The notes under the pieces were generated by a model. It was not told the DNA's origin and searched no databases. It worked only from the letters and a program-made list of their open reading frames with translations. The translations under genes were made by a program, and so were the position numbers. A stretch of 64,000 nt of DNA, from IMG/VR virus record IMGVR_UViG_3300030101_004109; one strand, written 5' to 3'. How positions within the stretch are numbered: the first letter of the stretch is position 1; each line of letters opens with the position of its first letter. Source of the DNA: an uncultured virus (IMG/VR IMGVR_UViG_3300030101_004109). Taxonomy: Duplodnaviria; Heunggongvirae; Uroviricota; Caudoviricetes. Of this stretch, positions 1 through 64,000 are shown one piece after another.

Positions 1-369
1 GTTCGCATGACTATTGGCCCTAAAAACATAAAGACGCCTTTTATTCACCAGTTAGTTCTTTTGGCTTTTGTGGGGCCTCGTCCCGAGGGTTACCTAACGC
101 GCCATTTAGACGGATGCCCTCAGAACAATGTCATATGTAACCTAGCCTGGGGTACTTACAAGCAAAATGCAGATGATAGAAAGGTTCATGGAACGAATAA
201 AGTCGGCGAGGATAACCCCAATAGCAAGATAACAGAAGATATAGTAAGAGAGATTCGAGTTTTGTGCAAAGGTTCTTTAAAGCAAAGAGAAATCGCCGCT
301 AGATTCGGCATATCCCAACAGGAAGTTAGCCAAATAAAGCGGCGATTGATTTGGAAGCACGTAGATTAA
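1..369 (+). CDS. HNH homing endonuclease with C-terminal HTH (probably 5'-truncated)
   Basis: IHQLVLLAFVGPRP...RHLDG..NN...NLAWGT..N..D HNH signature; C-terminal QREIAARFGISQQEVSQI HTH; frame open to window edge. Confidence 0.85.
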   Translation, partial: VRMTIGPKNIKTPFIHQLVLLAFVGPRPEGYLTRHLDGCPQNNVICNLAWGTYKQNADDRKVHGTNKVGEDNPNSKITEDIVREIRVLCKGSLKQREIAARFGISQQEVSQIKRRLIWKHVD

Positions 370-1340
370 AAGATGCTGACCTTGTTAGAGGGTAGCGCCA
401 AATCTTGCGGAAGCTGAGTTCCCGCCCCTCCTGGCCTGGATGCAAGCGTTTCTGCCTGCAGGGGGCTGGATGGCTTCGGGTTACGGTTGGGGTACTTAGT
501 TAGCATCCGGCTTTCGATGATTTCATCAATCTCTTTGATGTCATTATCGGTAGCGTTGGGGTTAGCCGACAGGAACCCTTGCATCAGTCGGTAGTAATCA
601 TCCATGGCCTGATCGTACCTTTCGTCGCCAACCATGTGAGGCATCGCAGACTCGAAAAGCTGCACGGCCTTTTCTACTTCGTACTGCTCCGTCTGTTCCC
701 GAAGCTGTTTCAGTTCATGCTGCAGCTTACGGTTTGCTTGCCGTTCGCGCATAATATGCTCGTTAAGCTGGCCCTGGTAGTGGTTGTGAACCGCTTTTTC
801 TCTACCTTGAAGCTGTTGGGCAAACTCAGCCAGCTTACGGTTATGCTGGTAGAACTGATTTGCTTCTTGCGTTCTTTGGTTAAGCCGCTGGTTGAACTGG
901 TTCAGCCGTCCACCCAAAGACTGAAGCTGGGTTTTATAACCCGTCTCCAGCGCTTTGAATCGATCGTCTGCTGTGGCGTCTTCGGACGAAGCCGATTCCA
1001 GAGAGTTTAGCGTTTCTGCTAATCGCTGCTGCATGGACTGGACTTGCTCATACGCGGCGTCGAGCTGGCGGCTTTTCTGCGATTGCGCCGTAGTATGCTT
1101 ATGCAAAGCAGCAGTAGCATTATTTCTAACTCTTTCGTAGCCAGAGGTAATAGCACTTCTGACATTTTCGTCCAGACCGCTAAACCACTCCTGCTCGTTT
1201 AAGCTGGGTAGTTCCCCATTCCAGTTATAGTCAACCGGCGCAGAAGGCGCTTCGGCCACTTCTGCTTGTACCGGGGTTTCTACGGGGGCGGCTTCGACTG
1301 AACCTAAATCGGAAGGGGTGTTTGGTTGCTCGTCCGACAT
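366..1340 (-). CDS. Putative capsid scaffolding protein
   Basis: Acidic Pro/Ala N-terminus and long Gln-rich coiled coil; last gene of the terminase-portal operon; strong RBS AAGGAGA; function inferred from context. Confidence 0.55.
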   Translation of the reverse strand: MSDEQPNTPSDLGSVEAAPVETPVQAEVAEAPSAPVDYNWNGELPSLNEQEWFSGLDENVRSAITSGYERVRNNATAALHKHTTAQSQKSRQLDAAYEQVQSMQQRLAETLNSLESASSEDATADDRFKALETGYKTQLQSLGGRLNQFNQRLNQRTQEANQFYQHNRKLAEFAQQLQGREKAVHNHYQGQLNEHIMRERQANRKLQHELKQLREQTEQYEVEKAVQLFESAMPHMVGDERYDQAMDDYYRLMQGFLSANPNATDNDIKEIDEIIESRMLTKYPNRNPKPSSPLQAETLASRPGGAGTQLPQDLALPSNKVSIF

Positions 1341-1367
1341 TATATCTCCTTTAACTTTTACGGCTGG

Positions 1368-1814
1368 TCAGACCATAGGAACTTTGTTGGCGTTGCCCTG
1401 TCCCTGAGTAGTCTTAATCAGGTTAACCAGATCGTCAACCATATCAGGACTAGCAGCAAGTGCGGCGAGTAGACCTTCCATGCCCCCGGCCTGCTCCATA
1501 AGACCAGACTTTTCAAGGAAGCTCATAAGCTCCTCTTCGGTGACGCCTGCCTTTTCGGCAAGTTCTGCGGCGGTCATCATCTTAGCAGGCTTAGCGGCAG
1601 GCTTGTCGGCAGTTTCAACAGCAGCAGTTTCGACTGCTTCTTCTTCAACTGCGGGCATTTCGGCCTTTGGCCCAGCATCTTTCATCATCGGTTCAGCCAT
1701 TTTAGCTCCTTTCGCTTTAGGCTTACTTGGGGTTATTAACACATCACTTGTGTCGGTGTTCATAACCTTATTGATAAGGTCACGAACTTCTTCATAGCTG
1801 GGGTTTTGGGCCAT
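1368..1814 (-). CDS. Hypothetical protein (low-complexity, possible HTH MTAAELAEKAGVTEEEL)
   Basis: GAGG RBS, fits operon spacing. Confidence 0.6.
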   Translation of the reverse strand: MAQNPSYEEVRDLINKVMNTDTSDVLITPSKPKAKGAKMAEPMMKDAGPKAEMPAVEEEAVETAAVETADKPAAKPAKMMTAAELAEKAGVTEEELMSFLEKSGLMEQAGGMEGLLAALAASPDMVDDLVNLIKTTQGQGNANKVPMV

Positions 1815-1828
1815 AGCTATGCCTCTTG

Positions 1829-2221
1829 TCAGAGAGTTTTAAGGTCTTTTACAGGGCGGTTAGCAAATCTCTTTGCTATTTGAGGAGAGCGAGCGGCGTA
1901 GTCTTTCACAACTTTGTGCCTAAGCTCCTCAATTTCTACTTTTCTTTTGTACGCATTAACTGGTTCTACGCGAAGGCTTTCTGCCGATTCGCCCACATGC
2001 GTTCTCGCCATACCGGCCAGCATACGCTTTTCTTCTGCTTTAGACGAGATTATCTTTTGGCCATTGTGGTACGGACGGAAAAGCTGGAAGGTTGAGCCCG
2101 ACGCGCCGCCTTTTGACAGTCTGCGGGTCATTTCTGTATCGCAGCACACAGGCACAGGTTCGTCGTCAAACGCTTCGTCTATGCTTCTGCAACTTGTGCA
2201 AATGAATCCTATCAATAGCAT
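1829..2221 (-). CDS. Zinc-ribbon (FmdB-like) protein
   Basis: CTSC...CCDTEMTRRLS motif; such genes commonly follow phage portals. Confidence 0.6.
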   Translation of the reverse strand: MLLIGFICTSCRSIDEAFDDEPVPVCCDTEMTRRLSKGGASGSTFQLFRPYHNGQKIISSKAEEKRMLAGMARTHVGESAESLRVEPVNAYKRKVEIEELRHKVVKDYAARSPQIAKRFANRPVKDLKTL

Positions 2222-2231
2222 GTAATACTCT

Positions 2232-3881
2232 TTATTCCTGCGCCATTTGGGCGACCTGTTCTTGGTTGGGGCTCCCGTCTGCCGGGTCTACTTCGGCTGC
2301 CTGATCTGACGCTTCTGCCATTTGTTCTATCGCAGGAGGCGCTGGTTGTCCAACAGGTTCGGGGCTGTACATTGTAGAAGGTATACCAAAACCTTCCATA
2401 ATAATTTCGTAGAACTCTCGTTGATTAATGTTAGGGTTATTCATGAGCAAGTTGCTCATTTTGCCCACGACATCAGCAAGTAGCTGCGGATTGTTTTTGA
2501 TAGGTGAGTAAGGCGCAATATCGAAGTGGCCGTCAAAGTGCTGAAGGTCAATCTGGTCTAAGTCCGAGAAGGTGTCTCGGTGCTTCACAGTGTAGGGGCC
2601 CTGTCCGTATTTCTGCAGCAGGCGCATACAGCGTTCGCCCACGCGGCTAATCGCAGCCCGGAAGTTACCTTCGCGGAAAGCAACCCTGTCTCGGGCATAC
2701 GCTGAAATATCTGCGGCTTCGCGGGCTGTACGAATATTTTGTGCGGCCCCTCTCGATTGCGCTGTCAGACCCGACACAAACTGGGCGTCTCCGATCATGA
2801 TTTCGCGCGCCCTAAGTAACTGTGGGTCGAGGTTCGCTGTGGGCGTAGGAATGAACGCCTGCTCTAAGGGAGTTCCTTGAGGGCTGGTGCGCCTAATCGG
2901 AGTGTAAGACCCTGCAGGAGCATGGTAGGCTTTGGCTAAGTCGCCCATGTCAACCACACCCGAATCAACCATAATCCGGGGTAGGATTCGGTGAATGACT
3001 TGGTGCATGGTGGTGTTGATATTATTGATGGCTTCCTGCTGGGGGATAATCAGCTCCAGCTCAGAAAGGCCGTCCAAGTTACGTAAGTTATGGTTAAGGC
3101 TAAACATAGAGATTGGCTGGTCGTCAATCTCGCCTTCCCAAATAATAGTGTTGCTGGTTTCGTGCCAATGGTAAGCACGCATACCAATCATGTCGTAGAT
3201 TTCCCAGACAATAGCAATACCGAAAACTTCGTCTACAAAGCGTTGGTCTGACTGATCGCCACTAACAGCCCACTGAGGAGTAGTATCTGGCCGGACAGGT
3301 TCGGAAAGCTTACCGGGTCTTTTGTAAACTCCCAACTCTACCCGCTTTTTAAACATACGCCAGGGCATTTCTACCATGTGCGTCCAGAAGCGAGATTCCT
3401 TATGGGCTTTTGCCGCTGGGTCGTACCCAACGTGGCTAGGCTCTAACGCAAAGATTTGAGGCTTTTTATTGATTGGGTCGATAATAGTTTTAAATATGCC
3501 GCGTCTTTTAGTAAGGGCATTGTCTAGCGCAATACCACAAAGCTCCCGCATATCGTTTTCGCGAAAAACTTCGTTAATCAGATGCGTGATTCTGCCTTGA
3601 ATAGCGTGCGCTTCCGGCGTGTGCCCATTTGCGGCTACAGCTACTTCTTGTCCCAGCAAGAGAAACTTAGCCGTTTCAACGGCAGTAAAGAATAAGTTTA
3701 CGCTACTACGGGGGTCATCATGAAACTGTTTGCCCCGTGCCGAGCTTCTGCCGTCTAAGTGAAAAAACTCTCCATTATAGAATCTTTCTATCTTAGCAAA
3801 AAGAGCTTTTTCTTTGCCCAAGTAATGCCTTTTGTGCTGGCTAACCAAAACTTTGATATGGTTGGTATTCATGAAGTCCAT
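2232..3881 (-). CDS. Portal protein
   Basis: 549 aa directly downstream of TerL; GIFK, GLSELELIIPQQEAINN and VSGLT...RG...TARE portal-like motifs; Pro/Gln-rich tail. Confidence 0.85.
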   Translation of the reverse strand: MDFMNTNHIKVLVSQHKRHYLGKEKALFAKIERFYNGEFFHLDGRSSARGKQFHDDPRSSVNLFFTAVETAKFLLLGQEVAVAANGHTPEAHAIQGRITHLINEVFRENDMRELCGIALDNALTKRRGIFKTIIDPINKKPQIFALEPSHVGYDPAAKAHKESRFWTHMVEMPWRMFKKRVELGVYKRPGKLSEPVRPDTTPQWAVSGDQSDQRFVDEVFGIAIVWEIYDMIGMRAYHWHETSNTIIWEGEIDDQPISMFSLNHNLRNLDGLSELELIIPQQEAINNINTTMHQVIHRILPRIMVDSGVVDMGDLAKAYHAPAGSYTPIRRTSPQGTPLEQAFIPTPTANLDPQLLRAREIMIGDAQFVSGLTAQSRGAAQNIRTAREAADISAYARDRVAFREGNFRAAISRVGERCMRLLQKYGQGPYTVKHRDTFSDLDQIDLQHFDGHFDIAPYSPIKNNPQLLADVVGKMSNLLMNNPNINQREFYEIIMEGFGIPSTMYSPEPVGQPAPPAIEQMAEASDQAAEVDPADGSPNQEQVAQMAQE

Positions 3882-5686
3882 CCAGCGCCGGGAGCCCAGG
3901 GATTATCGGAGTCCCCGTTAAGTCTCCTACGGCGCTTTCTCAAATTGTTGTCTAGCGTTGCCATTCTCATTCTAAGTTCAGCGTCCGCCAAAAGACTTAG
4001 GTTAGCTTCTTGTTCTTTAAGCCTATCGCGAAGCTCGGAATCTGTCAAGTGTCTTGGCCAGTTCAGCCTTGTTAGCGCCCAAGCAGCAATAATATACGTT
4101 CGAGCTAGGTCAAAGTGCGATGTGTTCTTACCTTTAGATATACGTCTATCTCTGTTTTTACCGTCAAAGTTGATTAGCTGCTGGATCCCGGTAAGACTAT
4201 TTATCTTAATGTCGTGGCTATTAAGGGCAACTTCCATATCGCCCTCGGCTTCTTGAATACTTTTTGATGTTGCGCGCCACCCTGGTTCTGTTCTGCCCGA
4301 TTTGTGCGTTTGGTGCCATACATTATACAAGTCTTCATTAATAGCAATACCGAGTAACGCCGCAGCATTGGACTCAATCACAACAGTATTGCCCCTGCTT
4401 TTGCCCGCTTGTCTGTATACCTGTGTAGCTTGGGCTAAAATAGCATGGAGTTCAGTTGGCTGAAAGCGGCCTTCTACGGAAGCTACTTCTTCCCAGCTAC
4501 TAACGTCAAAAACAGAAACAGCGGAATAGTCGCCCTGCGATCCGAAGTTAGCCGGGTCCACACAGAACATGTAAAAGCGTCTGGGGTTGGGTGGAACAAA
4601 CTCCCAAAGACCCGACTTGCCTTTTTGCTCGTCCCCTTTAAGCGCCCCATCTTTTAGCAAGCGTAAATATTCTGCCGCCTTTCCTGCGTAAATCTTATTG
4701 CTTTGTGTAAGCCAGCCGTCTGTGGGTCCTGGGGGGTACTTATTATCAAACCGTTCTGGCCTGTTATCAAAGGTAGCAGGAAGCGCGGCCCTTCTAAAAT
4801 ACATATGGTGCCGGGTAGCACCTTTAAGCTGGGCCACAAGTCCCAGTTCTTCTTCGGTAAGCGGGCCTAGTTCAACTGGGTCTCCGGTTTCTTCATCTAA
4901 CAAACGTCTACGTTTGTCAAGCCACCATTCAAGGAAGAGTGGTTTCCATCGCGTCGGTTGACCGGGAGGAGGATTCCAAATACTTAACCACAATCTGTTA
5001 AGACGACTACCCCAATCTCCCGGCGTTGTTTCAAGGACAACTCTAGCATTTGGCCGAGACTCTACAGCAGGGAACAGTTTTTCCTGCAATCTACCAAAGG
5101 TATCATCGTCCATTTCACAGCCTTCTGTGATATGAACCCTGTCTCGGGACTTACCAACACCGGGAGACTTAGATCCAACTGTGATAGAGGTAATCTGATT
5201 GCCGTTGGCAAACTCAATGCGTTCTCGTGTAGCCTTAGTTCCTTTCTTCAAAGGGTTTTTAAGCACTTCTGGCAGATTGTCTAAAGCGTAAATAATACGG
5301 TCCATGATTTCGTCGCAGGTGTCTCTATCCTGAGCAACGATGGCCGTCTTAATAGCCTCGCCATACATAGTGTCTCTTAGCATAAGAAGGCACACAATAG
5401 TAGAAATCATGGCCTGTCTGTACTTACTTACGTACAGCCATCGGTTATCTTGGTACGCTTGGGCCACTCGCATCTGGGCTGGAGTAGGGTCAAGCAGGGC
5501 TTTTTGGCCTTCGTTTGTTTGAATGTAGCAAGCGCGGATAAAAGAATCTGGTGCAGCAAAAAGTAAGTCTACGTGAAGCTTTTTTGCCTGATCAACCGGT
5601 TCTCCGCTTTCATTTCCATACCAAAGCTTCATCCCTTTCGGGAGTCCCTTTAGTGCAATATTGGCTAGGGCCTTGTTATAGTCCAT
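3869..5686 (-). CDS. terL: Terminase large subunit
   Basis: KYRQAMIST (variant Walker A), VHITE (Walker B), ETTP coupling motif, nuclease CVDPA..GDYSA, IESN. Confidence 0.9.
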   Translation of the reverse strand: MDYNKALANIALKGLPKGMKLWYGNESGEPVDQAKKLHVDLLFAAPDSFIRACYIQTNEGQKALLDPTPAQMRVAQAYQDNRWLYVSKYRQAMISTIVCLLMLRDTMYGEAIKTAIVAQDRDTCDEIMDRIIYALDNLPEVLKNPLKKGTKATRERIEFANGNQITSITVGSKSPGVGKSRDRVHITEGCEMDDDTFGRLQEKLFPAVESRPNARVVLETTPGDWGSRLNRLWLSIWNPPPGQPTRWKPLFLEWWLDKRRRLLDEETGDPVELGPLTEEELGLVAQLKGATRHHMYFRRAALPATFDNRPERFDNKYPPGPTDGWLTQSNKIYAGKAAEYLRLLKDGALKGDEQKGKSGLWEFVPPNPRRFYMFCVDPANFGSQGDYSAVSVFDVSSWEEVASVEGRFQPTELHAILAQATQVYRQAGKSRGNTVVIESNAAALLGIAINEDLYNVWHQTHKSGRTEPGWRATSKSIQEAEGDMEVALNSHDIKINSLTGIQQLINFDGKNRDRRISKGKNTSHFDLARTYIIAAWALTRLNWPRHLTDSELRDRLKEQEANLSLLADAELRMRMATLDNNLRKRRRRLNGDSDNPWAPGAGWTS

Positions 5687-5776
5687 AAGATCGCTCGATT
5701 TTGGTGTGGTTGACTACGGCTCGACGCCATGTTACCTATTATTCTCCCACCTATTGTCCGTCAACTGGGGCTCGCT

Positions 5777-6142
5777 GTGGCAGGTAAATACTCTCACATA
5801 GACCGCAAAGTCACAAAACAAATGTACAGTGCGGCTAAAAATGCTTTAGAAGAACGGGCAGAAACCCCTAAGTCTAAACGTGGGGGCCTCGATCCAGCAG
5901 AAGCGCGAAAGCAAGGTATTGATAGCGGCGTAACTCGTGCGCGTCAAATCGTGTCTGCCTGGAAAAATAATAAGCCTTTGTCGTTTGAAACGTGGCGCAA
6001 GGTAGCAGCGTTTAGCCGGTTTGATAACCGCCCTCCTTCTACTAAGATTCGGCAGGCTCGTGGCTTGTGGGGCGGTAAGGGCGGAACGGCTCGTGCCCGA
6101 AAGATTATGAAGCAGAAGAAAGCGGCGGATAAAAGTAAATGA
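5777..6142 (+). CDS. Small basic protein (likely GTG start at 5777)
   Basis: GVTRARQI...LSFETWRKVAAF...LWGGKGG pattern seen in phage head-region proteins; K/R-rich. Confidence 0.6.
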   Translation: MAGKYSHIDRKVTKQMYSAAKNALEERAETPKSKRGGLDPAEARKQGIDSGVTRARQIVSAWKNNKPLSFETWRKVAAFSRFDNRPPSTKIRQARGLWGGKGGTARARKIMKQKKAADKSK

Positions 6143-6618
6143 CAGCTTTAGCCCCCGTAGTTGATCTGACATGGATTAACGACGACGAGATTTTAAATAA
6201 CCTTGAAGTCATGGTCCGTCAAGGCATGTCGGTGGATCAGTGCGCCCGCATACTTGATTTGCAGGCGTCTGCTGTAGCTTTTGTCTTACAGTCAAACCCC
6301 AAGATTAAAGCCGCTTCGTTGCAGGCAGTTGACTACACACGACATAATATTACCCGCAAAGTTGTAAATAAGTCTGACAGTGTTTTAGATGTATTATACG
6401 ACATAGTTCATTCTTGCGATGAAGACGTTGTAAAAACGCGAGACAGAATCGCTGCAGCTAACTTGTACCTTAATGCTGCGGGGATGATCGGTAATAAGGC
6501 GGCCGAAGCTGAAAAGCGGATGAACCCCGAACAGAAACAAAGTACCGAGCAAGATAAGACTGCCCAGTTTATTCTTGACCGGCTGATTGACCGAGCAGTT
6601 GAGGCTAGTAATGAGTAA
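6139..6618 (+). CDS. Probable terminase small subunit
   Basis: N-terminal HTH-like segment; DRIAAANLYLNAAGM resembles TerS oligomerisation helices; next to terL. Confidence 0.55.
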   Translation: MTALAPVVDLTWINDDEILNNLEVMVRQGMSVDQCARILDLQASAVAFVLQSNPKIKAASLQAVDYTRHNITRKVVNKSDSVLDVLYDIVHSCDEDVVKTRDRIAAANLYLNAAGMIGNKAAEAEKRMNPEQKQSTEQDKTAQFILDRLIDRAVEASNE

Positions 6619-7021
6619 TTACACAAAGCCAGGATTAAGAAAACGAATCGTCGCTCGGGTTAAGGCCGGTAGTAAAGGCGGAAAGCCCGGTCAATGGTCT
6701 GCGCGTAAAGCTCAAATTGCTGCACAACGCTATAAGAAAGCAGGCGGCGGCTATAAAAAAGGCGGCAAGACAAAAAAACAGAAAGCTCTAAAAAAATGGA
6801 CTAAGCAAAAGTGGCGCACAGCATCAGGCAAAAAATCTGTTCAAGGCAAAAAAGCGAGTGGCGAAGTGTACGCACCTAGTAAAACTATATCTAAGTTAAA
6901 ATCTACAGCGGCAGGGCGTAAAAAGCTGGCCGCAGCCAACAGAAAAAAGCGGGCCGCCACGAAAAAAGGCAAGCAGTACGCGAAGCACGGGTTACACAAG
7001 GGGAAGAAACGATCTGCGTAG
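6611..7021 (+). CDS. Very basic DUF5872-like protein
   Basis: YTKPGLRKRI...GSKGGKPGQWSARKAQ...YKKAGGGY motif (family recalled, not searched). Confidence 0.75.
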   Translation: MSNYTKPGLRKRIVARVKAGSKGGKPGQWSARKAQIAAQRYKKAGGGYKKGGKTKKQKALKKWTKQKWRTASGKKSVQGKKASGEVYAPSKTISKLKSTAAGRKKLAAANRKKRAATKKGKQYAKHGLHKGKKRSA

Positions 7022-7029
7022 GAGATCCC

Positions 7030-7740
7030 GTGGGCCAGCTGAACGCAAATATGCCTTATATTCAATGCTTTATTAGAAAGGAGTTTACAGGATTAGAAGA
7101 AGATGTGATGGGTTACATATTTGGAGTTAAGTCTATGCTTAACCGCCCTTTACATTTTCACTTCCAAACTCGATTTGGTGCGACGATGTGGAACATGCCC
7201 GTGTCCGCATTTGTAAACAAAAAAGATTATGACAGGCTAGCTAAAGATGAGTCAACTCGTCTGCAGCTGCTTGAATCGTGGGATTGCCAAAGCAATAACA
7301 TAGCAGTTACCACATTTGCTTTTTTGCAAAATAAACGAGTTGATGTGTTTTGCAGAGATAAGAAGTGGCGTTCGGGTCAGTACATGACTACGATTGATGA
7401 CTACGAGGGCGACCTTAACGAGTTAAACGTAGGGTACTCTAACGACCAAGATAGTAAGTGCTTTCATTTCATTTGCTTAGATGATGGTAACTTCTGTGTG
7501 CAGCCTAACAATCTTTTGCGCTGGCACAACCCTGATTTCATAGTTCCTTACTCGAAAGATAGCCCTCCCCGATTTAACATTAATAGCGAGCAGTATTCCA
7601 GCGAAGATATTGACCGCTCTTATGGTAACTCGCCCTACTGGTTCTATGGATTTTACGATAAGCCCGGCGAGTTTACTAAGTCCGACGCGCCCCTTTCTGA
7701 CTGCGGCCAAAAATCAAAGAAGGCTACGAGCAAGAAATAG
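7030..7740 (+). CDS. Conserved phage hypothetical protein
   Basis: LNANMPYIQCFIRKE...ESWDC...LDDGNFCVQPNN; AGGAG RBS before GTG. Confidence 0.7.
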   Translation: MGQLNANMPYIQCFIRKEFTGLEEDVMGYIFGVKSMLNRPLHFHFQTRFGATMWNMPVSAFVNKKDYDRLAKDESTRLQLLESWDCQSNNIAVTTFAFLQNKRVDVFCRDKKWRSGQYMTTIDDYEGDLNELNVGYSNDQDSKCFHFICLDDGNFCVQPNNLLRWHNPDFIVPYSKDSPPRFNINSEQYSSEDIDRSYGNSPYWFYGFYDKPGEFTKSDAPLSDCGQKSKKATSKK

Positions 7741-7768
7741 CGCCCTCGTGTACAGAAATAATAATCTG

Positions 7769-7797
7769 TTGCCACAAAGCTCACGACTTGTTATAGT
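7769..7797 (+). promoter_or_regulatory. Sigma70-type promoter of capsid operon
   Basis: TTGCCA-N17-TATAGT with extended -10 TG. Confidence 0.7.
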
Positions 7798-7908
7798 TGG
7801 GGCGAGCGTTCCGAGTGACGGGTAGCCACAGTTAATGGTCCGAGTAGCTACGGGTAGACGCGGGAATAGCATCCCTTCCCTTCCTACCTATAACGAAAGG
7901 ACTAAACA

Positions 7909-8991
7909 ATGTCGTTTAGCACCCAAGACGTTCTGAACACCGTCAAGCGTACTTTTGACGGTAACGTCCTCCGCAACGTGATCGAAAAAGAACCCATCTT
8001 TGAGGAAATGCTCAAGCTTGAAAAGTTCTCCAAGGCCCAGCAGGGTGGAGATACGCTTGAGTCGACCATCATTGACTCTGCCGGTGTTACCGGTATGAAG
8101 TTTGTGTCGGGCCTTGAACAGCCTGAGCGCCGCGTGCATCAGATCACCAAGAACTACAAGGTCACTCGACAGGTTCTTGGCGGCGATATGGTCTTCTCCG
8201 ACATGGAAGAACGTACCTTGCGCCAGGACCGCGCTGCCCTTGCTTCCAAGGCTAAGGAACTTCACACCCATCTTTACGCATGGATTCTGCGTGACCTTGG
8301 TTCGTGGTTCCTGTCCGGTAAGTCCACCGGTGCTGTCTTTAGCGACAGCGACCTTCGGGACCTTCTGACCCTTAACGGTCAGATCAACAGCGGTACTCTT
8401 ACCGGTACCATCAACGGTCTTCTGTCCTTTGAAGCCCCGGCTACTCAGATTGGTACTGGGGCTCTGGTTGAAAACCTTGCCCGTCAGGCTGACATTCACT
8501 TCAACCAGTGTGAGGCAGTTTCGGCTTTCCCCACCGATGGTTTCAAGCAGATGCAGAAGGCGTACCTTCTCGCTAAGCGTAAGGATGTTGAGGGCAACGG
8601 CCCGACTCTCGCAGTTGGTGACCTTGCTTCCTATCTCAACCTTCTGGAGCATGTGCGGTCGCAGGTTCGTGTCACTTCGGACCTTGATCAGCTTACGGGT
8701 AACAGCTTCCAGACCGCTTCGTTCGGTCCCATGAAGATTACTTACTCCGAGTACATCGACCCGGCTAACTACTCTGCTCATGCAGGTAACTTCGACCCGT
8801 CGAATGGTCTCTTCATGTTCCTTAGCCCCCAGTACATCCAATACTTCACCCTTCTTACGAAGATGATTGAAGTCGCTGACTGGAAGCCTTCGGATACTCA
8901 GCGTGCCCACGTTTGTCGCTTCGACATCGACGGCAACTTCCTTGTCCGTAACCTTCCTGCCTTCGCAACTGTTGTCAACACCGCAAGCTGA
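7909..8991 (+). CDS. Major capsid protein
   Basis: 360 aa, strongly biased codon usage, own promoter and AAAGGA RBS; GGDTLE, INGL and MFLSPQYI motifs typical of HK97-fold coats. Confidence 0.8.
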   Translation: MSFSTQDVLNTVKRTFDGNVLRNVIEKEPIFEEMLKLEKFSKAQQGGDTLESTIIDSAGVTGMKFVSGLEQPERRVHQITKNYKVTRQVLGGDMVFSDMEERTLRQDRAALASKAKELHTHLYAWILRDLGSWFLSGKSTGAVFSDSDLRDLLTLNGQINSGTLTGTINGLLSFEAPATQIGTGALVENLARQADIHFNQCEAVSAFPTDGFKQMQKAYLLAKRKDVEGNGPTLAVGDLASYLNLLEHVRSQVRVTSDLDQLTGNSFQTASFGPMKITYSEYIDPANYSAHAGNFDPSNGLFMFLSPQYIQYFTLLTKMIEVADWKPSDTQRAHVCRFDIDGNFLVRNLPAFATVVNTAS

Positions 8992-9019
8992 TAACAAGTA
9001 AAACTTCAAGGAGCATAAA

Positions 9020-9526
9020 ATGGCTGCAAGACTTTTTCCTTTTGCTCGCGCTATCGTTGATTTCAAGGTCACTGATACGTGGGATCCTGCCGGTACCGAC
9101 CATCGTAAAGACGAGTGGATCGGTGGCGTTTACTACGACTACGATGCTACTGATGGCTACCTCGTCTACCGCTGTGTGAAGAACACCTCTTCTGCCACTA
9201 TTGGTAGTGGTCTTATGGTTACCACCGAAGCGGGTGAAACTAACATTGACCATGTCATCATCGGGGCCGCTACTCAGCATCGTCCTCGTGTTCGTGGCGT
9301 TACCGTTAGTTCTATTGCTGTGGGCCATTGTGGATTCGTTATCTGCAAGGGTAAGGCAACGGCTAAGAACACTACCGGTTCCGTTATTGCGGCTAACGCT
9401 GCTATTAAGACCGTGGCTAACGGTCTTATCGATGACGCTGTTATCGGCACCGATGCTATTATCGGCAGTAACTTTGCTGAGATTGCTGATGGCGCTTCCG
9501 GCAAGGTCTATCTAGACGTTCTGTGA
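9020..9526 (+). CDS. Capsid decoration/cement protein
   Basis: Follows MCP with the same codon bias; beta-rich GV...IA....GFV..KG pattern. Confidence 0.6.
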   Translation: MAARLFPFARAIVDFKVTDTWDPAGTDHRKDEWIGGVYYDYDATDGYLVYRCVKNTSSATIGSGLMVTTEAGETNIDHVIIGAATQHRPRVRGVTVSSIAVGHCGFVICKGKATAKNTTGSVIAANAAIKTVANGLIDDAVIGTDAIIGSNFAEIADGASGKVYLDVL

Positions 9527-9544
9527 TTAAAGCGTAAATCGCCT

Positions 9545-9618
9545 GGGGTGTTTGGTTCCGCTCGTCCGACGCCTCTCCGCCCCCGGTCTGTGTGTGGTTG
9601 CATAGATCGGGGGCTTTT
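9545..9618 (+). ncRNA. Candidate 3'UTR-derived antisense RNA against the translation start of 366..1340
   Basis: 9545-9570 matches 1315-1338 at 24 nt with a 2-nt insertion, plus TCTCC complementary to that gene's SD; abuts the terminator. Confidence 0.6.
9579..9618 (+). terminator. Rho-independent terminator of capsid operon
   Basis: GCCCCCGGTCTGTG / CATAGATCGGGGGC stem followed by TTTT. Confidence 0.85.
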
Positions 9619-9637
9619 ATCTTGGGGAAACTAAAAG

Positions 9638-10519
9638 ATGGCCGAGCCAACCGTTCAGCAGTTAGTTGATATGTACGCCAACGTACCTCGAACCGAGGTT
9701 GAGATGGAAGGCGCCGTTGTGCGCGGCCAGATCCCCAAACCTGTTTATAGAGACGGCGTTAATTTAGACGTTTCTATGGTTGGCGATAAGTTTGTACACA
9801 TTGGAAAGTTATCTGAGCTAGAAAATATTATAGGTTCTTTTAGCCCTTCTTACAAAGAACTGGGTCGGCGCGTTGACCCTTCTATGCGCGCGGTTCACTC
9901 CGAGCTTGCAGAGTTACGAAAACGACGAGTCGCAGAATCGGACGAATACAAAGATGGTAAGATTGTAGCCTATGGTTCTGGTGTGGGCACGCGGCATACA
10001 AATGATCCTATGGAATACTACGGAATGGATGTGCTGACTCCTGTTGGCGCGGGGGCATTTCTTGTAGTAGGGGCAAGCGCAGGAAAAGACGAGCAAGGAA
10101 ATGATATACCTATTATTGTATATCAAGATAGCGGTAAAATAGGTGAAGGCAAAAGAGCCATAGGAGCCGCCGGTCCTTATGGCGGGGATCTTGCTTTAGG
10201 CTACCGCTACCCTTCTGCCGAAGACAAATCTTATTTTACTTCTGGCGCAGACGGTTTTGGGTTTCACAATCAATACATTGTACCCCGCTCTAAGATTATT
10301 GATTACCCGTTTGACCCTTCTGTAAATGTGGGCCTCGAAGCATCACGTAACTACGGGCAAGACTTCTCAGAAAGAATCGCCCCTGAACCTATCCCACCGC
10401 CTCCTGTACTGGCTCCAATGCCCCCTCCGGCTGCTATGCCTGTAGAACTAGACGAGCCGTCCATGTACGATCGACCGTACAGAAGTCCGTTCCGTACTAT
10501 GTACAAAAAAGGAAACTGA
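9638..10519 (+). CDS. Hypothetical, putative internal head protein
   Basis: N-terminal TVQQLVDMY tag; late operon position. Confidence 0.6.
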   Translation: MAEPTVQQLVDMYANVPRTEVEMEGAVVRGQIPKPVYRDGVNLDVSMVGDKFVHIGKLSELENIIGSFSPSYKELGRRVDPSMRAVHSELAELRKRRVAESDEYKDGKIVAYGSGVGTRHTNDPMEYYGMDVLTPVGAGAFLVVGASAGKDEQGNDIPIIVYQDSGKIGEGKRAIGAAGPYGGDLALGYRYPSAEDKSYFTSGADGFGFHNQYIVPRSKIIDYPFDPSVNVGLEASRNYGQDFSERIAPEPIPPPPVLAPMPPPAAMPVELDEPSMYDRPYRSPFRTMYKKGN

Positions 10520-10520
10520 T

Positions 10521-11303
10521 ATGCCGACCGAAGGTAAACTATACACTATGGATATGTTGAATCGTATCGCTCAGGGTGAGTTTGATGACGATTTACGCAC
10601 GGCTAATATGATTGAAGCGGGTATCGATCCTACCCGCGCTAGAAAATATGCAGTAGACTCAAAGCGTTTAGCTATGGACTACTGGCACCCTAATTCGTCT
10701 TATAGGTCTCCAGACAGATTGAATCTCTCATATGCCGTTCGTAACCCCAGTTTATCTGTCCCCGCAGATGTTGTTGCAGGCATCAACATAGCTAGCCAAC
10801 GGGCTGATGACCGAGGGGGCATGTTTCCAACCAGACAAAACTATGCAAAATACCTTAATGAAGGTTATCCCGGCGCACCGGGGGAAGATTACGTAAAGGC
10901 TATTCAAGATAGAATTGATTTAATAGATTTTGCGCTTCCTGAAGGCTACGATGGCTCAGAACGCTATATGAGAGAAGCGGATTTGTCTCGGCGTATGGGT
11001 GAACCGCTTACAGAAGAAGTAAGACTTGTTGAAGTAAAAAGAGATTTAGAAAGTAGGCTGGGCAACTTTAAAGAATCAAGACAGCGTTATTTTGCAGAAT
11101 CTCTACCTAACAGTAATCTACCTTTTTTCAGCTCTCCTGAGTTTGTTACCACTCTTGCTTCTGCTATGCCTTACACAAAAGGAGAAGATTTTAGAGACAT
11201 GAAACGCGCTTTGTACAGACGCTACGAACTAGTAAATAGAGACGCTGAACCGTATGCTACTGATGAACCTATAGAATATTTAATGAAGTTATATAGTCAA
11301 TAA
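10521..11303 (+). CDS. Hypothetical, putative internal head protein (paralog of 12380..13207)
   Basis: DRIDLIDFALPEGYDGS block shared with 12380. Confidence 0.6.
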   Translation: MPTEGKLYTMDMLNRIAQGEFDDDLRTANMIEAGIDPTRARKYAVDSKRLAMDYWHPNSSYRSPDRLNLSYAVRNPSLSVPADVVAGINIASQRADDRGGMFPTRQNYAKYLNEGYPGAPGEDYVKAIQDRIDLIDFALPEGYDGSERYMREADLSRRMGEPLTEEVRLVEVKRDLESRLGNFKESRQRYFAESLPNSNLPFFSSPEFVTTLASAMPYTKGEDFRDMKRALYRRYELVNRDAEPYATDEPIEYLMKLYSQ

Positions 11304-11310
11304 TCTTTGG

Positions 11311-11339
11311 TTGATCAGTTCAAAGACTTTGGTTATACT
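11311..11339 (+). promoter_or_regulatory. Sigma70-type internal promoter
   Basis: TTGATC-N17-TATACT in the only sizeable intergenic gap of the cassette. Confidence 0.5.
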
Positions 11340-11395
11340 ATCGTCGAAGCCGAAGCTGCTGCCGCCCTCGCCGCCCTACTCTAAAGGATAAGATA

Positions 11396-12373
11396 ATGTC
11401 TGATGAAATGACTGCTGAAGAACTGGTTACATTGTATAACACGTATCGTCCTTCCCCCGCAGGAAGACCCGTTACAGGCTATGTACGACAGCCATATGAG
11501 GGTGCTCCTAAAGGCTACGGGGTGGGTAGAAGTGGAGATCCAGATGCCGGACCTACCAGAGAAGAAGTAGCGGCTGCTACGGCAACAGGCCAAAACTATA
11601 TCTATACACAAGATATGTCAGGCATAGACACCCGCCGCACTTTACCTCATGAACAAGTTTTATATAAGTATTTTGGTAGGGCAGCACCTGTAAAAGCTAT
11701 TGAAGCGGCTCAGCTTTTTGACTATGATAACACCTACGTATATGAGCCCTCCCTGGACATTGAAACTCACGAAAAAATTTACGAACCATTTAGAACTCAG
11801 TATTATACGCAAGATTTAAGCCCCGCTTTGCAGGCGGCCATAAGAAGAGAGCAAGCGCTTGCCGCCAAAGAAGACTCTGAATTTGGCGGCTACATAGAGC
11901 TGTACTCTCGTGATTATGAAGATATGCGTAAAGCCAGAACTGATAAGCTTAGGCAGCGGGCTTTATTAGAACTAGATGCTATGTATCCTGGAATTGTTGA
12001 TATAGGGCGTACCCGCATAGGCGAAAATGCCCGCGAAGACTTCCGCCCTTATGGTATAGCGGGGATAAGCTACGGCATGAAGGGCGATCATAAACAACTT
12101 TTAATCGACGATATTAAAGAGTTGGCTGAAACTCATGTTAGCGGTTTTGAGTCGGGCAATCCGCAGTTTTACACTCAGCGTCCCGGTTATGCCGGTGAGA
12201 CTTTACTAGACGAAGCGCGCCGAACCCTTACGTACTTTAGGCAAATGTACCCTGAAGACGCCCAAAGCGCGAGATTGCTTGGACGTTATATCAATGATGT
12301 AGAAGCTAAGTATCCCATGATGCAGGGCGCAACTGAGTTTCCTGCCCGATCTGATCTGCCCAACAAGGAATAG
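11396..12373 (+). CDS. Hypothetical, putative internal head protein (paralog of 13609..14415)
   Basis: N-terminal MTAEELVTLY tag. Confidence 0.6.
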   Translation: MSDEMTAEELVTLYNTYRPSPAGRPVTGYVRQPYEGAPKGYGVGRSGDPDAGPTREEVAAATATGQNYIYTQDMSGIDTRRTLPHEQVLYKYFGRAAPVKAIEAAQLFDYDNTYVYEPSLDIETHEKIYEPFRTQYYTQDLSPALQAAIRREQALAAKEDSEFGGYIELYSRDYEDMRKARTDKLRQRALLELDAMYPGIVDIGRTRIGENAREDFRPYGIAGISYGMKGDHKQLLIDDIKELAETHVSGFESGNPQFYTQRPGYAGETLLDEARRTLTYFRQMYPEDAQSARLLGRYINDVEAKYPMMQGATEFPARSDLPNKE

Positions 12374-12379
12374 AGAATC

Positions 12380-13207
12380 ATGGCTGACATGAGAAATCGT
12401 CGTTTGTACCGTAGTGGCATGGAACCTGTGCCTGGAAAGCGTAGCATTACTGCCGAAGAGTTGGTAGAAATGTACACTTCGGGCATGGAATCGCCTAGAG
12501 AAAGTATGCCTCTCGATGGCTATTACTCTCGTTTTGTAGATCCTGAAGTTTTAGGGCCTGCTCCTGCCCAGCCTGCACGTTCTATGCCCCCCGAACCTAA
12601 GCGGCCCGTTATGTACTATTCGCCTAAGATGGGTCGGAATGTTCCTGCGGGGCAAATCTATAACGAGGCAAGAGAAGCTAATAGGGCTATCGTGGATCTA
12701 ATGATGCAAGGAGCGCCCGTTTATAGCTACTATGATTACGGCTTGGGCTCTGAAGATGAACCATTAATGCCCGGTGCTACTAGATACAAAGCAGGTATGG
12801 GTTCCTCTAACTTACCTTTTGATCCCGGCTATGATGAAAGTCTTTACGATAGCACGGCGGCTGACAGCGCCCTACAACTTGGAAGTGTTGTTCCTCAGTT
12901 GCGCTACAGAGATAGCAAAAAAATAAACGCTCCTCCTTTCAGCTCTCCTTTTTACTACGATAGAGTTAAGATGATCATGGAAGAGTTGCCTAAAGGGTAC
13001 TACGGCTCTGCCCAACATCTAGCCGACGAAAAACGTAGAGAAGCTACAGGAGAAGTTACGCCAAATCTGCATCTTGCCCGGATGGCGGGTCTATTAATGC
13101 GAAAGTCTGGGGTTGAACCTAGTGCAGCTTTTTTTGAGGATGTAACACGTAATGTTTTCTTTGACCCTGAAAGCTACGTCGGCCCCCCTTCTTTTGAGGA
13201 AAAATAA
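12380..13207 (+). CDS. Hypothetical, putative internal head protein
   Basis: ITAEELVEMY tag near the N-terminus. Confidence 0.6.
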   Translation: MADMRNRRLYRSGMEPVPGKRSITAEELVEMYTSGMESPRESMPLDGYYSRFVDPEVLGPAPAQPARSMPPEPKRPVMYYSPKMGRNVPAGQIYNEAREANRAIVDLMMQGAPVYSYYDYGLGSEDEPLMPGATRYKAGMGSSNLPFDPGYDESLYDSTAADSALQLGSVVPQLRYRDSKKINAPPFSSPFYYDRVKMIMEELPKGYYGSAQHLADEKRREATGEVTPNLHLARMAGLLMRKSGVEPSAAFFEDVTRNVFFDPESYVGPPSFEEK

Positions 13208-13209
13208 TC

Positions 13210-13602
13210 ATGCCTAATGAAATGACTGCCGAAGAACTTGTCAAACTGTATGCGCCTAAAGTGCCCACGGCTGCGGGGGGTATTGATAGTTTAGAAGAAA
13301 CTAACAAAAGAAAAGTCAGAAGAGACATTAGGCGAGGGCAGCGGCAAGGATTCGGCCCTAGCAGTTCTTATGGGCGTGATACAAAAGAGCTAATTCGCGC
13401 TTTTGACGGTGTGACTACGCCAGCTCAAGAATTAATGTCTAAATATCGTAGTGGCGCTAAAGATAGTCGTGCGTCTTTTATGGCCCAGCAACAAGAGCTG
13501 TTTAACGCTAGACGAGACGCAGATATGAAGGCTCAGCAAGATGCTGCTTTAGCCCGTATAAGAGCTGCAAAAGCGGTAGAAGCCAAAAAAGCAAAGGAAT
13601 AG
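13210..13602 (+). CDS. Hypothetical, putative internal head protein
   Basis: N-terminal MTAEELVKLY tag; basic. Confidence 0.6.
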   Translation: MPNEMTAEELVKLYAPKVPTAAGGIDSLEETNKRKVRRDIRRGQRQGFGPSSSYGRDTKELIRAFDGVTTPAQELMSKYRSGAKDSRASFMAQQQELFNARRDADMKAQQDAALARIRAAKAVEAKKAKE

Positions 13603-13608
13603 ATAATC

Positions 13609-14415
13609 ATGACTACACCCAATGTACCCAGTGAAGCTGAAATCGCTCGCGACATGATTAGCCCTTCCGCGCAGAAACGAGCGGCTAAAATGCCTCGGGG
13701 TTTTCGTCCTTTTGAGTCTGAACCGTACTCTCAGTACGACGCTGACTTAGCTATGTATGGCACGCCCGATCAAAAGCTAGTCATGCAGGCAGTCAAAGAT
13801 TCGCCTTACATGGAAGACGTTATGTACGCGGGCATGGCGGAAACAGGTTTTGATGGTAGCTATGAAGGGTTAAAAGAAATTGTTAACCGTGAGCTGGATG
13901 CTCATTATTCGGGTGCTGCCACAATGCCTAACTTTTACACAGATAGAAGGGCTGATGAAGATGTGACGCATCTGGATTATGCTTACGATGCTTTGCAGAT
14001 TATGAAAACAGTTTACCCCGAAAATGTAGTTGAAAATAATCTGTTTGAACAAAAGCTTGATGCTTTTATCAAGATGGGCGATGAAGCTTCTGCCAGTAAA
14101 GATCCTGTGCTGCAGCGGGGCCTGCCCATTAGACCTGAGCTACTTCCTGATTTTTCCACAGAAATGAAGATTGGCGAACCGTTTATTCAACCTAGAGACG
14201 AAAAACAGTTTGATCTGATCAACAAATCTATCGATCGCAAAGTAAAAAAACTGCGCTCTATGCTTGATGAAGAAATGGACAGCTATAGTGCCGAAAAGCC
14301 TGAAAAGGACCGGCAAGAAGCTATCTCTAACATAACGACCATTGACAGTAAAATCAAGAGTCTTGAGACAGAACGCGCTAACTTGCTTAAAATGTACAAC
14401 ATGGAACCGGAGTAA
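13609..14415 (+). CDS. Hypothetical, putative internal head protein
   Basis: HYSG...PNFYTDR...YPE block shared with 11396. Confidence 0.6.
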   Translation: MTTPNVPSEAEIARDMISPSAQKRAAKMPRGFRPFESEPYSQYDADLAMYGTPDQKLVMQAVKDSPYMEDVMYAGMAETGFDGSYEGLKEIVNRELDAHYSGAATMPNFYTDRRADEDVTHLDYAYDALQIMKTVYPENVVENNLFEQKLDAFIKMGDEASASKDPVLQRGLPIRPELLPDFSTEMKIGEPFIQPRDEKQFDLINKSIDRKVKKLRSMLDEEMDSYSAEKPEKDRQEAISNITTIDSKIKSLETERANLLKMYNMEPE

Positions 14416-14421
14416 AGTATC

Positions 14422-14712
14422 ATGAGCTACGGAATGTATCAGCTTTCTAGAGAAGAACTTGCCGAAATAAACACCATTATCGGAGAGTTACGAAAAGCGT
14501 CTAAACTGCACGCGGGGCAGGCAGACCGGTTACAGGCTATCTACGACCGGTGCTCCGGGGATGACATGCGGCGTCCTATGCACATGAAACCCCCAGGCCA
14601 TCATAAGCCTCCTATGCACCATGAAGATGATGAAATGGTCACCATTATAGCCCTCTATGCGGGCGAAGGAGAAGGTTATGGCCCAATCCCCAATGTCCCG
14701 AGCACGTATTAG
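14422..14712 (+). CDS. Small hypothetical protein
   Basis: GGAG RBS; ELRKASKLHAGQADRL helix; His/Pro-rich linker. Confidence 0.55.
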   Translation: MSYGMYQLSREELAEINTIIGELRKASKLHAGQADRLQAIYDRCSGDDMRRPMHMKPPGHHKPPMHHEDDEMVTIIALYAGEGEGYGPIPNVPSTY

Positions 14713-16222
14713 GCATCATGCAGCAAGACGTTGTGGATTTAGGGCGCTGTCACAAAGGCAGCTAACTGATTTAAATGAAGAAATTGACAATGCGTTAGCT
14801 ATGATGTCGGCTGATTGCATTGAGGCGTTTGCTTTTGCCCCTGCAGAAGTTGACGTAATGCAATTATATAGGTTAGACACCTACTCTGCGGGAGTAAAGG
14901 CCGTAGCAGGACTGCCCGCTATTATTCAAAATAGAATGTTAGAGATCACCGATGCTGATGGTACGCCCCTAACTAACAGTACATTAACAGCTATTTTAGA
15001 CGCTCAGAACGGTACATGGGACGGCCGTATGTGGCTGCGTATCACAACAGGGGGTAATACGTATCTTTTGCAATCAAGAGAATGGTTTAGCGATACGCCA
15101 CAAGGACAATCGCCTCCTGTAACTAACTATTATGTTTCATTAGTAGAGCCCTTACCTTTTTCTACCACCGACGCTATTATTTCAGTTGAAATATTCCAGC
15201 GGCACATTTGGTTCCCTGGTGACACCACTTATGTGAAAGCTATGGGCGCAGATTCGGGGTCGTTCTTTAACGCCATCACTGAGATTGATCCAGGCACCGC
15301 CCGCTATCGTATGGCGTCTCTTCGTGATGAAATATCGGCTGGAGACGTGCACAATATATGGAGAGACACAAGGTATAATATGCCCGAGCCGGTAGAGCCG
15401 CCTACTATTTCTTTACACGGCAGCTCTACTTGGAATAACACTAAATTTTCTAAAGGAACATTTGAGTTTTGTTTTACCTATGTTTGGGGCCGCGTGAGTA
15501 ACTTGGCCAGTGGCAACAGCTCAAGAGGCATTTTTCAGCCTCTATGGGAATCTGCCCCTAGCCCTCTAAGCACTTTTACTATGTCCAATGGCACAACAGC
15601 TGCGTTAGTAATTCAAACTACTAACGTAGATGCTCAGGTAGGCTTCTCTCATCCTGATTTAAGCGGAACTATATGGGAAAGTCGAAGCGGCTTGCGCATT
15701 CGCATATATGTCAGAGTTAAGTCTTTAGTAGCAAATACGGGTGATGTTAGATTTAGAACGGTAGAAACTTCTGATAAGTTTTTACTTTTACAGGAAATTG
15801 AGCCTACAGCTATTGTTAGCAGTGGGTACGCTTCATACCTGTGGGATGGCACAGCCATTCCTGACTATGAAACACTGTTAAAGCCTGTTCCGGGCTATTT
15901 TGGCTATGGCATGTTTCCCCAGCCATTGACCGATCGCGCGTTGGACTTCACTATCCGTCGTATGCCGCACCAGCTTCAAGATGATTCTATGTCTGTACAT
16001 ATGCACCCGGATGGTAGAGAGGCGTTAATTCAATTGGTGGTTTCTGCGATAAAGCAGTCAGATGGTGACATGGGTGGGGCGCAGATAGCCAAGAATGAAT
16101 ATTTGCGCCTTGTCGATGGTCTTCGCGCTCGATACGGTAACCCTGGCGCATTTGGCTTACCCCGTGGAATGGGCGATGATTATGCGCTGACAACCGAGCC
16201 GATCACGGTCTTTGCGACCTAA
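14678..16222 (+). CDS. Head-tail adaptor / tail tubular protein A-like
   Basis: N-terminal LNEEIDNAL helix, GMFPQP and C-terminal helical closure typical of podoviral adaptors; start at MAQSP after GGAG. Confidence 0.55.
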   Translation: MAQSPMSRARIRHHAARRCGFRALSQRQLTDLNEEIDNALAMMSADCIEAFAFAPAEVDVMQLYRLDTYSAGVKAVAGLPAIIQNRMLEITDADGTPLTNSTLTAILDAQNGTWDGRMWLRITTGGNTYLLQSREWFSDTPQGQSPPVTNYYVSLVEPLPFSTTDAIISVEIFQRHIWFPGDTTYVKAMGADSGSFFNAITEIDPGTARYRMASLRDEISAGDVHNIWRDTRYNMPEPVEPPTISLHGSSTWNNTKFSKGTFEFCFTYVWGRVSNLASGNSSRGIFQPLWESAPSPLSTFTMSNGTTAALVIQTTNVDAQVGFSHPDLSGTIWESRSGLRIRIYVRVKSLVANTGDVRFRTVETSDKFLLLQEIEPTAIVSSGYASYLWDGTAIPDYETLLKPVPGYFGYGMFPQPLTDRALDFTIRRMPHQLQDDSMSVHMHPDGREALIQLVVSAIKQSDGDMGGAQIAKNEYLRLVDGLRARYGNPGAFGLPRGMGDDYALTTEPITVFAT

Positions 16223-16245
16223 ACCTAAAAACGAGCGTAACCACC

Positions 16246-16716
16246 ATGCCAAGAATCAAGCGTCCAACCGCTTTAGACGTTTTCCTTTGTGTTAGAAGCG
16301 GTATCAATCAAGTAGTAGAAGCTACCTGTGTAGTTGAATACCCTCAGTCTCGTCCCGATCAGTGGACGGCGATCTTTCCCGATAATGTCCGCATTAACTG
16401 GAATACGAACAAGTGGCGGGCGTTCGATGACTACCATCCTAAAGATTGGGTTCGCACAGGTGCCTACTACTATCCGGTAGATTGCGCTGAGCGTTTTCCT
16501 GAAGTTTCGGACAAAGAAACATTCAAAGCTTATTGGGAAAGAGTCAAGCTGCTTAAACTTGAAGGCATGGACAGATTAAAAGAGTCTGACAAGAAAGCCA
16601 TCTTTGAAGAAAAGTCGGGGCGCCTTGCGGAAATTAAAGAGAAAGAAGAAAAGATTAAGAAAGCCAAAGCAGCTAATCCGAAGAAAAACTACCCCCCTGT
16701 AGCCTTACCTGGGTGA
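16246..16716 (+). CDS. Hypothetical protein
   Basis: Fills the operon gap, coding-like. Confidence 0.6.
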   Translation: MPRIKRPTALDVFLCVRSGINQVVEATCVVEYPQSRPDQWTAIFPDNVRINWNTNKWRAFDDYHPKDWVRTGAYYYPVDCAERFPEVSDKETFKAYWERVKLLKLEGMDRLKESDKKAIFEEKSGRLAEIKEKEEKIKKAKAANPKKNYPPVALPG

Positions 16717-16721
16717 CATAA

Positions 16722-18821
16722 ATGCCTTCCATCGATCGTCAGATAGCTTTTGGAATGAGTACCGTGCGGTATCGCACTACTCCCAATAAAGCCGATCTTA
16801 TTGAAAATATGGTTGTGACGAACGATGGAACTTTATGCTCCATGACGGGGCCTACAGTATACGAGCCTCGTCATGTTTTTTCTAAGGCCCCTACCGATTT
16901 AGGGCAAGTCCACTCTATATTTCACGGATACTTTAACGGCGGTGAAAAAGAAGTGCTACTTGCTCACGCAGGAAGCAACCTTTGGTACCATGTTGGGGCA
17001 AAGAAAGGTTGGGTGGCATTAACAACGCCCCGATTGCTTTCCAATGACACCGAAAAAACTGTTTATTCTTCTTTTGTTAAGTTTGCGGATCTTATTATTT
17101 TTTCGGATGGTTCTGGTCCACCTATCGTAATCAACGACTATTTAACGGTTACCTTACTTGGATTTACTCAAAAGCCAAGCTCGTTAGCGGTTAAAGGTCC
17201 TGAATCTACAGGGCAAGCGGATAATAAAGATTATGGAGAGGGCGCATTAGGTTATTCTTGGCCTGGGGGGTTAGGGTCTTCCAGCAGAAGACTTAACGGA
17301 ACTACGCCCCACATATTAAAGGGTACGTGGCGTTGGTGTGTTCGTTACCAAGATTTCTACGGTAACTATTCGCCTCTGTCTGACCGATCTGCCGAAATCG
17401 AGTACGGACCGAAAGACACACAAGAGTTTAGAGTTGGCGAGCTTCAAGTCGCGCGTATTGGTGGCAGTGACAATAAAGCCCGTCCTATACAAAAAGTTAA
17501 TACTACTATTAAAAGCTTACGGCGCGCTGCTGCCATAACTATACCAGATGATGTTCCTGATAACTGCAAACTTATTCAGATTGGGCGCACTAAAGACACA
17601 GAAAGAAACGATTCAGACTTTTATCTGGTCAAGTCGTTAGGTTCTTCGGGGGGTGTATTCCACGATCGGCGTAAAGATGCGGGCCTTACGCAGAAAATGA
17701 CTGACAACTTTCCTGTACCTGTTATTGAATCTATGTTGGTTGATAACGGGCGCTTGATGGTTTTATCCGGCCCTTATGTATACTTTTCTGATCCGGGCTT
17801 TCCTGGCACGTATAACATTGATAATCGTTTAATGATTACTGCAGATGGCCGAGAAGGCTCTGCGCTGTTTTCTTTGCAGGGTAAACGCTATGCGGCTACT
17901 CAGTACAGCATTATAGATGTTACAGAGTTAACTAACCCTATTGTTGTGACCAATCTTGTAGGCATAGCAGGCCCTAAGTCATGGACTTATCTTCCCGGAC
18001 AAACAGGTATTGTTTTTGTTTCTATGTCAGGGGTTTACTCTCTTTCCGGTGACGGTTTGTCTAAACTGTCCGATGACATCAATCATTTTTGGGATACAGA
18101 AGTAAATAGGGTTCGGTTAGATTTTTCTATTGTATGGTACTCTTTGAAGCGTAAAGAGGTTCGGATCGCGCTGGCTCCTGCAGGAGACATTTCAAATAAG
18201 CTGATTTTGGCTTACTCAGATTTAGGGTGGCGCACATACAGACTTAGCGTGTCTGTCAACTGCTTTGCTTACATTGATGAAATGGAAGCTATAGGGGGTA
18301 ATGACGGCCAATCCCGAACAGGCCAGTACACAGCGCACGATGTTTACATTTTAGAAAAAGAGTCCCCGGTATACACCCCTCCTGCTCGACAGGCTATCTA
18401 TGAGTCTGACTATATTCCCTTAGATGAAGCGTTAGGCTTTGTTAGGGGCAAAGTGCTAACTATGTACTTTGGTTTTATTGAAACTTACGCCGACACGGGT
18501 GCTGATGTTGAGTACGAAATAAACTATGATTCTGGTATTGCAGAGACGCACAAGATTAGATTAGAAGATACAGTTGGTGTGGACATTATGGATGGCGGAA
18601 CACGTCGTCACTCTTGGGGGTCTATTTTAATTGGGACTGACAACTTTCAAGAGAAAAGAAAAGTTTACAGAAAAGCGCGTATTGATCTAACTAATGCCAA
18701 TCGTTTTAAGTTTACCGTAAAGTGCGACTACCCTGTTATGCTTGAGCTGGTAGATTACTTGTTTGAGTTTAACGTCGAAGCTAAGCCTGGTAACCGCGAA
18801 GTCGATGTACTGGAAGTCTGA
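16722..18821 (+). CDS. Tail nozzle / stabilisation protein (beta-propeller)
   Basis: ADLIENMVV..DGTL N-terminal motif, VYFSDPGFP, beta-rich, typical size and position. Confidence 0.65.
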   Translation: MPSIDRQIAFGMSTVRYRTTPNKADLIENMVVTNDGTLCSMTGPTVYEPRHVFSKAPTDLGQVHSIFHGYFNGGEKEVLLAHAGSNLWYHVGAKKGWVALTTPRLLSNDTEKTVYSSFVKFADLIIFSDGSGPPIVINDYLTVTLLGFTQKPSSLAVKGPESTGQADNKDYGEGALGYSWPGGLGSSSRRLNGTTPHILKGTWRWCVRYQDFYGNYSPLSDRSAEIEYGPKDTQEFRVGELQVARIGGSDNKARPIQKVNTTIKSLRRAAAITIPDDVPDNCKLIQIGRTKDTERNDSDFYLVKSLGSSGGVFHDRRKDAGLTQKMTDNFPVPVIESMLVDNGRLMVLSGPYVYFSDPGFPGTYNIDNRLMITADGREGSALFSLQGKRYAATQYSIIDVTELTNPIVVTNLVGIAGPKSWTYLPGQTGIVFVSMSGVYSLSGDGLSKLSDDINHFWDTEVNRVRLDFSIVWYSLKRKEVRIALAPAGDISNKLILAYSDLGWRTYRLSVSVNCFAYIDEMEAIGGNDGQSRTGQYTAHDVYILEKESPVYTPPARQAIYESDYIPLDEALGFVRGKVLTMYFGFIETYADTGADVEYEINYDSGIAETHKIRLEDTVGVDIMDGGTRRHSWGSILIGTDNFQEKRKVYRKARIDLTNANRFKFTVKCDYPVMLELVDYLFEFNVEAKPGNREVDVLEV

Positions 18822-20488
18822 TGCCTTACAAGTTTCCTGATAGATACCCCAGAACAAAAGACTCCGTAGATATAGGAGAGTTGAATAAACAGTTTCTTGA
18901 CATAGCAGAAGCTTTATCGGGTAACGTAAGTGAGCATAACATAGCGGAAGACACCTATACTTTTGCTAAGACTGCGCGTTATACGCTTTTTTATGTTTCT
19001 CAAGAAACTACTATTGGTTTTGGCGCCCCTTCTGGCAGCCCTGCTAAACACGCCGCTCCTCAAGAGTTAACTAGCCAGTATCAGGCTAACACCCAGTTAT
19101 TAGGTAACTCCGGGGGCTGGGAACCTATCTATGAAATTACTATGGGCAGTAATCAGTTTTCTAGAGTGTTGCAAATTTTTAGTCATACTTGTTACAGTTG
19201 GACGGGCTACGATAGAAGCGACGGTGTGCATTTATACAGTAATACAACTGATTGGGCTAAGCAGACTAGCTCTCCTACGGCACAACCTTGGGCCACGCCT
19301 AAGTTTCAAATAGGTATTAGAGTTAACGGCACTATTTACGCTGCAACTGGGCAAAGGCACGAAACTTATCAGCCTCATATTCCTGTTAGGTCTTTTCCAG
19401 AAGTTCAGCAAGATAGTTTAAGCGCAACCTATACGTATGATTCAGGGACAGAGTTAGCTGGTTTATGGCCCGGTATGCTTAATCTTAGAAGCGAAGTTAC
19501 TGCTTGTCCGGCCCACACTACAGGTGCCGTGGAGCTTACAGATATAGTATCGGTGCCTCCTGGCACAACTAAAGTTTCTATAGTCGCTAGAAGGCTAAAG
19601 TCGTATAAGAATCCTAAGCTATCTACGGACGACGTTATAGCTTTTCTCAATCGGTCTTTGCTCATAGTGGAGTATAAAAACTCAAAAAGTCGCACAAGAG
19701 CGGTGTCTGCTGTCGGCGTGACTCCCATTAGAAAAGGTGACGCGGTAACAACATCAAAGTTAAACACTGACACACTACAAAAACTAAAAACAAAAATAGA
19801 TGCTTTAGCCAGCGGCGATATTAAAAAGGTTAACCGCTATCATATGGCTAAGCCTCTACGACAGGCAAGTAATAATGCGCTTATAGCAGTATCTAATAAT
19901 GTAGAGTACAGTGGCTCCGGCTTTATTGTACAAAACAGATTAAAAGGTGAAACAGATAATGATTTTGCTGCTGTAGGCACATTAACTGGACAAACTGCGT
20001 GGACGCCCTTAACTACGACTTCTAGCGGTCCTTATTCAGAGTTTTTAGTATCTTTGGTGGGCGCGTCATTTCCTACCTCTTCTGTTTCAGGTCTTATCCA
20101 TATTACAGGCCACATTCATGTAGAAAGTATAAAAACGACAGCATCAGGCGGCGTGTTTGTTAACACAAATTTAGAATATCATATGGCTTGTGTTGGTATA
20201 TACTATTTAAGTGGTGGCACTAGGACGCTGATAACTAGTTCTGTTGTGCCTTTATCGCGGCTAACTACGCCTGATCCTCGTGAGACTTTTCAAGATTTAG
20301 CAACCGTAACAATTAGCGGCAACATGCACGTACCTTTGATGGCTGTGTTAGACTTATCGTCAGCGCAGTTGGGCGCAGATGTTCAGGGTTTTGGTATTTG
20401 CATAGCTACAGTCAATTGGGAAGACGCAACGGCTGTAGAAGCAACGGTTGCCAATGCAAGCCTTAACGTAGAATACTACATAAAGTAG
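18821..20488 (+). CDS. Virion/tail structural protein
   Basis: Ser/Thr-rich, ELNKQFLDI N-terminal anchor-like helix. Confidence 0.55.
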   Translation: MPYKFPDRYPRTKDSVDIGELNKQFLDIAEALSGNVSEHNIAEDTYTFAKTARYTLFYVSQETTIGFGAPSGSPAKHAAPQELTSQYQANTQLLGNSGGWEPIYEITMGSNQFSRVLQIFSHTCYSWTGYDRSDGVHLYSNTTDWAKQTSSPTAQPWATPKFQIGIRVNGTIYAATGQRHETYQPHIPVRSFPEVQQDSLSATYTYDSGTELAGLWPGMLNLRSEVTACPAHTTGAVELTDIVSVPPGTTKVSIVARRLKSYKNPKLSTDDVIAFLNRSLLIVEYKNSKSRTRAVSAVGVTPIRKGDAVTTSKLNTDTLQKLKTKIDALASGDIKKVNRYHMAKPLRQASNNALIAVSNNVEYSGSGFIVQNRLKGETDNDFAAVGTLTGQTAWTPLTTTSSGPYSEFLVSLVGASFPTSSVSGLIHITGHIHVESIKTTASGGVFVNTNLEYHMACVGIYYLSGGTRTLITSSVVPLSRLTTPDPRETFQDLATVTISGNMHVPLMAVLDLSSAQLGADVQGFGICIATVNWEDATAVEATVANASLNVEYYIK

Positions 20489-20496
20489 GAGTCACC

Positions 20497-21318
20497 GTGC
20501 CTAACTTTGATCCTCAATACACATACGGTGCCAGTCCCCCGGAACTAAGCGCTTCCGGCCATGCGAATAACTTAGGGGCAACCACGCCCCAGCAGGGTTT
20601 GTACACGCTTTATAACGGTTCATTAGACTCCAATAATATTAACATAGCAAACATAAGTCACAACCTTGTTATGTTTTCTGAGAATGTTATTTTTCATAAA
20701 CATTCTTGGCGGTCACCTATTATAGTTTACGATGACACTATTGGGGGAGAAGCCGACGCCGCCGCTTCTCCTTGTGGTGTGGGGGTTAGGTTTTTTCTTC
20801 CGTGTCAGATGGATGCTGTACGCTTAGACTTTTCTGTTTTTATGTCGGCTTGTAGAGCGGCAAAGTTACGTCGTGCTAATAGTTCAGGCACTCCTGACAA
20901 ATACGCTTGGAGTTTAAATAACTCTTTACAGCTTTTTGTGCAGCCATTTTTAGACGGTTCTGCCTTAGCCGGGAAAAAGATACAATTTCCTAGAACCCTT
21001 AATGCGGGGGTTACTACGTCACTTGCTAGTGCTTCTCCTGGCCAAGTTAATCATGTAACTTCTTTGGAGCAAAGAACAGCTCAACAATATAGAAATAGTC
21101 ATGTTATTACTGGAATGGCTGCTGGGCTGCATACGTTTGAGCTTAGAGTTAGACTGGAAAGCCCCGGAGCTGTGTTTACCTTGGAAGGCGATGCTCGTGT
21201 AGGTAGCGTTTTAGGAACTTTCGGCAAAGAAGAATCTATTGGGGCTGTGGTACATCAGCGTTTGACTTTTGGTGCTGGCTGTGTTACCGTTCGGGCGATG
21301 GGCTTAAACCAGCCGTAA
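20497..21318 (+). CDS. Virion/tail structural protein
   Basis: NGSLDSNNI and AGLHTFELRV beta-sandwich pattern; AGGAG RBS. Confidence 0.55.
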   Translation: MPNFDPQYTYGASPPELSASGHANNLGATTPQQGLYTLYNGSLDSNNINIANISHNLVMFSENVIFHKHSWRSPIIVYDDTIGGEADAAASPCGVGVRFFLPCQMDAVRLDFSVFMSACRAAKLRRANSSGTPDKYAWSLNNSLQLFVQPFLDGSALAGKKIQFPRTLNAGVTTSLASASPGQVNHVTSLEQRTAQQYRNSHVITGMAAGLHTFELRVRLESPGAVFTLEGDARVGSVLGTFGKEESIGAVVHQRLTFGAGCVTVRAMGLNQP

Positions 21319-21339
21319 CTAAATTTTGTTGAGGTTACT

Positions 21340-22209
21340 ATGGCCATTGGGACTACCGCTGCCGTTGGGGCTGGAGCCGCTGGAGCCGCCGGTGCTGGAG
21401 CCGCTGGTGCCGGGACTGCCGGAACTGCTGCAGCAGGAGGTCTCTTCTCGGGTGTTAGCGGTGCGGCCCTTGCGACGGGTTTGACGACGGGTCTTATTGG
21501 TGCGGCTGTGCCCTTGGCGTTGCGTGGGATCATGGCCTTGACCCCTGCTGAACGCGAGAAACGGAAGGCGGACCGAGAAGAACGGGAAGCCGCGAAAAAA
21601 GCCGTCGAGCGGGGCGAGAAGTTTGGGTTCGGCCCAAGTAGAGCCCGCCGTAACAAACAGGTTGCAGACGAAGTTGCCGGGTTTAAAGCTACCATGGCTC
21701 CTGCAGAAGAAGAGTTAAGACGTAAAGAAGCCCAGCTTGGTTTTGCCAGAGCCGGGGCACTTGCCCCTGTTAGGCAAAAGATAACTAAAGCTTATGCTGA
21801 TTTTAGAGGTAAAGCTCGGGCCGCTGTTGAAGATCGGGCAGAACGTATTGCCGAAAGAAGAGAAGCTGCTGCGAGAAACCGTCTAGCAAGAGCTATGGGC
21901 AAGCTTGATCAGCAGGTTGCAGAAAGACGGCAGTTTGCTCTGGATACAGGATTAAATGCGGTTTCTGCCGGTATGCAAGCTAGACAGGGCAAGTTAGCAG
22001 AAGCCAAAAAATCTACGTATGATCAAAGCAATATTATGGCAAATCTAGCGGCTATTGGCGGAGAAGAGGCTGTAGCCGCGTATCAAATGGGTATGTCTAA
22101 ATATCAAGCTGAGCAAGATGCTATGAATACGTCTTATATGCAAAGAAGACGAGCCGCAAAAGCCATAGAAGAAGCAAAAAGAAACGCTGAGGACGGAACT
22201 CCATCATGA
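21340..22209 (+). CDS. Putative ejection (pilot) protein
   Basis: Gly/Ala-repeat hydrophobic N-terminus followed by a charged coiled coil. Confidence 0.55.
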   Translation: MAIGTTAAVGAGAAGAAGAGAAGAGTAGTAAAGGLFSGVSGAALATGLTTGLIGAAVPLALRGIMALTPAEREKRKADREEREAAKKAVERGEKFGFGPSRARRNKQVADEVAGFKATMAPAEEELRRKEAQLGFARAGALAPVRQKITKAYADFRGKARAAVEDRAERIAERREAAARNRLARAMGKLDQQVAERRQFALDTGLNAVSAGMQARQGKLAEAKKSTYDQSNIMANLAAIGGEEAVAAYQMGMSKYQAEQDAMNTSYMQRRRAAKAIEEAKRNAEDGTPS

Positions 22210-25031
22210 GCCAAAACTTTTACAATAATCTAGTTTTAGCTATGTTGGGGCCTCAAGCAGTTGCCGCCGATCCTTCTGTTGCTCTGTCTCCGCAGCTTTT
22301 GTATACGTACAAAGCTCTTGTTGCTAATCAGACAGACTTAGCTAAAGCCTACCGTTCGGCTGAAACAAAGCAAAAGCTAGCAGAGCTTAAAAATATTGTA
22401 AGCATCTATTCTACTGCACAAAAAGCGCAAACTGCGGCTTATGGAGAAATTGCTCAGAGCAGCCGTGTGTCTTCCCAAAATATTGCGAAACTTAAAGATG
22501 GGGCGCTTAAAACGCTTGAGCGGGCTACGTCTAAGCAAACTTCAGTAGATAAAGACAAAAGACGAAGTATTATTGAAGCGGGAGAGCGAAGAAAGGCTAC
22601 TAATAACTCTTCGCTTAAACAAAATATTTTGTACGAAGCTACCGTTACACGTTTTATCAGCACCGACCCCGTAGATCCTGATAACACTAAAGCTTTAGGT
22701 ACTATTTCTGATATTTTACAAGAAACAGTAGGCGCAGGATTAAGCGACGGCGACATCGTAGCAAAAGTAAGGGACTTTACGGAAGGTTCGTCCCTTCAAA
22801 ATGATATTGTACAAAAAATTATAGAGTATAAAACTGCTTATGATGATATAGGCTTTGTGGTCAGAAAAGCTAATTCTATGATTGGCAGTTTAAATGAGTA
22901 TGGAAAAGAATTAGAAGGGGTTAGGGCGGGCGCCGGTGGATCGCAAGATGTAATTAATGCCTCTAACACGCGGCTAGCCCAGGCTCTTACGGATTACGGA
23001 GAGACGCTGAAAGCTTCTGAACGGTCTGCTAGACAGTCAATGGAAGACACGGCAGATTTTTACAAATCTTATTTATCCGCCGCAGCGCAGTATGAGCCTG
23101 TTTTAAGGTCTTTATCGGACAGAATAATCGGGCGCGATAGTAGCGGTAGTGCTCGTGGGTCTCTTGTTTCTAACCCTAACTTTGCGGCTTGGGCTAAAGA
23201 CAACGGCTATAACAATTTAGGTTATATGTCAGGCGGCGTTTACGTTGAAGGCGCAGATGATACTAACGCTATCTACATGTTTAACTACCAGCGCATGAAC
23301 CCCGATAAGTACCGTCCCGGTATTCGCAGAGATTTGGGCGATACTGATGACCTACTGGTTATTGAGAAGGCCCCGTCTCAGAAGTATCTGAGTAGCTTAG
23401 CTACTAGTGAGGATGCTGCAGGTCGCCCAACTTACTTGTTTAAGCTAGATGACAAAGGTAATAAAAAGTTTTTAAAGAACGATGACCCTTTCTTTTTGCT
23501 TATGGCTAAAGGGGGGACTCGTATTGAAAGCACTGATAACCAAAATCTTATGGTTAACTTTAAGACGTTTGACCTATTTGACGAAGACTCTGACCTATAC
23601 AAAGCCCTTAAAGAAAGGGAAGATATAGGAGAGTTGACAGATGAAGAAAACAACGATATAACAGTCGAAGAGTTACAAGCATATCTGTCACCTTCGATAA
23701 TCCGAGCAACAAGCTATGAAGAGTTTGATAAAAGAAATAAAGACTTTTTTAATGGTATAATGGGTGATACGCAGCTTGTTAAAGCTTTAGGCGTCAACAT
23801 CGTTGACATTGACGGAACGGTCCGATCTTTCAAAAACACCGACGAACTTGAAGCTGCTATTGAAGGATATGACGCTAACAAAGACAAAGAGTATAAATTT
23901 GTAGACGCAAATGATTATGCTACCTTTTTTGGTATGGCGAATGAAATAAATGAAACGTCTGATTTGCCCACCGAAAAAAGAGTGATTGCCCGTCAACGTA
24001 TGCACGCGGCTGAAAACTTTACTAAAGATGGCGTTGTTATTATCGGAACAGATACAGATGGTGAAGTGCGCTTTGATCCTTCTGGTAAAGATGGGATGAT
24101 CGTTGTCGATTCTTACGATACCAGTGATTTAGGCCGAAAAGTTAATATCGCCGAAGACCCCGTTAAGCGGTTTGAACGGGCAAAGATTAAGCTGGGCCAA
24201 ACGGATAAAAAGGAGCTTGAGCCTGCCGTAGAGTTTACAGCAGGCGAAACTGACGAAGAACAAGAAGCCAGAGAAGAAGAAACTGTTTTAGGCTTATTCC
24301 GTCAGTCTGCGGGTACGCTTAGACGAGACGAAATGCGTGATAGCAGTTACATTACAGATATTATGGAAGGCGGTATATTTGATTTTAAAGTAGGTAGTGA
24401 CGAGCGGCCCTTACTTGTAGGCAAGTCCCGTCGTCGTCAACAAAGAGAAATGCAAGAAGAGGCGGCAAAAGAAAGGGCGAAAGGCTTAGTAGATACTTTA
24501 GATGGTGTGCCAACTTCTACGGCTGATGTGCCTGCGTTACAGCCTTATCCTGGTGGCCGCGAGCAGTTCGGTGTGTTTATGGATACCGATGTAGTGCCTG
24601 CTAACGTGCAGAGAAAACTAGCTCTTGCTTTACCTTCTGGTGATGCGGCGGGCCTTCCGAGATTTTCTCCTTTAGATCCAAATGTGCAGTCTACACAAAG
24701 AACAGGCGGCGGTTTACCTTCTGCTATAAGCGGCCCTGTAGCTACTAGGTTAAAAGTACCTACAAAGGCGTCAAGAGAATTTTTTCCTTATGATAAGTCT
24801 TTTGGATCTGAACTTACCCCTATGTCAGATACTATATATGGTATGTTCGCTCCTAAACTTAAAGGGCAAAACGTACAATTTATAGACCCAAAAACTATAC
24901 GAAGACTTCAAGAAGTTAGAAAGCGTAAAGAAAAATTAGACAAACTTACGCCTACAGCAAAAGTAGAAGAGGTTACCGTCCCTGCAGTTGGGGTGGGTTC
25001 CGACGAAGTAACCTTGCTCTCAGGAGATTGA
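22206..25031 (+). CDS. Putative internal virion protein
   Basis: 941 aa, helical, in ejection-protein position. Confidence 0.55.
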   Translation: MSQNFYNNLVLAMLGPQAVAADPSVALSPQLLYTYKALVANQTDLAKAYRSAETKQKLAELKNIVSIYSTAQKAQTAAYGEIAQSSRVSSQNIAKLKDGALKTLERATSKQTSVDKDKRRSIIEAGERRKATNNSSLKQNILYEATVTRFISTDPVDPDNTKALGTISDILQETVGAGLSDGDIVAKVRDFTEGSSLQNDIVQKIIEYKTAYDDIGFVVRKANSMIGSLNEYGKELEGVRAGAGGSQDVINASNTRLAQALTDYGETLKASERSARQSMEDTADFYKSYLSAAAQYEPVLRSLSDRIIGRDSSGSARGSLVSNPNFAAWAKDNGYNNLGYMSGGVYVEGADDTNAIYMFNYQRMNPDKYRPGIRRDLGDTDDLLVIEKAPSQKYLSSLATSEDAAGRPTYLFKLDDKGNKKFLKNDDPFFLLMAKGGTRIESTDNQNLMVNFKTFDLFDEDSDLYKALKEREDIGELTDEENNDITVEELQAYLSPSIIRATSYEEFDKRNKDFFNGIMGDTQLVKALGVNIVDIDGTVRSFKNTDELEAAIEGYDANKDKEYKFVDANDYATFFGMANEINETSDLPTEKRVIARQRMHAAENFTKDGVVIIGTDTDGEVRFDPSGKDGMIVVDSYDTSDLGRKVNIAEDPVKRFERAKIKLGQTDKKELEPAVEFTAGETDEEQEAREEETVLGLFRQSAGTLRRDEMRDSSYITDIMEGGIFDFKVGSDERPLLVGKSRRRQQREMQEEAAKERAKGLVDTLDGVPTSTADVPALQPYPGGREQFGVFMDTDVVPANVQRKLALALPSGDAAGLPRFSPLDPNVQSTQRTGGGLPSAISGPVATRLKVPTKASREFFPYDKSFGSELTPMSDTIYGMFAPKLKGQNVQFIDPKTIRRLQEVRKRKEKLDKLTPTAKVEEVTVPAVGVGSDEVTLLSGD

Positions 25032-25035
25032 TAAA

Positions 25036-26265
25036 ATGGGCATATCTGTACCTAACTACAAAAGAAAACAGGCTAAAGCGGCGGCTCCCGCAGAAGTGCC
25101 TACCCCTGTAGCGGCCCCTGCTGCCCCTGTAGCGGCCCCTGCACCTGCACCTGCACCTAAGGCCGCCCCGACTGCTCCTGCGGCTTCTGCGGCTCCCAGC
25201 GGCCCCACACAGGCTCAGAGGGACGCAGCGGCCCGACGTAGACGGGAACAGGAAGAAGCAGACCGGCGCAGAGCAGAAGAGGAGAAGGCAGCCCAGGAAG
25301 CGGCAGCCCAGGAAGCGGGTCCCCCAATGCCTGAGCTTGCCCCGTTTGGTAATGTTGATACATCGGATTTTATTCGTGGGCAGGCTTTGGCTATACAAAA
25401 TGACCCAATGGTTATTGCGCGGAAAATGGCTAGATCAGATAATGTGTATACTCACATTCCTGCTTCTTTGCTGACAGGCGTTGATCCGATTGACGTAGAA
25501 AGAGACCAATACGCATTAGACGTATACAAAAAAGCCGCCGCACGCGAAGACTTGTTAAGAGCGATTAGGCCTGATTCAGAGCTTATGGCGGCTGCTCCAG
25601 AGTTTAAAACCCCTCAAGGTGCGGCTCTTTACAGAAATGCAGCCAAGGCGCAAGCGTTAAAAACTCTGATTGAAGCTAAACGCCAGGCTCCTTCTTTTGA
25701 GGTAGAGGCAACTTTTTTTGAAACAGACTTAATGGACCCAGCGGTACCCTTCGATGACCCCGATAACCCTAAGTCCATGAAAAGGCATCTTGATGCTCAG
25801 TTAGATTTATTGACTGCGCCTAGTATTCGGCCTTATCCTGTAGAAGAAGAATTTGAAATACTTAATCCTTATGATAGATCAACTGAAGATTTGACGCTAA
25901 AGCCTCTTAGGCGCTCTATGATAGAGCAGTATAGAAAAGCAGTTCCGGCAAAACCAAAGTCTGTTATGGACTACGTTAAACAATTAGACGAGAACTACAG
26001 GATGCGGGGCGGGGTGGAAATTCCTACCCAAGAAGAAACCAGGGCTACAGCCCAACGCATGTTGGCTCTTTCAGAATCCAATAGGGCTAAACGCGACCCA
26101 AGAACAATTAAACGAGTGCCTATTCCAGACAAAGGTCTAATTTCTGATGAAGAGTTAACACTATACTTTAAAGAGCCGGGATTGGCTGATATGATTAAAA
26201 ACGCCAGAGATTTGGGCGAGACTGAACTAGTCTATACGCAAGCTACGGATACTTCAGCTAACTAG
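25036..26265 (+). CDS. Putative internal virion protein with Pro/Ala repeats
   Basis: PVAAPAAPVAAPAPAPAP low-complexity N-terminus. Confidence 0.55.
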   Translation: MGISVPNYKRKQAKAAAPAEVPTPVAAPAAPVAAPAPAPAPKAAPTAPAASAAPSGPTQAQRDAAARRRREQEEADRRRAEEEKAAQEAAAQEAGPPMPELAPFGNVDTSDFIRGQALAIQNDPMVIARKMARSDNVYTHIPASLLTGVDPIDVERDQYALDVYKKAAAREDLLRAIRPDSELMAAAPEFKTPQGAALYRNAAKAQALKTLIEAKRQAPSFEVEATFFETDLMDPAVPFDDPDNPKSMKRHLDAQLDLLTAPSIRPYPVEEEFEILNPYDRSTEDLTLKPLRRSMIEQYRKAVPAKPKSVMDYVKQLDENYRMRGGVEIPTQEETRATAQRMLALSESNRAKRDPRTIKRVPIPDKGLISDEELTLYFKEPGLADMIKNARDLGETELVYTQATDTSAN

Positions 26266-26279
26266 GGACGATAAAAGAC

Positions 26280-29200
26280 ATGGCCGAACAACTTCTTGTC
26301 GATACTTATTCGCTCACAAAAGATATTTTTGACGCAGAACAGCGTACAGATAGGGGCGAAAAAAGAGACTTTGTTCTTCCTAAGCCCATGTCTGCGGCGG
26401 AAGTGGTCACTGAGTATGCTAATAAGTATACTGACGGTAATGTTGATAAGCTTGTAGATCAGCTTAATGGACAAAACTACCGGCTTACTGAGGTGATCAA
26501 CCACGCAGTTGAAAATCCTTATGGTTATTCTGACTACGATAAGCTTGTCAAGATTAGAGAGGCTACGCCCAAAGCTGCCCCGGAGGCCCCTGTTGATTAT
26601 CTTGATATGGAAATTGAAAGCGTTGGAGAAATGGGCCTCTTTTGGGACGATGTGCCCGTTGAAGAGTATGATACGGTTACGGTTTCAAGCATAGATGATA
26701 ACTACCCAGGGCTGATTAAAGCCGCTGAAATGACTGAGGGTATCTTATCTGACAGCGCCACTCAAGAAATGTTGAAGTGGGAAGACCGCCAAGACATTGA
26801 TACTAAGTGGATTCAAGATAACACCATAGAAAACTTGAAAAAGAAAGGTAAGTTCTTGGGCCAGGAAGGCTTTGAAGACGCCTACAACAAAGAGTTTAAA
26901 AAAGTAACGAACACTCTTATGTTAAAGAATGTTCAGGGTGTGCATAACGCTACCCCCCGTATGGCACTGAGTGAGTGGGCAGATCCGAGTTCGGCTTTAG
27001 GCAGCGAAGTAATCGCAGCTATGAGCCCCCAGATGAAGTTTTTGGGCGTGGGTAAAGCCAACCAGCTTTTGTACGTGACTGAAAGTCCCTCTTATTACGG
27101 CACATATATTATTGATGTCCCCAAGATGGCTGGTATTGGCTTGCTTAAATACGGTCCGTCTGAGTTTGAACGGGGTATTGCAGAACGCTCTATGGCTACA
27201 ACGGAGTTGTATAAGGCAGGAGCCGCTACAGGTATTCCGGGGCTGCAGTATTTAGGCGGCCTTACAGGATTAGGCTTCGATATACTTATACCGGATTTAA
27301 CAGTTGTAGGCGGGGTTGCTGTTAAAGGCACCAAGATGTTGGCTAAGACAGGCTCTAAGCTTAACAAAGCTGTTAAGGGCCTGCAAGATGCTACTAAGGT
27401 AGCGCCCGAGTCTGAAATAGTCGCCAAGAGACTTATGGAGATCGGCACGACTTTAGAAAAGGCTGCCGAGACGGGTGACCGCGCTGCGATAAAAGAAGCA
27501 TCCCGGCAGTATGCGAAGCTGCGTGGGGAGTACCCAGCATTAAGAAAGCAGATTGACCGGGGTGTCGAATCTTATCAGGCCGAAAGAGTCGAACAGATTA
27601 AAGACGCCGTTAAGTCTGCCAACTTTGATCCTGATTATGTGCGCGCGTTACAAGCTCGTAAAGCTTTACAATCTGCGGGTGAGTTGAAGCTTAAACGAGT
27701 TGTCAGTACCACAGAAGACGTAGACGATGTAATCGGTGCGCTGGCTCGTAACATTGAGCTTAGAGTAGGCAAGCGCAAGGAAGAAGCGCAAGGACCAATC
27801 TTTGCTTTTGACACCGCTGATACGCCGCGCTTTGACTTTCAGTTTGACGCTTTAGATAAAGCAGAGAAAGCTTTAGTTAAAAAGGGTGAGTACCGCACCG
27901 ATACCGAAAAAGTCCGAAAGCAGTTTATTTCTATCATCGCAGCGAAAATGAATGAGTTTAAAGACGCTGCAGGGGTTAAGACCGTTGCGACGGATGGCCC
28001 TGATATTGCTAAAGTATTTAGGGCTCTTATCGGAACAAAGAATAAACGCCCTATTAACGAAATTAAAAACGACCTGCTTTTAGTCATAGAGAAAAGAGCT
28101 GGCATAGGCAATCACTCTGATGAAGCTTTGTTCAAGGCAGAAACAAATATCAGCAAACTGATTAGTAAGTATGCTGACGAAAAAGTTGATGCGTTTGAAG
28201 AGGCTGCAGGGGCGCGTAACTTACGTATCCAAAAAGCTGAAGCCGCTAAAGCCCAAAAAGAAAGAGACATTCGTGAGGCACGGCAGCTTCAGAAAGACAT
28301 TGATGCCGAGCTTAAAGTATTACGCCGCAATCAGCGTCTCAAGGTTCAGTCGGCCAAACGTATTGGCGATGATCTAACTGATGCAGAGCTTAGGCTTAGC
28401 GGCGCGCAAGAAATAGCGGGCAGATCGAAAGCGGTTAGACTTGCTGTTCAAAAGAAAAATAGACTAGAAAAAATAAAGACCCAGCTGATAAATAAAGGGC
28501 AGCTTTTAATCGAGTCTTCTCTGCTGCAGAAGATGGAAGACGCCAAGTTTATCGCAAAGTATTACAAAACTGATGCTTCCAGAAAAGCCGCAGAAAGAGC
28601 TGTTATAGAATACAATTCTATTATGGCTAAGATTGCAGATACAAAAGAAATGCTTCTACGTAATGAACGTAGAAACATAATAAGCGGTGCAACACCTTCT
28701 GCCACGCACCCACGGGCAGCTTCGTTCTTTACCGAAAATGATGTTGTTACCTCTAAAGTTTTTGAAGATTATATCGAAACTCTGTACACAGAACTAGAAC
28801 AACATCGTAAGCGTCTTAATCGGCTTAGAGGTCGGGTCAAAACCGATTCTAGCAGACAAGCTTTAGAGCGTTACCGGGCGCTTACTAGACAGTATAATCA
28901 GGCTGCAGAAACTGTTAAAGCTTATAAACAAGAGGTTAAACTGCTTAAAGCTGAGTTAGCCGCAACCAATAAGCAACTTCGCCAGATTAACAGCTTTGTC
29001 AGCAAGCTTGAAAGACAGCTTAAAAAGTCTTTGCTCAAAGAAGCGGGCCTTAAAGCCAAGAAAGTAAAAGACATTAAAGAGCCTATAGATATTGAAGGGG
29101 TTGTAAAGCGTTTTGACGAACAGCTTATTGACTCTGTTGTCGATGCTGTCGATGAGCTGTCTGACTACTTCTATGGTCGGGGCAAACTGTTTGCGGCATT

Positions 29201-32200
29201 AGAGCAGGTAGCTGCAACCCGAGCTGCTGTTAACTTCAACATGAAGACTACAGGCGAAGCTCTGCAGCTTTTGGCGAGTCGCATCGAAGCGGGCAAGCGC
29301 GTTTCTGCTACCATGCTGTTGGATACATCTACGACTAGAGAGATTCGTAACACCGTCTCTGTACAAGAGCTTATTTCCCGTAAGCCTGACTTAGATCCTG
29401 CGGCGGTCCCTTCCGCCTTAGAGCTACTGGCAACCAAATATGGTGTTACCGCAGAAGCAATATCAGATGGTATTCTAAACAATACGCCTATTGCTGTGAC
29501 TAAGCCTTCTGGCGATATTGTTTTGATAGACGCTAACTTGGTGTCTAAGACATACCTGAGTGAAGGCCATGCAGCATTTGTGTCTGCTCGTCGTCAGTCT
29601 CCAAAATACTCTTTGCGCGAATCGTTTGAAGGCATTGACCAAGAGTCAGCTTCAGGCGCTGTTGACGTTATTCTTAGAACAGAAGGAACAGATGCGTCTT
29701 TAGTTAAAAGGACAACAGAGTTAGTTAAAGACTTTACTATAGGGGGCACTGTCAGCCCCGAATTGGTAAACCTTAGTCCTCCTATGCGTAAAATGATTCA
29801 GCGTCTTTCTCGTTCTGTCAGTCAGACAGTTGGGGATATGGCTAACTTGCTGGATCAGGGCGACCCTAAAGCTATTGTTTCTTACTTAGCTGGGCAGAAG
29901 GGCACTTTTTCTAACAAACGCCAGATTCTTTCCAGTGGTTTGCCCTCTGTTGCCAGCGTGTATAACCAGACGATAGAACGTGTTATTCTAAAGCTGTCCG
30001 TGAAAAGCTCAGAAGATGCGAACGCTGTTCGGTGGCTGCTCAGCCAGGATCTAAACTCTAACACAGGCAGACTAGACATTAATCTGCTTAAAGCGCGTGA
30101 GCCTGAAAAGTACGAAAGAGCCGCTAAAACTCTACAGCAGATGTTTGTTACAGGCGCAAAGTCTAAAGCCATAGACACGGCTGATACAGCAAAAAAAACT
30201 GCAGAAGCTATGACCGACTTTGAAAGGTCACTAACGGCAGGAGAACTGCAAACAATCCCCATGCCTCGGGCTGTCACGGATCTTTTAGAGTTTGTGCAGC
30301 CGGACTACCTTAACGCTCAAGAAATTACTACAGAAACAGCTACGTTTATTCATGCTTTGTACAATGCAGGCAATAAGAATATGAGTGCTGAAGATGCTGT
30401 CAAGGCGCTCATAACAGGCGTTAAGAACGCTTATACCGGTGGGGACTCTGCCGTAGCCGTAGAACGCGGGCTCAATGCTATGCACCGGGCTTTGCCTATT
30501 ATGGCTGCCCACACTAAAGCCTACGCGGTTATTCACGAAATCGGAGACTTCAGCCTTGCTCTTAACAAGACTGACTACGAAAACTGGGTAAACTATACAA
30601 AGGGCTTACCAGTACCGCTGGAATGGCGTCAGACAAAGCTGCAGGAACTTATCGATCTTACGGGCGATTCTGTAATGTTCCGGGCAATTGAAGTTATGGG
30701 CGAAGACAGGTACCTTCCCCGTGAAGCGTTTACTGCCATGAATCGGGCTTTGGCCCGCGCAGAAGATAAAGGCGTGATAAGCCGGGCCGGGGCAGACATA
30801 AGCTCTATTACTGCAGCAAAATCGTACTTACAGTCAATAGTCACTAAAATGATGGCGGTTCGTGTTTACGGTGCTTTGATATTCCGCTCTCGCTTTGGCA
30901 TTGACTCCTTGTACGAAGGCGTTTCTAATGCCATGCAGATTGGCGGTATGACTCCTGCTGTATTGCATGGTGTTCGGCAGTTTAGTCAAGTGCCCGCTAT
31001 GTTCCCTGGCGCGCTGCAGATAACGCACTTTACCGGTAGGCTTGCATCCTGGGCCACAAAGCTGTTTGATCCTACGGGGCCGTTAGACGGTGCGCCCGAA
31101 ATCGTAAAAGACTTTGCCCGTGTTGTCGCAAAAAAGGCAACCCGAGAAGACCTGCAGGCGTATCTACAAAGCATGGGAGACGCTGCCGCTAACAAGCTTG
31201 CGGGATTTATTGGTGCCGGCAAGTGGAACCTTGACGTAAATAAGATGCTGGCAGGATCGGATGAAATAGTTGAGATTCAGGGAGCGCAGTACACGTACAG
31301 AACCTTACGAGACATGCTAGTTGCGGAAGGTGTTCCTGGCGGTTCGTTGCAGGCTAACTATTTTGCCACACAGATTAGAAAAAAGCTTACAGGTTTTGGG
31401 GATGAAGAAGAATCTGTCCTCAGTGTCGTTGACATACTAAAAATGCCCCTTGATGAAGCCGTAGATTTGCATAAAATGATTACGGCTTTTTCTGAGAGCT
31501 TGGGTGAGCGCGAACGTCTTAGTATGTTCTCTGCTTTTGTTTCTTCTGGCTACACGCCTATTGAAGCCGCAGAAATGACTCGTCGGGCGCTGTTTGATTA
31601 TCAGGAGAGCCTGTCAAAGTATGATTATAACATTTTGATTAGGCTATTTATGCCTTATTGGACTTTCCATAAGAACAACGCTCGTCTTCAGTTTGACAGT
31701 ATGTTCGACCCTATTACTGCCTATAGGGCAGGTGTTGTGCGTAAGGGGCCGCAAGCGGCCATGAAGCTTGTGCAGGAAAGTGTCGATGATTATTACACTG
31801 ACGAGTTAGGAATTCAGACTAACATGCTCAGTGACGAGCGGCAGGAAGCTTATACATTGTATAAGAAAACTGTGTTAGAGCAGTTAGGGCAAGATCAGTT
31901 TACAGAAGAACAAAAGTCTGTTTTACGTTCTATTCTGCTTGGTATATCAGCAGGCTACCAAGATCAGGGCAAAGTGTTTGGGGTCGGAGCAGATAAGATA
32001 GAGCTAGACGCTATCCGCAATATTATTGGTGTTACAGATGCTATGCAAGTTAACCCTTATGTAGCAGGCTATGTAAAACGGTATCAGCAAGGGCGGCCTG
32101 TCTTCTTTTTCCCGACGGACTTAAATGATCCTGATACGGACTTTAGAAAACAGATAGGGGCTTCTGCGGTATTTAACTACTTGGCTTTACCTGAATCGGG

Positions 32201-32771
32201 GCAGGCGGCTTTTGCTTCTCATGTGTTAGCTATGGGCGGCACAGCATCAATGTTAGCCTTAGCAGGAACAGAAGCAGCAGGAATACACGATTTAGCTTCT
32301 TACGATGTATTTGTAGAAGGCGCAGTAGAATCAGCAGAAACTTTCTTATCTCCTGATTTCAACCCTATTACAAACTTAGTACTAAAAGTCTTAGGAGCTG
32401 AAACTAAGCAAGGTCAGGCTCCGGTTAGAATTAGCGAAAGCGCCTATAACTTTTTAAAGCAGTCTGGATCTGGCTTTGTGTTTGAGGCGCCCGCTCAAAT
32501 GGTAGGAGATAAGGTAATAAAGCCAAAAAGATATTATATGAGCGCTTACGCAGCAGGCTTGCTTAATATGGCTCCTGTTATCGCTCAGGCTTCCAGAGAA
32601 GTTACCGATTTAACCAAAGAAGGGGTCGGAGTTTCGGGTGATCCTGTCTTTGACTTTAGCCTAAACACCATGCGTTTATTTGGGCTGCAAATAGAGCGGG
32701 GAGACCGAGAAGCTGTTATGCGTCAGGCACAGCGGTCTGATACGATCAGAACCTACCGCCCTCAGAACTAA
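26280..32771 (+). CDS. Large internal virion (ejection) protein
   Basis: 2163 aa; C-terminal AAEMTRRALFDY...LFMPYWTFHKN pattern typical of large podoviral internal proteins. Confidence 0.7.
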   Translation: MAEQLLVDTYSLTKDIFDAEQRTDRGEKRDFVLPKPMSAAEVVTEYANKYTDGNVDKLVDQLNGQNYRLTEVINHAVENPYGYSDYDKLVKIREATPKAAPEAPVDYLDMEIESVGEMGLFWDDVPVEEYDTVTVSSIDDNYPGLIKAAEMTEGILSDSATQEMLKWEDRQDIDTKWIQDNTIENLKKKGKFLGQEGFEDAYNKEFKKVTNTLMLKNVQGVHNATPRMALSEWADPSSALGSEVIAAMSPQMKFLGVGKANQLLYVTESPSYYGTYIIDVPKMAGIGLLKYGPSEFERGIAERSMATTELYKAGAATGIPGLQYLGGLTGLGFDILIPDLTVVGGVAVKGTKMLAKTGSKLNKAVKGLQDATKVAPESEIVAKRLMEIGTTLEKAAETGDRAAIKEASRQYAKLRGEYPALRKQIDRGVESYQAERVEQIKDAVKSANFDPDYVRALQARKALQSAGELKLKRVVSTTEDVDDVIGALARNIELRVGKRKEEAQGPIFAFDTADTPRFDFQFDALDKAEKALVKKGEYRTDTEKVRKQFISIIAAKMNEFKDAAGVKTVATDGPDIAKVFRALIGTKNKRPINEIKNDLLLVIEKRAGIGNHSDEALFKAETNISKLISKYADEKVDAFEEAAGARNLRIQKAEAAKAQKERDIREARQLQKDIDAELKVLRRNQRLKVQSAKRIGDDLTDAELRLSGAQEIAGRSKAVRLAVQKKNRLEKIKTQLINKGQLLIESSLLQKMEDAKFIAKYYKTDASRKAAERAVIEYNSIMAKIADTKEMLLRNERRNIISGATPSATHPRAASFFTENDVVTSKVFEDYIETLYTELEQHRKRLNRLRGRVKTDSSRQALERYRALTRQYNQAAETVKAYKQEVKLLKAELAATNKQLRQINSFVSKLERQLKKSLLKEAGLKAKKVKDIKEPIDIEGVVKRFDEQLIDSVVDAVDELSDYFYGRGKLFAALEQVAATRAAVNFNMKTTGEALQLLASRIEAGKRVSATMLLDTSTTREIRNTVSVQELISRKPDLDPAAVPSALELLATKYGVTAEAISDGILNNTPIAVTKPSGDIVLIDANLVSKTYLSEGHAAFVSARRQSPKYSLRESFEGIDQESASGAVDVILRTEGTDASLVKRTTELVKDFTIGGTVSPELVNLSPPMRKMIQRLSRSVSQTVGDMANLLDQGDPKAIVSYLAGQKGTFSNKRQILSSGLPSVASVYNQTIERVILKLSVKSSEDANAVRWLLSQDLNSNTGRLDINLLKAREPEKYERAAKTLQQMFVTGAKSKAIDTADTAKKTAEAMTDFERSLTAGELQTIPMPRAVTDLLEFVQPDYLNAQEITTETATFIHALYNAGNKNMSAEDAVKALITGVKNAYTGGDSAVAVERGLNAMHRALPIMAAHTKAYAVIHEIGDFSLALNKTDYENWVNYTKGLPVPLEWRQTKLQELIDLTGDSVMFRAIEVMGEDRYLPREAFTAMNRALARAEDKGVISRAGADISSITAAKSYLQSIVTKMMAVRVYGALIFRSRFGIDSLYEGVSNAMQIGGMTPAVLHGVRQFSQVPAMFPGALQITHFTGRLASWATKLFDPTGPLDGAPEIVKDFARVVAKKATREDLQAYLQSMGDAAANKLAGFIGAGKWNLDVNKMLAGSDEIVEIQGAQYTYRTLRDMLVAEGVPGGSLQANYFATQIRKKLTGFGDEEESVLSVVDILKMPLDEAVDLHKMITAFSESLGERERLSMFSAFVSSGYTPIEAAEMTRRALFDYQESLSKYDYNILIRLFMPYWTFHKNNARLQFDSMFDPITAYRAGVVRKGPQAAMKLVQESVDDYYTDELGIQTNMLSDERQEAYTLYKKTVLEQLGQDQFTEEQKSVLRSILLGISAGYQDQGKVFGVGADKIELDAIRNIIGVTDAMQVNPYVAGYVKRYQQGRPVFFFPTDLNDPDTDFRKQIGASAVFNYLALPESGQAAFASHVLAMGGTASMLALAGTEAAGIHDLASYDVFVEGAVESAETFLSPDFNPITNLVLKVLGAETKQGQAPVRISESAYNFLKQSGSGFVFEAPAQMVGDKVIKPKRYYMSAYAAGLLNMAPVIAQASREVTDLTKEGVGVSGDPVFDFSLNTMRLFGLQIERGDREAVMRQAQRSDTIRTYRPQN

Positions 32772-32794
32772 GCGGCTAAACAACAGGATTAATC

Positions 32795-33265
32795 ATGTAC
32801 GAAGGTTGGTCACATACAGGATTTGCTTACGCTTCTGCCGTAAGTTTAAGTGGTTCTGAGGCAACAGCAGAACTTTTGCCTAACGGAAGCGTCGGGGCGG
32901 GCGGGTTTGCTCGAACTGTTTTTAAGCTTGCCTACGTTACCGTAGATTTAAGCTCTATCGCTAACGCTCCTACAGAAGTCGAAGTGTCTCTTACCTGGGA
33001 TGCTGGGGGTGATCACTTTATCACCGATGCCCCCTTAGTCGGCACCATTCAAACGGGTAAAACGACTGCTACTGATGGTACAGCCGTCATCAATATTCCC
33101 AATGCTTACAATCTAGCGCATCCACCTAAAGGGTTGTACACTAACGCAACCACGGATAAGGCAGATAAAATTATCAAGGTATGGGCGCGCATTAAGCTGA
33201 ACGGCGGAACAAGTCCGACAGCTACCGCAAACATTAGGGCCGGCTTCTACCATGGAGGCATATGA
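32795..33265 (+). CDS. Structural hypothetical protein
   Basis: Beta-rich; shares LTWDAGGDHFIT / LSIDSAGEYAIT pattern with the next gene. Confidence 0.55.
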   Translation: MYEGWSHTGFAYASAVSLSGSEATAELLPNGSVGAGGFARTVFKLAYVTVDLSSIANAPTEVEVSLTWDAGGDHFITDAPLVGTIQTGKTTATDGTAVINIPNAYNLAHPPKGLYTNATTDKADKIIKVWARIKLNGGTSPTATANIRAGFYHGGI

Positions 33266-33648
33266 TGCGTAACTATGCAGAAGCACGATTTACTTATGCT
33301 AAATTAAGCCGTTCGGGTACGGACGCTTTTACTACGCATGATTTAGGGCGTACCGATCCCGATATTCATATAGAAAATCTTGATTTTAGATTTTCTGCTA
33401 CTTCTGGCGCTACTTCTTTTTCTTATTACTTATCTATTGACTCAGCGGGTGAATACGCAATTACTCCTGTAGTTACTGCTCAGGCTATTCAGTCGGGTAA
33501 ATCGGGCTCAGTAAAAGTTGCTTCTGTAGCTATCGCTCGCTCAATAGGTAATGACGTTAGAGCTAATAACTTATTCTTACAGTTCAAGATTGAGCAGAGT
33601 TCCGGCACCGCTACGTTCGATGTATTTTGTACTGGAGTGAGACTCTAA
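33262..33648 (+). CDS. Structural hypothetical protein (paralog-like to previous gene)
   Basis: GGAGG RBS; D.AG...IT......IQ.GK shared with 32795. Confidence 0.55.
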   Translation: MMRNYAEARFTYAKLSRSGTDAFTTHDLGRTDPDIHIENLDFRFSATSGATSFSYYLSIDSAGEYAITPVVTAQAIQSGKSGSVKVASVAIARSIGNDVRANNLFLQFKIEQSSGTATFDVFCTGVRL

Positions 33649-34712
33649 TGAAAAAGATGGGGCCGTTGACTATTAACACTATCTGGAATCCTGCTATCGG
33701 TGGTGGCGGTGGTGGGGGCGGTACTGAGCCAGGGCTAACAGTTAGCGGCAGAGCAGATGGCGAAGCCTACAATGTTTCTGCGGGGGCCCGATCTCTTACT
33801 ATATCAAACCCTGACGGAGCTACTTTAGCCACTACGGTAGAGAAAGCTTCTGACGGCGCCGCAGTTAGTGTAACGAACAGCACAGCTACAAACCCTTCAT
33901 GGACGGCCCCTGCAGGGGGCACTGCGGGGGAAGCTGTACAAGTCAAAGTATCGGCGACAAAAGGCGGTCTATCAACCTCCGTGTCTTTTACAGAAAGAAT
34001 TGCTGGATCGGGTTCTAGTGGTGCTTCTTGGGTTGAACTGCTCGATTTAGACTTAACTGCTTTATCTTCTTCTACTCTTAGCGCAGGAACTCAGACTGTT
34101 GGGGGTGTCGCTTTTAACTGTGAGGCAGCGGGAGAAACAGTAGGCGGTGGCGCGGGTTTATCTGCAGCGCAAACTAAATTTTCTTACGTTGATGTTTCAT
34201 CATCTTTTACTAGTGAGTCTCCTAGACTAGTAGAGTTAAAAATTGTAAATGCTGCTTGGGGTGGTAGTTCCACAGGCCATGCAGTGCGAGGACGTTTTTT
34301 CGCAGATACTGCCGGTTCTGGGCCTGCTGCGCAAACTAGATATTTTCCTAATAGTGGAAATATGCGGATGCAAGCCCAGTGGCAGCACCGATATTCTGGC
34401 ACAAGCGGCAGTTTTAGCACATCAGGCGGCAGTTTCGACCACACTGGGGATGGTGCTGTACTGACATGGTATTCGTATATCGCTATGGTCAGAGGCACCT
34501 ATTATGTCTGGATTAGCAAAACTCCAGATGTTCCTACAGACTTAGCAGATTTAATGACACCCGATGCTTTCACTTGGGTTGTCGGCATTAACGCTTACAG
34601 TGCTTTAGGCACAGCAAACTATTTTCCTGCTACGGCTTTAGTCGGCCTTTTTAACCAAAACTCCAGTAGCGCAGGAAAACTAGAAAATATAAGATGTTGG
34701 GAGTTTAGATGA
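33648..34712 (+). CDS. Tail fibre / receptor-binding-like protein
   Basis: Poly-Gly linker, Ig-like TATNPSWTAP segment, Gly/Ser-rich C-terminal domain; TAATG coupling. Confidence 0.55.
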   Translation: MKKMGPLTINTIWNPAIGGGGGGGGTEPGLTVSGRADGEAYNVSAGARSLTISNPDGATLATTVEKASDGAAVSVTNSTATNPSWTAPAGGTAGEAVQVKVSATKGGLSTSVSFTERIAGSGSSGASWVELLDLDLTALSSSTLSAGTQTVGGVAFNCEAAGETVGGGAGLSAAQTKFSYVDVSSSFTSESPRLVELKIVNAAWGGSSTGHAVRGRFFADTAGSGPAAQTRYFPNSGNMRMQAQWQHRYSGTSGSFSTSGGSFDHTGDGAVLTWYSYIAMVRGTYYVWISKTPDVPTDLADLMTPDAFTWVVGINAYSALGTANYFPATALVGLFNQNSSSAGKLENIRCWEFR

Positions 34713-35002
34713 GTCACGCACCTACTGAAATTCAGCCGTGGGTTCTTGACGGTGGTGCGGTGGACATCCCGTGCGATGAGGCCATCACCTACTGGCGTGG
34801 GGATGATACCGATTGCCATTATATTCTATCGGATTTATCTGAAGTTATTGCTGCCAGAACTACACCCGAAGTAGCGTCTGCGCAAAAAGCAGACATTCAA
34901 GCTCGTATAGCCAACTCTGGCGCAGGCACAAAAGTTTTAAAAAGTCACTTAGACGCACTCGGACTAACCGCTGCTGTGTTAGAGTGGGCCCAGCAAGACT
35001 AA
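34709..35002 (+). CDS. Hypothetical protein (possible fibre chaperone)
   Basis: ATGA overlap with the fibre gene. Confidence 0.5.
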   Translation: MSHAPTEIQPWVLDGGAVDIPCDEAITYWRGDDTDCHYILSDLSEVIAARTTPEVASAQKADIQARIANSGAGTKVLKSHLDALGLTAAVLEWAQQD

Positions 35003-35030
35003 CTCAATCCTTGACTAACGGAGTCAAATC

Positions 35031-35294
35031 ATGTCTAAACCAATCAAAGCAATCGAAGTCGCATCCGGTCTTATCAAGTCGGTCCTTACTACTGGTGCCG
35101 CAGCCGATACCAATATTGCTGTTGCAGGCATTAAGAAGGGCGATCACCTGATCATCGTTCTTGAATCGCACACCACTTCTGCTATTCTGACCGATCGCAC
35201 CGCTCAGGCGTCGGTTACTTCTGACGGCAACATTCAGATTAGTGTCTCTACCGCTACCGATAAGATCCTCGTCTTCTGGCAGCCGCTCCGATGA
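35031..35294 (+). CDS. Small, probably abundant structural protein
   Basis: MCP-like codon bias, GGAG RBS. Confidence 0.6.
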   Translation: MSKPIKAIEVASGLIKSVLTTGAAADTNIAVAGIKKGDHLIIVLESHTTSAILTDRTAQASVTSDGNIQISVSTATDKILVFWQPLR

Positions 35295-35791
35295 ATCTTG
35301 CCGAGATTCTAATTCAATGGCCAGAAGTGGATAAGCTTCTGGCTGTTGTCGGCACTCCTTACTGTTGGGGTGCGGGCGATTTAAACAACGTCAAAGAGAT
35401 TCAGCCTTCTGTGCCTTCTTCTTTTCCTGCAGGAAGTAAGGGCGGCAAAGGGCTCGACTGCTCTGGTTTAGCTCAGTGGGCGTTGTGGATCACCGGGCAG
35501 GTTAAGCCAGATGCCTGGAATGATCTTTCTGCTGATGCGTTGGCGTATGCCTGTGATGGAATTAGTGACGCTGATTCGGCGATTCCTGGGGATTTGTACT
35601 TCTACAAAAACTCCGGAGCGTCTAAAATCCATCATGTAACGGTAGCGTTAGGCGGTGGTCTCTGCCTTCATGCAAGCGGTGGCAGCAGTACAAATGGCGA
35701 TGACCCTACTCGATCTGTTCAAATCGTGCACTACAGAAGGGCTGGCACTTTTCTCACATGCGGCAGATTAAAGGATAAGTTTAGGCCATGA
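35291..35791 (+). CDS. NlpC/P60 (C40) peptidase, likely endolysin
   Basis: GTPYCWG, GLDCSGL, PGDLYFY, HV and LHAS catalytic motifs. Confidence 0.9.
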   Translation: MNLAEILIQWPEVDKLLAVVGTPYCWGAGDLNNVKEIQPSVPSSFPAGSKGGKGLDCSGLAQWALWITGQVKPDAWNDLSADALAYACDGISDADSAIPGDLYFYKNSGASKIHHVTVALGGGLCLHASGGSSTNGDDPTRSVQIVHYRRAGTFLTCGRLKDKFRP

Positions 35792-36030
35792 ATAAAAAAG
35801 TCTTAGGACAACTCGCCCTTTTATTGATCAAAGGGTCTTCAGACTATAAGGCAATCGCTCAGCACGTAGATGCCCTGATCAAGTGGCGTAACGTGTCGTG
35901 GCTTCCTAACGGCTTTGCCAAGTGGTTAGAGAGAAACGATGATGCGCTTATCGCCGAGATCGTAAAGCTCCTGCTAGACCTTAGAGACGAGCTTGTAGCT
36001 TCGGGCTCCTTAGTGCTGGCCCCTGAGTAA
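35788..36030 (+). CDS. Hypothetical protein
   Basis: ATGA overlap, lysis region. Confidence 0.55.
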   Translation: MNKKVLGQLALLLIKGSSDYKAIAQHVDALIKWRNVSWLPNGFAKWLERNDDALIAEIVKLLLDLRDELVASGSLVLAPE

Positions 36031-36050
36031 ACTTTCAACATAACCTCTGC

Positions 36051-36419
36051 ATGAGGCACATAGTCATGTTTGACGATGGCGAAATGCCCCACTTAGGCGT
36101 GGGGGAAGGAGCAGGTTTATCTGTTGCTATGGCCGTTTTAATATGGACTACGGCTAAGATAAAAACAGTATTTGAAGCCGCAAAGAATATAGCAGAGGTA
36201 ATCACGGCCATACTTAGATTTATGGTCAGAATCGTAACATTTTTGAACGAGTGGGAAGAACGCGCAACGCTGCTAGCAGAACATGAGGAAAAGTTAGCCT
36301 ATCTAGGAGAAATGCTAGATGTAGACTATGAACGTACATGGTCTGACTACGGAGAAGAACTAAGCCTGACGCCAGAAGAAGTAGCTTTAATTAAGACCCT
36401 TAGATCAGCTAAAAAGTAA
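36051..36419 (+). CDS. Membrane protein, possible holin
   Basis: Hydrophobic segments, charged C-terminus, close to the lysin. Confidence 0.45.
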   Translation: MRHIVMFDDGEMPHLGVGEGAGLSVAMAVLIWTTAKIKTVFEAAKNIAEVITAILRFMVRIVTFLNEWEERATLLAEHEEKLAYLGEMLDVDYERTWSDYGEELSLTPEEVALIKTLRSAKK

Positions 36420-36429
36420 GGAGGCCGTA

Positions 36430-36579
36430 ATGACTTCTGACCAGTTAACAGCTAAGGAAAAAGTTATTTTAAATCAGTTTAGAAAAGCTAGGCTGCAGCA
36501 AAGGCTAAAACATAAGCTTCATATGGCGCCCAAATACTCCGAAACTGCGCGCATGTTGAAGGTGGCTCAAGTAAAGTAA
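36430..36579 (+). CDS. 49-aa basic protein missing from the ORF track
   Basis: TAAGGAGG RBS; MTSDQLTAKEKVILNQFRKARLQQRLKHK...; TAATG coupling to the next ORF. Confidence 0.65.
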   Translation: MTSDQLTAKEKVILNQFRKARLQQRLKHKLHMAPKYSETARMLKVAQVK

Positions 36580-36896
36580 TGCCCAGGCCGAAAATATTAA
36601 CCGGCCATGAGACCCACCAAAACGGACTGATTAGTTTATACGCCGGATTGGAGTACGCTCCAGGGTTTGAGCCTGGATTTTTTGTAGCTAGCAAAAAGCA
36701 TAAGCGCCTAAACCGTAAGCAGTTTAAGCGCTTGGATGACACGTTGCGCTTTGGTACAGAGCAAGAAGCTTTTGTGCTGCTCACGTCTAACGATCACAAA
36801 TACTTTTGGCGACGGTTGGCAGTTCAGCTGAATCGATGCTTCCCTAAATCTTCGGCTTTATGTATCTTTTTAGATTCTTGGCGGGATACTCTTTAA
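36579..36896 (+). CDS. Hypothetical protein
   Basis: Translationally coupled, last plus-strand gene of the late region. Confidence 0.45.
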   Translation: MPRPKILTGHETHQNGLISLYAGLEYAPGFEPGFFVASKKHKRLNRKQFKRLDDTLRFGTEQEAFVLLTSNDHKYFWRRLAVQLNRCFPKSSALCIFLDSWRDTL

Positions 36897-37410
36897 TGTT
36901 ATTACGTCTTAGCCACCTTGAAAAGGCTTTTATTAAACTGGATCTTTGGCCTGCGTAGCCGTCTTGCGCCACTAAGAAGTATATGTCATCCCATGTATGA
37001 CCATTAAGGCGCATGGAGTACGCTACACGATACCACTCTCTACGCTTAACCATGGGTTCAAAAGCTTCTGAGTTTGGCGATGAAGGGCTGCTATAGGTTC
37101 TAACCAGTTTAAGGTTGGCGCTCTTTAAAAGGTAGCGCAAAGATCCTAGGGGCATATCCATTTCTGCTGCAAGTTTGCTCAAAGACGTACCGTCACACCA
37201 TCTTTGATGTATTGCTTTTAGCGTTTTTAATGGTATAGAGTAGCGGTTCTTTAAGGGGTACGTGGTCGTTAGGCCGTGAGCGCACCATAAGCTGTGCATA
37301 CGATTAATAGACACACCGTATTCTTCGGCTAAGTCTTTTACGCTTTCGCCATTTTTGTATCTTATGCGCAAAGCTTTTACGTCTTCTGGCATGTACTTGC
37401 GTTTAGACAT
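36844..37410 (-). CDS. Multi-HTH DNA-binding protein
   Basis: GESVKDLAEEYGVS and GTSLSKLAAEMDM repeats. Confidence 0.7.
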   Translation of the reverse strand: MSKRKYMPEDVKALRIRYKNGESVKDLAEEYGVSINRMHSLWCAHGLTTTYPLKNRYSIPLKTLKAIHQRWCDGTSLSKLAAEMDMPLGSLRYLLKSANLKLVRTYSSPSSPNSEAFEPMVKRREWYRVAYSMRLNGHTWDDIYFLVAQDGYAGQRSSLIKAFSRWLRRNNIKEYPAKNLKRYIKPKI

Positions 37411-37945
37411 GTAGCTTCCTACGAACCCAAATCACCCAACTCAGCATAACCGCATATAGCTTTTTATCTGCTGCTAAGCAATAAGCAATCATGTCATCTT
37501 CCTCTTCTTCTAAATACTGTAGAGCCTTTTTCCATCCAATGGTCAGCTCCGTTCCGTATTTATTTTCTCCTATGCTTAGCCTAAGTTTTACTGCGTCTTT
37601 AATGGTGCTAGGTACGGGCAAAGAAGCTAGAGCCGTCTTAACTGTAAACCCTTTATGCTCACATCCAGGGTCTTCCGGTCTTTTTATTTTTGCTTCTCTT
37701 TCTATGTGACTTAGCAGAGCGTACAAACTTCCATACGTACCGCGAACTTCATGGTAACGGTGAATAAAGGAGCTGTGATACTTTTTTGTGTACACAGCTT
37801 CTCCTTCTGTCCATACATCAGTAGATTTAACACCTGCGACTTCCACGGTCCAACCGCCGTATTCAAACACTTGCCATGTTAAATCTTCTCGCGCGTTGTT
37901 TCCTCGGTTTGTTTCAAAGGCTTCCAGCCAGTGGGTGTTAGGCAT
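37403..37945 (-). CDS. Protein with C-terminal all-alpha NTP pyrophosphatase (MazG-like) motif
   Basis: RLSIGENKYGTEL...LQYLEEEEDDMIAY. Confidence 0.5.
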   Translation of the reverse strand: MPNTHWLEAFETNRGNNAREDLTWQVFEYGGWTVEVAGVKSTDVWTEGEAVYTKKYHSSFIHRYHEVRGTYGSLYALLSHIEREAKIKRPEDPGCEHKGFTVKTALASLPVPSTIKDAVKLRLSIGENKYGTELTIGWKKALQYLEEEEDDMIAYCLAADKKLYAVMLSWVIWVRRKLHV

Positions 37946-40109
37946 CTGCGCCCTCAATCAAGTGCATACGCTCTGCTGCATCTTCTGCGGCGATCATGTT
38001 CTGCCAAATACGCTGCATTTTGACAAAGGGGATATTATGGTTGAGCGGGTAGCCCAAGTGATTGGTTAGGTTGTCAGATAACTTTTGGGCAACCATGCTT
38101 TCATCTACCGCAGACAAAATGATGTGACGGTCGTAGGCGTTGACACCTGTGTCTTTCTTGACGGTAAATGAGACGCCGCTATCTGTAACTGCTGTAATGC
38201 TGTTGGGGCTAATACGGGTAACTTCGCAGTCAAACGTCTGTTCTACAAACTCTCTACCATTACGAATCTTATTAGTAATCTTAACAAAGCAACCTTCGGG
38301 TAGATCGGCCACAACAGACCTAAACAGCGACGGCCCGTAGTCTTCCGGGCGATTGGCCCATTTTACGGTGCTCAGCGAAGACCGCATAATCGCTTGCGCT
38401 TCCATCTTTGTGTGATGGGTAAGCTTCTCTACATCGACCAGCTCAACCTTATTGTCCAGCTTCGATCCTCGAATCTTAGCCGTTGTCTGGGCAATCACTT
38501 CGCCTTTGTAGTTTGTCCACGAGTTAGCGCACGCCTCGAAAAGTTCAACTCCCCAGCCCACGTCGTCAAGAAACACGGTAGGCGGGTTTGGGAACATAGA
38601 CCCAGCGGCTAACGCCATAGCCATAACGATCGTTCGGAGTTCGGATCCTGACGGTGCCAGATGCAGCTTGCCGTTTCTGAGGAATCCGACTTCTCGCCGT
38701 TCAAGGTTAACGTGCAGAACACCGCCCTTTAGGTGCTGCGGCGACGGCATGAAGTATCGAGTCTTCTCCAGAAAGTCATCAAATCGGCTGTCTACAAGTT
38801 CCGCTTTCTTTCGCTTAAAGGCTATCAAGCTGTTCTTTACTTTGTCCAAGTTATCCTTGGACTTTGTCAGCTTTTCATGCCTCCCCTGTTCTTGCTTGTA
38901 CCTAAGCTGCTGCATGTTGAGGCGCGAAATAACTGTCTGAGCCGCTTCGATCTCAACCCGGCATTTATCAACGCTGTATTCGGGCTTCACGTCAACCTTG
39001 ACGTGAGAAGACATCACCCTAAGCTCAACTTGTTTGTTTGCTTCCTGGGCCATAACCTCTTCGATTTCTTGGTTGATCTGCCTTAGTGTCTCGGTGTCCA
39101 CAGCGTTTTGAATGTTCCAGATAGCGCCCTGGAAAGACAAAGCTTTGTTTTTGAAGTATGTTTCTGACGTATCGTCGCCGACAGACTTTTTAATCTTTTT
39201 TGAAGACTCACAAATGGGGCAAATCGGAATAGCGTGCTTTGAAGCATAGGCGCACAAAACTTCTGCGGCCCTATAAGCGTCCAGCTTTTCTTGATCTAGC
39301 CCTGGTAACGCCGCTCTTTTTGTTTGCAGCTCAGTGAGCTTTTGTCTCAAATGATGAATGTCGCTCTTGATTACGTCGATGGAGTGCTGATCTACCTGCT
39401 TAGAGTTTTCCCAAACTTGCCGGGCTGCTAACTTGTTTTGCCAAAAAGAAAGGTCTTCTTCTGCTGACTCCCTCATCATAGGATTAGGCGGCATAACGCC
39501 TGTGTCCTCCTGACTAATCAGCGTATTAATTTGACCTTTCAATAACTTTTCGGCATCTTTTAGATGCTTGATAGTCAGATTAAGGGCTTCGATAGGTGTA
39601 GCAGTCTTTCGCTTTAGGTAAGTCTCAAGCAGCTTTAGGTCATCCCCCATAAGGCCGCTTTTAATATCAGGCCCTTTTACGTTTCTAACTACAAAACGCA
39701 CCAGTTCATCGACCATTTTATCTGGAGTGCGGGCCAAAATCTGTTTGATGTCAGGGGCGATGTTCGCCCCTTGAGGCATCTTATACCCGGATTGCCAGTT
39801 ACGGGGGATAGACCCAGACTTGCTTTCCACAATATCGACAGAAGACGTGCCCTTGTTGTGTTCCAAGGTAACGTGAATATCTTCACCTGCGTTAAGCCTG
39901 TCTCGGATAGTACGCCCATCCGTTACATGTTTGCCTAAAATGTCAATAAAACAGCTCTTAGTCAGGGCAGCTTCAATAGATGACACGACAGAGCCTTTAC
40001 CTGCACCGCTGCTACCCACAAAAACCTTTACGTTTTTTGCGGGGTCAAAGTCGATAACAGTAGGCCGCTCTACAGCCATCATATTTGTAGTAATACGGTT
40101 CAACTTCAT
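37938..40109 (-). CDS. SbcC/Rad50-like ATPase
   Basis: Walker A GSSGAGKG, coiled coils, CPIC zinc hook, PSGSE signature, VFLDD Walker B. Confidence 0.8.
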   Translation of the reverse strand: MKLNRITTNMMAVERPTVIDFDPAKNVKVFVGSSGAGKGSVVSSIEAALTKSCFIDILGKHVTDGRTIRDRLNAGEDIHVTLEHNKGTSSVDIVESKSGSIPRNWQSGYKMPQGANIAPDIKQILARTPDKMVDELVRFVVRNVKGPDIKSGLMGDDLKLLETYLKRKTATPIEALNLTIKHLKDAEKLLKGQINTLISQEDTGVMPPNPMMRESAEEDLSFWQNKLAARQVWENSKQVDQHSIDVIKSDIHHLRQKLTELQTKRAALPGLDQEKLDAYRAAEVLCAYASKHAIPICPICESSKKIKKSVGDDTSETYFKNKALSFQGAIWNIQNAVDTETLRQINQEIEEVMAQEANKQVELRVMSSHVKVDVKPEYSVDKCRVEIEAAQTVISRLNMQQLRYKQEQGRHEKLTKSKDNLDKVKNSLIAFKRKKAELVDSRFDDFLEKTRYFMPSPQHLKGGVLHVNLERREVGFLRNGKLHLAPSGSELRTIVMAMALAAGSMFPNPPTVFLDDVGWGVELFEACANSWTNYKGEVIAQTTAKIRGSKLDNKVELVDVEKLTHHTKMEAQAIMRSSLSTVKWANRPEDYGPSLFRSVVADLPEGCFVKITNKIRNGREFVEQTFDCEVTRISPNSITAVTDSGVSFTVKKDTGVNAYDRHIILSAVDESMVAQKLSDNLTNHLGYPLNHNIPFVKMQRIWQNMIAAEDAAERMHLIEGADA

Positions 40110-40121
40110 TAAAACTATTCC

Positions 40122-40490
40122 TTATCGCGGGAAGCCCCGCCCTCTTTTTTCTAAAGAGTATTGGTGAGATTTGGCATCAAAAGCATCTACAAAAGCTTTT
40201 ACAGCTTTTTCATGGTCAAAAGGTTTGCAGCTAAATATATCTACGAAGCAAAAGCCCTTTTCTTGAAAAGTATGGATAGAACAGTGGCTCTCGGCCAACA
40301 CAACCACACCTGTCACGCCATGATCTTCTGGCACTTTGCCCGAATAATAAAATACCGAAGGCTCGGATATTCGAGTCATGCCGATACTTTCAGGTAAGTT
40401 AAGTAAGATAGTACGCACTAAATCAAGGTCTCCCAATAAGTCGGGAGAGCACTCACTAAGGTCTAACAGCAAATGCGGCCCGAAATACAT
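40122..40490 (-). CDS. speD: Pyruvoyl-dependent AdoMet decarboxylase family proenzyme
   Basis: FGPHLLLDL, GVTGVVVLAESHCSIHTF self-cleavage motif, VDIFSCKPFD; true start at MYFGPH. Confidence 0.92.
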   Translation of the reverse strand: MYFGPHLLLDLSECSPDLLGDLDLVRTILLNLPESIGMTRISEPSVFYYSGKVPEDHGVTGVVVLAESHCSIHTFQEKGFCFVDIFSCKPFDHEKAVKAFVDAFDAKSHQYSLEKRGRGFPR

Positions 40491-40491
40491 G

Positions 40492-41028
40492 TTATTCCCA
40501 GTGCAGCTTGTATACAATAAGGGTGCGCGGGCGGCCCGTAGAGGTAACGTAAGTCTCTTCTGACTTTTCTGCCCTAACGATAGTAAGGGTTTTTTCAAAG
40601 TCAGGCCCGATAACCTTAGCTACCCGGTCTGTCTCCAGGGCGGCGGACACAATTTGTCCGGTAATCTTGCCCACCCGAATAAAGCCGCTCTCAGCGTCCA
40701 GGGCGTTGATCCCGTTTGCGTGGGGTAGATCCCTGCGCGGGTCGTCAGCGTCCATCATACGGCCCAGGATGGCCCCTTCTGCGGGGACTACGAACTCGGT
40801 GAACCGGTAGGCGTCGTACCCCTCGGGACGGCCCGTCACCCACTCCAGATACATACCAAAGTTACGGCCACATTCAGACTGCATAAAAGCGTCGGAAGCC
40901 TTGATAAGCTCACACTTACCTGCCCAGGACTCTTTCAAATGCTGAAAGTAGGGCTCTTGGCAGTCTTCGTACTTCTGCCCCATTGGGTAGGAGTTAAGGT
41001 AAAGTCTATTGGGGATTCGAGTTGTCAT
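40492..41028 (-). CDS. Hypothetical protein upstream of speD
   Basis: GGAG RBS, own promoter-like element, stop 1 nt before speD start. Confidence 0.7.
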   Translation of the reverse strand: MTTRIPNRLYLNSYPMGQKYEDCQEPYFQHLKESWAGKCELIKASDAFMQSECGRNFGMYLEWVTGRPEGYDAYRFTEFVVPAEGAILGRMMDADDPRRDLPHANGINALDAESGFIRVGKITGQIVSAALETDRVAKVIGPDFEKTLTIVRAEKSEETYVTSTGRPRTLIVYKLHWE

Positions 41029-41063
41029 TGTTTTCTCCGTGAGGTCAGGGCCTCTGCCCTCCT

Positions 41064-41105
41064 ATTATGGGGGCGTCTGCAGGGTGTCAAGGGTAAAGTT
41101 GAAGA
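41064..41105 (-). promoter_or_regulatory. Promoter-like element
   Basis: TTCAACTTTACCCTTGACA-N15-CATAAT. Confidence 0.5.
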
Positions 41106-41109
41106 TTCT

Positions 41110-44106
41110 TTAAGTCACGTCTTTCAAGGTGCGGCCCGTCGAGGCTTCTCCCGAAATAGGAAACTCCCACCCTGGTATGTTCAAGGTGAAGGCGTCTTCA
41201 AATATTTCTTCTAACTCTCGGATCTCTTTTGGTAAATCTGAGCGTTTGTAGTATTTCACTTTCTCTGGTTTGTACACATCCTGGGGTTTCCAATACCGAG
41301 GCAAGTCAGAAGGCAAAGCCCATTCTACGGCAATAGAATCGTGGCATTGATAAATTATACCCGTACCGGGTCCTGTTTGGTCCCTTGGAAAGCGTTTCTC
41401 AATACGGCCTTCGATCATAGCCATAATCTCTGGCTCAGTTGCCAAAACACCAAAGTTAACTGCCTTGTTTACGTCGTCGCCTAAGTTGCCTGATTTGCGA
41501 TTGAATAAGTAAGACTGCACATAGCCGTTATCGCGGTAAAAATCTTGCTCTTTTTGCCACGCCATTTCCCATTCTGGCTGGCCCCTAAGCCAAGCTTCAT
41601 GCAGTTTTACAACTTCAAGGGGCTTCATGTGCATGTAAGGCATGGACTTCTGGATGATGCCAAAAATATCTAGCTCAATCGTACCTTCTTCTAAACCTCT
41701 GTGCCAGTTATCGGGAAGGTCAAACTCCGTAGCTGTAAGCACACGCCAAACGGTTGCAGGGGAAGCGCCGTATACAGAAGCGTATATAAAGATTTTGATT
41801 GTGTTCCGCATAGCATCGGCGGTGCTTCCGGGGTCGGGCTTTTTCTTCAGCCCGTTATACCCTTGGGCTCCTGTGAACCTTTTGCCGAATGTCGTATATG
41901 CGTTGTAGTTGTGCGGATCATAGCCTTTTCGGATTGCTTCGCATAGTGCGGGAATCTTCCACACGTTAGCGATAATAAATAAGTGGGCTTGGTTTACGTC
42001 CGCTCCATAAAATACTCTACCGGGAGGCGCCGCAAAAACCTTCTTCAGCGGACCCTGGCCCTTTTTATTACCGATGTTCTGTACGTTAGGTCCTCGGCTG
42101 CTGTATCTACCGACGTTAGTTAGATGCGCCGAAAAGGAAGAATGTATCCTGTTGTCGGGATAAAGGAATGACTTTGTAAATCCTTTGCTCCTACCGTTTC
42201 TGCCCATAATCAGCTTTTCCGGCGCCAAGGGTCTTAGCGTCGTTCCGACAATCTTACCCCGAATACGACGGAAAACCCGCACAAGCTGCATGATCTCAGC
42301 TTGTTTGCGGTTAAGAACGCCCGATGCGATGTAATGCCTGTGGACAACATCGGACGTAGACAAGTCACCGTTAGTGGTAAGAAAGTCTTTCTTGCTGTAA
42401 ATCGGCTCCCCGTCGTCATCTTTAATGCCTGATTCCCACAACGGAGGCAAGTCCCATTTGTCAAAGTACAACCAGCGCAAATGACGGGTAGAGTTGGGGT
42501 TCATTTCATCGCCAGAAATCTCTTCCTGGCTCAGATAAATGCCCTCTGCCTGCAGTAACCGTTGTAGCCGGTTCCAAATATATGTGTACTCTTCAACCCC
42601 TTTTGCCTCTAACGAACCGCGCTTTGCTTGATCAATCCACAAGCCAACCTTCGTCATACGAACGCCGCGATCTTGCCGCTCATGGTCAATATCACAAAGA
42701 GAAGGTACACCTGGGTGCGGCCACCAATCAAGCGTTAGGTATTCTTCTTTAATGGGACCGAAGTAGCCTGTAGCAGAAGCAAGCCGACGCAGCTCAGGCC
42801 AAATCTTTAAGTTTACTTGAACGTCCGTTCCGTTGTACTTTAACAGCTCTGCGTCATCTGTAGAGCCTGTAGCAATAGACTCTTCCTTGTCATCGCTGTC
42901 CCACTCACCTACATCACAGTAAGTTCTACCTGTAGGCTTTAGACCTTTGGGGATAGAAGGGTTTGCAGCACGAGCAGGAAGGATCGTATCTAGTAAAGGT
43001 GTAGGAGTTACGTAAAAGTTTGCTTCTACGTTTAATCTATCGAACTGCCCTGCGTTGTGCCCGATCTTCAGTACACTTTCATCCGTCAGCAGCTCACAAC
43101 ATAAAGCGATTATTTCTTTCTCTTCTGCTTCCGAATAAAAGCGCGTGACACCATCAGTCGAAAGAAGTGATATACAAGCAAGCTGAATAGGACCATCTTC
43201 AATGCCATCTTCCCAACGCGCAAAAGCAATCGTTCGCATAGGGATTTGGGAAGGTCTAAGTCCTTGTCGGTGCTTTGGCGTTTCAACGTCATAACAGATG
43301 ATAGGTTTTGTAAACTGATGCGCCTTTCGGCCCGAATGAAACGTAGGTTTTATGTCTGCAATCCACTGTGCAAACTCAGCCGGTGTGGGGCGCCATAGTA
43401 TATCAGACGGTTCTTCCCAGTTTAGCGCGTTATTTGTGAACCGCAAAAACTTTCTAATGTCATGGATCCACCTATCGAAGTAGGCTGGAGACCTATCTAC
43501 ATAGCCGGGACTATACGTAGGTAGCAGCTTTCTGTGAAAGCCTTCGTAATCTTCACTAACCTTGTTCCACTGTCCGTCAACCTTCCACGGACTGCCCCGA
43601 ACTTTTTTAATGCCTCGGCGAACACCAGTTAAAGACTGGGTAGCGACCTTACCAAACGTAAGAATATTGTCGTATTTATCTACAGCTTTAAGTAATCGGG
43701 GCCTGCAGCACTCTTCGGGGTGTGGAACAGAATCTAATCCGTCTGCGTTACGCCTTTTATTTAGCCGCTTTAACTTATCTTCCATACGACGATAGGCCCC
43801 ATTGACGGGGCCAGGAGGTCTGCACGCTAAAACAGATGTTACGGAAAAATCATCCCGCTTGCCTTTCAACTCCCACAAAGCTCTAAGCCAGGGGCCGCCT
43901 ACCTCAGAAGAAGAAAAGTAATGCTCGCTTCTCTCATCTTCTTTGTTAGGCGCGTCAAGCACTACAATAGATTTTGCTCCATCGTAGTGCTCTGTTTTAA
44001 TCGGGCGCCAATCAAATGAAAATGTTTTTAAGTCCCCGTAAGGCCCAAGGGGGCATCGGTCACACTCAGCGCCATCACACGTGGGATCGTACCCCATTGT
44101 TGCCAT
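41110..44106 (-). CDS. polA: Family A DNA polymerase with N-terminal UDG-family-4-like domain and 3'-5' exonuclease
   Basis: CDRC/CRP/EECC UDG-like cysteines; YDVET, GHNAGQFD, YNGTD exo motifs; GRYSSRGPNVQNI; motif A GADVNQAHL, motif B RNTIKIFIYASVYG, motif C CHDSI. Confidence 0.93.
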   Translation of the reverse strand: MATMGYDPTCDGAECDRCPLGPYGDLKTFSFDWRPIKTEHYDGAKSIVVLDAPNKEDERSEHYFSSSEVGGPWLRALWELKGKRDDFSVTSVLACRPPGPVNGAYRRMEDKLKRLNKRRNADGLDSVPHPEECCRPRLLKAVDKYDNILTFGKVATQSLTGVRRGIKKVRGSPWKVDGQWNKVSEDYEGFHRKLLPTYSPGYVDRSPAYFDRWIHDIRKFLRFTNNALNWEEPSDILWRPTPAEFAQWIADIKPTFHSGRKAHQFTKPIICYDVETPKHRQGLRPSQIPMRTIAFARWEDGIEDGPIQLACISLLSTDGVTRFYSEAEEKEIIALCCELLTDESVLKIGHNAGQFDRLNVEANFYVTPTPLLDTILPARAANPSIPKGLKPTGRTYCDVGEWDSDDKEESIATGSTDDAELLKYNGTDVQVNLKIWPELRRLASATGYFGPIKEEYLTLDWWPHPGVPSLCDIDHERQDRGVRMTKVGLWIDQAKRGSLEAKGVEEYTYIWNRLQRLLQAEGIYLSQEEISGDEMNPNSTRHLRWLYFDKWDLPPLWESGIKDDDGEPIYSKKDFLTTNGDLSTSDVVHRHYIASGVLNRKQAEIMQLVRVFRRIRGKIVGTTLRPLAPEKLIMGRNGRSKGFTKSFLYPDNRIHSSFSAHLTNVGRYSSRGPNVQNIGNKKGQGPLKKVFAAPPGRVFYGADVNQAHLFIIANVWKIPALCEAIRKGYDPHNYNAYTTFGKRFTGAQGYNGLKKKPDPGSTADAMRNTIKIFIYASVYGASPATVWRVLTATEFDLPDNWHRGLEEGTIELDIFGIIQKSMPYMHMKPLEVVKLHEAWLRGQPEWEMAWQKEQDFYRDNGYVQSYLFNRKSGNLGDDVNKAVNFGVLATEPEIMAMIEGRIEKRFPRDQTGPGTGIIYQCHDSIAVEWALPSDLPRYWKPQDVYKPEKVKYYKRSDLPKEIRELEEIFEDAFTLNIPGWEFPISGEASTGRTLKDVT

Positions 44107-44387
44107 CCATGTATAATGTCGTGGCCTTCAAGTAACTCTTCTTCCCCAATAAGGCGGTTTACGTAAGCATGGCTTAGCGCCGCCTGCCGAGAGAAGAAAG
44201 CTTTTTTATACTCATTGTTATTGGCCAGCCCTTGTGTAATAACGGGGGGCAGCTCGACAAAACCAGAGATAGACGAGAAAAACATTTCATGCGGTATAAG
44301 AAGTCGTACCGTGCCGTGCGTAACTGTTATATCGCTTACGTTAGGCGTTTCGTAAGGGTCGTACACAAACTGCATAACGTCACTCAA
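44028..44387 (-). CDS. Hypothetical protein
   Basis: GTGA overlap with the upstream gene; overlaps polA start. Confidence 0.4.
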   Translation of the reverse strand: MSDVMQFVYDPYETPNVSDITVTHGTVRLLIPHEMFFSSISGFVELPPVITQGLANNNEYKKAFFSRQAALSHAYVNRLIGEEELLEGHDIIHGWQQWGTIPRVMALSVTDAPLGLTGT

Positions 44388-44806
44388 AAGGGTAAAAGGT
44401 TGTTACGTTCTAAGGCAAGCTGGTACAGTCCGATAGCTCGGGCGATAACAGGGTTTCTGTTTTTAACCACATTATCGGGATGATCTACCATTACAGCAAC
44501 TTTATCTGCTTCAACTTGATACGTTTTAATCTCAGGCCAGCCTAACATATTTTGTAGCATACCCACTAAAAAGCTGTCCGATACGTCGGGAACGATGTCA
44601 TGCCGTGCTTGTACATGCCGGACCCAAACAGGATCGGTTAGCACAATTCTCTTTTGGTGACCGGCACTTAGGTCGATAAAAACTAAGCCCGTTCTGTACA
44701 CAAATCCAGGCAAAGACTTAATTTTTCTGGCGATAGATATTTCATTAGGGGTTAGCATAACGGGCATAGCGTATTGAATCCTATTGACAGACACCGTATT
44801 ACACAA
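44384..44806 (-). CDS. Hypothetical protein (start possibly 44767)
   Basis: Fits operon. Confidence 0.55.
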   Translation of the reverse strand: MCNTVSVNRIQYAMPVMLTPNEISIARKIKSLPGFVYRTGLVFIDLSAGHQKRIVLTDPVWVRHVQARHDIVPDVSDSFLVGMLQNMLGWPEIKTYQVEADKVAVMVDHPDNVVKNRNPVIARAIGLYQLALERNNLLPF

Positions 44807-44830
44807 AACTAAGGGGGCTATACGCCCCCC
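44805..44830 (-). terminator. Rho-independent terminator after the SSB-like gene
   Basis: GGGGGC-GTATA-GCCCCC then TTAGTTTT on the minus strand. Confidence 0.65.
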
Positions 44831-44849
44831 ATATCAGGTATCTAAGCAA

Positions 44850-45551
44850 TCAGAAGGGGACGTTATCTCCGTCGCCTTCATCTGCTCCCTCTTCAGCGCC
44901 ACCAGAAACCATGGCGTTGATCTTATCGAACGAAGCCGGCTTACGCTTAGGCGTAGGAACCTGATCTTTCATGTCTTCCCAAGAGCTAACTGGAACCAGC
45001 TTAGTGCGGCCCGAGTAGTAGGAAGACAGGTCCTTTTCCTGCAGCGTCTTAGCCATTTCTGCATGATCGTTGGTGATTTCTGCAAAACGCTGAGCCTGAG
45101 CGGTCATAGCGTAAAGCTTGCCGGAGCTTGCCAGCCCTTCCGCCATCGTACCCATGATGTAGTCAGGAGTAAGGTTAGCTGCAGTTTCGTTACCTGCCTC
45201 TACCTCGCTAAGCACAAAGCTGAACAGGTCGGTATAGCCCGAATCAGTCTTAACACCCGCACATTCCAGAAGACCCCGAAACTCAGACTCGAAGCGAGCC
45301 GTTTCCTTAGCCTGGAAGTCTTCGGTCAGTTCCTTCTTAGCGCGCTTAGCGGCACCTGCGGCGTCTTCACCCCAAACATCAGCGCGGTCAACCCACTGCT
45401 TGTTGAAGCGAAAACCATACACAGCCTTACCGTTAGGAGTAGCCGTCTTAGCTTCGGTAATAGCTTCAATCACATAACCGGGACGAAAACCCTGACGAGT
45501 GCCGGGGGTACGAGCTTTGCGATTTGCAAGACGGGAAAGAAAATCAGACAT
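44850..45551 (-). CDS. Probable single-stranded DNA-binding protein
   Basis: Acidic tail ending DNVPF, high-expression codon bias, follows the Sak4-like ATPase. Confidence 0.6.
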   Translation of the reverse strand: MSDFLSRLANRKARTPGTRQGFRPGYVIEAITEAKTATPNGKAVYGFRFNKQWVDRADVWGEDAAGAAKRAKKELTEDFQAKETARFESEFRGLLECAGVKTDSGYTDLFSFVLSEVEAGNETAANLTPDYIMGTMAEGLASSGKLYAMTAQAQRFAEITNDHAEMAKTLQEKDLSSYYSGRTKLVPVSSWEDMKDQVPTPKRKPASFDKINAMVSGGAEEGADEGDGDNVPF

Positions 45552-45567
45552 GTTGTTTTCCTATTGT

Positions 45568-46794
45568 TTACCAATTGGTTGTGGTTGATCCGAAAGCATT
45601 GGGACTGGAAGCCCCTCCGTTTCCAGACGAGGCCCCTTTAACCGCGCCCAAACTGCCCGGCAAGGGGAAACTGAAAGGATCTGCAGAAATCTGCCGCCGA
45701 TACCATGCCAGCGCAGCCGCCTGCTGGTAGACAGTCCGTACCGCTTGGACCCTGTTAGCGGGCTCATGAGCGAAAGGAAGCTTTTTTGCCTGTTCAAAAT
45801 ACTTCCAAACATACATAGCTTGCTCACGAGGAGCGTGTAGTTCCGTATCGTTAAAGTAGTCTGCAAACATTTCCACTAGACGGTCTATTTCTTCTCGGCC
45901 CTTTTGCCGCTTTGTATTAACGCCGGACATTTTCATAACTGCCCAAATGTTAGCTGGGCAGTAGCCCGCAATAATACCTAGCTTAGACTTGGTGCGGATT
46001 GACTTATTCATCCCATCGGCATAAATGAACGGAGCAAATACTCTGTCTGGTCTGCTAAAACCATCCATAAACTTATTGGGGTTTTGCCCGACGTAGTACA
46101 GCTCTTGGAACAATTCAGTAAGCTGCTGTTCTGCGGTTCTGGAAGGGGCTCTAAGATAGACGCCCCTATCACCTTCTGCAGGCCTAACGTGAAACACAAA
46201 GAAGACGTTAACGCCCAAGGTCTCAGCCTGAGAGAATACATAAGGCACATCAGTCTTTAGCGCCAGAAACATAGCCTGTGTATTTACGTTAATGTCTTTA
46301 TTCGACACAAACCGATGACTTGCCTGCTGCGTCTTCATCAGCATGATTGGGTTCTTTGCGTGTTTCAGCAAAGCTGCCTTTTTCTTCTTAGCAAATTCTT
46401 CTGCATCAGAGTTCCACCGACGAAAAGACTCGTCAAGCGCATGGGTGCATTCGTCAAAAACGATAGCATCAAAGTCTTTCTGAAGACGTTCTGTTACTTC
46501 CGGCTTGCGCAGTTCATCTACGAAAGCTTCCCAAGCGTCCATGTGATAGCCGGTAACAGATGGGGGCTGCCAGCTGGTGTTTCCTGTTTCTGCCTCTTTC
46601 TTTCTAATCATGTCTACATAGTCAGACAAAAAGTCTTCAATGTGCGTAAGACGGTAACCAAGCATGGCTTCAATAGAAACCATATGCTTTCGTTTGCCGA
46701 TGTATAGGGTGCGCTCACATGCCCCTGCGGCCAATACACTTTTACCAACATTTTCCTCACCCATAAGGGCGACTGCCACTGTCTTGCTTGACAC
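45568..46794 (-). CDS. AAA ATPase, Sak4-like recombinase
   Basis: GEENVGKS Walker A, IVFDECT Walker B, VFFVFH; nuclease-ATPase-SSB synteny. Confidence 0.7.
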   Translation of the reverse strand: MSSKTVAVALMGEENVGKSVLAAGACERTLYIGKRKHMVSIEAMLGYRLTHIEDFLSDYVDMIRKKEAETGNTSWQPPSVTGYHMDAWEAFVDELRKPEVTERLQKDFDAIVFDECTHALDESFRRWNSDAEEFAKKKKAALLKHAKNPIMLMKTQQASHRFVSNKDINVNTQAMFLALKTDVPYVFSQAETLGVNVFFVFHVRPAEGDRGVYLRAPSRTAEQQLTELFQELYYVGQNPNKFMDGFSRPDRVFAPFIYADGMNKSIRTKSKLGIIAGYCPANIWAVMKMSGVNTKRQKGREEIDRLVEMFADYFNDTELHAPREQAMYVWKYFEQAKKLPFAHEPANRVQAVRTVYQQAAALAWYRRQISADPFSFPLPGSLGAVKGASSGNGGASSPNAFGSTTTNW

Positions 46795-46808
46795 TATTGC
46801 TCCAACTA

Positions 46809-47834
46809 TTAAAACGGTAACTCTTCACCATGATGACAATGTTTGAAATAACGGCACGAAGTGCCTTCTTTATTCTTGTATGTCGAGATGCAGTTACCGC
46901 CAACTTCAAGGGCACCCGTCATGGGCCAGCCCTCTCGACCTATGTACCCCGCCGATTCCGCCGCGTCAAGCCGCGCGCGGGTCTGAGCCGCCTGTAAAAT
47001 CAGCAGCGGCAGGGAGTTTGCCCTATTTTGAGAGTAGCGCAAAGCGGTAACTTTGACTTTTCCAGGAGACGCGGGGTTAACGCTAATACCATGAATATCT
47101 ACAGACTTAACTGCGCCACGCCATTTTTGCATAGCCAGCATCCAGATAGCAGTAAAACCCATATCAACATTGTATTTGTTTGGATCTGACCAGATATTAT
47201 TCTGGTGCTTATGGTCAATGACTGTAGCAAACCCGGCGTTATCCGCCGTAACTAAGTCAAGCCTGCGGGAGAGGTAAATAGGCTTTTTGTGAAAACGGGA
47301 ACCTTCCACATTCATTAGTGCAAGTTTTATAGTTTCTCCGTTACCCGCAGGAAGGGTGTCTACCTCTTCTTCCAACTGATCCCAGCAGTCTTCTCTAACT
47401 AGCCAGTAACCAAACTTACCCCGCTTACGGCCCAATACACCAACTAGCTCTGTCTCAACCATAATCTGCCGGTCAATCAAAGGCGGATTAATCTTATAGT
47501 TTTGGTACGCAGTAACTACCTTATCCACAAAAGGCTCGTGATCAGGTTCTTTTTCGGCGTGATCTATTACAGCTTCTTCCGGTGACATAAAAATACTGCT
47601 ATCATCATACAGCTGACCGTTAACAATAACGGAACCATAAGCATTAATGGCTTCGATTGTATGATGATGCGCCTGTATATCATGGCCTAATGTTCCAGTA
47701 AGCAGCGGCGGGGCAGTCCCCACACCGTTTTTATTATCCATATCTAATCGAGCCATATAAGCGCATTGTAATACAGGAGAGTAGTAAGACCACCCCCGAC
47801 GGGACTTACCGGCGTCAATACGTATTTTGTTCAT
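46809..47834 (-). CDS. PD-(D/E)XK, Cas4/RecB-like exonuclease
   Basis: GTLGH, RLDLV, VIDHK; one N-terminal and three C-terminal Cys. Confidence 0.75.
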   Translation of the reverse strand: MNKIRIDAGKSRRGWSYYSPVLQCAYMARLDMDNKNGVGTAPPLLTGTLGHDIQAHHHTIEAINAYGSVIVNGQLYDDSSIFMSPEEAVIDHAEKEPDHEPFVDKVVTAYQNYKINPPLIDRQIMVETELVGVLGRKRGKFGYWLVREDCWDQLEEEVDTLPAGNGETIKLALMNVEGSRFHKKPIYLSRRLDLVTADNAGFATVIDHKHQNNIWSDPNKYNVDMGFTAIWMLAMQKWRGAVKSVDIHGISVNPASPGKVKVTALRYSQNRANSLPLLILQAAQTRARLDAAESAGYIGREGWPMTGALEVGGNCISTYKNKEGTSCRYFKHCHHGEELPF

Positions 47835-47892
47835 GGTAGTTCCAACAAAAGCGGAATACCACATGTAACCCCCAGCTATACAGAAATCAACC

Positions 47893-49785
47893 TTAAAAAC
47901 AAAAAGAAAGCAAAGAGTCTATAGCGTCTTCTGCTGTAGCTTCTTCCTCCGTTAAAGCGTTTAGAATATTTTGAAATGCGTCCGATTGCACAAAGTCACG
48001 ATAAAACTCAACACCTTTGCTAAGTTCGCGTAACTGGCTTTCCATATGGGTGCCTTCTACCAAACAGACTTCAGTACGGTGCCTTACCTTGCGGCCTTTT
48101 CTATCCCATCTGAATCTGATCTGGTCGAACACAGCCGACTTTAAAATAAGAGTAATGATACCCAATGTAGTTTGCTGCAGCCCGTCAACACCACGGCCCG
48201 AAGACTGCCATGTTGTTACGATGATCCCCCCGTGAGGGTTTGTAGAATACTCTTCGATAACTGCGTACTTTTCTTCGGGTGTCATAGATTCGCCCGTCAC
48301 ACAATAAACACCGGGTCGGGGGGCGCCTTTATCTGTTTTCTTCGCCAAAGCCAGATTAATCGCTTTTACCCAGGCATCAGCTTGAAACAGGCGGCCAACC
48401 ATAATGTTGCAGCGGCCGCCTGATACTGCTTCTTCTACTGCCTTTTGCACAACTACTTTTCTTGATAGTTCACAAATGTAAGCTTCTCGCAGTTCATGAG
48501 CAGGAGGCAGCGACGGGTCTTTACCGCTATGTCGAATCGCTTGGTTGTACGTATACTTTTCATTGTAACGCAAACCAGATTGCTGGTCTTCCTTACGGAT
48601 TACAAGCAACCCATAAGAAATGGGGGGCAAATCTGCCAGGGCTTCTTCATACGTTACGCGGTGCATGAAATGTAATGTGCGCCACTTTAGCTCAGGAATG
48701 TTTGTAGCCTTAGAAAAGACTAACCCCCATTCACCTTGCTTGCCTCCGCAGTAACGGCCTTTGTATTGGTATGAACCTAAACCGAAAGACGCAGGAAGCA
48801 CAAGGTTAGCTACAGCCCAAAATGATTCGGGCACTCCTTTAGCAAAGGGCGTTGCGGTCAAACCCAGGCAAAGCTTTACAGACTCAAGCTCGCTAAGCTC
48901 CTGGGCCGATACACCACGCTTTTTACGCCCTGTCTTTTCTGACCGCAGCTTTTTAAAGTTGTAGCTGCCTTTCTTATCGATTGTAGCTTTTACTTTCTTT
49001 TCGGTGGCGATCACATCAACTTCATCAAAGATGATGCAGGTAGGTTTGACAGACTTAATGATGTCAGCCCAGTAGGAAAGGTATTCGTGCCCCACTACAA
49101 TACGAATGGGCCTTTTGTTTACTTTACAGTCTCTAATGTAGTTAACCAGATGATCTGGCCCTACGCCCTTTGACTTGGGCATACACATGAAAGCCGGTTC
49201 ACCCGTAGCTTCTTCCACGATACAAGCTACTTTTGATTCCTTCGCCCAGCCGGGCCTAACACCAGATGGCACTACATAGACTGTTGGACCCGGCACCAGT
49301 TCAGCCGCTACAATAGCTGCGAGCGTTTTGCCGCTTCCGCCGATCCAGTTCAAAAGCAAGCGTGTCCAGCCGCTTGTGACCAATCCGGCTAACTCTGCTT
49401 GGTAGGAAGCAAAGTCTTTTGCCCAGTTATCTTTAACCGTAGGACAAACAGCAATAGCCTCCCTGCCTTTTGCCTCGAAAACATACTTGCTTTCTTTTGT
49501 CTGGGGCAAATCGCCAGGGTGGTTGAAGTCATTTACACTTACCGAATAATCAATCTTTTGCTTACTCAGCCAGCGTTCTACATACTTCAAGCTATTGAAG
49601 GGGGCGCAGATCGTAGCCCCGTCGGGAACTATTGTGCCTTTTTTCCACGTCGATTGCCCTTTGATATAATCATATCCTGCCCCATAGACAAAGGCCCCTG
49701 GTACAGCCTGCATGATCGGGGCGACCCTCGTGGGAGGAGCCTGCACGTTGAAAAGGGCGTGAGGAAACCTGACGGGCAAAAACAT
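47893..49785 (-). CDS. SNF2-like superfamily 2 helicase
   Basis: GSGKT, IIFDEVD, LTATP, GRGVDGLQ, Q...RWDR.G. Confidence 0.85.
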   Translation of the reverse strand: MFLPVRFPHALFNVQAPPTRVAPIMQAVPGAFVYGAGYDYIKGQSTWKKGTIVPDGATICAPFNSLKYVERWLSKQKIDYSVSVNDFNHPGDLPQTKESKYVFEAKGREAIAVCPTVKDNWAKDFASYQAELAGLVTSGWTRLLLNWIGGSGKTLAAIVAAELVPGPTVYVVPSGVRPGWAKESKVACIVEEATGEPAFMCMPKSKGVGPDHLVNYIRDCKVNKRPIRIVVGHEYLSYWADIIKSVKPTCIIFDEVDVIATEKKVKATIDKKGSYNFKKLRSEKTGRKKRGVSAQELSELESVKLCLGLTATPFAKGVPESFWAVANLVLPASFGLGSYQYKGRYCGGKQGEWGLVFSKATNIPELKWRTLHFMHRVTYEEALADLPPISYGLLVIRKEDQQSGLRYNEKYTYNQAIRHSGKDPSLPPAHELREAYICELSRKVVVQKAVEEAVSGGRCNIMVGRLFQADAWVKAINLALAKKTDKGAPRPGVYCVTGESMTPEEKYAVIEEYSTNPHGGIIVTTWQSSGRGVDGLQQTTLGIITLILKSAVFDQIRFRWDRKGRKVRHRTEVCLVEGTHMESQLRELSKGVEFYRDFVQSDAFQNILNALTEEEATAEDAIDSLLSFCF

Positions 49786-49857
49786 GGATCGTGGGCTCCC
49801 GATGACCGTGGACGGCGGGTAGGTAGCGGGTTAGGAAGCCCGATGCAAGGAGTTTCC

Positions 49858-52026
49858 ATGGACTTTTTCACACGAGTCAATAAGCTTGACTCAAAACAAG
49901 AGGCGGTTACCTTTTATGATGAGTTGGTTGGCAATCCTAATTTAGCTGTTGAGTATGCCGCGAGAAACCCTGGCAAGTTTCGTCAGGCCATGATTTATTG
50001 GACTAACCTTGCAGGGTACGGCTACAAGAAAAAGTTCCAAGAGTTAGAAAAGTTAGTTGAATCTTTATCAGAACCCCTTGCAGAACATTTGTTACTGAAG
50101 GTACCTACTGTTAGCGTTCTCGAATGTCTGTCTAATCTTCCTTCTGAAAGACTTGTGCCCAAGTCTACTTTGACTAAGTTGAAAGTGCCTCGGGGTTTCA
50201 TCCTTAAAAATAGAGGCGTGTTCAAGCAAGTCCAAAGAGGCGATGAAGTTATGGAAGTGCCGGTTCTACCCGATCCGGTTCTTATCGTGGGTACTGCTCG
50301 ACAGAACAAAGAAAATGTTCGCTATTTGTATTTGGTGTTCCGTGACGTGTCAATGCGTTGGGTAAAGATTTTGATTACCCTTGAAGACATAGGAAGCCAC
50401 CACAGATTGTTAGCCCTTGCCAAGTACGGACTTGGAATCCATAACGACAATAAGCAAAAGGTAATGAAGTACCTTACTGAGTTCTGGAACATGAACCGGT
50501 ATGATCTTCCTTCTTTTGAAGTTACAGGTAGTATGGGCTGGACCGATGACGGTCGTTTTGTTTGGCCCGATGAAGTCATGGCTATAGCCGAACATGAATC
50601 TAAGATTCTATTTGAGCCTAAGCCTGGGTTCGAGCGACAAGTAAAAGCGTTTAAAAAGAAAGGCTCCTGGCCCGACACGATGCGTATTTTGGAAGTTGCG
50701 CGTAAATACGAAATACCAATGTTTGCTCTGTACCACGCTCTTGCGGGGCCTATGCTGCACCTTCTACGGCCTTACGATGTTAAGCCCTCTATGCTGGACA
50801 TCGGCGCTCAGACAGGTACCGGTAAGTCGGTGACCGCCAAACTTTATTCATGGGTTTATGGTAAACCAGGGTTTGGGCCAAGCGATGCTGGCACTACTTG
50901 GAATAAATCTATGCGAGAGTTTGAAGAGGCGGGCGGTGTATTTGGTTCTGTGTCTATGGTCATTGACGATACTAAACACCAGTTTACAAAATACGGTAAG
51001 AACAGGGGCCTCAAAAATCTCGTTAAGTGTATCTACGCTTGGCATGATGGCGGGGGCTTTGACCGGCTAATGAAAGACGGCACTAAGCGAATAGGTGCTA
51101 CATGGTGGACTAACGCCATGATTACTGGCGAGGAGTCTCTTAACCGTTTGATCCGTGAAGATGAAGGTGCCCGAGCGCGAATAGTTCCTATAGAATACCC
51201 GCCGTTCGGTAAGTTTGATCCTATCGGTACAGCAAAAGATATTAAGTGGTTGGATAAAGAGTGCTTAAAAGTTTACGGTGTTTTGGGCAGAAAATGGGTA
51301 GAGTTTCTAATGAAACTCCATGCCGACGCAGAAGAAGACGAGTGCCCAGCTGTTATAGCTAATCTATTTGAAAGTCACTTGGAACGGCTTGAGTCGATGG
51401 CTTCCTGTTCGGTTGGATCTCGTGTAGCTAAAAGTATCGCCGCAACATTGACCGCTGGTGACTTAGCATGTGACTTTCTGCAGTTGCCTCGACCTAAGAG
51501 CGACATGCAACAGTTGATTAAGACTATCATGAAAGACGCCACGTATCAGGCGAACAGAGGCGACCGCGCACTTCGCAATCTTATTACTAATCTTCTGCAC
51601 CATCCCCACAATGTCATTGGGTTGGGCGCCACCGAAAACTCTACTATCTGGGCTGCGTGGCCGCAAAAAGGCCGACCTTACCTTATCATTAGCCAAAAGC
51701 ATCTTTTATACTTCTTGGCCGAAGAGGGCGTATCTTTCCGACAAACTATTACAGCCTGGATGAAGAATGGCTATTTCTTGTTTGATGGAGAAGCAAACTA
51801 CGACGACAAAAACTTTGACGACTGGGTTAAGCACACAAAAACCACCGAGCGTAGAGTGCTACCCGGTGGCGCCCGTCGTATGGTTAGCGGGTTTAGAATC
51901 AACGCTAAGTATTTCAGAGACTTAATTGCTGACGACGAAATGCTTAATGCACCAGAAGAAGATACAACCTATCGGGCAGCTCCCGCACCGCAGGAAGTTA
52001 TCGACGCCCCAAAGGTTAAGTGGTAA
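49858..52026 (+). CDS. DUF927-domain replicative helicase (Cch-like)
   Basis: AAGGAG RBS at MDFF; MGWTDDGRFV DUF927 motif, GTGKS, VIDD, ITGE, GARARI; no primase domain seen. Confidence 0.85.
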   Translation: MDFFTRVNKLDSKQEAVTFYDELVGNPNLAVEYAARNPGKFRQAMIYWTNLAGYGYKKKFQELEKLVESLSEPLAEHLLLKVPTVSVLECLSNLPSERLVPKSTLTKLKVPRGFILKNRGVFKQVQRGDEVMEVPVLPDPVLIVGTARQNKENVRYLYLVFRDVSMRWVKILITLEDIGSHHRLLALAKYGLGIHNDNKQKVMKYLTEFWNMNRYDLPSFEVTGSMGWTDDGRFVWPDEVMAIAEHESKILFEPKPGFERQVKAFKKKGSWPDTMRILEVARKYEIPMFALYHALAGPMLHLLRPYDVKPSMLDIGAQTGTGKSVTAKLYSWVYGKPGFGPSDAGTTWNKSMREFEEAGGVFGSVSMVIDDTKHQFTKYGKNRGLKNLVKCIYAWHDGGGFDRLMKDGTKRIGATWWTNAMITGEESLNRLIREDEGARARIVPIEYPPFGKFDPIGTAKDIKWLDKECLKVYGVLGRKWVEFLMKLHADAEEDECPAVIANLFESHLERLESMASCSVGSRVAKSIAATLTAGDLACDFLQLPRPKSDMQQLIKTIMKDATYQANRGDRALRNLITNLLHHPHNVIGLGATENSTIWAAWPQKGRPYLIISQKHLLYFLAEEGVSFRQTITAWMKNGYFLFDGEANYDDKNFDDWVKHTKTTERRVLPGGARRMVSGFRINAKYFRDLIADDEMLNAPEEDTTYRAAPAPQEVIDAPKVKW

Positions 52027-52029
52027 CGT

Positions 52030-52989
52030 CTATTCAAGCAAATAAGCAAGCATCAGGGGCAACACAATAGTTGCGTCTGACTGTATCGCAAACTTAGGGG
52101 TTTTGTGGGATACCTTATCCCACGTAATCTTTTCGTTAGGAGGGGCGCCCGAGTAACCCCCATAGGAAGCTGGGGCGTCTCCGATCTGACAAAAGTAATC
52201 CCAGTGCGGGACCTTTTTATTTTCATCTTGGCGCAAAGACGGCACTACACAAATAGGCCAGTCTCCTGCTATACCTCCCCCTATCTGTAAAAAGGCGGGG
52301 CCGTACCCTGTTGCGTATACGTGGGTTTCATACCATTTAGCGAGAGTTTCAAACTGTTCTGCATCGCTAACTACTGCATTGTAGCCTTGCTCTACTTCAC
52401 CTTTTTTAACGCTCACCGTAAACATATTACCTGTTGTACTGTCGCTCCAACCAGGGACAAACACAGGCACATCATATTCGTGACAAGCCGCTACCCAAGA
52501 CTCTTTTAACCTGGGCATATCGGTGTTCGTCGCCTTCATGGCTTTCAAAGCGTTACACATATGATAATAGGGTGAGTTGCCTGGGGCCCCGTTCCAAGAC
52601 TTTAGCAGCAAGGCCCAAATGTTATTCATAACATTTTCGGGTATGCAAACATCTGTCACACGGTTCCACCCTTCAGCAGCCAAAACTTCTTCGTCTTCCC
52701 CCGATAAGTTTCTCCAATCTATTTGCTTGTAGCGGGCTCCTTCTACAGCATTAAACACATCTTCTTCTATGTTAGCGCCTGTACAACACACAGCACCGAT
52801 CAAGCCTCTTTCAATAGCAGGCACTAAAAGCTTACCCATACGAGCGGTACTCATAGCACCTGCCAATGTAATAAATATTTTGTTTCCTTTGTTAATCTGG
52901 TTCTTTAACTCTTGCAGAGCCGCACGAGTTTCACCTGCATTAAAGTGCAAAAAGTGATTATCTATCAAACTGTTTATTCGCATAAACAC
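52030..52989 (-). CDS. Deoxyhypusine-synthase-like protein (bacterial SpeY/homospermidine synthase type)
   Basis: HFLHFNA, TLAGAMST, CTGANIEED, NRVTD, QIGGGIAGD, SGAPPNEKITWDK, SDATIVLPL. Confidence 0.92.
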   Translation of the reverse strand: MFMRINSLIDNHFLHFNAGETRAALQELKNQINKGNKIFITLAGAMSTARMGKLLVPAIERGLIGAVCCTGANIEEDVFNAVEGARYKQIDWRNLSGEDEEVLAAEGWNRVTDVCIPENVMNNIWALLLKSWNGAPGNSPYYHMCNALKAMKATNTDMPRLKESWVAACHEYDVPVFVPGWSDSTTGNMFTVSVKKGEVEQGYNAVVSDAEQFETLAKWYETHVYATGYGPAFLQIGGGIAGDWPICVVPSLRQDENKKVPHWDYFCQIGDAPASYGGYSGAPPNEKITWDKVSHKTPKFAIQSDATIVLPLMLAYLLE

Positions 52990-53493
52990 CTACTTATTGG
53001 GGCCGGCTTTACCGCCTCCCTTGTACAAAAGGTAGCCTTCTTTAATGTAAACAGGCTTTAGGCTTCTAAAATCTTTACCCGCCATGTCATCTACAGATTT
53101 TACTTGTATCGTGTTTTGCATGGCGTCATCAAGCAAAGATTCAAAATCTTCAAAGCTATCTCCAGCCATTCCCTGCAGTTCAAACCCTATAGCATTATTG
53201 TAACGATCCATATTACTATCTATGTTTCTTCGCCTAAAAGCTTGCTGCCCGTATTCTTTTAGCTGGGCTAAATTTTGTGACCAGCCATCAGCATAACCAC
53301 GTCTTTCATCTGCTAAAGCCGCTAAGTAGCCTAAAGATATGTGTCGCGCGGCGTCTCCTTTGTTGCCCTCTCCTCCAGCACTACCGACACCGCCATACTT
53401 ACGGCCCATAGAATAGGCCCACTCTACTTCTTCTGGGGTTACTCCGGTAAGAGGCTCTGCTATTGCAGATGAAATATCGCTAAGTATACCCAT
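52990..53493 (-). CDS. DUF6973-like helical protein
   Basis: GDAARH...E...MDRYNNAIG motif; GAGG RBS. Confidence 0.6.
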   Translation of the reverse strand: MGILSDISSAIAEPLTGVTPEEVEWAYSMGRKYGGVGSAGGEGNKGDAARHISLGYLAALADERRGYADGWSQNLAQLKEYGQQAFRRRNIDSNMDRYNNAIGFELQGMAGDSFEDFESLLDDAMQNTIQVKSVDDMAGKDFRSLKPVYIKEGYLLYKGGGKAGPNK

Positions 53494-53504
53494 TATTACC
53501 TCGC

Positions 53505-53571
53505 AAAAAGCCCACGATACAGCAGATTTAAGGGAGTACCATATATCGAGCTAACCCGCTGTATCGTGGGC
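53505..53571 (-). terminator. Long hairpin with U-tract (terminator or processing site)
   Basis: Perfect 14-bp inverted repeat GCCCACGATACAGC followed by TTTTT on the minus strand. Confidence 0.6.
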
Positions 53572-53599
53572 GTCAAGGCCCTGTATGTACCGCTGCTTA

Positions 53600-54145
53600 T
53601 CAGTCAGCATCTTCCCGGTTGAAGTCAGCGATAACACGGGGGTGTTCTTCGTTCACCGAGTAAATAGCAGTCTTACCGCGACCTTCTTTGTTAAGGAAGC
53701 CTGCAGCTGCGTAGGAACGGAGGACATTGATTGCGTTGCCCTTACCATCGATACCAGTAGAGGTAACAATGTCCGACCAGCCCTCATCATCATGCACAAC
53801 GCTGCCAACAGCCTTAATGTACTGAAGGCGATCAAGGCGTGCCTGGGAGAACTTGTACGACGGCTCGTTACGAACCCAAGTAACCGAAGGCATGGGAAGG
53901 GGCAGGGCAGCAGGAGCCTGCAGACCAGCAGCAGCGAAAGCTTCTGCGAGGGCCGGACGAAGCTCCTTAATAGCGTCTTCGTTTGCTTCAAGGGCATCTT
54001 CCAGGGATCCGACACCTTCGATCTGACCGATGATTTCAGCCCGCTCGGTAAGAAGCTGGGTGTGCTGGCTCAGCACAGCAGTCATGCCCGTGATCGGAGC
54101 AGCGACAGAGTTGTCTTCAGTGTTCGTGACGGCATCTTCCGACAT
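53600..54145 (-). CDS. Probably highly expressed protein with C-terminal winged helix
   Basis: AGGAG RBS, biased codons, LRSYAAAGFLNKEGRGKTAIY. Confidence 0.65.
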   Translation of the reverse strand: MSEDAVTNTEDNSVAAPITGMTAVLSQHTQLLTERAEIIGQIEGVGSLEDALEANEDAIKELRPALAEAFAAAGLQAPAALPLPMPSVTWVRNEPSYKFSQARLDRLQYIKAVGSVVHDDEGWSDIVTSTGIDGKGNAINVLRSYAAAGFLNKEGRGKTAIYSVNEEHPRVIADFNREDAD

Positions 54146-54230
54146 AGTAATCTCCTAAGCCTGTAAGGAGGCTCATATAGTTTGGTTGATTGGTTTCTGC
54201 GGGATAGGTCCGCCCGTCCCACACAACTCT

Positions 54231-54264
54231 ACTATACAAGCCCCCAGAAGTTGACAAGGGTAAA
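54231..54264 (-). promoter_or_regulatory. Promoter-like element
   Basis: TTTACCCTTGTCA-N15-TATAGT. Confidence 0.5.
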
Positions 54265-54305
54265 CCCCCAAATTTAAGTAGAAAATTATTCTACTCTTTT
54301 ACCGA

Positions 54306-54557
54306 CTATTCAATCTCGTTGCTGTTGACAAGCAAAACGGGACCGACCAGAAGCCTGCCGGCTACCTGTGACCCGACTGAGTTCATAGGCATTTTCCGTA
54401 CAAAGCCTTCGTCATTTACTACAGCCATTCTGCTGTCATCAACGGGCACGATTTCAATGAATCCGCCCACATATTTTTGTAGCTCCTCCAAAGAAAAGGT
54501 ACTTTCTTCTGGTTCTACCACAGTTTGTTCACCTTCTACAGAAATAAGCATAGCCAT
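54306..54557 (-). CDS. DUF3846 family protein
   Basis: LEELQKYVGGFIEIV...NDEG...PMN...LVGPVLL. Confidence 0.85.
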   Translation of the reverse strand: MAMLISVEGEQTVVEPEESTFSLEELQKYVGGFIEIVPVDDSRMAVVNDEGFVRKMPMNSVGSQVAGRLLVGPVLLVNSNEIE

Positions 54558-55582
54558 TAGTTTGTTACCTCACAGATAAAAATGTATTCTTTGTTTTTTA
54601 CGTGGCTCACGGAACCTACTTTGTTTCCGTCTAAATTGTGAATGCCGATCTTGGCTCCTACATACCTGTCGTACTCATGGGTTGACACTTCTACTCTACC
54701 CTTTTTTTGCAGCATTTCGACCATTTCGTCTCTGCTTATGTAGCCTTCATTATTGAAAGACACTACAATGTGTTTGGCCCTAACAGACTGAATCACATTC
54801 AGCATAGCTTCATGCGCTTTTTTCTTAAAGTTAAAGTCAGACTTACACGACTTGTCTTTAACATCTATGCGCTTCTGCGCTTTGCCGTAGGGCTCAGGCG
54901 CGTCCCACCTACACAGAGTTTCCCATATATGATAGTTACCCCTATAGTTGTGTTGATTATAGGGAGGGTCCATGTAGACTACATCATACTCTTTATAGCT
55001 TTTGCTGAAAAAGTCTTCGGCTTTTCCTAACACCGCCTCACCGACAGGGCCTACAGGAAAGTCAAGTAGTCTAAGCTCTAAGTCATTGTGTGACCGCTTG
55101 CACCAATGCTTTAGATAAGCCATCTGCACACCAGTAGTATTGTCTACTCTGTCTGCAGCTTCCATCAAGGATACTAAGTAAGCATTATAGTACAGATCAT
55201 ACTTTCTTAGCTTTTCGATCTCGTCCCTAATGGCATCTACTTTCTGGCCATTCTTAGGCTGAAAGAACATAGCGTCTTCACAAAATGTGCGGGTGAAGTA
55301 ACCGCTGTAACCGGGCTTGATCCTATTCAGCCTGTTAATCGTTGCCTGCATATACTTAGTTGCTTCTAATGGGAAGAAAGATAGGTAGGCATTGGCTATG
55401 CAATAGGCATAATAGTTCATGTCATTTGAAGTTACAGTGTAACCGCAACCTCTAAGGTGCTTAGACACATGGCCCGCACCGCTGAATAGATCGACCACCG
55501 ACGCCCCAGGAGGGGCACAGTGTTTGATCGCAGCCTCTACCTGGGGCAGTAGCTTTCTCTTTGAGCCAATGTACTTAATCAT
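54557..55582 (-). CDS. N6-adenine DNA methyltransferase (D12 class, NlaIII/FokI-like), orphan
   Basis: YIGSK, DLFSGAG, YMDPPYN...NYH, SFNNEG. Confidence 0.92.
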   Translation of the reverse strand: MIKYIGSKRKLLPQVEAAIKHCAPPGASVVDLFSGAGHVSKHLRGCGYTVTSNDMNYYAYCIANAYLSFFPLEATKYMQATINRLNRIKPGYSGYFTRTFCEDAMFFQPKNGQKVDAIRDEIEKLRKYDLYYNAYLVSLMEAADRVDNTTGVQMAYLKHWCKRSHNDLELRLLDFPVGPVGEAVLGKAEDFFSKSYKEYDVVYMDPPYNQHNYRGNYHIWETLCRWDAPEPYGKAQKRIDVKDKSCKSDFNFKKKAHEAMLNVIQSVRAKHIVVSFNNEGYISRDEMVEMLQKKGRVEVSTHEYDRYVGAKIGIHNLDGNKVGSVSHVKNKEYIFICEVTN

Positions 55583-55823
55583 TCTTTGACTGGGGAAGTT
55601 TGCCTACAACTGTGATGTTGTCGGCGTAACCTCTGCAGGGCCAAAAGCGGCTTTCTGCGGTACCCAGTGAAGCCAGTTCCACTTTAACGTCATCGCCTTC
55701 TTTCAGTACATCTTTTGTGTGCAGAAAAGCGTGACCCACTTTAAAGCCTTTTGCTTGCGCCGCTTCTACAAACTTATTGTAGGCGCCTCTAACATCAGCT
55801 GGCACAGGGTCATAATCGTTCAT
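55575..55823 (-). CDS. Hypothetical protein
   Basis: Coupled overlaps on both sides. Confidence 0.55.
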   Translation of the reverse strand: MNDYDPVPADVRGAYNKFVEAAQAKGFKVGHAFLHTKDVLKEGDDVKVELASLGTAESRFWPCRGYADNITVVGKLPQSKND

Positions 55824-56296
55824 AAGTCCTTAGCTCCTTTGGCCGCCTTGGCCTTTTCAATGTTTTCAACTTTAGCCATAAGGCTATTATTAATCAAGTA
55901 AATATCACACCGTTTGTCATACTCGTTGTAGACCCAAGACGCAAACACATTACGATCTCGCCACGCCCTCTTATCCATTTTGCCTGTTGCGTACTTACTC
56001 TGCGGTAGGCTCTTACCCCAACCGACATCAAAAGTGTCCATCAACGTGCTACAGGTTAGGAAGTCTTTACCGGTAATGACTACAGCGTAAAAGATACCAT
56101 GTTTGTAGGCGTAAGCCGCTTCCACCGGAACATCCCCAATGGACTGGGCACAGATCCACTCAATACCAGATTCAGCTCCTTTGAGGCAATCTTCAGTGGG
56201 GGCAGGAAAAGTTTTGTACTCCCCCCACTTTAATCCTTTGTAACCTTCTGCGAGAGGCCCCGCCATAGCAGTTGTTAGTAAAAGCGAAAAAATCAA
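55820..56296 (-). CDS. Exported hypothetical protein
   Basis: Signal-peptide-like MIFSLLLTTAMA, then GYKGLKWG. Confidence 0.6.
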   Translation of the reverse strand: MIFSLLLTTAMAGPLAEGYKGLKWGEYKTFPAPTEDCLKGAESGIEWICAQSIGDVPVEAAYAYKHGIFYAVVITGKDFLTCSTLMDTFDVGWGKSLPQSKYATGKMDKRAWRDRNVFASWVYNEYDKRCDIYLINNSLMAKVENIEKAKAAKGAKDL

Positions 56297-56799
56297 GATG
56301 ACCTCTTTAATCTGTTAGCATACATATCAAGAAAAATATCAGCGTCTTCTTTGTTACTACCCTTAAACGTGACACCAAGGGCTTCACAACAATGCTTGAT
56401 TAGCGACCGCTGCCGACCCGAAATACCACCGAACTTTACCATGTGCGCTTCTGCCTGTTGGGCAGACAACTCAGCTAAGCTACGGCGCTTTTGAATAGCC
56501 CCAAAATACTTAGAAGAAAAACGGGCACAACCACCAAAAGCTCCAACAGCAGTCATGCTGTCAAAGTTAAAAATCTCAATCATGTTTTCTGTATCAGGCT
56601 TACCGTCACCATCTTCGTTGATTACGATAGAGCCCCGATAGCTTTCGCCAGAATCAGACAACTCAATGCAAATCCAAAAGTGCCCAACTAACTGGGTTAG
56701 AAACTGCAGCTTGCTTTCAAACGGAACCTCCGTAAAAGTAAAGTTGATAACATGCTTTAACTCTTCTCTAAGAGCGTCTTCACTGAATAAGTGCTTCAT
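56293..56799 (-). CDS. Hypothetical protein
   Basis: Coupled overlaps. Confidence 0.6.
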   Translation of the reverse strand: MKHLFSEDALREELKHVINFTFTEVPFESKLQFLTQLVGHFWICIELSDSGESYRGSIVINEDGDGKPDTENMIEIFNFDSMTAVGAFGGCARFSSKYFGAIQKRRSLAELSAQQAEAHMVKFGGISGRQRSLIKHCCEALGVTFKGSNKEDADIFLDMYANRLKRSS

Positions 56800-58070
56800 T
56801 AGTTATCTCCATATGCAATAAAGCAATTCTGTTGATACCGGGACATTCCGGTGTAAGGGTGTCTCAAAAAAGCAAGGGGGGCGTCAGGCTCTCGCAGAGC
56901 ATTAACAGATTTCTCCCACACGTACAACACATTAGGCCATTGGGAACCTTGAGCCTTGTGCGCAGTCATTGTGTAGCAATAGTCGACGTTAACAAGCTCT
57001 CTCAGAAGCTTAGACAAAAAGCGTTGCTGCTTGCCCTTAATCTTTCTGATTGCCTTGTTAACGGGCCCTACGATCTTTGCCCAGGTTTTTTCCAAGGCGG
57101 CGAGAGAGATTACGCAAGACCGCCCATCTTCCGCCGTTACCTTCGTAAGACCAAGGTTAGTCGGACTTAGACGTTCAATTGCTTCAAAGTAGCTGCCAGT
57201 GTAAGGCTCAAAATCTGCAACGATAAACGTGTCACCGTTAATGAAGTTACCGGTGTTGTTAGTAGCAATAAGCTTTTCTCCTACAACCAAAGGCCCTTTT
57301 TGCATGAAGCCTTTATAAAATCGGATCTTTGTGTTCAAAGCAATACGAGTTTTGTTACGATGAACAATAATCTGCCCTTCGTTACCATCCCCGTAGGCGT
57401 CAATAAACCTCTTCCAGATTCGATCAGACATGGTACCTACTGCTTTCATTTCTGTGCCGAACGACGTTTGATCAGAGTTAGCAGCGAGGTAGTTCTTCAA
57501 GCTTGAGTAGCTTGTAATGTCTCCGTTTCTCATAGCTGTTAGCGCCTGGATACCGATCCCGGCAGACTGCCTATGAATCTCAGTAAAAGTAAACGAAGTA
57601 TCTTCAGGAGAGAAGAAAGATTTGGCTTTGACCGGAGGAAGCTGGAAAGGGTCTTTGGTTACAAAGAGTTTACATTGTGCCCGGTACAACTGTTCCTTTA
57701 GGCGCTCTCCCAAATACTCACCAACCATAGAAGCTTCATCGAGCCACACGATACCCTTGTATGGAAGTTTATCTGCGTTCCATCCACCAAACTGCAGCTT
57801 TCCATCTTCGTCCATGAAGGCCCGACCGGAGATCGCTCCATGGATGGATTTACCCTGCAGGCGGGTCCGCTGTACGGCCACCTTGACGCTGAGCCATGTC
57901 GGCCCGAGCATCAGTACCTCTCGGTTCTGCCAACGATTTTCGAGGAGCCATTCTACAATAGACGTTTTGCCCGTTCCGGCGTAACCATCAATAATGCCTA
58001 CACCGTTATTTTCCATATCAGACAGCGCGGCTTCAATACCCTGCATCTGGTGATCGGTAGGAGTAATCAT
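56799..58070 (-). CDS. Dda/RecD-like SF1B helicase
   Basis: GYAGTGKTS, DEASM, DPFQLPPV, IHRQ, TAHKAQGSQW, YTGMSR. Confidence 0.92.
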   Translation of the reverse strand: MITPTDHQMQGIEAALSDMENNGVGIIDGYAGTGKTSIVEWLLENRWQNREVLMLGPTWLSVKVAVQRTRLQGKSIHGAISGRAFMDEDGKLQFGGWNADKLPYKGIVWLDEASMVGEYLGERLKEQLYRAQCKLFVTKDPFQLPPVKAKSFFSPEDTSFTFTEIHRQSAGIGIQALTAMRNGDITSYSSLKNYLAANSDQTSFGTEMKAVGTMSDRIWKRFIDAYGDGNEGQIIVHRNKTRIALNTKIRFYKGFMQKGPLVVGEKLIATNNTGNFINGDTFIVADFEPYTGSYFEAIERLSPTNLGLTKVTAEDGRSCVISLAALEKTWAKIVGPVNKAIRKIKGKQQRFLSKLLRELVNVDYCYTMTAHKAQGSQWPNVLYVWEKSVNALREPDAPLAFLRHPYTGMSRYQQNCFIAYGDN

Positions 58071-58279
58071 TCTACGCTCCAACTTTGGACTTCATTGGCC
58101 GCTCCATAAAAGCCGCTATCTACCAGTACGGCCCAACAGATAGCAACCAAGTTACCACCTACCGTTTCCTTTTCAGCTCTCATGTCGTCAATAAGATACT
58201 TAACTGTTTCTGTGTCTCCTGTATGATTCAAAAGGGTATCTTCTACTTTATTCAAAAACTTTTGTTCTGCTTCAGTCAT
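58067..58279 (-). CDS. Hypothetical protein
   Basis: GGAG RBS before MTEAEQK. Confidence 0.5.
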   Translation of the reverse strand: MTEAEQKFLNKVEDTLLNHTGDTETVKYLIDDMRAEKETVGGNLVAICWAVLVDSGFYGAANEVQSWSVE

Positions 58280-58280
58280 T

Positions 58281-58955
58281 TTACTCTCCAACAGTTGCGC
58301 TAAACCAATACTTGTACATTTCACGAGTCGCAGTAATCTGCCACTCACCATCTACTTTACCTCGGTAGTTCAAAGTTACAAGTGTAATACTTGTGGCTTT
58401 TACGTTTGTCACAGTAAGGGGCGCAGTACCTTCCCCGTCTTTGATACTTACAGATGCTCCTTCGTATTTGACATTAGCCAAATGTTCGGCCAACTCTTTG
58501 TCTGATAGCGGATGGTCAAAGTTTTCAAACCATTCAACTTCTACTTCGTTGATTGAGTATTCATAATCAATTTGGGTATGGTAGCCTGGGCAGCCGCCAT
58601 ATTCGTAGGGGCCTATACCATTATCTACCCAGCCGCCATCTATGATGTCTTCAGCTTCGTCATCTACAACATCTTGTAGGGTCATGTCCCCCATCAAGTA
58701 ACGCTCAGGGTCGTGCCACTCCGTAAGCATTTTGTATTCTTCAGGTTCATCAAAAATAATGTCGTACAATGGCGTGTTCTTCGCGGCTTCTGCTTCTCGC
58801 CAGTAACCCATTTCTACAAGCTTCACAAAAGTATGATGGCGAAGATCGTCGCCTTTATCAAAAGAAACTTCAATCTTGTTTCTAATATCTTTACCGTTAG
58901 CTTCGGGCAAAATGTGCATAAGGGTGTCCAAGTATTCAATCTGGTGTGCGTCCAT
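58281..58955 (-). CDS. Acidic hypothetical protein
   Basis: GGAG RBS; DNGIGPYEYGG motif. Confidence 0.65.
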   Translation of the reverse strand: MDAHQIEYLDTLMHILPEANGKDIRNKIEVSFDKGDDLRHHTFVKLVEMGYWREAEAAKNTPLYDIIFDEPEEYKMLTEWHDPERYLMGDMTLQDVVDDEAEDIIDGGWVDNGIGPYEYGGCPGYHTQIDYEYSINEVEVEWFENFDHPLSDKELAEHLANVKYEGASVSIKDGEGTAPLTVTNVKATSITLVTLNYRGKVDGEWQITATREMYKYWFSATVGE

Positions 58956-58957
58956 TG

Positions 58958-59230
58958 TTACTCCAATATTTTCCAGCTACAAGGTGAATAGATTAGTTTC
59001 CAAGTCGGGCCTTCAACAAAGCCTTTACACTTACCAAGTATTTTCCATTTACTCTTTAGTTGTCTTGCTACTTCTACCCCATACTTATTTACTGCAATAG
59101 GGCTGGGGTGACCTTCAATAGACCTAACTTCTTTCAGCAGGCCTCGCAAAGAATATGCTTCGTCTTCTGAAATACCTATGATTTTTTGTAAGCGTTTTAC
59201 AGAAGGCACTTTAGGGTCTGTTCTTACCAT
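58958..59230 (-). CDS. Hypothetical protein
   Basis: GGAG RBS. Confidence 0.55.
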   Translation of the reverse strand: MVRTDPKVPSVKRLQKIIGISEDEAYSLRGLLKEVRSIEGHPSPIAVNKYGVEVARQLKSKWKILGKCKGFVEGPTWKLIYSPCSWKILE

Positions 59231-59251
59231 GTCTCTCCAATAGTTAATGTG

Positions 59252-59503
59252 CTATTCAGTTCGCTGGGCGTCCCAAGCCCTTCGGCATGATGCCAAGTAA
59301 CTCATGAAAACTTGTTCGTCAAGGGCCGGATCTGCAGAAATTACACAGACCGAGCCGGGAGAAAGGACTACATCGCCTTTCACTACATGACTTAGGGTAT
59401 CGGCCCAGGCTGTAGCCTTTCTACTTTTTTCATAAAATGATCCCAAAGCAAAACCAAAAGCTATGAGAGATAAAAATAAAAGCCCTGTAAGAAGTTTTTC
59501 CAC
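59252..59503 (-). CDS. Small membrane protein
   Basis: N-terminal hydrophobic helix, GGAG RBS. Confidence 0.55.
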   Translation of the reverse strand: MEKLLTGLLFLSLIAFGFALGSFYEKSRKATAWADTLSHVVKGDVVLSPGSVCVISADPALDEQVFMSYLASCRRAWDAQRTE

Positions 59504-59788
59504 TTACTCTCCATTAGACAGCATCAAAAACCTACACCACGATTGTTTTAGCTGATTGTAAAATGTATCAAAATAGTTAGGTATTGTTCTATCTGTTCTT
59601 TCAAACTTTTCTTTGAACTGGTTTACGGGACGGGCCCAGAATCTAAATCCCTTCTGGTCTCTACCTACGTATACAGCAAGTGTAGGAAATTTTACTTCGT
59701 CATAAGACTCACTGTTAACAACAAAAAGTAACAGATAAAGCCTGCCTGAATGGTGACGATAAAATTGAAAGGGGTGCAAAGCGGGCAC
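59504..59788 (-). CDS. DUF1653-like protein
   Basis: YRHHSGRLY...AVY...WARPVNQFKEKFE. Confidence 0.7.
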   Translation of the reverse strand: MPALHPFQFYRHHSGRLYLLLFVVNSESYDEVKFPTLAVYVGRDQKGFRFWARPVNQFKEKFERTDRTIPNYFDTFYNQLKQSWCRFLMLSNGE

Positions 59789-59921
59789 GATCCCCCTCCT
59801 GTTTTAAGTTAGGTGTGTATAGTGCTGTTTTCGGTTAACTGCCACTAAGTTTATGATGGCAGCAACCGGGTGTGGGCCCCATAACACAATGAATAACTGT
59901 AGTCAATAGATCGGCTTTACT

Positions 59922-60329
59922 TCAGGCATTGGGCGCATCTTCGGGATAAATAAGCTCGTATCGAGTAGCCCAAAGCTTTAGCGCTCCCCATCCTATGCTG
60001 CTAAACTTATTGCGGCCATTGTTCCAGTGATGGTCTACATCATGGATTTTTTGTAGCTGTTCCATGGCTTGGGATGGAGCGTCAATGACTCCCTGCTCAC
60101 AAAGGTCAGAGGCAGTAGCCGCAGCCCCTTCTGGATCGTCCCAAGTGGGATTGTAAAGGTCGTCAGGGATCATCAGCCCGATGAAGCATTTGGCGCCGTC
60201 GTCGCCACGATACAGGCAAGCAGGACCACCAAGGGCGGGGTGCCCCGTATCTCTAACCGACTGTACACCACCATTCAAAAGGTGAGCTACCACTTTATCT
60301 AAAGCTTGCTGCAAAGTAAAAGTAATCAT
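59922..60329 (-). CDS. Hypothetical protein (paralog 1)
   Basis: CLYRGDDGAKCFIGLMIPD...LQKIHD. Confidence 0.7.
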   Translation of the reverse strand: MITFTLQQALDKVVAHLLNGGVQSVRDTGHPALGGPACLYRGDDGAKCFIGLMIPDDLYNPTWDDPEGAAATASDLCEQGVIDAPSQAMEQLQKIHDVDHHWNNGRNKFSSIGWGALKLWATRYELIYPEDAPNA

Positions 60330-60688
60330 ACTACCCCCTTGTTTTCTTCAAACCACGTATCGAGAAGATTGTAAGCACTGTACGTACCGTCAGGGCCCCA
60401 GCAATTAGGGTTGTCGTGAAGTTCCTGCAGTTCCCCCAAAGCTTCCCCGAAAACAGGGGACCCCTTGATAATTTTATTCCTCACCATAGAGACCGCTGAC
60501 ATACCTTTCTCAAAGTCATCATGGTACTTACTGTCAGGAATCATTAGGCCGATGAAGCATTTAGCCCCAGCTGCACCACGGTAAGCGCATTGGCTTCCAC
60601 GGGTATTTCTCAGTTGGGATCGCTTCCCCCCTGCTTCAAGGTGGGCCTTTACTTTATTGTATGCGTCTTCAATCGTAAAAATAATCAT
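60326..60688 (-). CDS. Hypothetical protein (paralog 2)
   Basis: CAYRGAAGAKCFIGLMIPD...LQELHD; GGAGG RBS before MIIFT. Confidence 0.7.
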   Translation of the reverse strand: MIIFTIEDAYNKVKAHLEAGGKRSQLRNTRGSQCAYRGAAGAKCFIGLMIPDSKYHDDFEKGMSAVSMVRNKIIKGSPVFGEALGELQELHDNPNCWGPDGTYSAYNLLDTWFEENKGVV

Positions 60689-61206
60689 GCTACCTCCAAA
60701 GTATTCATATGTTCGTGCCACCACTGTGGGGGCTCTCTCTTACTCCAAACTGCGAACCGTGCCTTCTCCCCCATGTAGTACGCCCTGTAGGCGTCTACTG
60801 CGTTGTCTCGTTTGTATTTGTCGGGCATAGCTTGAGCAAACGGGGTTGCGTCGTAGTTGTCAAAGGCCATTTCGAGATCCAGGCCAACGGCCCAGTCAAT
60901 TACTGCTTGTGACTTGTGTACCTTACCATAACGGTGTGTGTACTCAGATGCAAGGGACAAACCATGAATCAGCAACCAATGATAGTTAAACAATGACTGT
61001 CGAGCCCACACAGTACATGGATGGTTGACATAGGCTTTTTTGTACGGAATATCAGCAGGGTCAATATCAAGCTTACCATCTTCACTCAAAACATGAACCG
61101 CTGAGCAAAGCATCTGCGCAGTTTCAAGTGTCATCTTTACAACATGCTTATTGCATAGCTGTCGAGCGGCAAGCTCAGGGTTTGTGTGCACTACAAAAAT
61201 ATTCAT
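60685..61206 (-). CDS. Pyrimidine-dimer DNA glycosylase / DenV-like protein
   Basis: MNIF...KHVVKM.LETAQML...NHPCTVW...EYTHRYGKVH...QAMPD. Confidence 0.85.
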   Translation of the reverse strand: MNIFVVHTNPELAARQLCNKHVVKMTLETAQMLCSAVHVLSEDGKLDIDPADIPYKKAYVNHPCTVWARQSLFNYHWLLIHGLSLASEYTHRYGKVHKSQAVIDWAVGLDLEMAFDNYDATPFAQAMPDKYKRDNAVDAYRAYYMGEKARFAVWSKREPPQWWHEHMNTLEVA

Positions 61207-61225
61207 TACTCTCTCCAAGTTAAAG

Positions 61226-61302
61226 TGGTGGGCCTTCTGGGGCTCGAACCCAGGACAATCCGGTTATGAGCCGGGTGCTCTGACCAACTGAGCTAAAGGC
61301 CC
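61226..61302 (-). tRNA. tRNA with CAT anticodon, likely Ile2 (reads AUA after lysidine); encoded CCA
   Basis: GGGCCTT acceptor, CT-CAT-AA loop, GTTCGAG T-loop. Confidence 0.9.
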
Positions 61303-61307
61303 TTATT

Positions 61308-61484
61308 CTATGTCGGGCACTCGATCATAGCGCCTTCTGTATAAGAGGGTTTCTTTCTTACTTCGACAGATCCTTCGGATGTTTCTACGATGCAAGTGTT
61401 ATCTTCACACCTGTCGATTACACATTTAGGCTTAATGGTTTCTGTCTTAGCTGTCAATGATGAAAACAAAAATAGTACAAACAT
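61308..61484 (-). CDS. 58-aa DUF3006-like protein with hydrophobic N-terminus (not in ORF track)
   Basis: TAAGGA RBS; MFVLFLFSSL...VIDRCEDNTCIVE. Confidence 0.55.
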   Translation of the reverse strand: MFVLFLFSSLTAKTETIKPKCVIDRCEDNTCIVETSEGSVEVRKKPSYTEGAMIECPT

Positions 61485-61504
61485 TTTATTTCCTTAGAAT
61501 TTAG

Positions 61505-61577
61505 TGGGTCCAGTGGGATTCGAACCCACGACCATCGGTTTAAAAGACCGGTGCTCTACCAACTGAGCTATAGACCC
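61505..61577 (-). tRNA. tRNA-Lys(TTT)
   Basis: Cloverleaf, CT-TTT-AA loop, GTTCGAATCC. Confidence 0.93.
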
Positions 61578-61581
61578 GAAG

Positions 61582-61664
61582 TGGGCGAGGCGGGAATCGA
61601 ACCCGCATGACCTACGGCCGGGAGATTTTAAGTCTCATGTGTCTACCAATTCCACCACTCGCCC
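61582..61664 (-). tRNA. tRNA-Leu(TAA)
   Basis: GGTGGAATTGGTAGACAC D-arm, CT-TAA-AA loop, long variable arm. Confidence 0.93.
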
Positions 61665-61670
61665 GTGGTA

Positions 61671-61886
61671 TCAGTCGCGGTCAATCCGCTGAATGATCAT
61701 AATGGTTTCGCCGTCTTCTACAATGTTGACGGGTTCCGTCCATTGTTTGTTTTCTTTTACATACTTTGTCAAGGCGGCGCCCTTTAGATCGGCTGGGACC
61801 TGTAGGATGCTGGCCCCACTCAGGTAGCCGAACGTGGTTCCGTCGTCAAGGATGATTACAAAATCGCTTTCCATTTTTCTCTCCAA
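61671..61886 (-). CDS. Hypothetical protein (start likely MESDF)
   Basis: GGAG RBS, between tRNAs. Confidence 0.55.
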   Translation of the reverse strand: MERKMESDFVIILDDGTTFGYLSGASILQVPADLKGAALTKYVKENKQWTEPVNIVEDGETIMIIQRIDRD

Positions 61887-61896
61887 TGAAGTTAAG

Positions 61897-61970
61897 CGCC
61901 CCGGATAGGGATCGAACCTATGACATTCGGCTTAGAAGGCCGATGCTCTATCCAACTGAGCTACCGAGGC
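61897..61970 (-). tRNA. tRNA-Arg(TCT)
   Basis: Cloverleaf, CT-TCT-AA loop. Confidence 0.93.
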
Positions 61971-61979
61971 AAAAAGGTA

Positions 61980-62033
61980 GCACACTTTAACCGGTGTGCC
62001 AGCGATGTTCTTCCATCCACCCCGTAGAACATC
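61980..62033 (-). ncRNA. Structured RNA motif, copy B
   Basis: 8-bp stem with CGGGGTGG in its loop, then CGCTG and a GCACAC/GTGTGC hairpin. Confidence 0.6.
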
Positions 62034-62150
62034 ACAGAGGACTGAGATCGAGGGATCAGTCTTATGACAGGTATTTGACTGGCACCATTTTTCAGTCTAC
62101 AGGTTAACTAAAAAACAGGGTATTACTTTTACATCATACCCCAAAAGAGG

Positions 62151-62230
62151 GGCACACTTTAACCGGTGTGCCAGCGGCTTTGGCTGCTAACCCCCTATCC
62201 CCCAGGAGCCACCCCGCAAGGTTAGCAGCC
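62151..62230 (-). ncRNA. Structured RNA motif, copy A
   Basis: 11-bp stem with CGGGGTGG in its loop, then the same 25-nt element as copy B. Confidence 0.6.
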
Positions 62231-62244
62231 CAATACTTTTACGG

Positions 62245-62622
62245 TCAGTTTGTTCCTTTAAGGTATTGGTCAATACTACCCTTTGTCAATCCAAAATCTT
62301 CAGAAAGAATCTTTACAATGTGTTTTCTCGGCGTTCCCTCCTTTCGCATTTCTGCCGCTTCGAACCTAATACGGTCACGCTGTTCATAGTTTTTATCAAG
62401 CAAGCTAATCAACTTGTTTGAATTGCCCTCAAGCTCTACTCTATATTCTCCTGTATCTACAAGTTGGTCAAACGCTTTACTTACGTAGTACCTTAGCGTA
62501 GATCGCTTTAGTTTTTGAAACGCCCGCTTGGCCGTAAGTGCCGAGATAGCTTGCGGGGTCGTAACACCTGCGTCAGACATTGACGTAGTAATAAGTTTGG
62601 CAGCTAAATCTATCTGTTTCAT
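62245..62622 (-). CDS. Hypothetical DNA-binding (HTH-like) protein
   Basis: GAGG RBS; basic helical; FGLTKGSIDQYL. Confidence 0.6.
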   Translation of the reverse strand: MKQIDLAAKLITTSMSDAGVTTPQAISALTAKRAFQKLKRSTLRYYVSKAFDQLVDTGEYRVELEGNSNKLISLLDKNYEQRDRIRFEAAEMRKEGTPRKHIVKILSEDFGLTKGSIDQYLKGTN

Positions 62623-62718
62623 TACTACCTCAATGTATTTAGCAGTAGGAGAGGAGGATGCTACAGGCCAGTATAAAGGCTATAAAGACCTGTAGATCCT
62701 CCCAGTAGTGGTACCACT

Positions 62719-63018
62719 TCACTCAGAATCAGCGGCAGCAGCTTCATCGAGCAGCATACGGATGACTTGCCCGATGTCGGTCATACCCCCGGCATCCATG
62801 AGCTTTCGGGCGGTGTTGCCCTGGGTCTCAGTGATGGTCACACCGTTGAGGCGAAGGTTACCCCCCGTAGCGGGAGTAATGTGCTTAGTCGTCGCAGTCT
62901 CTCCATCGCGACCAGTTTCACCATTCTTGATAAACAAGTACATGGTAAACTCATCTTCATGGCCACTCGGAAGAGGGTTAGCGGTAAGGCGGAAACGGCT
63001 GTTGTCAGTGTTGGACAT
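62719..63018 (-). CDS. Hypothetical protein
   Basis: GGAG RBS, own promoter-like element and leader. Confidence 0.65.
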   Translation of the reverse strand: MSNTDNSRFRLTANPLPSGHEDEFTMYLFIKNGETGRDGETATTKHITPATGGNLRLNGVTITETQGNTARKLMDAGGMTDIGQVIRMLLDEAAAADSE

Positions 63019-63103
63019 AATGTACTCCAGTACAAGTTGTGGTTGAGTCCCGAATCAAGGTTTGGTTTGAGGCGTTCGGGCATCGCCCCTTCTTACAAAC
63101 TAC

Positions 63104-63144
63104 ACTTAACGGATTGTGATGGACTGTCAAGGTGAAAGTTGAAA
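63104..63144 (-). promoter_or_regulatory. Promoter-like element
   Basis: TTCAACTTTCACCTTGACA-N15-TTAAGT. Confidence 0.45.
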
Positions 63145-63264
63145 CTTTTTCTATCGAGTCCGGCGAGGGCTGATCCCTCACCCTATGACATTGAAACAGC
63201 TTCCCAGCTACCCCAATGTCAAGGGGTGAATGTTCAGCGGCGCTTACGATAAGGGCGGTAAAAC

Positions 63265-63999
63265 TTAAAAAACATTTTCTTTGTTGTACTCCGTAATATA
63301 TTTCAAGTAGTTATCTGCTGTGGCTTCCATTGATTGTGTTGGGTCATCTTCAATAAAGATTTTGTAACCCCCGTCTCGGGCAGCTCTCCAGTCTGCCAAA
63401 TCTCCAGTAGCGTCTTCTTCAATCTTTGTCAATAGTGTTTCCCATTGTTGTTTTGTGTAAGGGCCTCCAAAATCAGTGTGGATTAGTGTTGACAGGTGAG
63501 TCTCAATAAAGGCTTGAATAACTTGATGGTCGGTAGGTTCCTGATAAGTATCTCCACCATCCCAATCAACGGCTTGACTAAGTTGGAAGTAATCGGTCTC
63601 ACCGTCAATGTCCATATCATTCTTACTCAATACTTCATCCATACGTTCGATGAAGTATTCGAAGTTTTGCTCTGATTCGACTTCCAAGTAACAATCAACG
63701 TGGTAGTCATTCATTTCATGGTAAATATGTTCTTCGCCACGAGGGTCGATCGGCTCGCCACAATGGTCACAGATAGGAGCGCACTTTGTGCATAGGGTGT
63801 CGCCGTCTACCTCATGAAACTCGGCGTCATACCGGCTCCGGCTCCAATGGTTTCGGGCGAGGGGTGTGCCGTAGGATTCACCGATAGCCTCAGTCTTTTC
63901 TGCCAGGGCGCGAGTAATCCCGTCTTTCCACTGTTGGTAAGTAAAGTCGTCAACATTAGCGGTAATCGCGACTTCACAGTGAGCGCACTTTTCAAAAAC
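63265..63999 (-). CDS. Zinc-finger protein, 5'-truncated by the window edge
   Basis: Frame of track ORF 63265..63714 stays open upstream with CAHC, CTKC, CDHC and HVDC motifs. Confidence 0.7.
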   Translation of the reverse strand, partial: VFEKCAHCEVAITANVDDFTYQQWKDGITRALAEKTEAIGESYGTPLARNHWSRSRYDAEFHEVDGDTLCTKCAPICDHCGEPIDPRGEEHIYHEMNDYHVDCYLEVESEQNFEYFIERMDEVLSKNDMDIDGETDYFQLSQAVDWDGGDTYQEPTDHQVIQAFIETHLSTLIHTDFGGPYTKQQWETLLTKIEEDATGDLADWRAARDGGYKIFIEDDPTQSMEATADNYLKYITEYNKENVF

Positions 64000-64000
64000 A

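Follow-up and report, generated by a model that had tools for sequence, protein, structure and literature searches.

The 3′UTR of the capsid operon of an uncultured marine tailed phage carries a segment complementary to the translation start of a putative scaffolding protein gene, which belongs to another operon, transcribed divergently. From this arrangement, first noticed in a sequence-only reading of the DNA, we tentatively suggest that the capsid-operon 3′UTR might repress the putative scaffold start by antisense pairing in trans, a proposal to which we give somewhat less than even weight. Its general form is held more cautiously still: the tail of a tailed phage's capsid message would act as a trans antisense RNA on the scaffold ribosome-loading site, and RNA, in place of protein autoregulation, would couple coat and scaffold output. 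A second reading, in which the segment is kept as part of a recombination linker, comes close to the antisense one, and both chance and decoy or DNA-level models trail behind.

The window, by which we mean the whole stretch of DNA analyzed (64,000 nucleotides), is part of the phage genome and has a G+C content of 46.8%. No cultured relative was found among 50,697 phage records, either by DNA or by tblastn with the portal and capsid proteins. As presented in Table 1, a minus-strand operon runs from the large terminase gene through the portal gene and two small genes to a 324-aa gene, the putative scaffold gene. Plus-strand genes begin 42 nt from the terminase start, with four small genes first, followed by a 169-nt gap, the 360-aa capsid gene, a 168-aa gene, a 111-nt gap and then a long run of plus-strand genes. 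Since the called genes from 5729 to about 12 kb are all on the plus strand and none is on the minus strand, the transcript expected over the capsid 3′UTR has the antisense polarity.

Several other features of the window were recorded along with this layout. An HNH endonuclease gene at 7-369 on the plus strand (PHROG 59, E 1e-25), possibly encoding a homing endonuclease, converges on the putative scaffold gene with a 4-nt overlap at the stop codons. Within the gene 6587..7021, which matches phrog_17747 and phrog_14910 and, just under threshold, DUF5872, about 58 nt (6660-6717) are common to many otherwise unrelated contigs in all four runs compared, with a depth spike to 110 in X3 and unrelated loose ends on either side; this stretch looks like a widespread short conserved module. 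Between the small genes and the capsid gene lies a gene for a 236-aa protein (7030-7740, plus strand), which matches phrog_3704 ('ferredoxin', auxiliary metabolic gene class) at E 1e-42. Further downstream, consecutive plus-strand genes have near-identical 5′ ends with a ...TGCYGAAGA... motif (11393-11437, 11459-11489, 12446-12474, 13207-13251 and 14517-14547), which suggests a paralogous structural gene family. Four tRNA genes (Met, Lys, Leu and Arg; 61226-61970, minus strand) adjoin a 35-nt direct repeat, the copies of which (61970-62004 and 62142-62176) are 89% identical.

A consensus scan placed a promoter-like site upstream of the capsid gene; such matches were not over-represented (17 found, 13.5 expected). 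Among the contigs of an RNA library, one matched 7813-7977 without differences, just downstream of this site, and two were partial matches in the 6665-6717 motif. The exact contig hints weakly at transcription of the capsid gene, and no more than that because contigs cannot show RNA ends. The same library (RNA run X21), prepared from the sample of a DNA run (X2) that contains the phage, had zero contigs at the UTR, which counts neither way, and among the runs listed with the phage, none was an RNA run.

Table 1. Coordinates of the features discussed in the text, with the evidence or description for each.
Feature	Coordinates	Strand	Basis or description
Putative scaffolding protein gene	366..1340	-	Gln/Glu-rich coiled coil of 324 aa; closes the terminase-portal operon
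Target site on the putative scaffold mRNA	1305..1349	-	Shine-Dalgarno GGAGA 1345-1349, ATG 1338-1340, codons 2-9 1314-1337
Portal gene, SU10-type	2232..3881	-	PHROG and Pfam matches; upstream in the operon that ends with 366..1340
Large terminase gene (TerL)	3869..5686	-	PHROG and Pfam matches; upstream in the operon that ends with 366..1340
Promoter-like site	7769..7797	+	TTGCCA-17-TATAGT with TG, upstream of the capsid gene; consensus scan
Major capsid protein gene	7909..8991	+	360 aa; AlphaFold and Foldseek; atlas score 0.98
168-aa gene, second of the capsid operon	9020..9526	+	Weak PHROG match 'virion structural protein', E 0.012
Invariant 112-nt block	9517..9628	+	Last 10 nt of 9020..9526 with its stop, 3′UTR and terminator, first bases beyond
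Antisense segment	9535..9578	+	Core 9545-9570, TAAATCG 9535-9541, anti-Shine-Dalgarno TCTCC 9574-9578
Predicted hairpin 2	9545..9575	+	Stems 9545-9555 / 9566-9575, 10-nt loop 9556-9565; minimum-free-energy fold
Intrinsic terminator	9579..9624	+	16-pair hairpin 9579-9614, then TTTTATCTTG (T-run)

The sequence-only reading had assumed a major capsid protein transcript here, and the predicted structure of the 360-aa protein confirms this identity. Using AlphaFold with a 69-sequence alignment, built after a profile search that yielded 80 relatives, we obtained a model with a pLDDT of 84.4, compared to 31 with an earlier 7-sequence alignment. The top Foldseek matches of the model were phage capsid proteins (VP1 1.6e-10, then Pa223, Sf14 and SU10 1.6e-9), with 348 matches in all at E≤0.001, pointing to an SU10-like HK97 fold; the protein has no match in Pfam or PHROG. 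The 324-aa gene is a putative scaffold gene. It follows the portal gene in the operon, the sequence of its product is helical, Gln/Glu-rich and of coiled-coil type, and a language-model lead from the atlas points to a Phage-scaffold cluster (0.90; 13% of the cluster members carry PF09306); together, these suggest that it encodes the scaffold. The protein has no relative in Pfam, PHROG or among solved structures and gave weak coiled-coil-type matches only, and homologues are present in the same operon in the relatives L020, L021 and L030. For the product of the second capsid-operon gene, nothing usable was found in Pfam, PHROG or solved-structure sequence searches beyond the weak match in Table 1. 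Different lineages carry different C-terminal thirds of this 168-aa gene (9186-9516), the exchanged part being abruptly bounded at 9517; it may encode an interchangeable surface domain in a head protein. A diversity-generating retroelement beside this variable C-terminus was rejected, as the window contains no template repeat.

The plus-strand sequence 9545-9570 (GGGGTGTTTGGTT-CC-GCTCGTCCGAC) equals 1315-1338 but for a 2-nt insertion (CC, 9558-9559), and the alignment is exact. The 1315-1338 stretch is the antisense of the first codons of the putative scaffold gene, CAT at 1338-1340 being the reverse complement of its ATG. The complement of the Shine-Dalgarno sequence, TCTCC, is found at both 9574-9578 and 1345-1349, and the terminator stem begins right after the former, at 9579. 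The site is a true 3′UTR, located between the stop codon of the second capsid-operon gene and the terminator, and it lies 8.2 kb from the scaffold start, the two being in divergent operons. All of this had been described in the sequence-only reading, and the similarity is wider than it had claimed. TAAATCG is present at 1305-1311 and at 9535-9541, a weaker match spans 1305-1349 and 9535-9578, and the copy extended in this way, down to 1305 on the target, covers the scaffold mRNA from the Shine-Dalgarno sequence to codon 13. The L008 lineage is without the TAAATCG extension. On DNA, the two copies are direct repeats, and on its minus strand the UTR has an SD-like GGAGAG and, after it, scaffold codons 2-4, without the ATG. 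No third copy of the antisense core was detected in the 64-kb window, where a search allowing up to 3 mismatches and no gaps matched the core only to itself.

Other ways of relating the two sites were rejected. A cis-encoded antisense RNA does not fit sites that are 8.2 kb apart, imperfectly complementary and not on opposite strands of one locus, and icaR-type intramolecular pairing of a 5′UTR with a 3′UTR does not fit a target gene that is transcribed from the minus strand, as a member of a separate divergent operon, and not part of the same mRNA. Deletion or inversion between the repeats was set aside because direct repeats flank the terminase, portal and capsid genes, and recombination would presumably delete essential genes. 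A minus-strand ORF running through the UTR (9459..9650, 63 aa) was also discarded: the terminator hairpin falls inside it, it runs into two other genes, and in L009 its start region is replaced.

We analyzed the predicted pairing of the UTR with the start regions of the phage genes, and the scaffold start was the best predicted target in both lineages holding both sites. For the 52 nt upstream of the terminator, the predicted duplex energy was -52.2 with the scaffold start versus -36.3 with the next of 119 candidate starts (mean -23.8, sd 5.2); the scaffold start was also the best site in the whole window on either strand, the UTR's own complement aside. When the unfolding costs were included, the cofold ddG reached -42.0 kcal/mol with the scaffold start versus -16.1 with the next of 66 genes, the mean of the other 65 being -5.9 (sd 3.6). 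In L008, in which the flanks differ, its own UTR and its own scaffold start gave -36.7 versus -16.9 for the next of 24 genes. In the predicted duplex, 13 bp are followed by a 2-nt bulge and then by about 12 bp that extend as far as a G.U at the start codon; past an internal loop, 5 further bp cover the Shine-Dalgarno sequence.

The UTR by itself is predicted to fold into a small hairpin 1, hairpin 2 and the terminator, with a fold z-score of -4.1. The loop of hairpin 2 holds the CC insertion, and this hairpin alone is predicted at -11.5 kcal/mol. With its 16 stem pairs, the terminator hairpin has the most among 19 terminator-like sites in 1-12500; no long repeat of it was found in the 64-kb window, and a pattern scan found it on one viral contig only. 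This hairpin stays intact in the predicted RNA dimer. A segment placed directly 5′ of a terminator that stays folded in the dimer has the anatomy of a 3′UTR-derived base-pairing RNA.

The conservation of both sites was followed in close relatives drawn from viral and metagenome contigs, among which capsid-protein and motif scans gave close lineages only. A pattern scan with the L014 scaffold start matched only L014 itself, a scaffold-alignment scan yielded nothing new and two genome-collection scans were empty; intermediate relatives are known as proteins (capsid 76%; scaffold 75-80% and 47%). On the target side, the 26 nt at 1315-1340 are invariant in the window and L006, in L003, and in L008, L001 and L002, with variable flanks. 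Between the window and L008, identity in the scaffold gene is 96% over the first 27 nt and drops to 58% over nt 28-100. An identity of at least 92% over the first 27 nt is present in 5 of 12 genes, and the peptide MSDEQPNTPSD is kept in all six full-length scaffold relatives (75-99% identity) bar one N7S change. Since conserved starts are common and the N-terminal peptide is conserved as protein, the target island needs no RNA explanation. The compensatory changes between the two sites that the sequence-only reading had proposed to look for had no variation to appear in: both sites are invariant wherever the DNA of a relative is readable, so no covariation is seen.

On the other side, the UTR is the most conserved non-coding stretch of the region. 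The 112-nt block that contains it is identical in the window and L006, L008 and L001, L009, and L007, with flanks that diverge or are replaced, and its boundaries are the same in three pairwise comparisons. Of 2901 aligned columns, 73.8% are invariant, and the block is their longest uninterrupted invariant run, ahead of one of 59 nt; the four UTR lineages are 82-90% identical pairwise over the shared 2.9 kb. In the comparison with L008, the UTR of the window shows 98% identity, versus 70-93% for the five other intergenic regions. No Rfam family matched 9517-9628, the search giving only two weak off-site hits below gathering scores. These observations bear on the duplication scar that had been named as the alternative: the UTR copy could still have arisen by duplication, but a neutrally decaying scar is excluded because the copy sits in a fully invariant block.

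The same block is the basis of the reading that comes closest to antisense repression, and which we regard as a real though doubtful possibility. The 112 nt would be a conserved terminator and mRNA-stability element that doubles as a homologous-recombination linker between exchangeable modules, joining the variable C-terminus of the 168-aa gene to a downstream gene that can be replaced, with an old scaffold-start copy inside that is kept because the whole linker is kept, and without regulatory pairing. Indeed, the block is placed at a mosaic junction and bounded by module swaps on both sides, with hypervariable coding sequence upstream (unalignable in L007), a different downstream gene in L009, and a contig of run X3 joining 9186 to 9517. 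The invariance takes in the terminator loop and hairpin 1, not the antisense segment alone, and other long perfect runs exist between the lineages (112 nt at 9786-9897 with L008, 159 nt with L009 and 216 nt with L007). Homogenisation by recombination would therefore explain the 112-nt invariance equally well, which counts against antisense repression. What a linker leaves without a reason is that a copy running from the Shine-Dalgarno sequence to codon 13 landed in the transcript-complementary orientation, and that perfect blocks of 13 and 11 nt survived amid differing surroundings. Moreover, repeated linker families differ from this element, which has no second copy of its core and no long repeat of its terminator hairpin in the window, and its terminator on one viral contig, and two late transcripts with a complementarity of -42 kcal/mol could hardly remain without effect on each other.

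One contig of run X3 has a variant UTR that bears small indels in 9531-9557, of which two fall within the antisense segment. Modelled with the indels only (substitutions left out) and against the window-type target, hairpin 2 went from -11.5 to -15.2 kcal/mol, and the predicted pairing weakened from -42.0 to a value in the range of -29 to -33, at which no other gene comes near it as a target. The strengthening of the local hairpin at the expense of pairing favours the linker and counts against the antisense proposal, for which the pairing retained by X3 speaks in turn. Among more remote phages, 12 distant relatives (capsid 26-29% identical) keep the divergent layout together with the capsid gene, a gene of about 170 aa and the terminator. 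L020 and L030, the only two of them holding both the gap and a scaffold homologue, showed no complementarity to their own scaffold start, which ranked 11 of 26 and 9 of 17 as a target. As these distant relatives share the layout and the terminator without the complementarity, the antisense feature is confined to one narrow clade, a distribution which also suits the linker. A GTGATACA motif lies right before the terminator hairpin after the capsid operon in L019 (6038-6103), L020 (11617-11682), L030 (9725-9778) and L027 (7027-7099), and is absent from the UTR of the window.

We also evaluated how far the match goes beyond chance. By itself, it is only marginally beyond it. When scored as in blastn-short, it comes 17th with 30.2 bits, within the 30-40 bits of the best matches in 10 random windows. 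With gap-tolerant scoring, it scores 47 and ranks 7th, and a top pair scoring at least 47 was held by 11 of 200 Markov-1 random windows (5.5%). These figures would suit a resemblance without common origin or function, the most striking of many coincidences in 64 kb, all the more as each site may be conserved for its own reason, the one as a gene start with its N-terminal peptide, the other as a terminator block. Against such a coincidence, the pairs that score above 47, and one tied with it, are tRNA-gene or other locally duplicated sequence, the next-best pair scores only 38, and TAAATCG and TCTCC extend the similarity beyond the core. By a rough, post hoc estimate, the antisense placement of a start against a 3′UTR is also a small share of the possible placements. 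Because the two copies fall precisely on a gene's translation start and within an untranslated 3′ tail, respectively, and are oriented so that their transcripts are complementary, we consider a chance origin unlikely, and improbable as the full explanation.

The least probable explanation, in our opinion a remote one, is that the copies act otherwise, as sites for a DNA-binding protein or through a minus-strand UTR transcript serving as a scaffold-start decoy that titrates a factor such as an autoregulating scaffold protein (for which P22 offers a precedent): the direct repeats, the SD-like GGAGAG with scaffold codons 2-4 on the UTR minus strand and a minus-strand promoter-like site in the second 112-nt perfect run would fit, but there are two copies only and no third in 64 kb, no minus-strand gene is called between 5729 and about 12 kb, promoter-like matches are not in excess of expectation (17 versus 13.5), and L009 keeps the UTR without the downstream gene that bears the site. 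The run in question (9786-9897) lies inside the gene 9638..10519, and the site it holds reads TTGTAA-17-TATAAT at 9855..9827.

Returning to antisense repression, the way in which the two sites are related and placed, the predicted pairing energies and target preference, the conservation at either site and the capsid identity lead us to propose the following mechanism. The capsid operon (7909..8991 and 9020..9526) would be transcribed from the plus strand and end at the terminator, giving a UTR-containing RNA that accumulates, either as the full mRNA or as a processed fragment keeping the terminator hairpin. In the cell, the 3′UTR would act in trans, pairing with the 5′-terminal part of the putative scaffold mRNA, whose gene lies 8.2 kb off on the other strand. 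Ribosomes would be kept from loading by this duplex, which might in addition be a substrate for RNase III, and synthesis of the probable scaffold would fall as the capsid mRNA accumulates. Some considerations count against this proposal. A full block of scaffold synthesis by an abundant capsid mRNA looks counter-intuitive, because procapsid assembly needs scaffold. In addition, the match is marginal when taken alone, the sites, being invariant, show no covariation, the feature belongs to a narrow clade and conserved gene starts are common.

If the proposal is true, a phage mRNA tail repressing another phage mRNA would extend bacterial 3′UTR cross-regulation to virion assembly, and an anti-start-site segment before the capsid-operon terminator would be a searchable signature in metagenomic phages. 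If the linker is the right reading, what we describe is a terminator of the usual kind located at a recombination junction, and long complementarities should be read as regulation only with caution. To our knowledge, the scaffold:coat ratio has been explained for no more than a few model phages, in which proteins set it. RNA-based control of scaffold synthesis was not found in the literature searched, and a term search of a 2025 review of phage sRNAs found neither 'scaffold' nor 'capsid' in the main text.

In phage P22, synthesis of the scaffolding protein is controlled by protein autoregulation, with the free scaffold protein as the effector. The present case would share with it a post-transcriptional limit on scaffold relative to coat, the effector here being an RNA made with the coat message. 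The c4 antisense RNA of phages P1 and P7 is phage-encoded, is not located opposite its target and masks a ribosome-binding site via short complementary blocks; it is processed out of the transcript that also carries its target, and its role is in the control of the antirepressor and of immunity. In contrast, the RNAs considered here come from divergent operons, and head assembly is concerned. The PeSL stem-loops of T4-type phages are conserved intergenic linkers at mosaic junctions, which occur in many copies per genome and carry early promoters. The 112-nt block resembles them as an invariant intergenic stem-loop element flanked by exchangeable modules; however, it is single-copy and ends a late operon, so that only its junction position fits a PeSL-like family.

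Closer in anatomy is CpxQ, a bacterial 3′UTR-derived base-pairing small RNA. NarS is another RNA of this kind (PMC7038943). As in these two RNAs, the candidate regulatory segment sits in a 3′UTR directly upstream of its own intrinsic terminator and is directed at the translation start of another operon. Unlike them, both RNAs here would be phage late messages from divergent operons, known from sequence alone, and the complementarity of about 24-30 bp is much longer than the 7-12 nt seed typical of NarS/CpxQ-type RNAs. Finally, CisR of Vibrio cholerae is reported to be a 3′UTR-derived sRNA from prtV that represses the cep mRNA of CTXphi (PMC13250501). It offers the likeness of a 3′UTR-derived RNA that pairs with a phage gene mRNA and limits phage production. 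CisR is host-encoded, Hfq-dependent and directed against a filamentous phage, whereas here the phage's own capsid-operon tail would act, on the putative scaffold message of a tailed phage.

What the first reader, a model, noticed from the sequence alone, without database searches (positions are those of the whole stretch)
61980..62230. Duplicated structured RNA with fully exchanged stem sequences upstream of the tRNA cluster
Seen: an identical 25-mer GCACACTTTAACCGGTGTGCCAGCG at 61980-62004 and 62152-62176. Each copy is next to a stem of entirely different sequence (GATGTTCT/AGAACATC versus GGCTGCTAACC/GGTTAGCAGCC) whose loop holds the same CCACCCCG. Minus-strand model: P1[CGGGGUGG]-CGCUG-P2[CGGUUAAA]. 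Conserved loops with swapped stems suggest selection on RNA structure. It is not a tRNA. Inference: a protein-binding decoy such as an RNA-antitoxin mimic (compare pseudo-ToxI of phage phiTE), or a processing element co-transcribed with the tRNAs.
Basis: partly seen in the sequence, partly recalled or inferred. Interest (0 to 1): 0.72.

Follow-up and report, generated by a model that had tools for sequence, protein, structure and literature searches.

The report
Widespread phage RNA pseudoknot, terminator-like
The repeated 25-base sequence is two copies of a small, very conserved RNA pseudoknot found between genes in many uncultured phages, which looks like a leaky transcription stop or RNA-end signal and marks spots where small gene or tRNA units are gained and lost.

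Summary
In detail: the 25-mer is exact at 61980-62004 and 62152-62176, and each copy sits beside a different hairpin whose loop holds CCACCCCG. The interpretation needs revising. On the minus (coding) strand, the 25-mer is the core of a ~27-nt H-type pseudoknot, 5'-CCG-CU-GGCANAC-CGG-UYAAA-GUNUGCC-3', usually followed by RCY-UUUU. More than 130 distinct copies occur in IMG/VR phage contigs, in a few MAG contigs and in Xanthomonas phage XAJ2. Both helices covary: 90 of 90 unbiased copies keep the 3-bp pseudoknot helix, and all 8 variants compensate. No Rfam family matches, and no paper in the library holds the sequence. Copies are few per genome. They run in the same direction as the genes, 6-10 nt after stop codons (often of SSB genes), before ribosome-binding sites, or 7-8 nt before the first tRNA of an array. 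Contigs of sibling strains lack exactly the 172 bp between the window's two copies. My best reading is a leaky intrinsic terminator or RNA 3'-end module that also acts as a recombination boundary for small cassettes, similar to PeSLs. The neighbouring "exchanged stems" are optional local hairpins, and their shared 8-mer occurs only in this window. Nothing supports an antitoxin mimic. Function is inferred, not shown.

The parts
62151..62177 (-). Pseudoknot copy B (core 27 nt). S1 5' strand CCG 62177-62175; L1 CU 62174-62173; S2 5' strand GGCACAC 62172-62166; S1 3' strand CGG 62165-62163; L3 UUAAA 62162-62158; S2 3' strand GUGUGCC 62157-62151.
   Evidence: Sequence read. Covariance model R1 scores it 58.4 bits, E 1.9e-12. 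Family covariation.
62141..62150 (-). Tail of copy B, CCUCUUUUGG (U-tract). It overlaps the 5' arm of the next hairpin.
   Evidence: Flagged as terminator-like on the minus strand. The family tail consensus is RCY-UUUU.
61979..62005 (-). Pseudoknot copy A (core 27 nt). S1 5' strand UCG 62005-62003 (U.G wobble); L1 CU 62002-62001; S2 GGCACAC 62000-61994 with GUGUGCU 61985-61979 (closing G.U); S1 3' strand CGG 61993-61991; L3 UUAAA 61990-61986.
   Evidence: Sequence read. R1 scores it 50.0 bits, E 2.4e-10.
61971..61978 (-). Tail of copy A, ACCUUUUU. It is the 8-nt spacer to base +1 of tRNA-Arg(UCU) at 61970.
   Evidence: The same 7-8 nt spacing to a tRNA is seen in L006, L011, L013 and L018.
62179..62233 (-). 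Variable hairpin B. It has 14-nt arms and a 27-nt loop holding CGGGGUGG at 62216-62209, directly 5' of copy B. It starts 11 nt after the stop codon (62247-62245) of the 125-aa ORF.
   Evidence: (I11) and the folds. A sibling-strain contig (X2 record 14) covers 62148-62230 with only 3 different letters.
62004..62033 (-). Variable hairpin A. It has 8-bp arms GAUGUUCU/AGAACAUC and a 14-nt loop holding CGGGGUGG at 62024-62017. Its last two pairs use U62005 and C62004, which are also the S1 5' strand of copy A.
61980..62151 (-). The 172-bp unit between the two repeats, which is present or absent between strains. It contains copy A, hairpin A, a further hairpin plus U-run (62142-62110) and no plausible ORF.
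   Evidence: Contigs in runs X2 and X4 join 61975 to 62148 and 61979 to 62152, skipping 172 bases, and 25 letters fit both sides of the joint.
62110..62142 (-). Ordinary terminator-like hairpin inside the unit: GGGGUAU...AUACCC followed by UGUUUUUU.
   Evidence: Folds (-8.6 kcal/mol). The sequence was read.
61896..61970 (-). tRNA-Arg(UCU), the first of four phage tRNAs that follow copy A.
   Evidence: 70.6 bits.

Best explanation
The duplicated 25-mer is two copies of an undescribed, phage-borne ~27-nt H-type RNA pseudoknot, transcribed from the minus (coding) strand. A 7-bp G+C-rich stem (GGCANAC/GUNUGCC) carries a loop. The first three loop bases (CGG) pair with the CCG that lies two bases 5' of the stem, and an A-rich UYAAA strand closes the knot. 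An RCY-UUUU tail follows. I read it as a leaky intrinsic terminator or RNA 3'-end-forming module. It ends or attenuates the upstream transcript and leaves it with a compact 3' cap. Read-through RNA carries the next gene or tRNA array, which RNase P or RNase E would then cut free (inferred). Because the copies are nearly identical, they also serve as recombination boundaries at which small gene, tRNA or non-coding units are gained and lost. The 172-bp unit between the window's copies is one such unit. Shown here: the motif, its pseudoknot covariation, its strand, its positions and the strain-level indel. Inferred: termination, 3'-end protection and the recombination mechanism.
For: Family and structure:
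- The exact 20-mer occurs in 29 IMG/VR loci with unrelated flanks.
- With the stem left free, 38 of 100 unique pattern matches have 6 of 6 stem pairs, and the other 62 scatter at 1-5 pairs. Real variants are GCAGAC/GUCUGC, GCACAC/GUGUGC, GCAUAC/GUAUGC, GCAGAU/AUCUGC and GCAGGC/GUCUGC.
- With the flank and loop left free, 90 of 90 unique copies form all three S1 pairs, and all 8 non-consensus copies compensate: GCG/CGC four times, CCC/GGG, UCG/CGA, CGG/CCG, and UUG/CGG by wobbles. The control three bases further upstream gives 8 of 90.
- Among 125 covariance-model hits, 99.8% of 1215 cells are paired and 7 of 10 pairs show double changes. No shuffle of 500 reaches this, and slid registers give 28-41%. 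S1 was not modelled as pairs.
- G.U pairs occur only in the sense orientation.

Terminator-like anatomy:
- Both window copies are flagged on the minus strand.
- Stem energies are -11 to -14 kcal/mol.
- 102 of 132 copies have at least 4 U in a 6-nt window just after the stem, against 10 of 132 at +60.
- 95 of 133 copies follow a sense ORF, and in 46 of those 95 the stop codon lies 6-10 nt before the motif.
- Sense-strand ORF ends and starts flank the motif (29 and 27 of 60), against 1 divergent start.
- A sigma-70-like promoter follows in 9 of 131 copies, against 0 upstream.

Module boundaries:
- The layout SSB-PK-(ORF-PK)n-UvsX is seen in L002, L005, L007, L008 and L024. L008 and L024 differ by one methyltransferase unit after the same motif.
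- The motif precedes the first tRNA of arrays, not every tRNA.
- Sibling-strain contigs lack exactly the 172 bp between the window's copies.
- Copy number is low: 2 in this 64-kb window and 1-5 in five records of 31-395 kb.
Against: - No transcript data exist for any copy, so termination is untested.
- In the window region, terminator-like sites overall are not more frequent than in shuffles (5 found, 3.2 +/- 1.5 expected).
- The U-tract starts 2-4 nt after the 7-bp stem, which is not ideal for a terminator. 30 of 132 copies lack it, for example L002 and the L030 family.
- Where the motif lies 7-8 nt before a tRNA and directly after an ORF (L018, L033), the tRNA can only be made by read-through. 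Any termination there must be partial.
- A plain terminator needs neither a conserved loop, nor a pseudoknot, nor the invariant GGCA/UGCC base. Near-identity across very different phages suggests a specific partner that this model does not name.
- The motif follows SSB genes of four PHROG families in 7 of 24 upstream ORFs tested. That enrichment is not predicted by a generic terminator.
- The strain indel could be a simple deletion between direct repeats rather than cassette traffic.
Confidence: 0.45

Rival explanations
1. The motif is a translational operator of the T4 gene 32 type. The pseudoknot would be a nucleation site from which the phage SSB spreads 3' along the unstructured U/A-rich tail over the next ribosome-binding site. 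This would tie translation of the downstream gene (UvsX recombinase, exonuclease and others) to the level of free SSB.
For: - 7 of 24 tested upstream ORFs are SSBs from four PHROG families: 1192, 9002, 112 and 7011. Four more phrog_1192 SSBs lie just upstream in L002, L005, L007 and L008.
- In Xanthomonas phage XAJ2 the motif lies upstream of a hypothetical-recombinase-SSB gene row.
- The T4 operator is described as a ~28-nt pseudoknot followed 3' by an unstructured stretch with UUAAA/UAAA repeats and the RBS (PMC535899, passages read).
- Here a 27-nt pseudoknot is followed by U/A-rich sequence, and the start codon lies 19-35 nt downstream in 16 of 27 cases.
Against: - The motif lies 3' of the SSB gene, not 5' as in T4.
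- The SSBs belong to unrelated families, which would hardly share one specific RNA target.
- Many copies have no SSB nearby, including both copies in this window.
- Several copies precede tRNAs, which are not translated.
- The tail is short for cooperative binding.
Confidence: 0.15
2. The motif is a factor- or ligand-responsive attenuator (riboswitch-like). The pseudoknot would compete with a longer terminator stem that brings the U-tract flush to the helix. A conserved host factor or small molecule that stabilises one form would then set read-through into recombination genes and tRNA arrays.
For: - The unpaired positions (L1 CU, L3 UYAAA) and the stem base GGCA/UGCC are near-invariant across phages from many habitats. 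This fits a universal partner.
- G3 of the S1 strand can instead pair with the conserved C at +2 of the tail, extending the stem. This is possible in 76 of 132 copies, against 17-36 of 132 at control offsets, and it appears in the minimum-energy fold of L038.
- tRNAs placed 7-8 nt downstream require regulated or partial read-through.
Against: - The downstream genes are heterogeneous, unlike a riboswitch regulon.
- The stem extension is absent in 56 of 132 copies.
- L3 varies from 5 to 11 nt in diverged copies, which argues against a tight pocket.
- No ligand is suggested by any result.
Confidence: 0.1
3. The motif acts on DNA. The hairpin would form in single-stranded DNA as a priming, helicase-loading or recombination signal, or the conserved 27 bp would be the target of a site-specific or homing enzyme that moves the flanked units.
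For: - The motif sits in replication and recombination gene neighbourhoods with SSB, UvsX, recombinase and exonuclease genes.
- An HNH endonuclease gene lies in L011.
- Indels end exactly at the motif.
- Sequence identity far exceeds what RNA structure alone needs.
- G.T wobbles are tolerated in DNA hairpins as well.
Against: - The motif is co-oriented with transcription.
- It is placed precisely between a stop codon and an RBS or tRNA.
- A U-tract follows it.
- A three-base pseudoknot helix with perfect compensation is typical of RNA tertiary folds and is not known to me for DNA signals (recalled).
- No recombinase or endonuclease gene is consistently adjacent.
Confidence: 0.1
4. This is the first reader's model: a two-stem structured RNA (variable P1 with conserved loop CGGGGUGG, then CGCUG, then P2). 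It would act as a protein-binding decoy such as an RNA-antitoxin mimic, in the manner of pseudo-ToxI.
For: - The shared 8-mer in two unrelated loops of 14 and 27 nt is unlikely by chance. My estimate from loop sizes is about 0.002, not a tool result.
- Some other tRNA-linked copies also have a closing stem directly 5' of the motif: L006, L012 and L013.
Against: - CGGGGUGG lies upstream of only 2 of 133 copies, both in this window.
- Most copies have no P1 at all.
- One of the two units is absent in sibling strains.
- There is no tandem array.
- No ToxN-like or other defence or toxin hit is found in six neighbouring ORFs or in Pfam.
- No ToxI or other Rfam hit is found at E up to 10.
Confidence: 0.03

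Closest known systems
PeSLs (promoter-early stem-loops), the composite terminator/promoter motifs of T4-type phages. Sources: Arbiol et al. 2010, PMC2839356 (search listing only); Comeau et al. 2014, PMC4122927 (passages read).
   Same: - Short conserved intergenic stem-loop modules lie between small, variable ORFs in plastic regions.
- Indels between closely related phages end at the motif. Here a 172-bp unit is missing in sibling strains, and L008 and L024 differ by one gene after the same motif.
- A minority of copies are followed by a sigma-70-like promoter whose -35 reads TTTACA or TTGACA (9 of 131).
   Different: - PeSL stem-loops differ between phage pairs and are defined together with a promoter. 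This motif is nearly identical across unrelated phages, including a Xanthomonas phage and MAG contigs of several phyla.
- It mostly lacks a promoter.
- It has a covarying pseudoknot and conserved loop bases.
- There are 1-5 copies per genome, not dozens (the dozens figure for PeSLs is recalled).
Translational operator of T4/RB69 gene 32, an SSB-binding RNA pseudoknot (PMC535899, passages read).
   Same: - It is a compact phage pseudoknot of ~27-28 nt followed 3' by unstructured U/A-rich RNA that reaches a ribosome-binding site.
- It is linked to SSB genes.
- The geometry is similar, with a 7-bp second stem crossed by a 1-2 nt loop. The T2/T4 geometry is recalled, not taken from a call.
   Different: - No sequence likeness was tested or claimed.
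- This motif lies after the SSB gene, or before tRNAs and unrelated genes.
- It is followed by a U-tract.
- It occurs with four different SSB families.
- Binding is untested.
Rho-independent (intrinsic) terminators
   Same: - A G+C-rich hairpin on the coding strand is followed by a U-run, close behind stop codons.
   Different: - Ordinary terminators are not conserved in sequence between distant genomes and have no pseudoknot (recalled).
- Here the loop pairs with the 5' flank.
- The U-run starts 2-4 nt after the stem.
- tRNAs follow within 8 nt.
Candidate structured RNAs of IMG/VR phages (PMC10690425, abstract and passages read).
   Same: - That survey of IMG/VR intergenic regions reports 8495 covarying candidates. 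It predicts terminators in 1241 of them, and 12 lie upstream of GP32 genes. This motif may be among them.
   Different: - I could not check this. The supplementary files that could be searched do not hold the sequence. Files 1 and 2 held no searchable text and file 4 was also not searched.
- No pseudoknot of this kind is described in the passages read.

Membership tests
   At gathering thresholds the window yields only 4 tRNAs. Region 61850-62350 at E up to 10 yields only tRNA-Arg and an 18.6-bit antisense hit on the tRNA. Eight motif-bearing loci at E up to 1 give 36 matches, none at a motif position.
ToxI / pseudo-ToxI RNA antitoxin | Tandem array of short (~36-nt) repeats next to a toxN-type toxin gene (features recalled) | tested here: not met
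   There are two copies 172 nt apart and no further copy in 64 kb. Six neighbouring ORFs have no PADLOC hit, and no toxin family appears in Pfam.
H-type RNA pseudoknot | Two helices in which loop bases of the first hairpin pair outside it, with both helices supported by compensatory change | tested here: met
   S1 is kept in 90 of 90 unbiased copies, with 8 of 8 variants compensated. All three S1 pairs and 4 of 7 S2 pairs show double changes, and 99.8% of cells are paired.
H-type RNA pseudoknot | Loop lengths able to span the helices | not testable with these tools
   L1 is 2 nt across a 7-bp stem and L3 is 5-11 nt across a 3-bp stem. I judge this feasible by comparison with recalled pseudoknot geometry. 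No 3D model was made.
Intrinsic terminator | G+C-rich hairpin followed by a U-tract on the transcribed strand | tested here: met
   Both window copies are flagged. 102 of 132 family copies have the U-run, against 10 of 132 in the control. Stem energy is -11 to -14 kcal/mol.
Intrinsic terminator | RNA 3' ends form at the U-tract | not testable with these tools
   No RNA run was listed that holds the stretch. This says nothing either way.
PeSL (T4-type mobile regulatory cassette) | Stem-loop combined with an early sigma-70-type promoter | tested here: not met
   A promoter-like site lies within 100 nt downstream in only 9 of 131 copies. None lies at the window's copies.
PeSL (T4-type mobile regulatory cassette) | Indels between close relatives end at the motif, and the motif flanks small variable ORFs | tested here: met
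   Sibling-strain contigs skip 172 bp between the copies. L007 shows SSB-PK-ORF83-PK-ORF437-PK-UvsX, and L008 differs from L024 by one unit.
T4 gene 32 translational operator | Pseudoknot plus unstructured UUAAA/UAAA-rich stretch located 5' of the SSB gene's own start | tested here: not met
   The motif lies 6-24 nt 3' of the SSB stop codon in the 7 loci and downstream of the SSB gene in the 4. Only in XAJ2 is it upstream of a gene row that includes an SSB.
T4 gene 32 translational operator | Specific binding by the SSB | not testable with these tools

The most novel reading that the evidence does not exclude
The motif may be a new class of very small (27-nt) regulatory pseudoknot shared by many unrelated phages. 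It would sense a conserved partner, either free single-strand-binding protein or a universal host factor or metabolite, by switching between the knot and a longer terminator stem. That switch would gate read-through from the SSB gene into recombination genes and into phage tRNA arrays. Its near-identical sequence would also make it a portable landing pad for gene cassettes.
Probability: 0.15. Interest if true: 0.85.

Novelty: new variant of a known kind. Interest (0 to 1): 0.62.

Why it matters
If this reading holds, a 27-nt RNA fold with near-invariant sequence is shared by uncultured phages from many sampled metagenomes and by a cultured Xanthomonas phage, yet it is absent from Rfam and from the searchable literature. 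It would be one of the smallest well-supported natural pseudoknot motifs. It would give a concrete, testable handle on two open questions in phage biology. The first is how expression is insulated or attenuated at the borders of SSB/recombination genes and tRNA arrays. The second is how small accessory units are shuffled between phage genomes. Practically, it is a compact candidate terminator or insulator part and a marker for plastic regions in phage contigs.

Tried and rejected
- Whole genome: none is held for this window.
- Close relatives by DNA: the 1.5-kb region, L038 and L013 matched INPHARED phages only through tRNAs or not at all.
- Relatives of the 125-aa ORF in IMG/VR: none found.
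- Expression: no RNA holder was listed, so no statement on transcription is possible.
- Decayed tRNA inside the 172-bp unit: a 19-nt stretch (62051-62069) resembles the T-arm region of tRNA-Arg. However, 32 of 1000 shuffles reach the local alignment score and the other three tRNAs score at chance. This stays a weak hint only.
- Sigma-54 promoter (CTGGCAC-N5-TT..): rejected from the sequence. The -12 GC is AA, and a promoter would not explain the stem and pseudoknot covariation. The consensus is recalled.
- Sigma-70 promoter inside the motif: none was flagged at the window's copies.
- UG27 reverse-transcriptase ncRNA arrays (bioRxiv 10.64898/2026.09.22.753630, section 9 read): rejected. Those units have little sequence conservation and sit beside an RT, and no RT appears among the 30 window ORFs scanned with Pfam.
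- A crude longest-open-frame test of strand was uninformative. I replaced it with the start/stop test, whose 'convergent' count (12 of 60) is probably inflated by stop codons in the reverse complement of the U/A-rich tail.
- A heuristic count of hairpins directly upstream was not calibrated and is not used.
- Literature: exact-sequence strings matched 0 papers. Word searches found no description of this motif.
- Supplements of PMC10690425: no hit in the files that could be searched. Files 1, 2 and 4 were not searched.
- Earlier findings of this scan: nothing related.
Full report
**1. The observation**

The window is a phage genome fragment. It encodes portal, terminase, family-A DNA polymerase and helicases. 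From about 36.8 kb to its end, the long ORFs lie almost all on the minus strand, as do four tRNAs: Met, Lys, Leu and Arg at 61226-61970.

The 25-mer is exact at 61980-62004 and 62152-62176. No other match exists with up to 3 mismatches, and 0 of 100 shuffles gave two matches. The repeat extends to 35 nt at 89% identity (D3). Both neighbouring hairpins and the shared CCACCCCG (62017 and 62209) are present as described. No Rfam family matches the region, even at E up to 10.

**2. What the 25-mer is**

Read on the minus strand, the exact 20-mer hairpin occurs in 29 IMG/VR loci with unrelated flanks.

A pattern that fixed only CCGCTG and the loop, leaving the stem free, gave 100 unique matches. 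The result is bimodal: 38 have 6 of 6 stem pairs and the other 62 scatter at 1-5 pairs. The real copies use GCAGAC/GUCUGC, GCACAC/GUGUGC, GCAUAC/GUAUGC, GCAGAU/AUCUGC and GCAGGC/GUCUGC. The last has a G.U pair, which would be a C.A mismatch on the other strand. CCGCUA...GUGUGCU variants show a seventh pair.

A second pattern left the first three loop bases and the 5' flank free. All 90 unique copies pair the flank triplet with the loop triplet:
- CCG/CGG in 82 copies.
- All 8 departures compensate: GCG/CGC four times, CCC/GGG, UCG/CGA, CGG/CCG, and UUG/CGG by wobbles.
- The triplet three bases further upstream pairs in only 8 of 90.

The motif is therefore an H-type pseudoknot: 5'-CCG(S1)-CU(L1)-GGCANAC(S2)-CGG(S1')-UYAAA(L3)-GUNUGCC(S2')-3'.

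I built a covariance model from 132 copies with only S2 given as structure. It finds just the two copies in the window, at 58.4 and 50.0 bits, with the next hit at 10.8 bits.

The model finds 125 hits in 94 sources. These include diverged copies that no pattern had selected: L1 = AU, L3 of 10-11 nt, a GGCAGGC/GCCUGCC stem, and a UCG/CGA knot. On that alignment:
- 99.8% of 1215 cells are paired.
- 7 of 10 pairs show changes on both sides.
- No shuffle of 500 reaches any measure.
- Slid registers give 28-41% pairing.

The earlier count on alignment A1 was made on copies pre-selected for pairing and is not independent evidence.

**3. Distribution**

In 596 Gb of prokaryote genomes the strict pattern has only 11 hits, all on MAG contigs of scattered phyla. 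The element is therefore phage-borne, not a host repeat.

Two records in the GenBank phage collection carry it:
- an unverified 'Bacteriophage sp.' record;
- Xanthomonas phage XAJ2, where a GCG/CGC copy lies in a 190-nt gap upstream of a hypothetical-recombinase-SSB gene row.

Copy number is low in the five records searched whole: 1 in a 395-kb genome, 3 in a 191-kb genome, and 2-5 in three fragments of 31-47 kb.

No paper in the library holds the sequence. The supplementary files of a large IMG/VR RNA survey that could be searched do not hold it either, but files 1, 2 and 4 were not searched.

**4. Context**

I compiled 133 distinct copies, selected for full pairing in both helices and for the conserved GCA at the base of S2.
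- 95 follow a sense-strand ORF of at least 25 codons that ends within about 50 nt. In 46 of those 95 the stop codon lies 6-10 nt before the motif.
- The tail consensus is R-C-Y-U-U-U-U. 102 of 132 copies have at least 4 U in a 6-nt window just after the stem, against 10 of 132 at +60.
- Among 60 copies with at least 400 nt on each side, 29 have a sense ORF ending upstream and 27 have a sense ORF with a Shine-Dalgarno sequence starting within 80 nt. Only 1 has a divergent start.

Neighbouring gene families:
- I gave PHROGs 24 of the 37 distinct upstream ORFs, leaving out near-duplicates. Seven are single-strand-binding proteins of four families: phrog_1192 three times, 9002, 112 twice, and 7011.
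- I gave PHROGs 40 of the 98 ORFs around GCACAC-type copies. Four more phrog_1192 SSBs and four UvsX-like recombinases appeared.
- This shows the layout SSB-PK-(ORF-PK)n-UvsX in L002, L005, L007, L008 and L024. L008 and L024 differ by one methyltransferase unit behind the same motif.

In tRNA regions the motif precedes the first tRNA of an array by 7-8 nt and does not recur between tRNAs. This is seen in L006, L011, L013, L018, L033 and in copy A of the window.

A sigma-70-like promoter follows in 9 of 131 copies. The controls give 0 upstream and 1 antisense.

**5. The window's two copies**

Copy B (62177-62151) follows variable hairpin B, which starts 11 nt after the stop codon of a 125-aa ORF of unknown family.

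Copy A (62005-61979) follows hairpin A and ends 8 nt before tRNA-Arg.

Contigs from two other runs, about 90-96% identical to the window, join 61975 to 62148 (X2) and 61979 to 62152 (X4). They skip exactly the 172 bp between the repeats, and 25 letters fit either side of the joint. These relatives therefore have one motif, with hairpin B, directly before tRNA-Arg.

The X2 contig covers 62148-62230 with 3 differing letters, against 41 in the 428 nt of the adjacent ORF. It also carries about 228 other letters where the window has 62231-62246 (table 8).

The 172-bp unit has no plausible ORF. It contains an ordinary hairpin plus U-run at 62142-62110. It shows only a weak likeness to tRNA-Arg: 32 of 1000 shuffles score as well.

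The loop 8-mer CGGGGUGG occurs upstream of 2 of 133 family copies, both here. It is a local feature and not part of the family.

**6. How it most likely works**

Shown: the fold, the strand, the positions and the indel.

Inferred: the hairpin plus U-tract acts as an intrinsic terminator. Both copies are flagged and stem energies are -11 to -14 kcal/mol. It must be leaky, because tRNAs and genes follow within 8-35 nt with no room for a promoter.

The knot would then cap the 3' end of the upstream RNA, whether after termination or after RNase P/RNase E cutting of read-through RNA. The near-identical copies would be the substrates for gain and loss of the units between them, as proposed for PeSLs in T4-type phages.

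Points against this reading:
- 30 of 132 copies lack the U-run.
- The U-run starts 2-4 nt after the stem.
- A plain terminator needs neither the knot nor the invariant bases.
- The enrichment behind SSB genes is unexplained.

One further pattern may matter. In 76 of 132 copies, G3 of the S1 strand can instead pair with the conserved C at tail position +2. This lengthens the stem up to the U-run. Controls at other offsets give 17-36 of 132. It suggests two competing folds and keeps a regulated-attenuator reading open.

**7. Rivals**

- A gene 32-type operator. The T4 operator is a ~28-nt pseudoknot followed by an unstructured UUAAA/UAAA-rich stretch and the RBS. That fits the anatomy and the link to SSB genes. 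It does not fit the position 3' of the SSB gene, the diversity of SSB families, or the tRNA contexts.
- A DNA-level signal. This fits the neighbourhood and the indels. It does not fit the co-orientation with genes, the U-tract or the three-base knot.
There is no array, no toxin and no family-wide P1.

**8. Verdict**

Its function is inferred. The closest known things are PeSL cassettes by behaviour and the gene 32 pseudoknot by shape, and it fails a defining feature of each. I rate it a new variant of a known kind, with interest 0.62.

Noticed in passing
L006:3021-3232, L013:3336-3571, L011:2781-2990: Three large-phage contigs share a non-coding unit of about 210-250 nt (it begins CACAYAUGCUCACCRCCAACAUAGGGYCCGAGUA and contains GCUAAUGAUGUUGGAAA). 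The unit lies between two pseudoknot copies just before a tRNA array. It has no Rfam hit at E up to 1 in L006 and L013; L011 was not scanned. It may be an unnamed phage small RNA.
   Followed up: partly
window 52030-52989 and 40122-40598 (minus strand): The phage encodes a deoxyhypusine-synthase-family protein (Pfam DS, 1.2e-40) and an S-adenosylmethionine decarboxylase (AdoMet_dc, 6.8e-29). These are polyamine-related auxiliary genes.
   Followed up: no
window 41110-44106 (minus strand): The 998-aa family-A DNA polymerase carries an N-terminal uracil-DNA-glycosylase-superfamily domain (Pfam UDG, residues 45-216).
   Followed up: no
window 63169-63238: An inverted repeat with 25-nt arms (80% complementary, 20 nt apart) lies in the 246-nt gap upstream of the 99-aa ORF. 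It may be another structured or regulatory element on the minus strand.
   Followed up: no
window 62231-62246, as seen in runs X2 and X4: Sibling-strain contigs differ just 5' of hairpin B. X4 skips 14 nt (62230 to 62245). The X2 contig carries about 228 other letters in place of 16. This is a second indel hotspot at the edge of the same element.
   Followed up: partly
L272 (Xanthomonas phage XAJ2) 2400-2445: About 60-100 nt upstream of the XAJ2 pseudoknot, the gap holds ACGTTAAAGGGCAGACGTTAAAGGCAGG. This repeats pieces of the motif (GCAGAC, GTTAAAG) and may be decayed copies or a related site.
   Followed up: no
L135:748-825 (minus strand): Two pseudoknot copies stand in tandem only 10 nt apart (TTAAA and TCAAAA loop variants) between an ORF and the next gene.
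   Followed up: no
window 60685-61218 and L021:2606-3070: The DenV-like pyrimidine-dimer glycosylase (phrog_624, about 1e-60 in both) lies about 0.8-1.5 kb downstream of a pseudoknot copy in the window and in L021. This hints at a shared plastic region in otherwise unrelated contigs.
   Followed up: no
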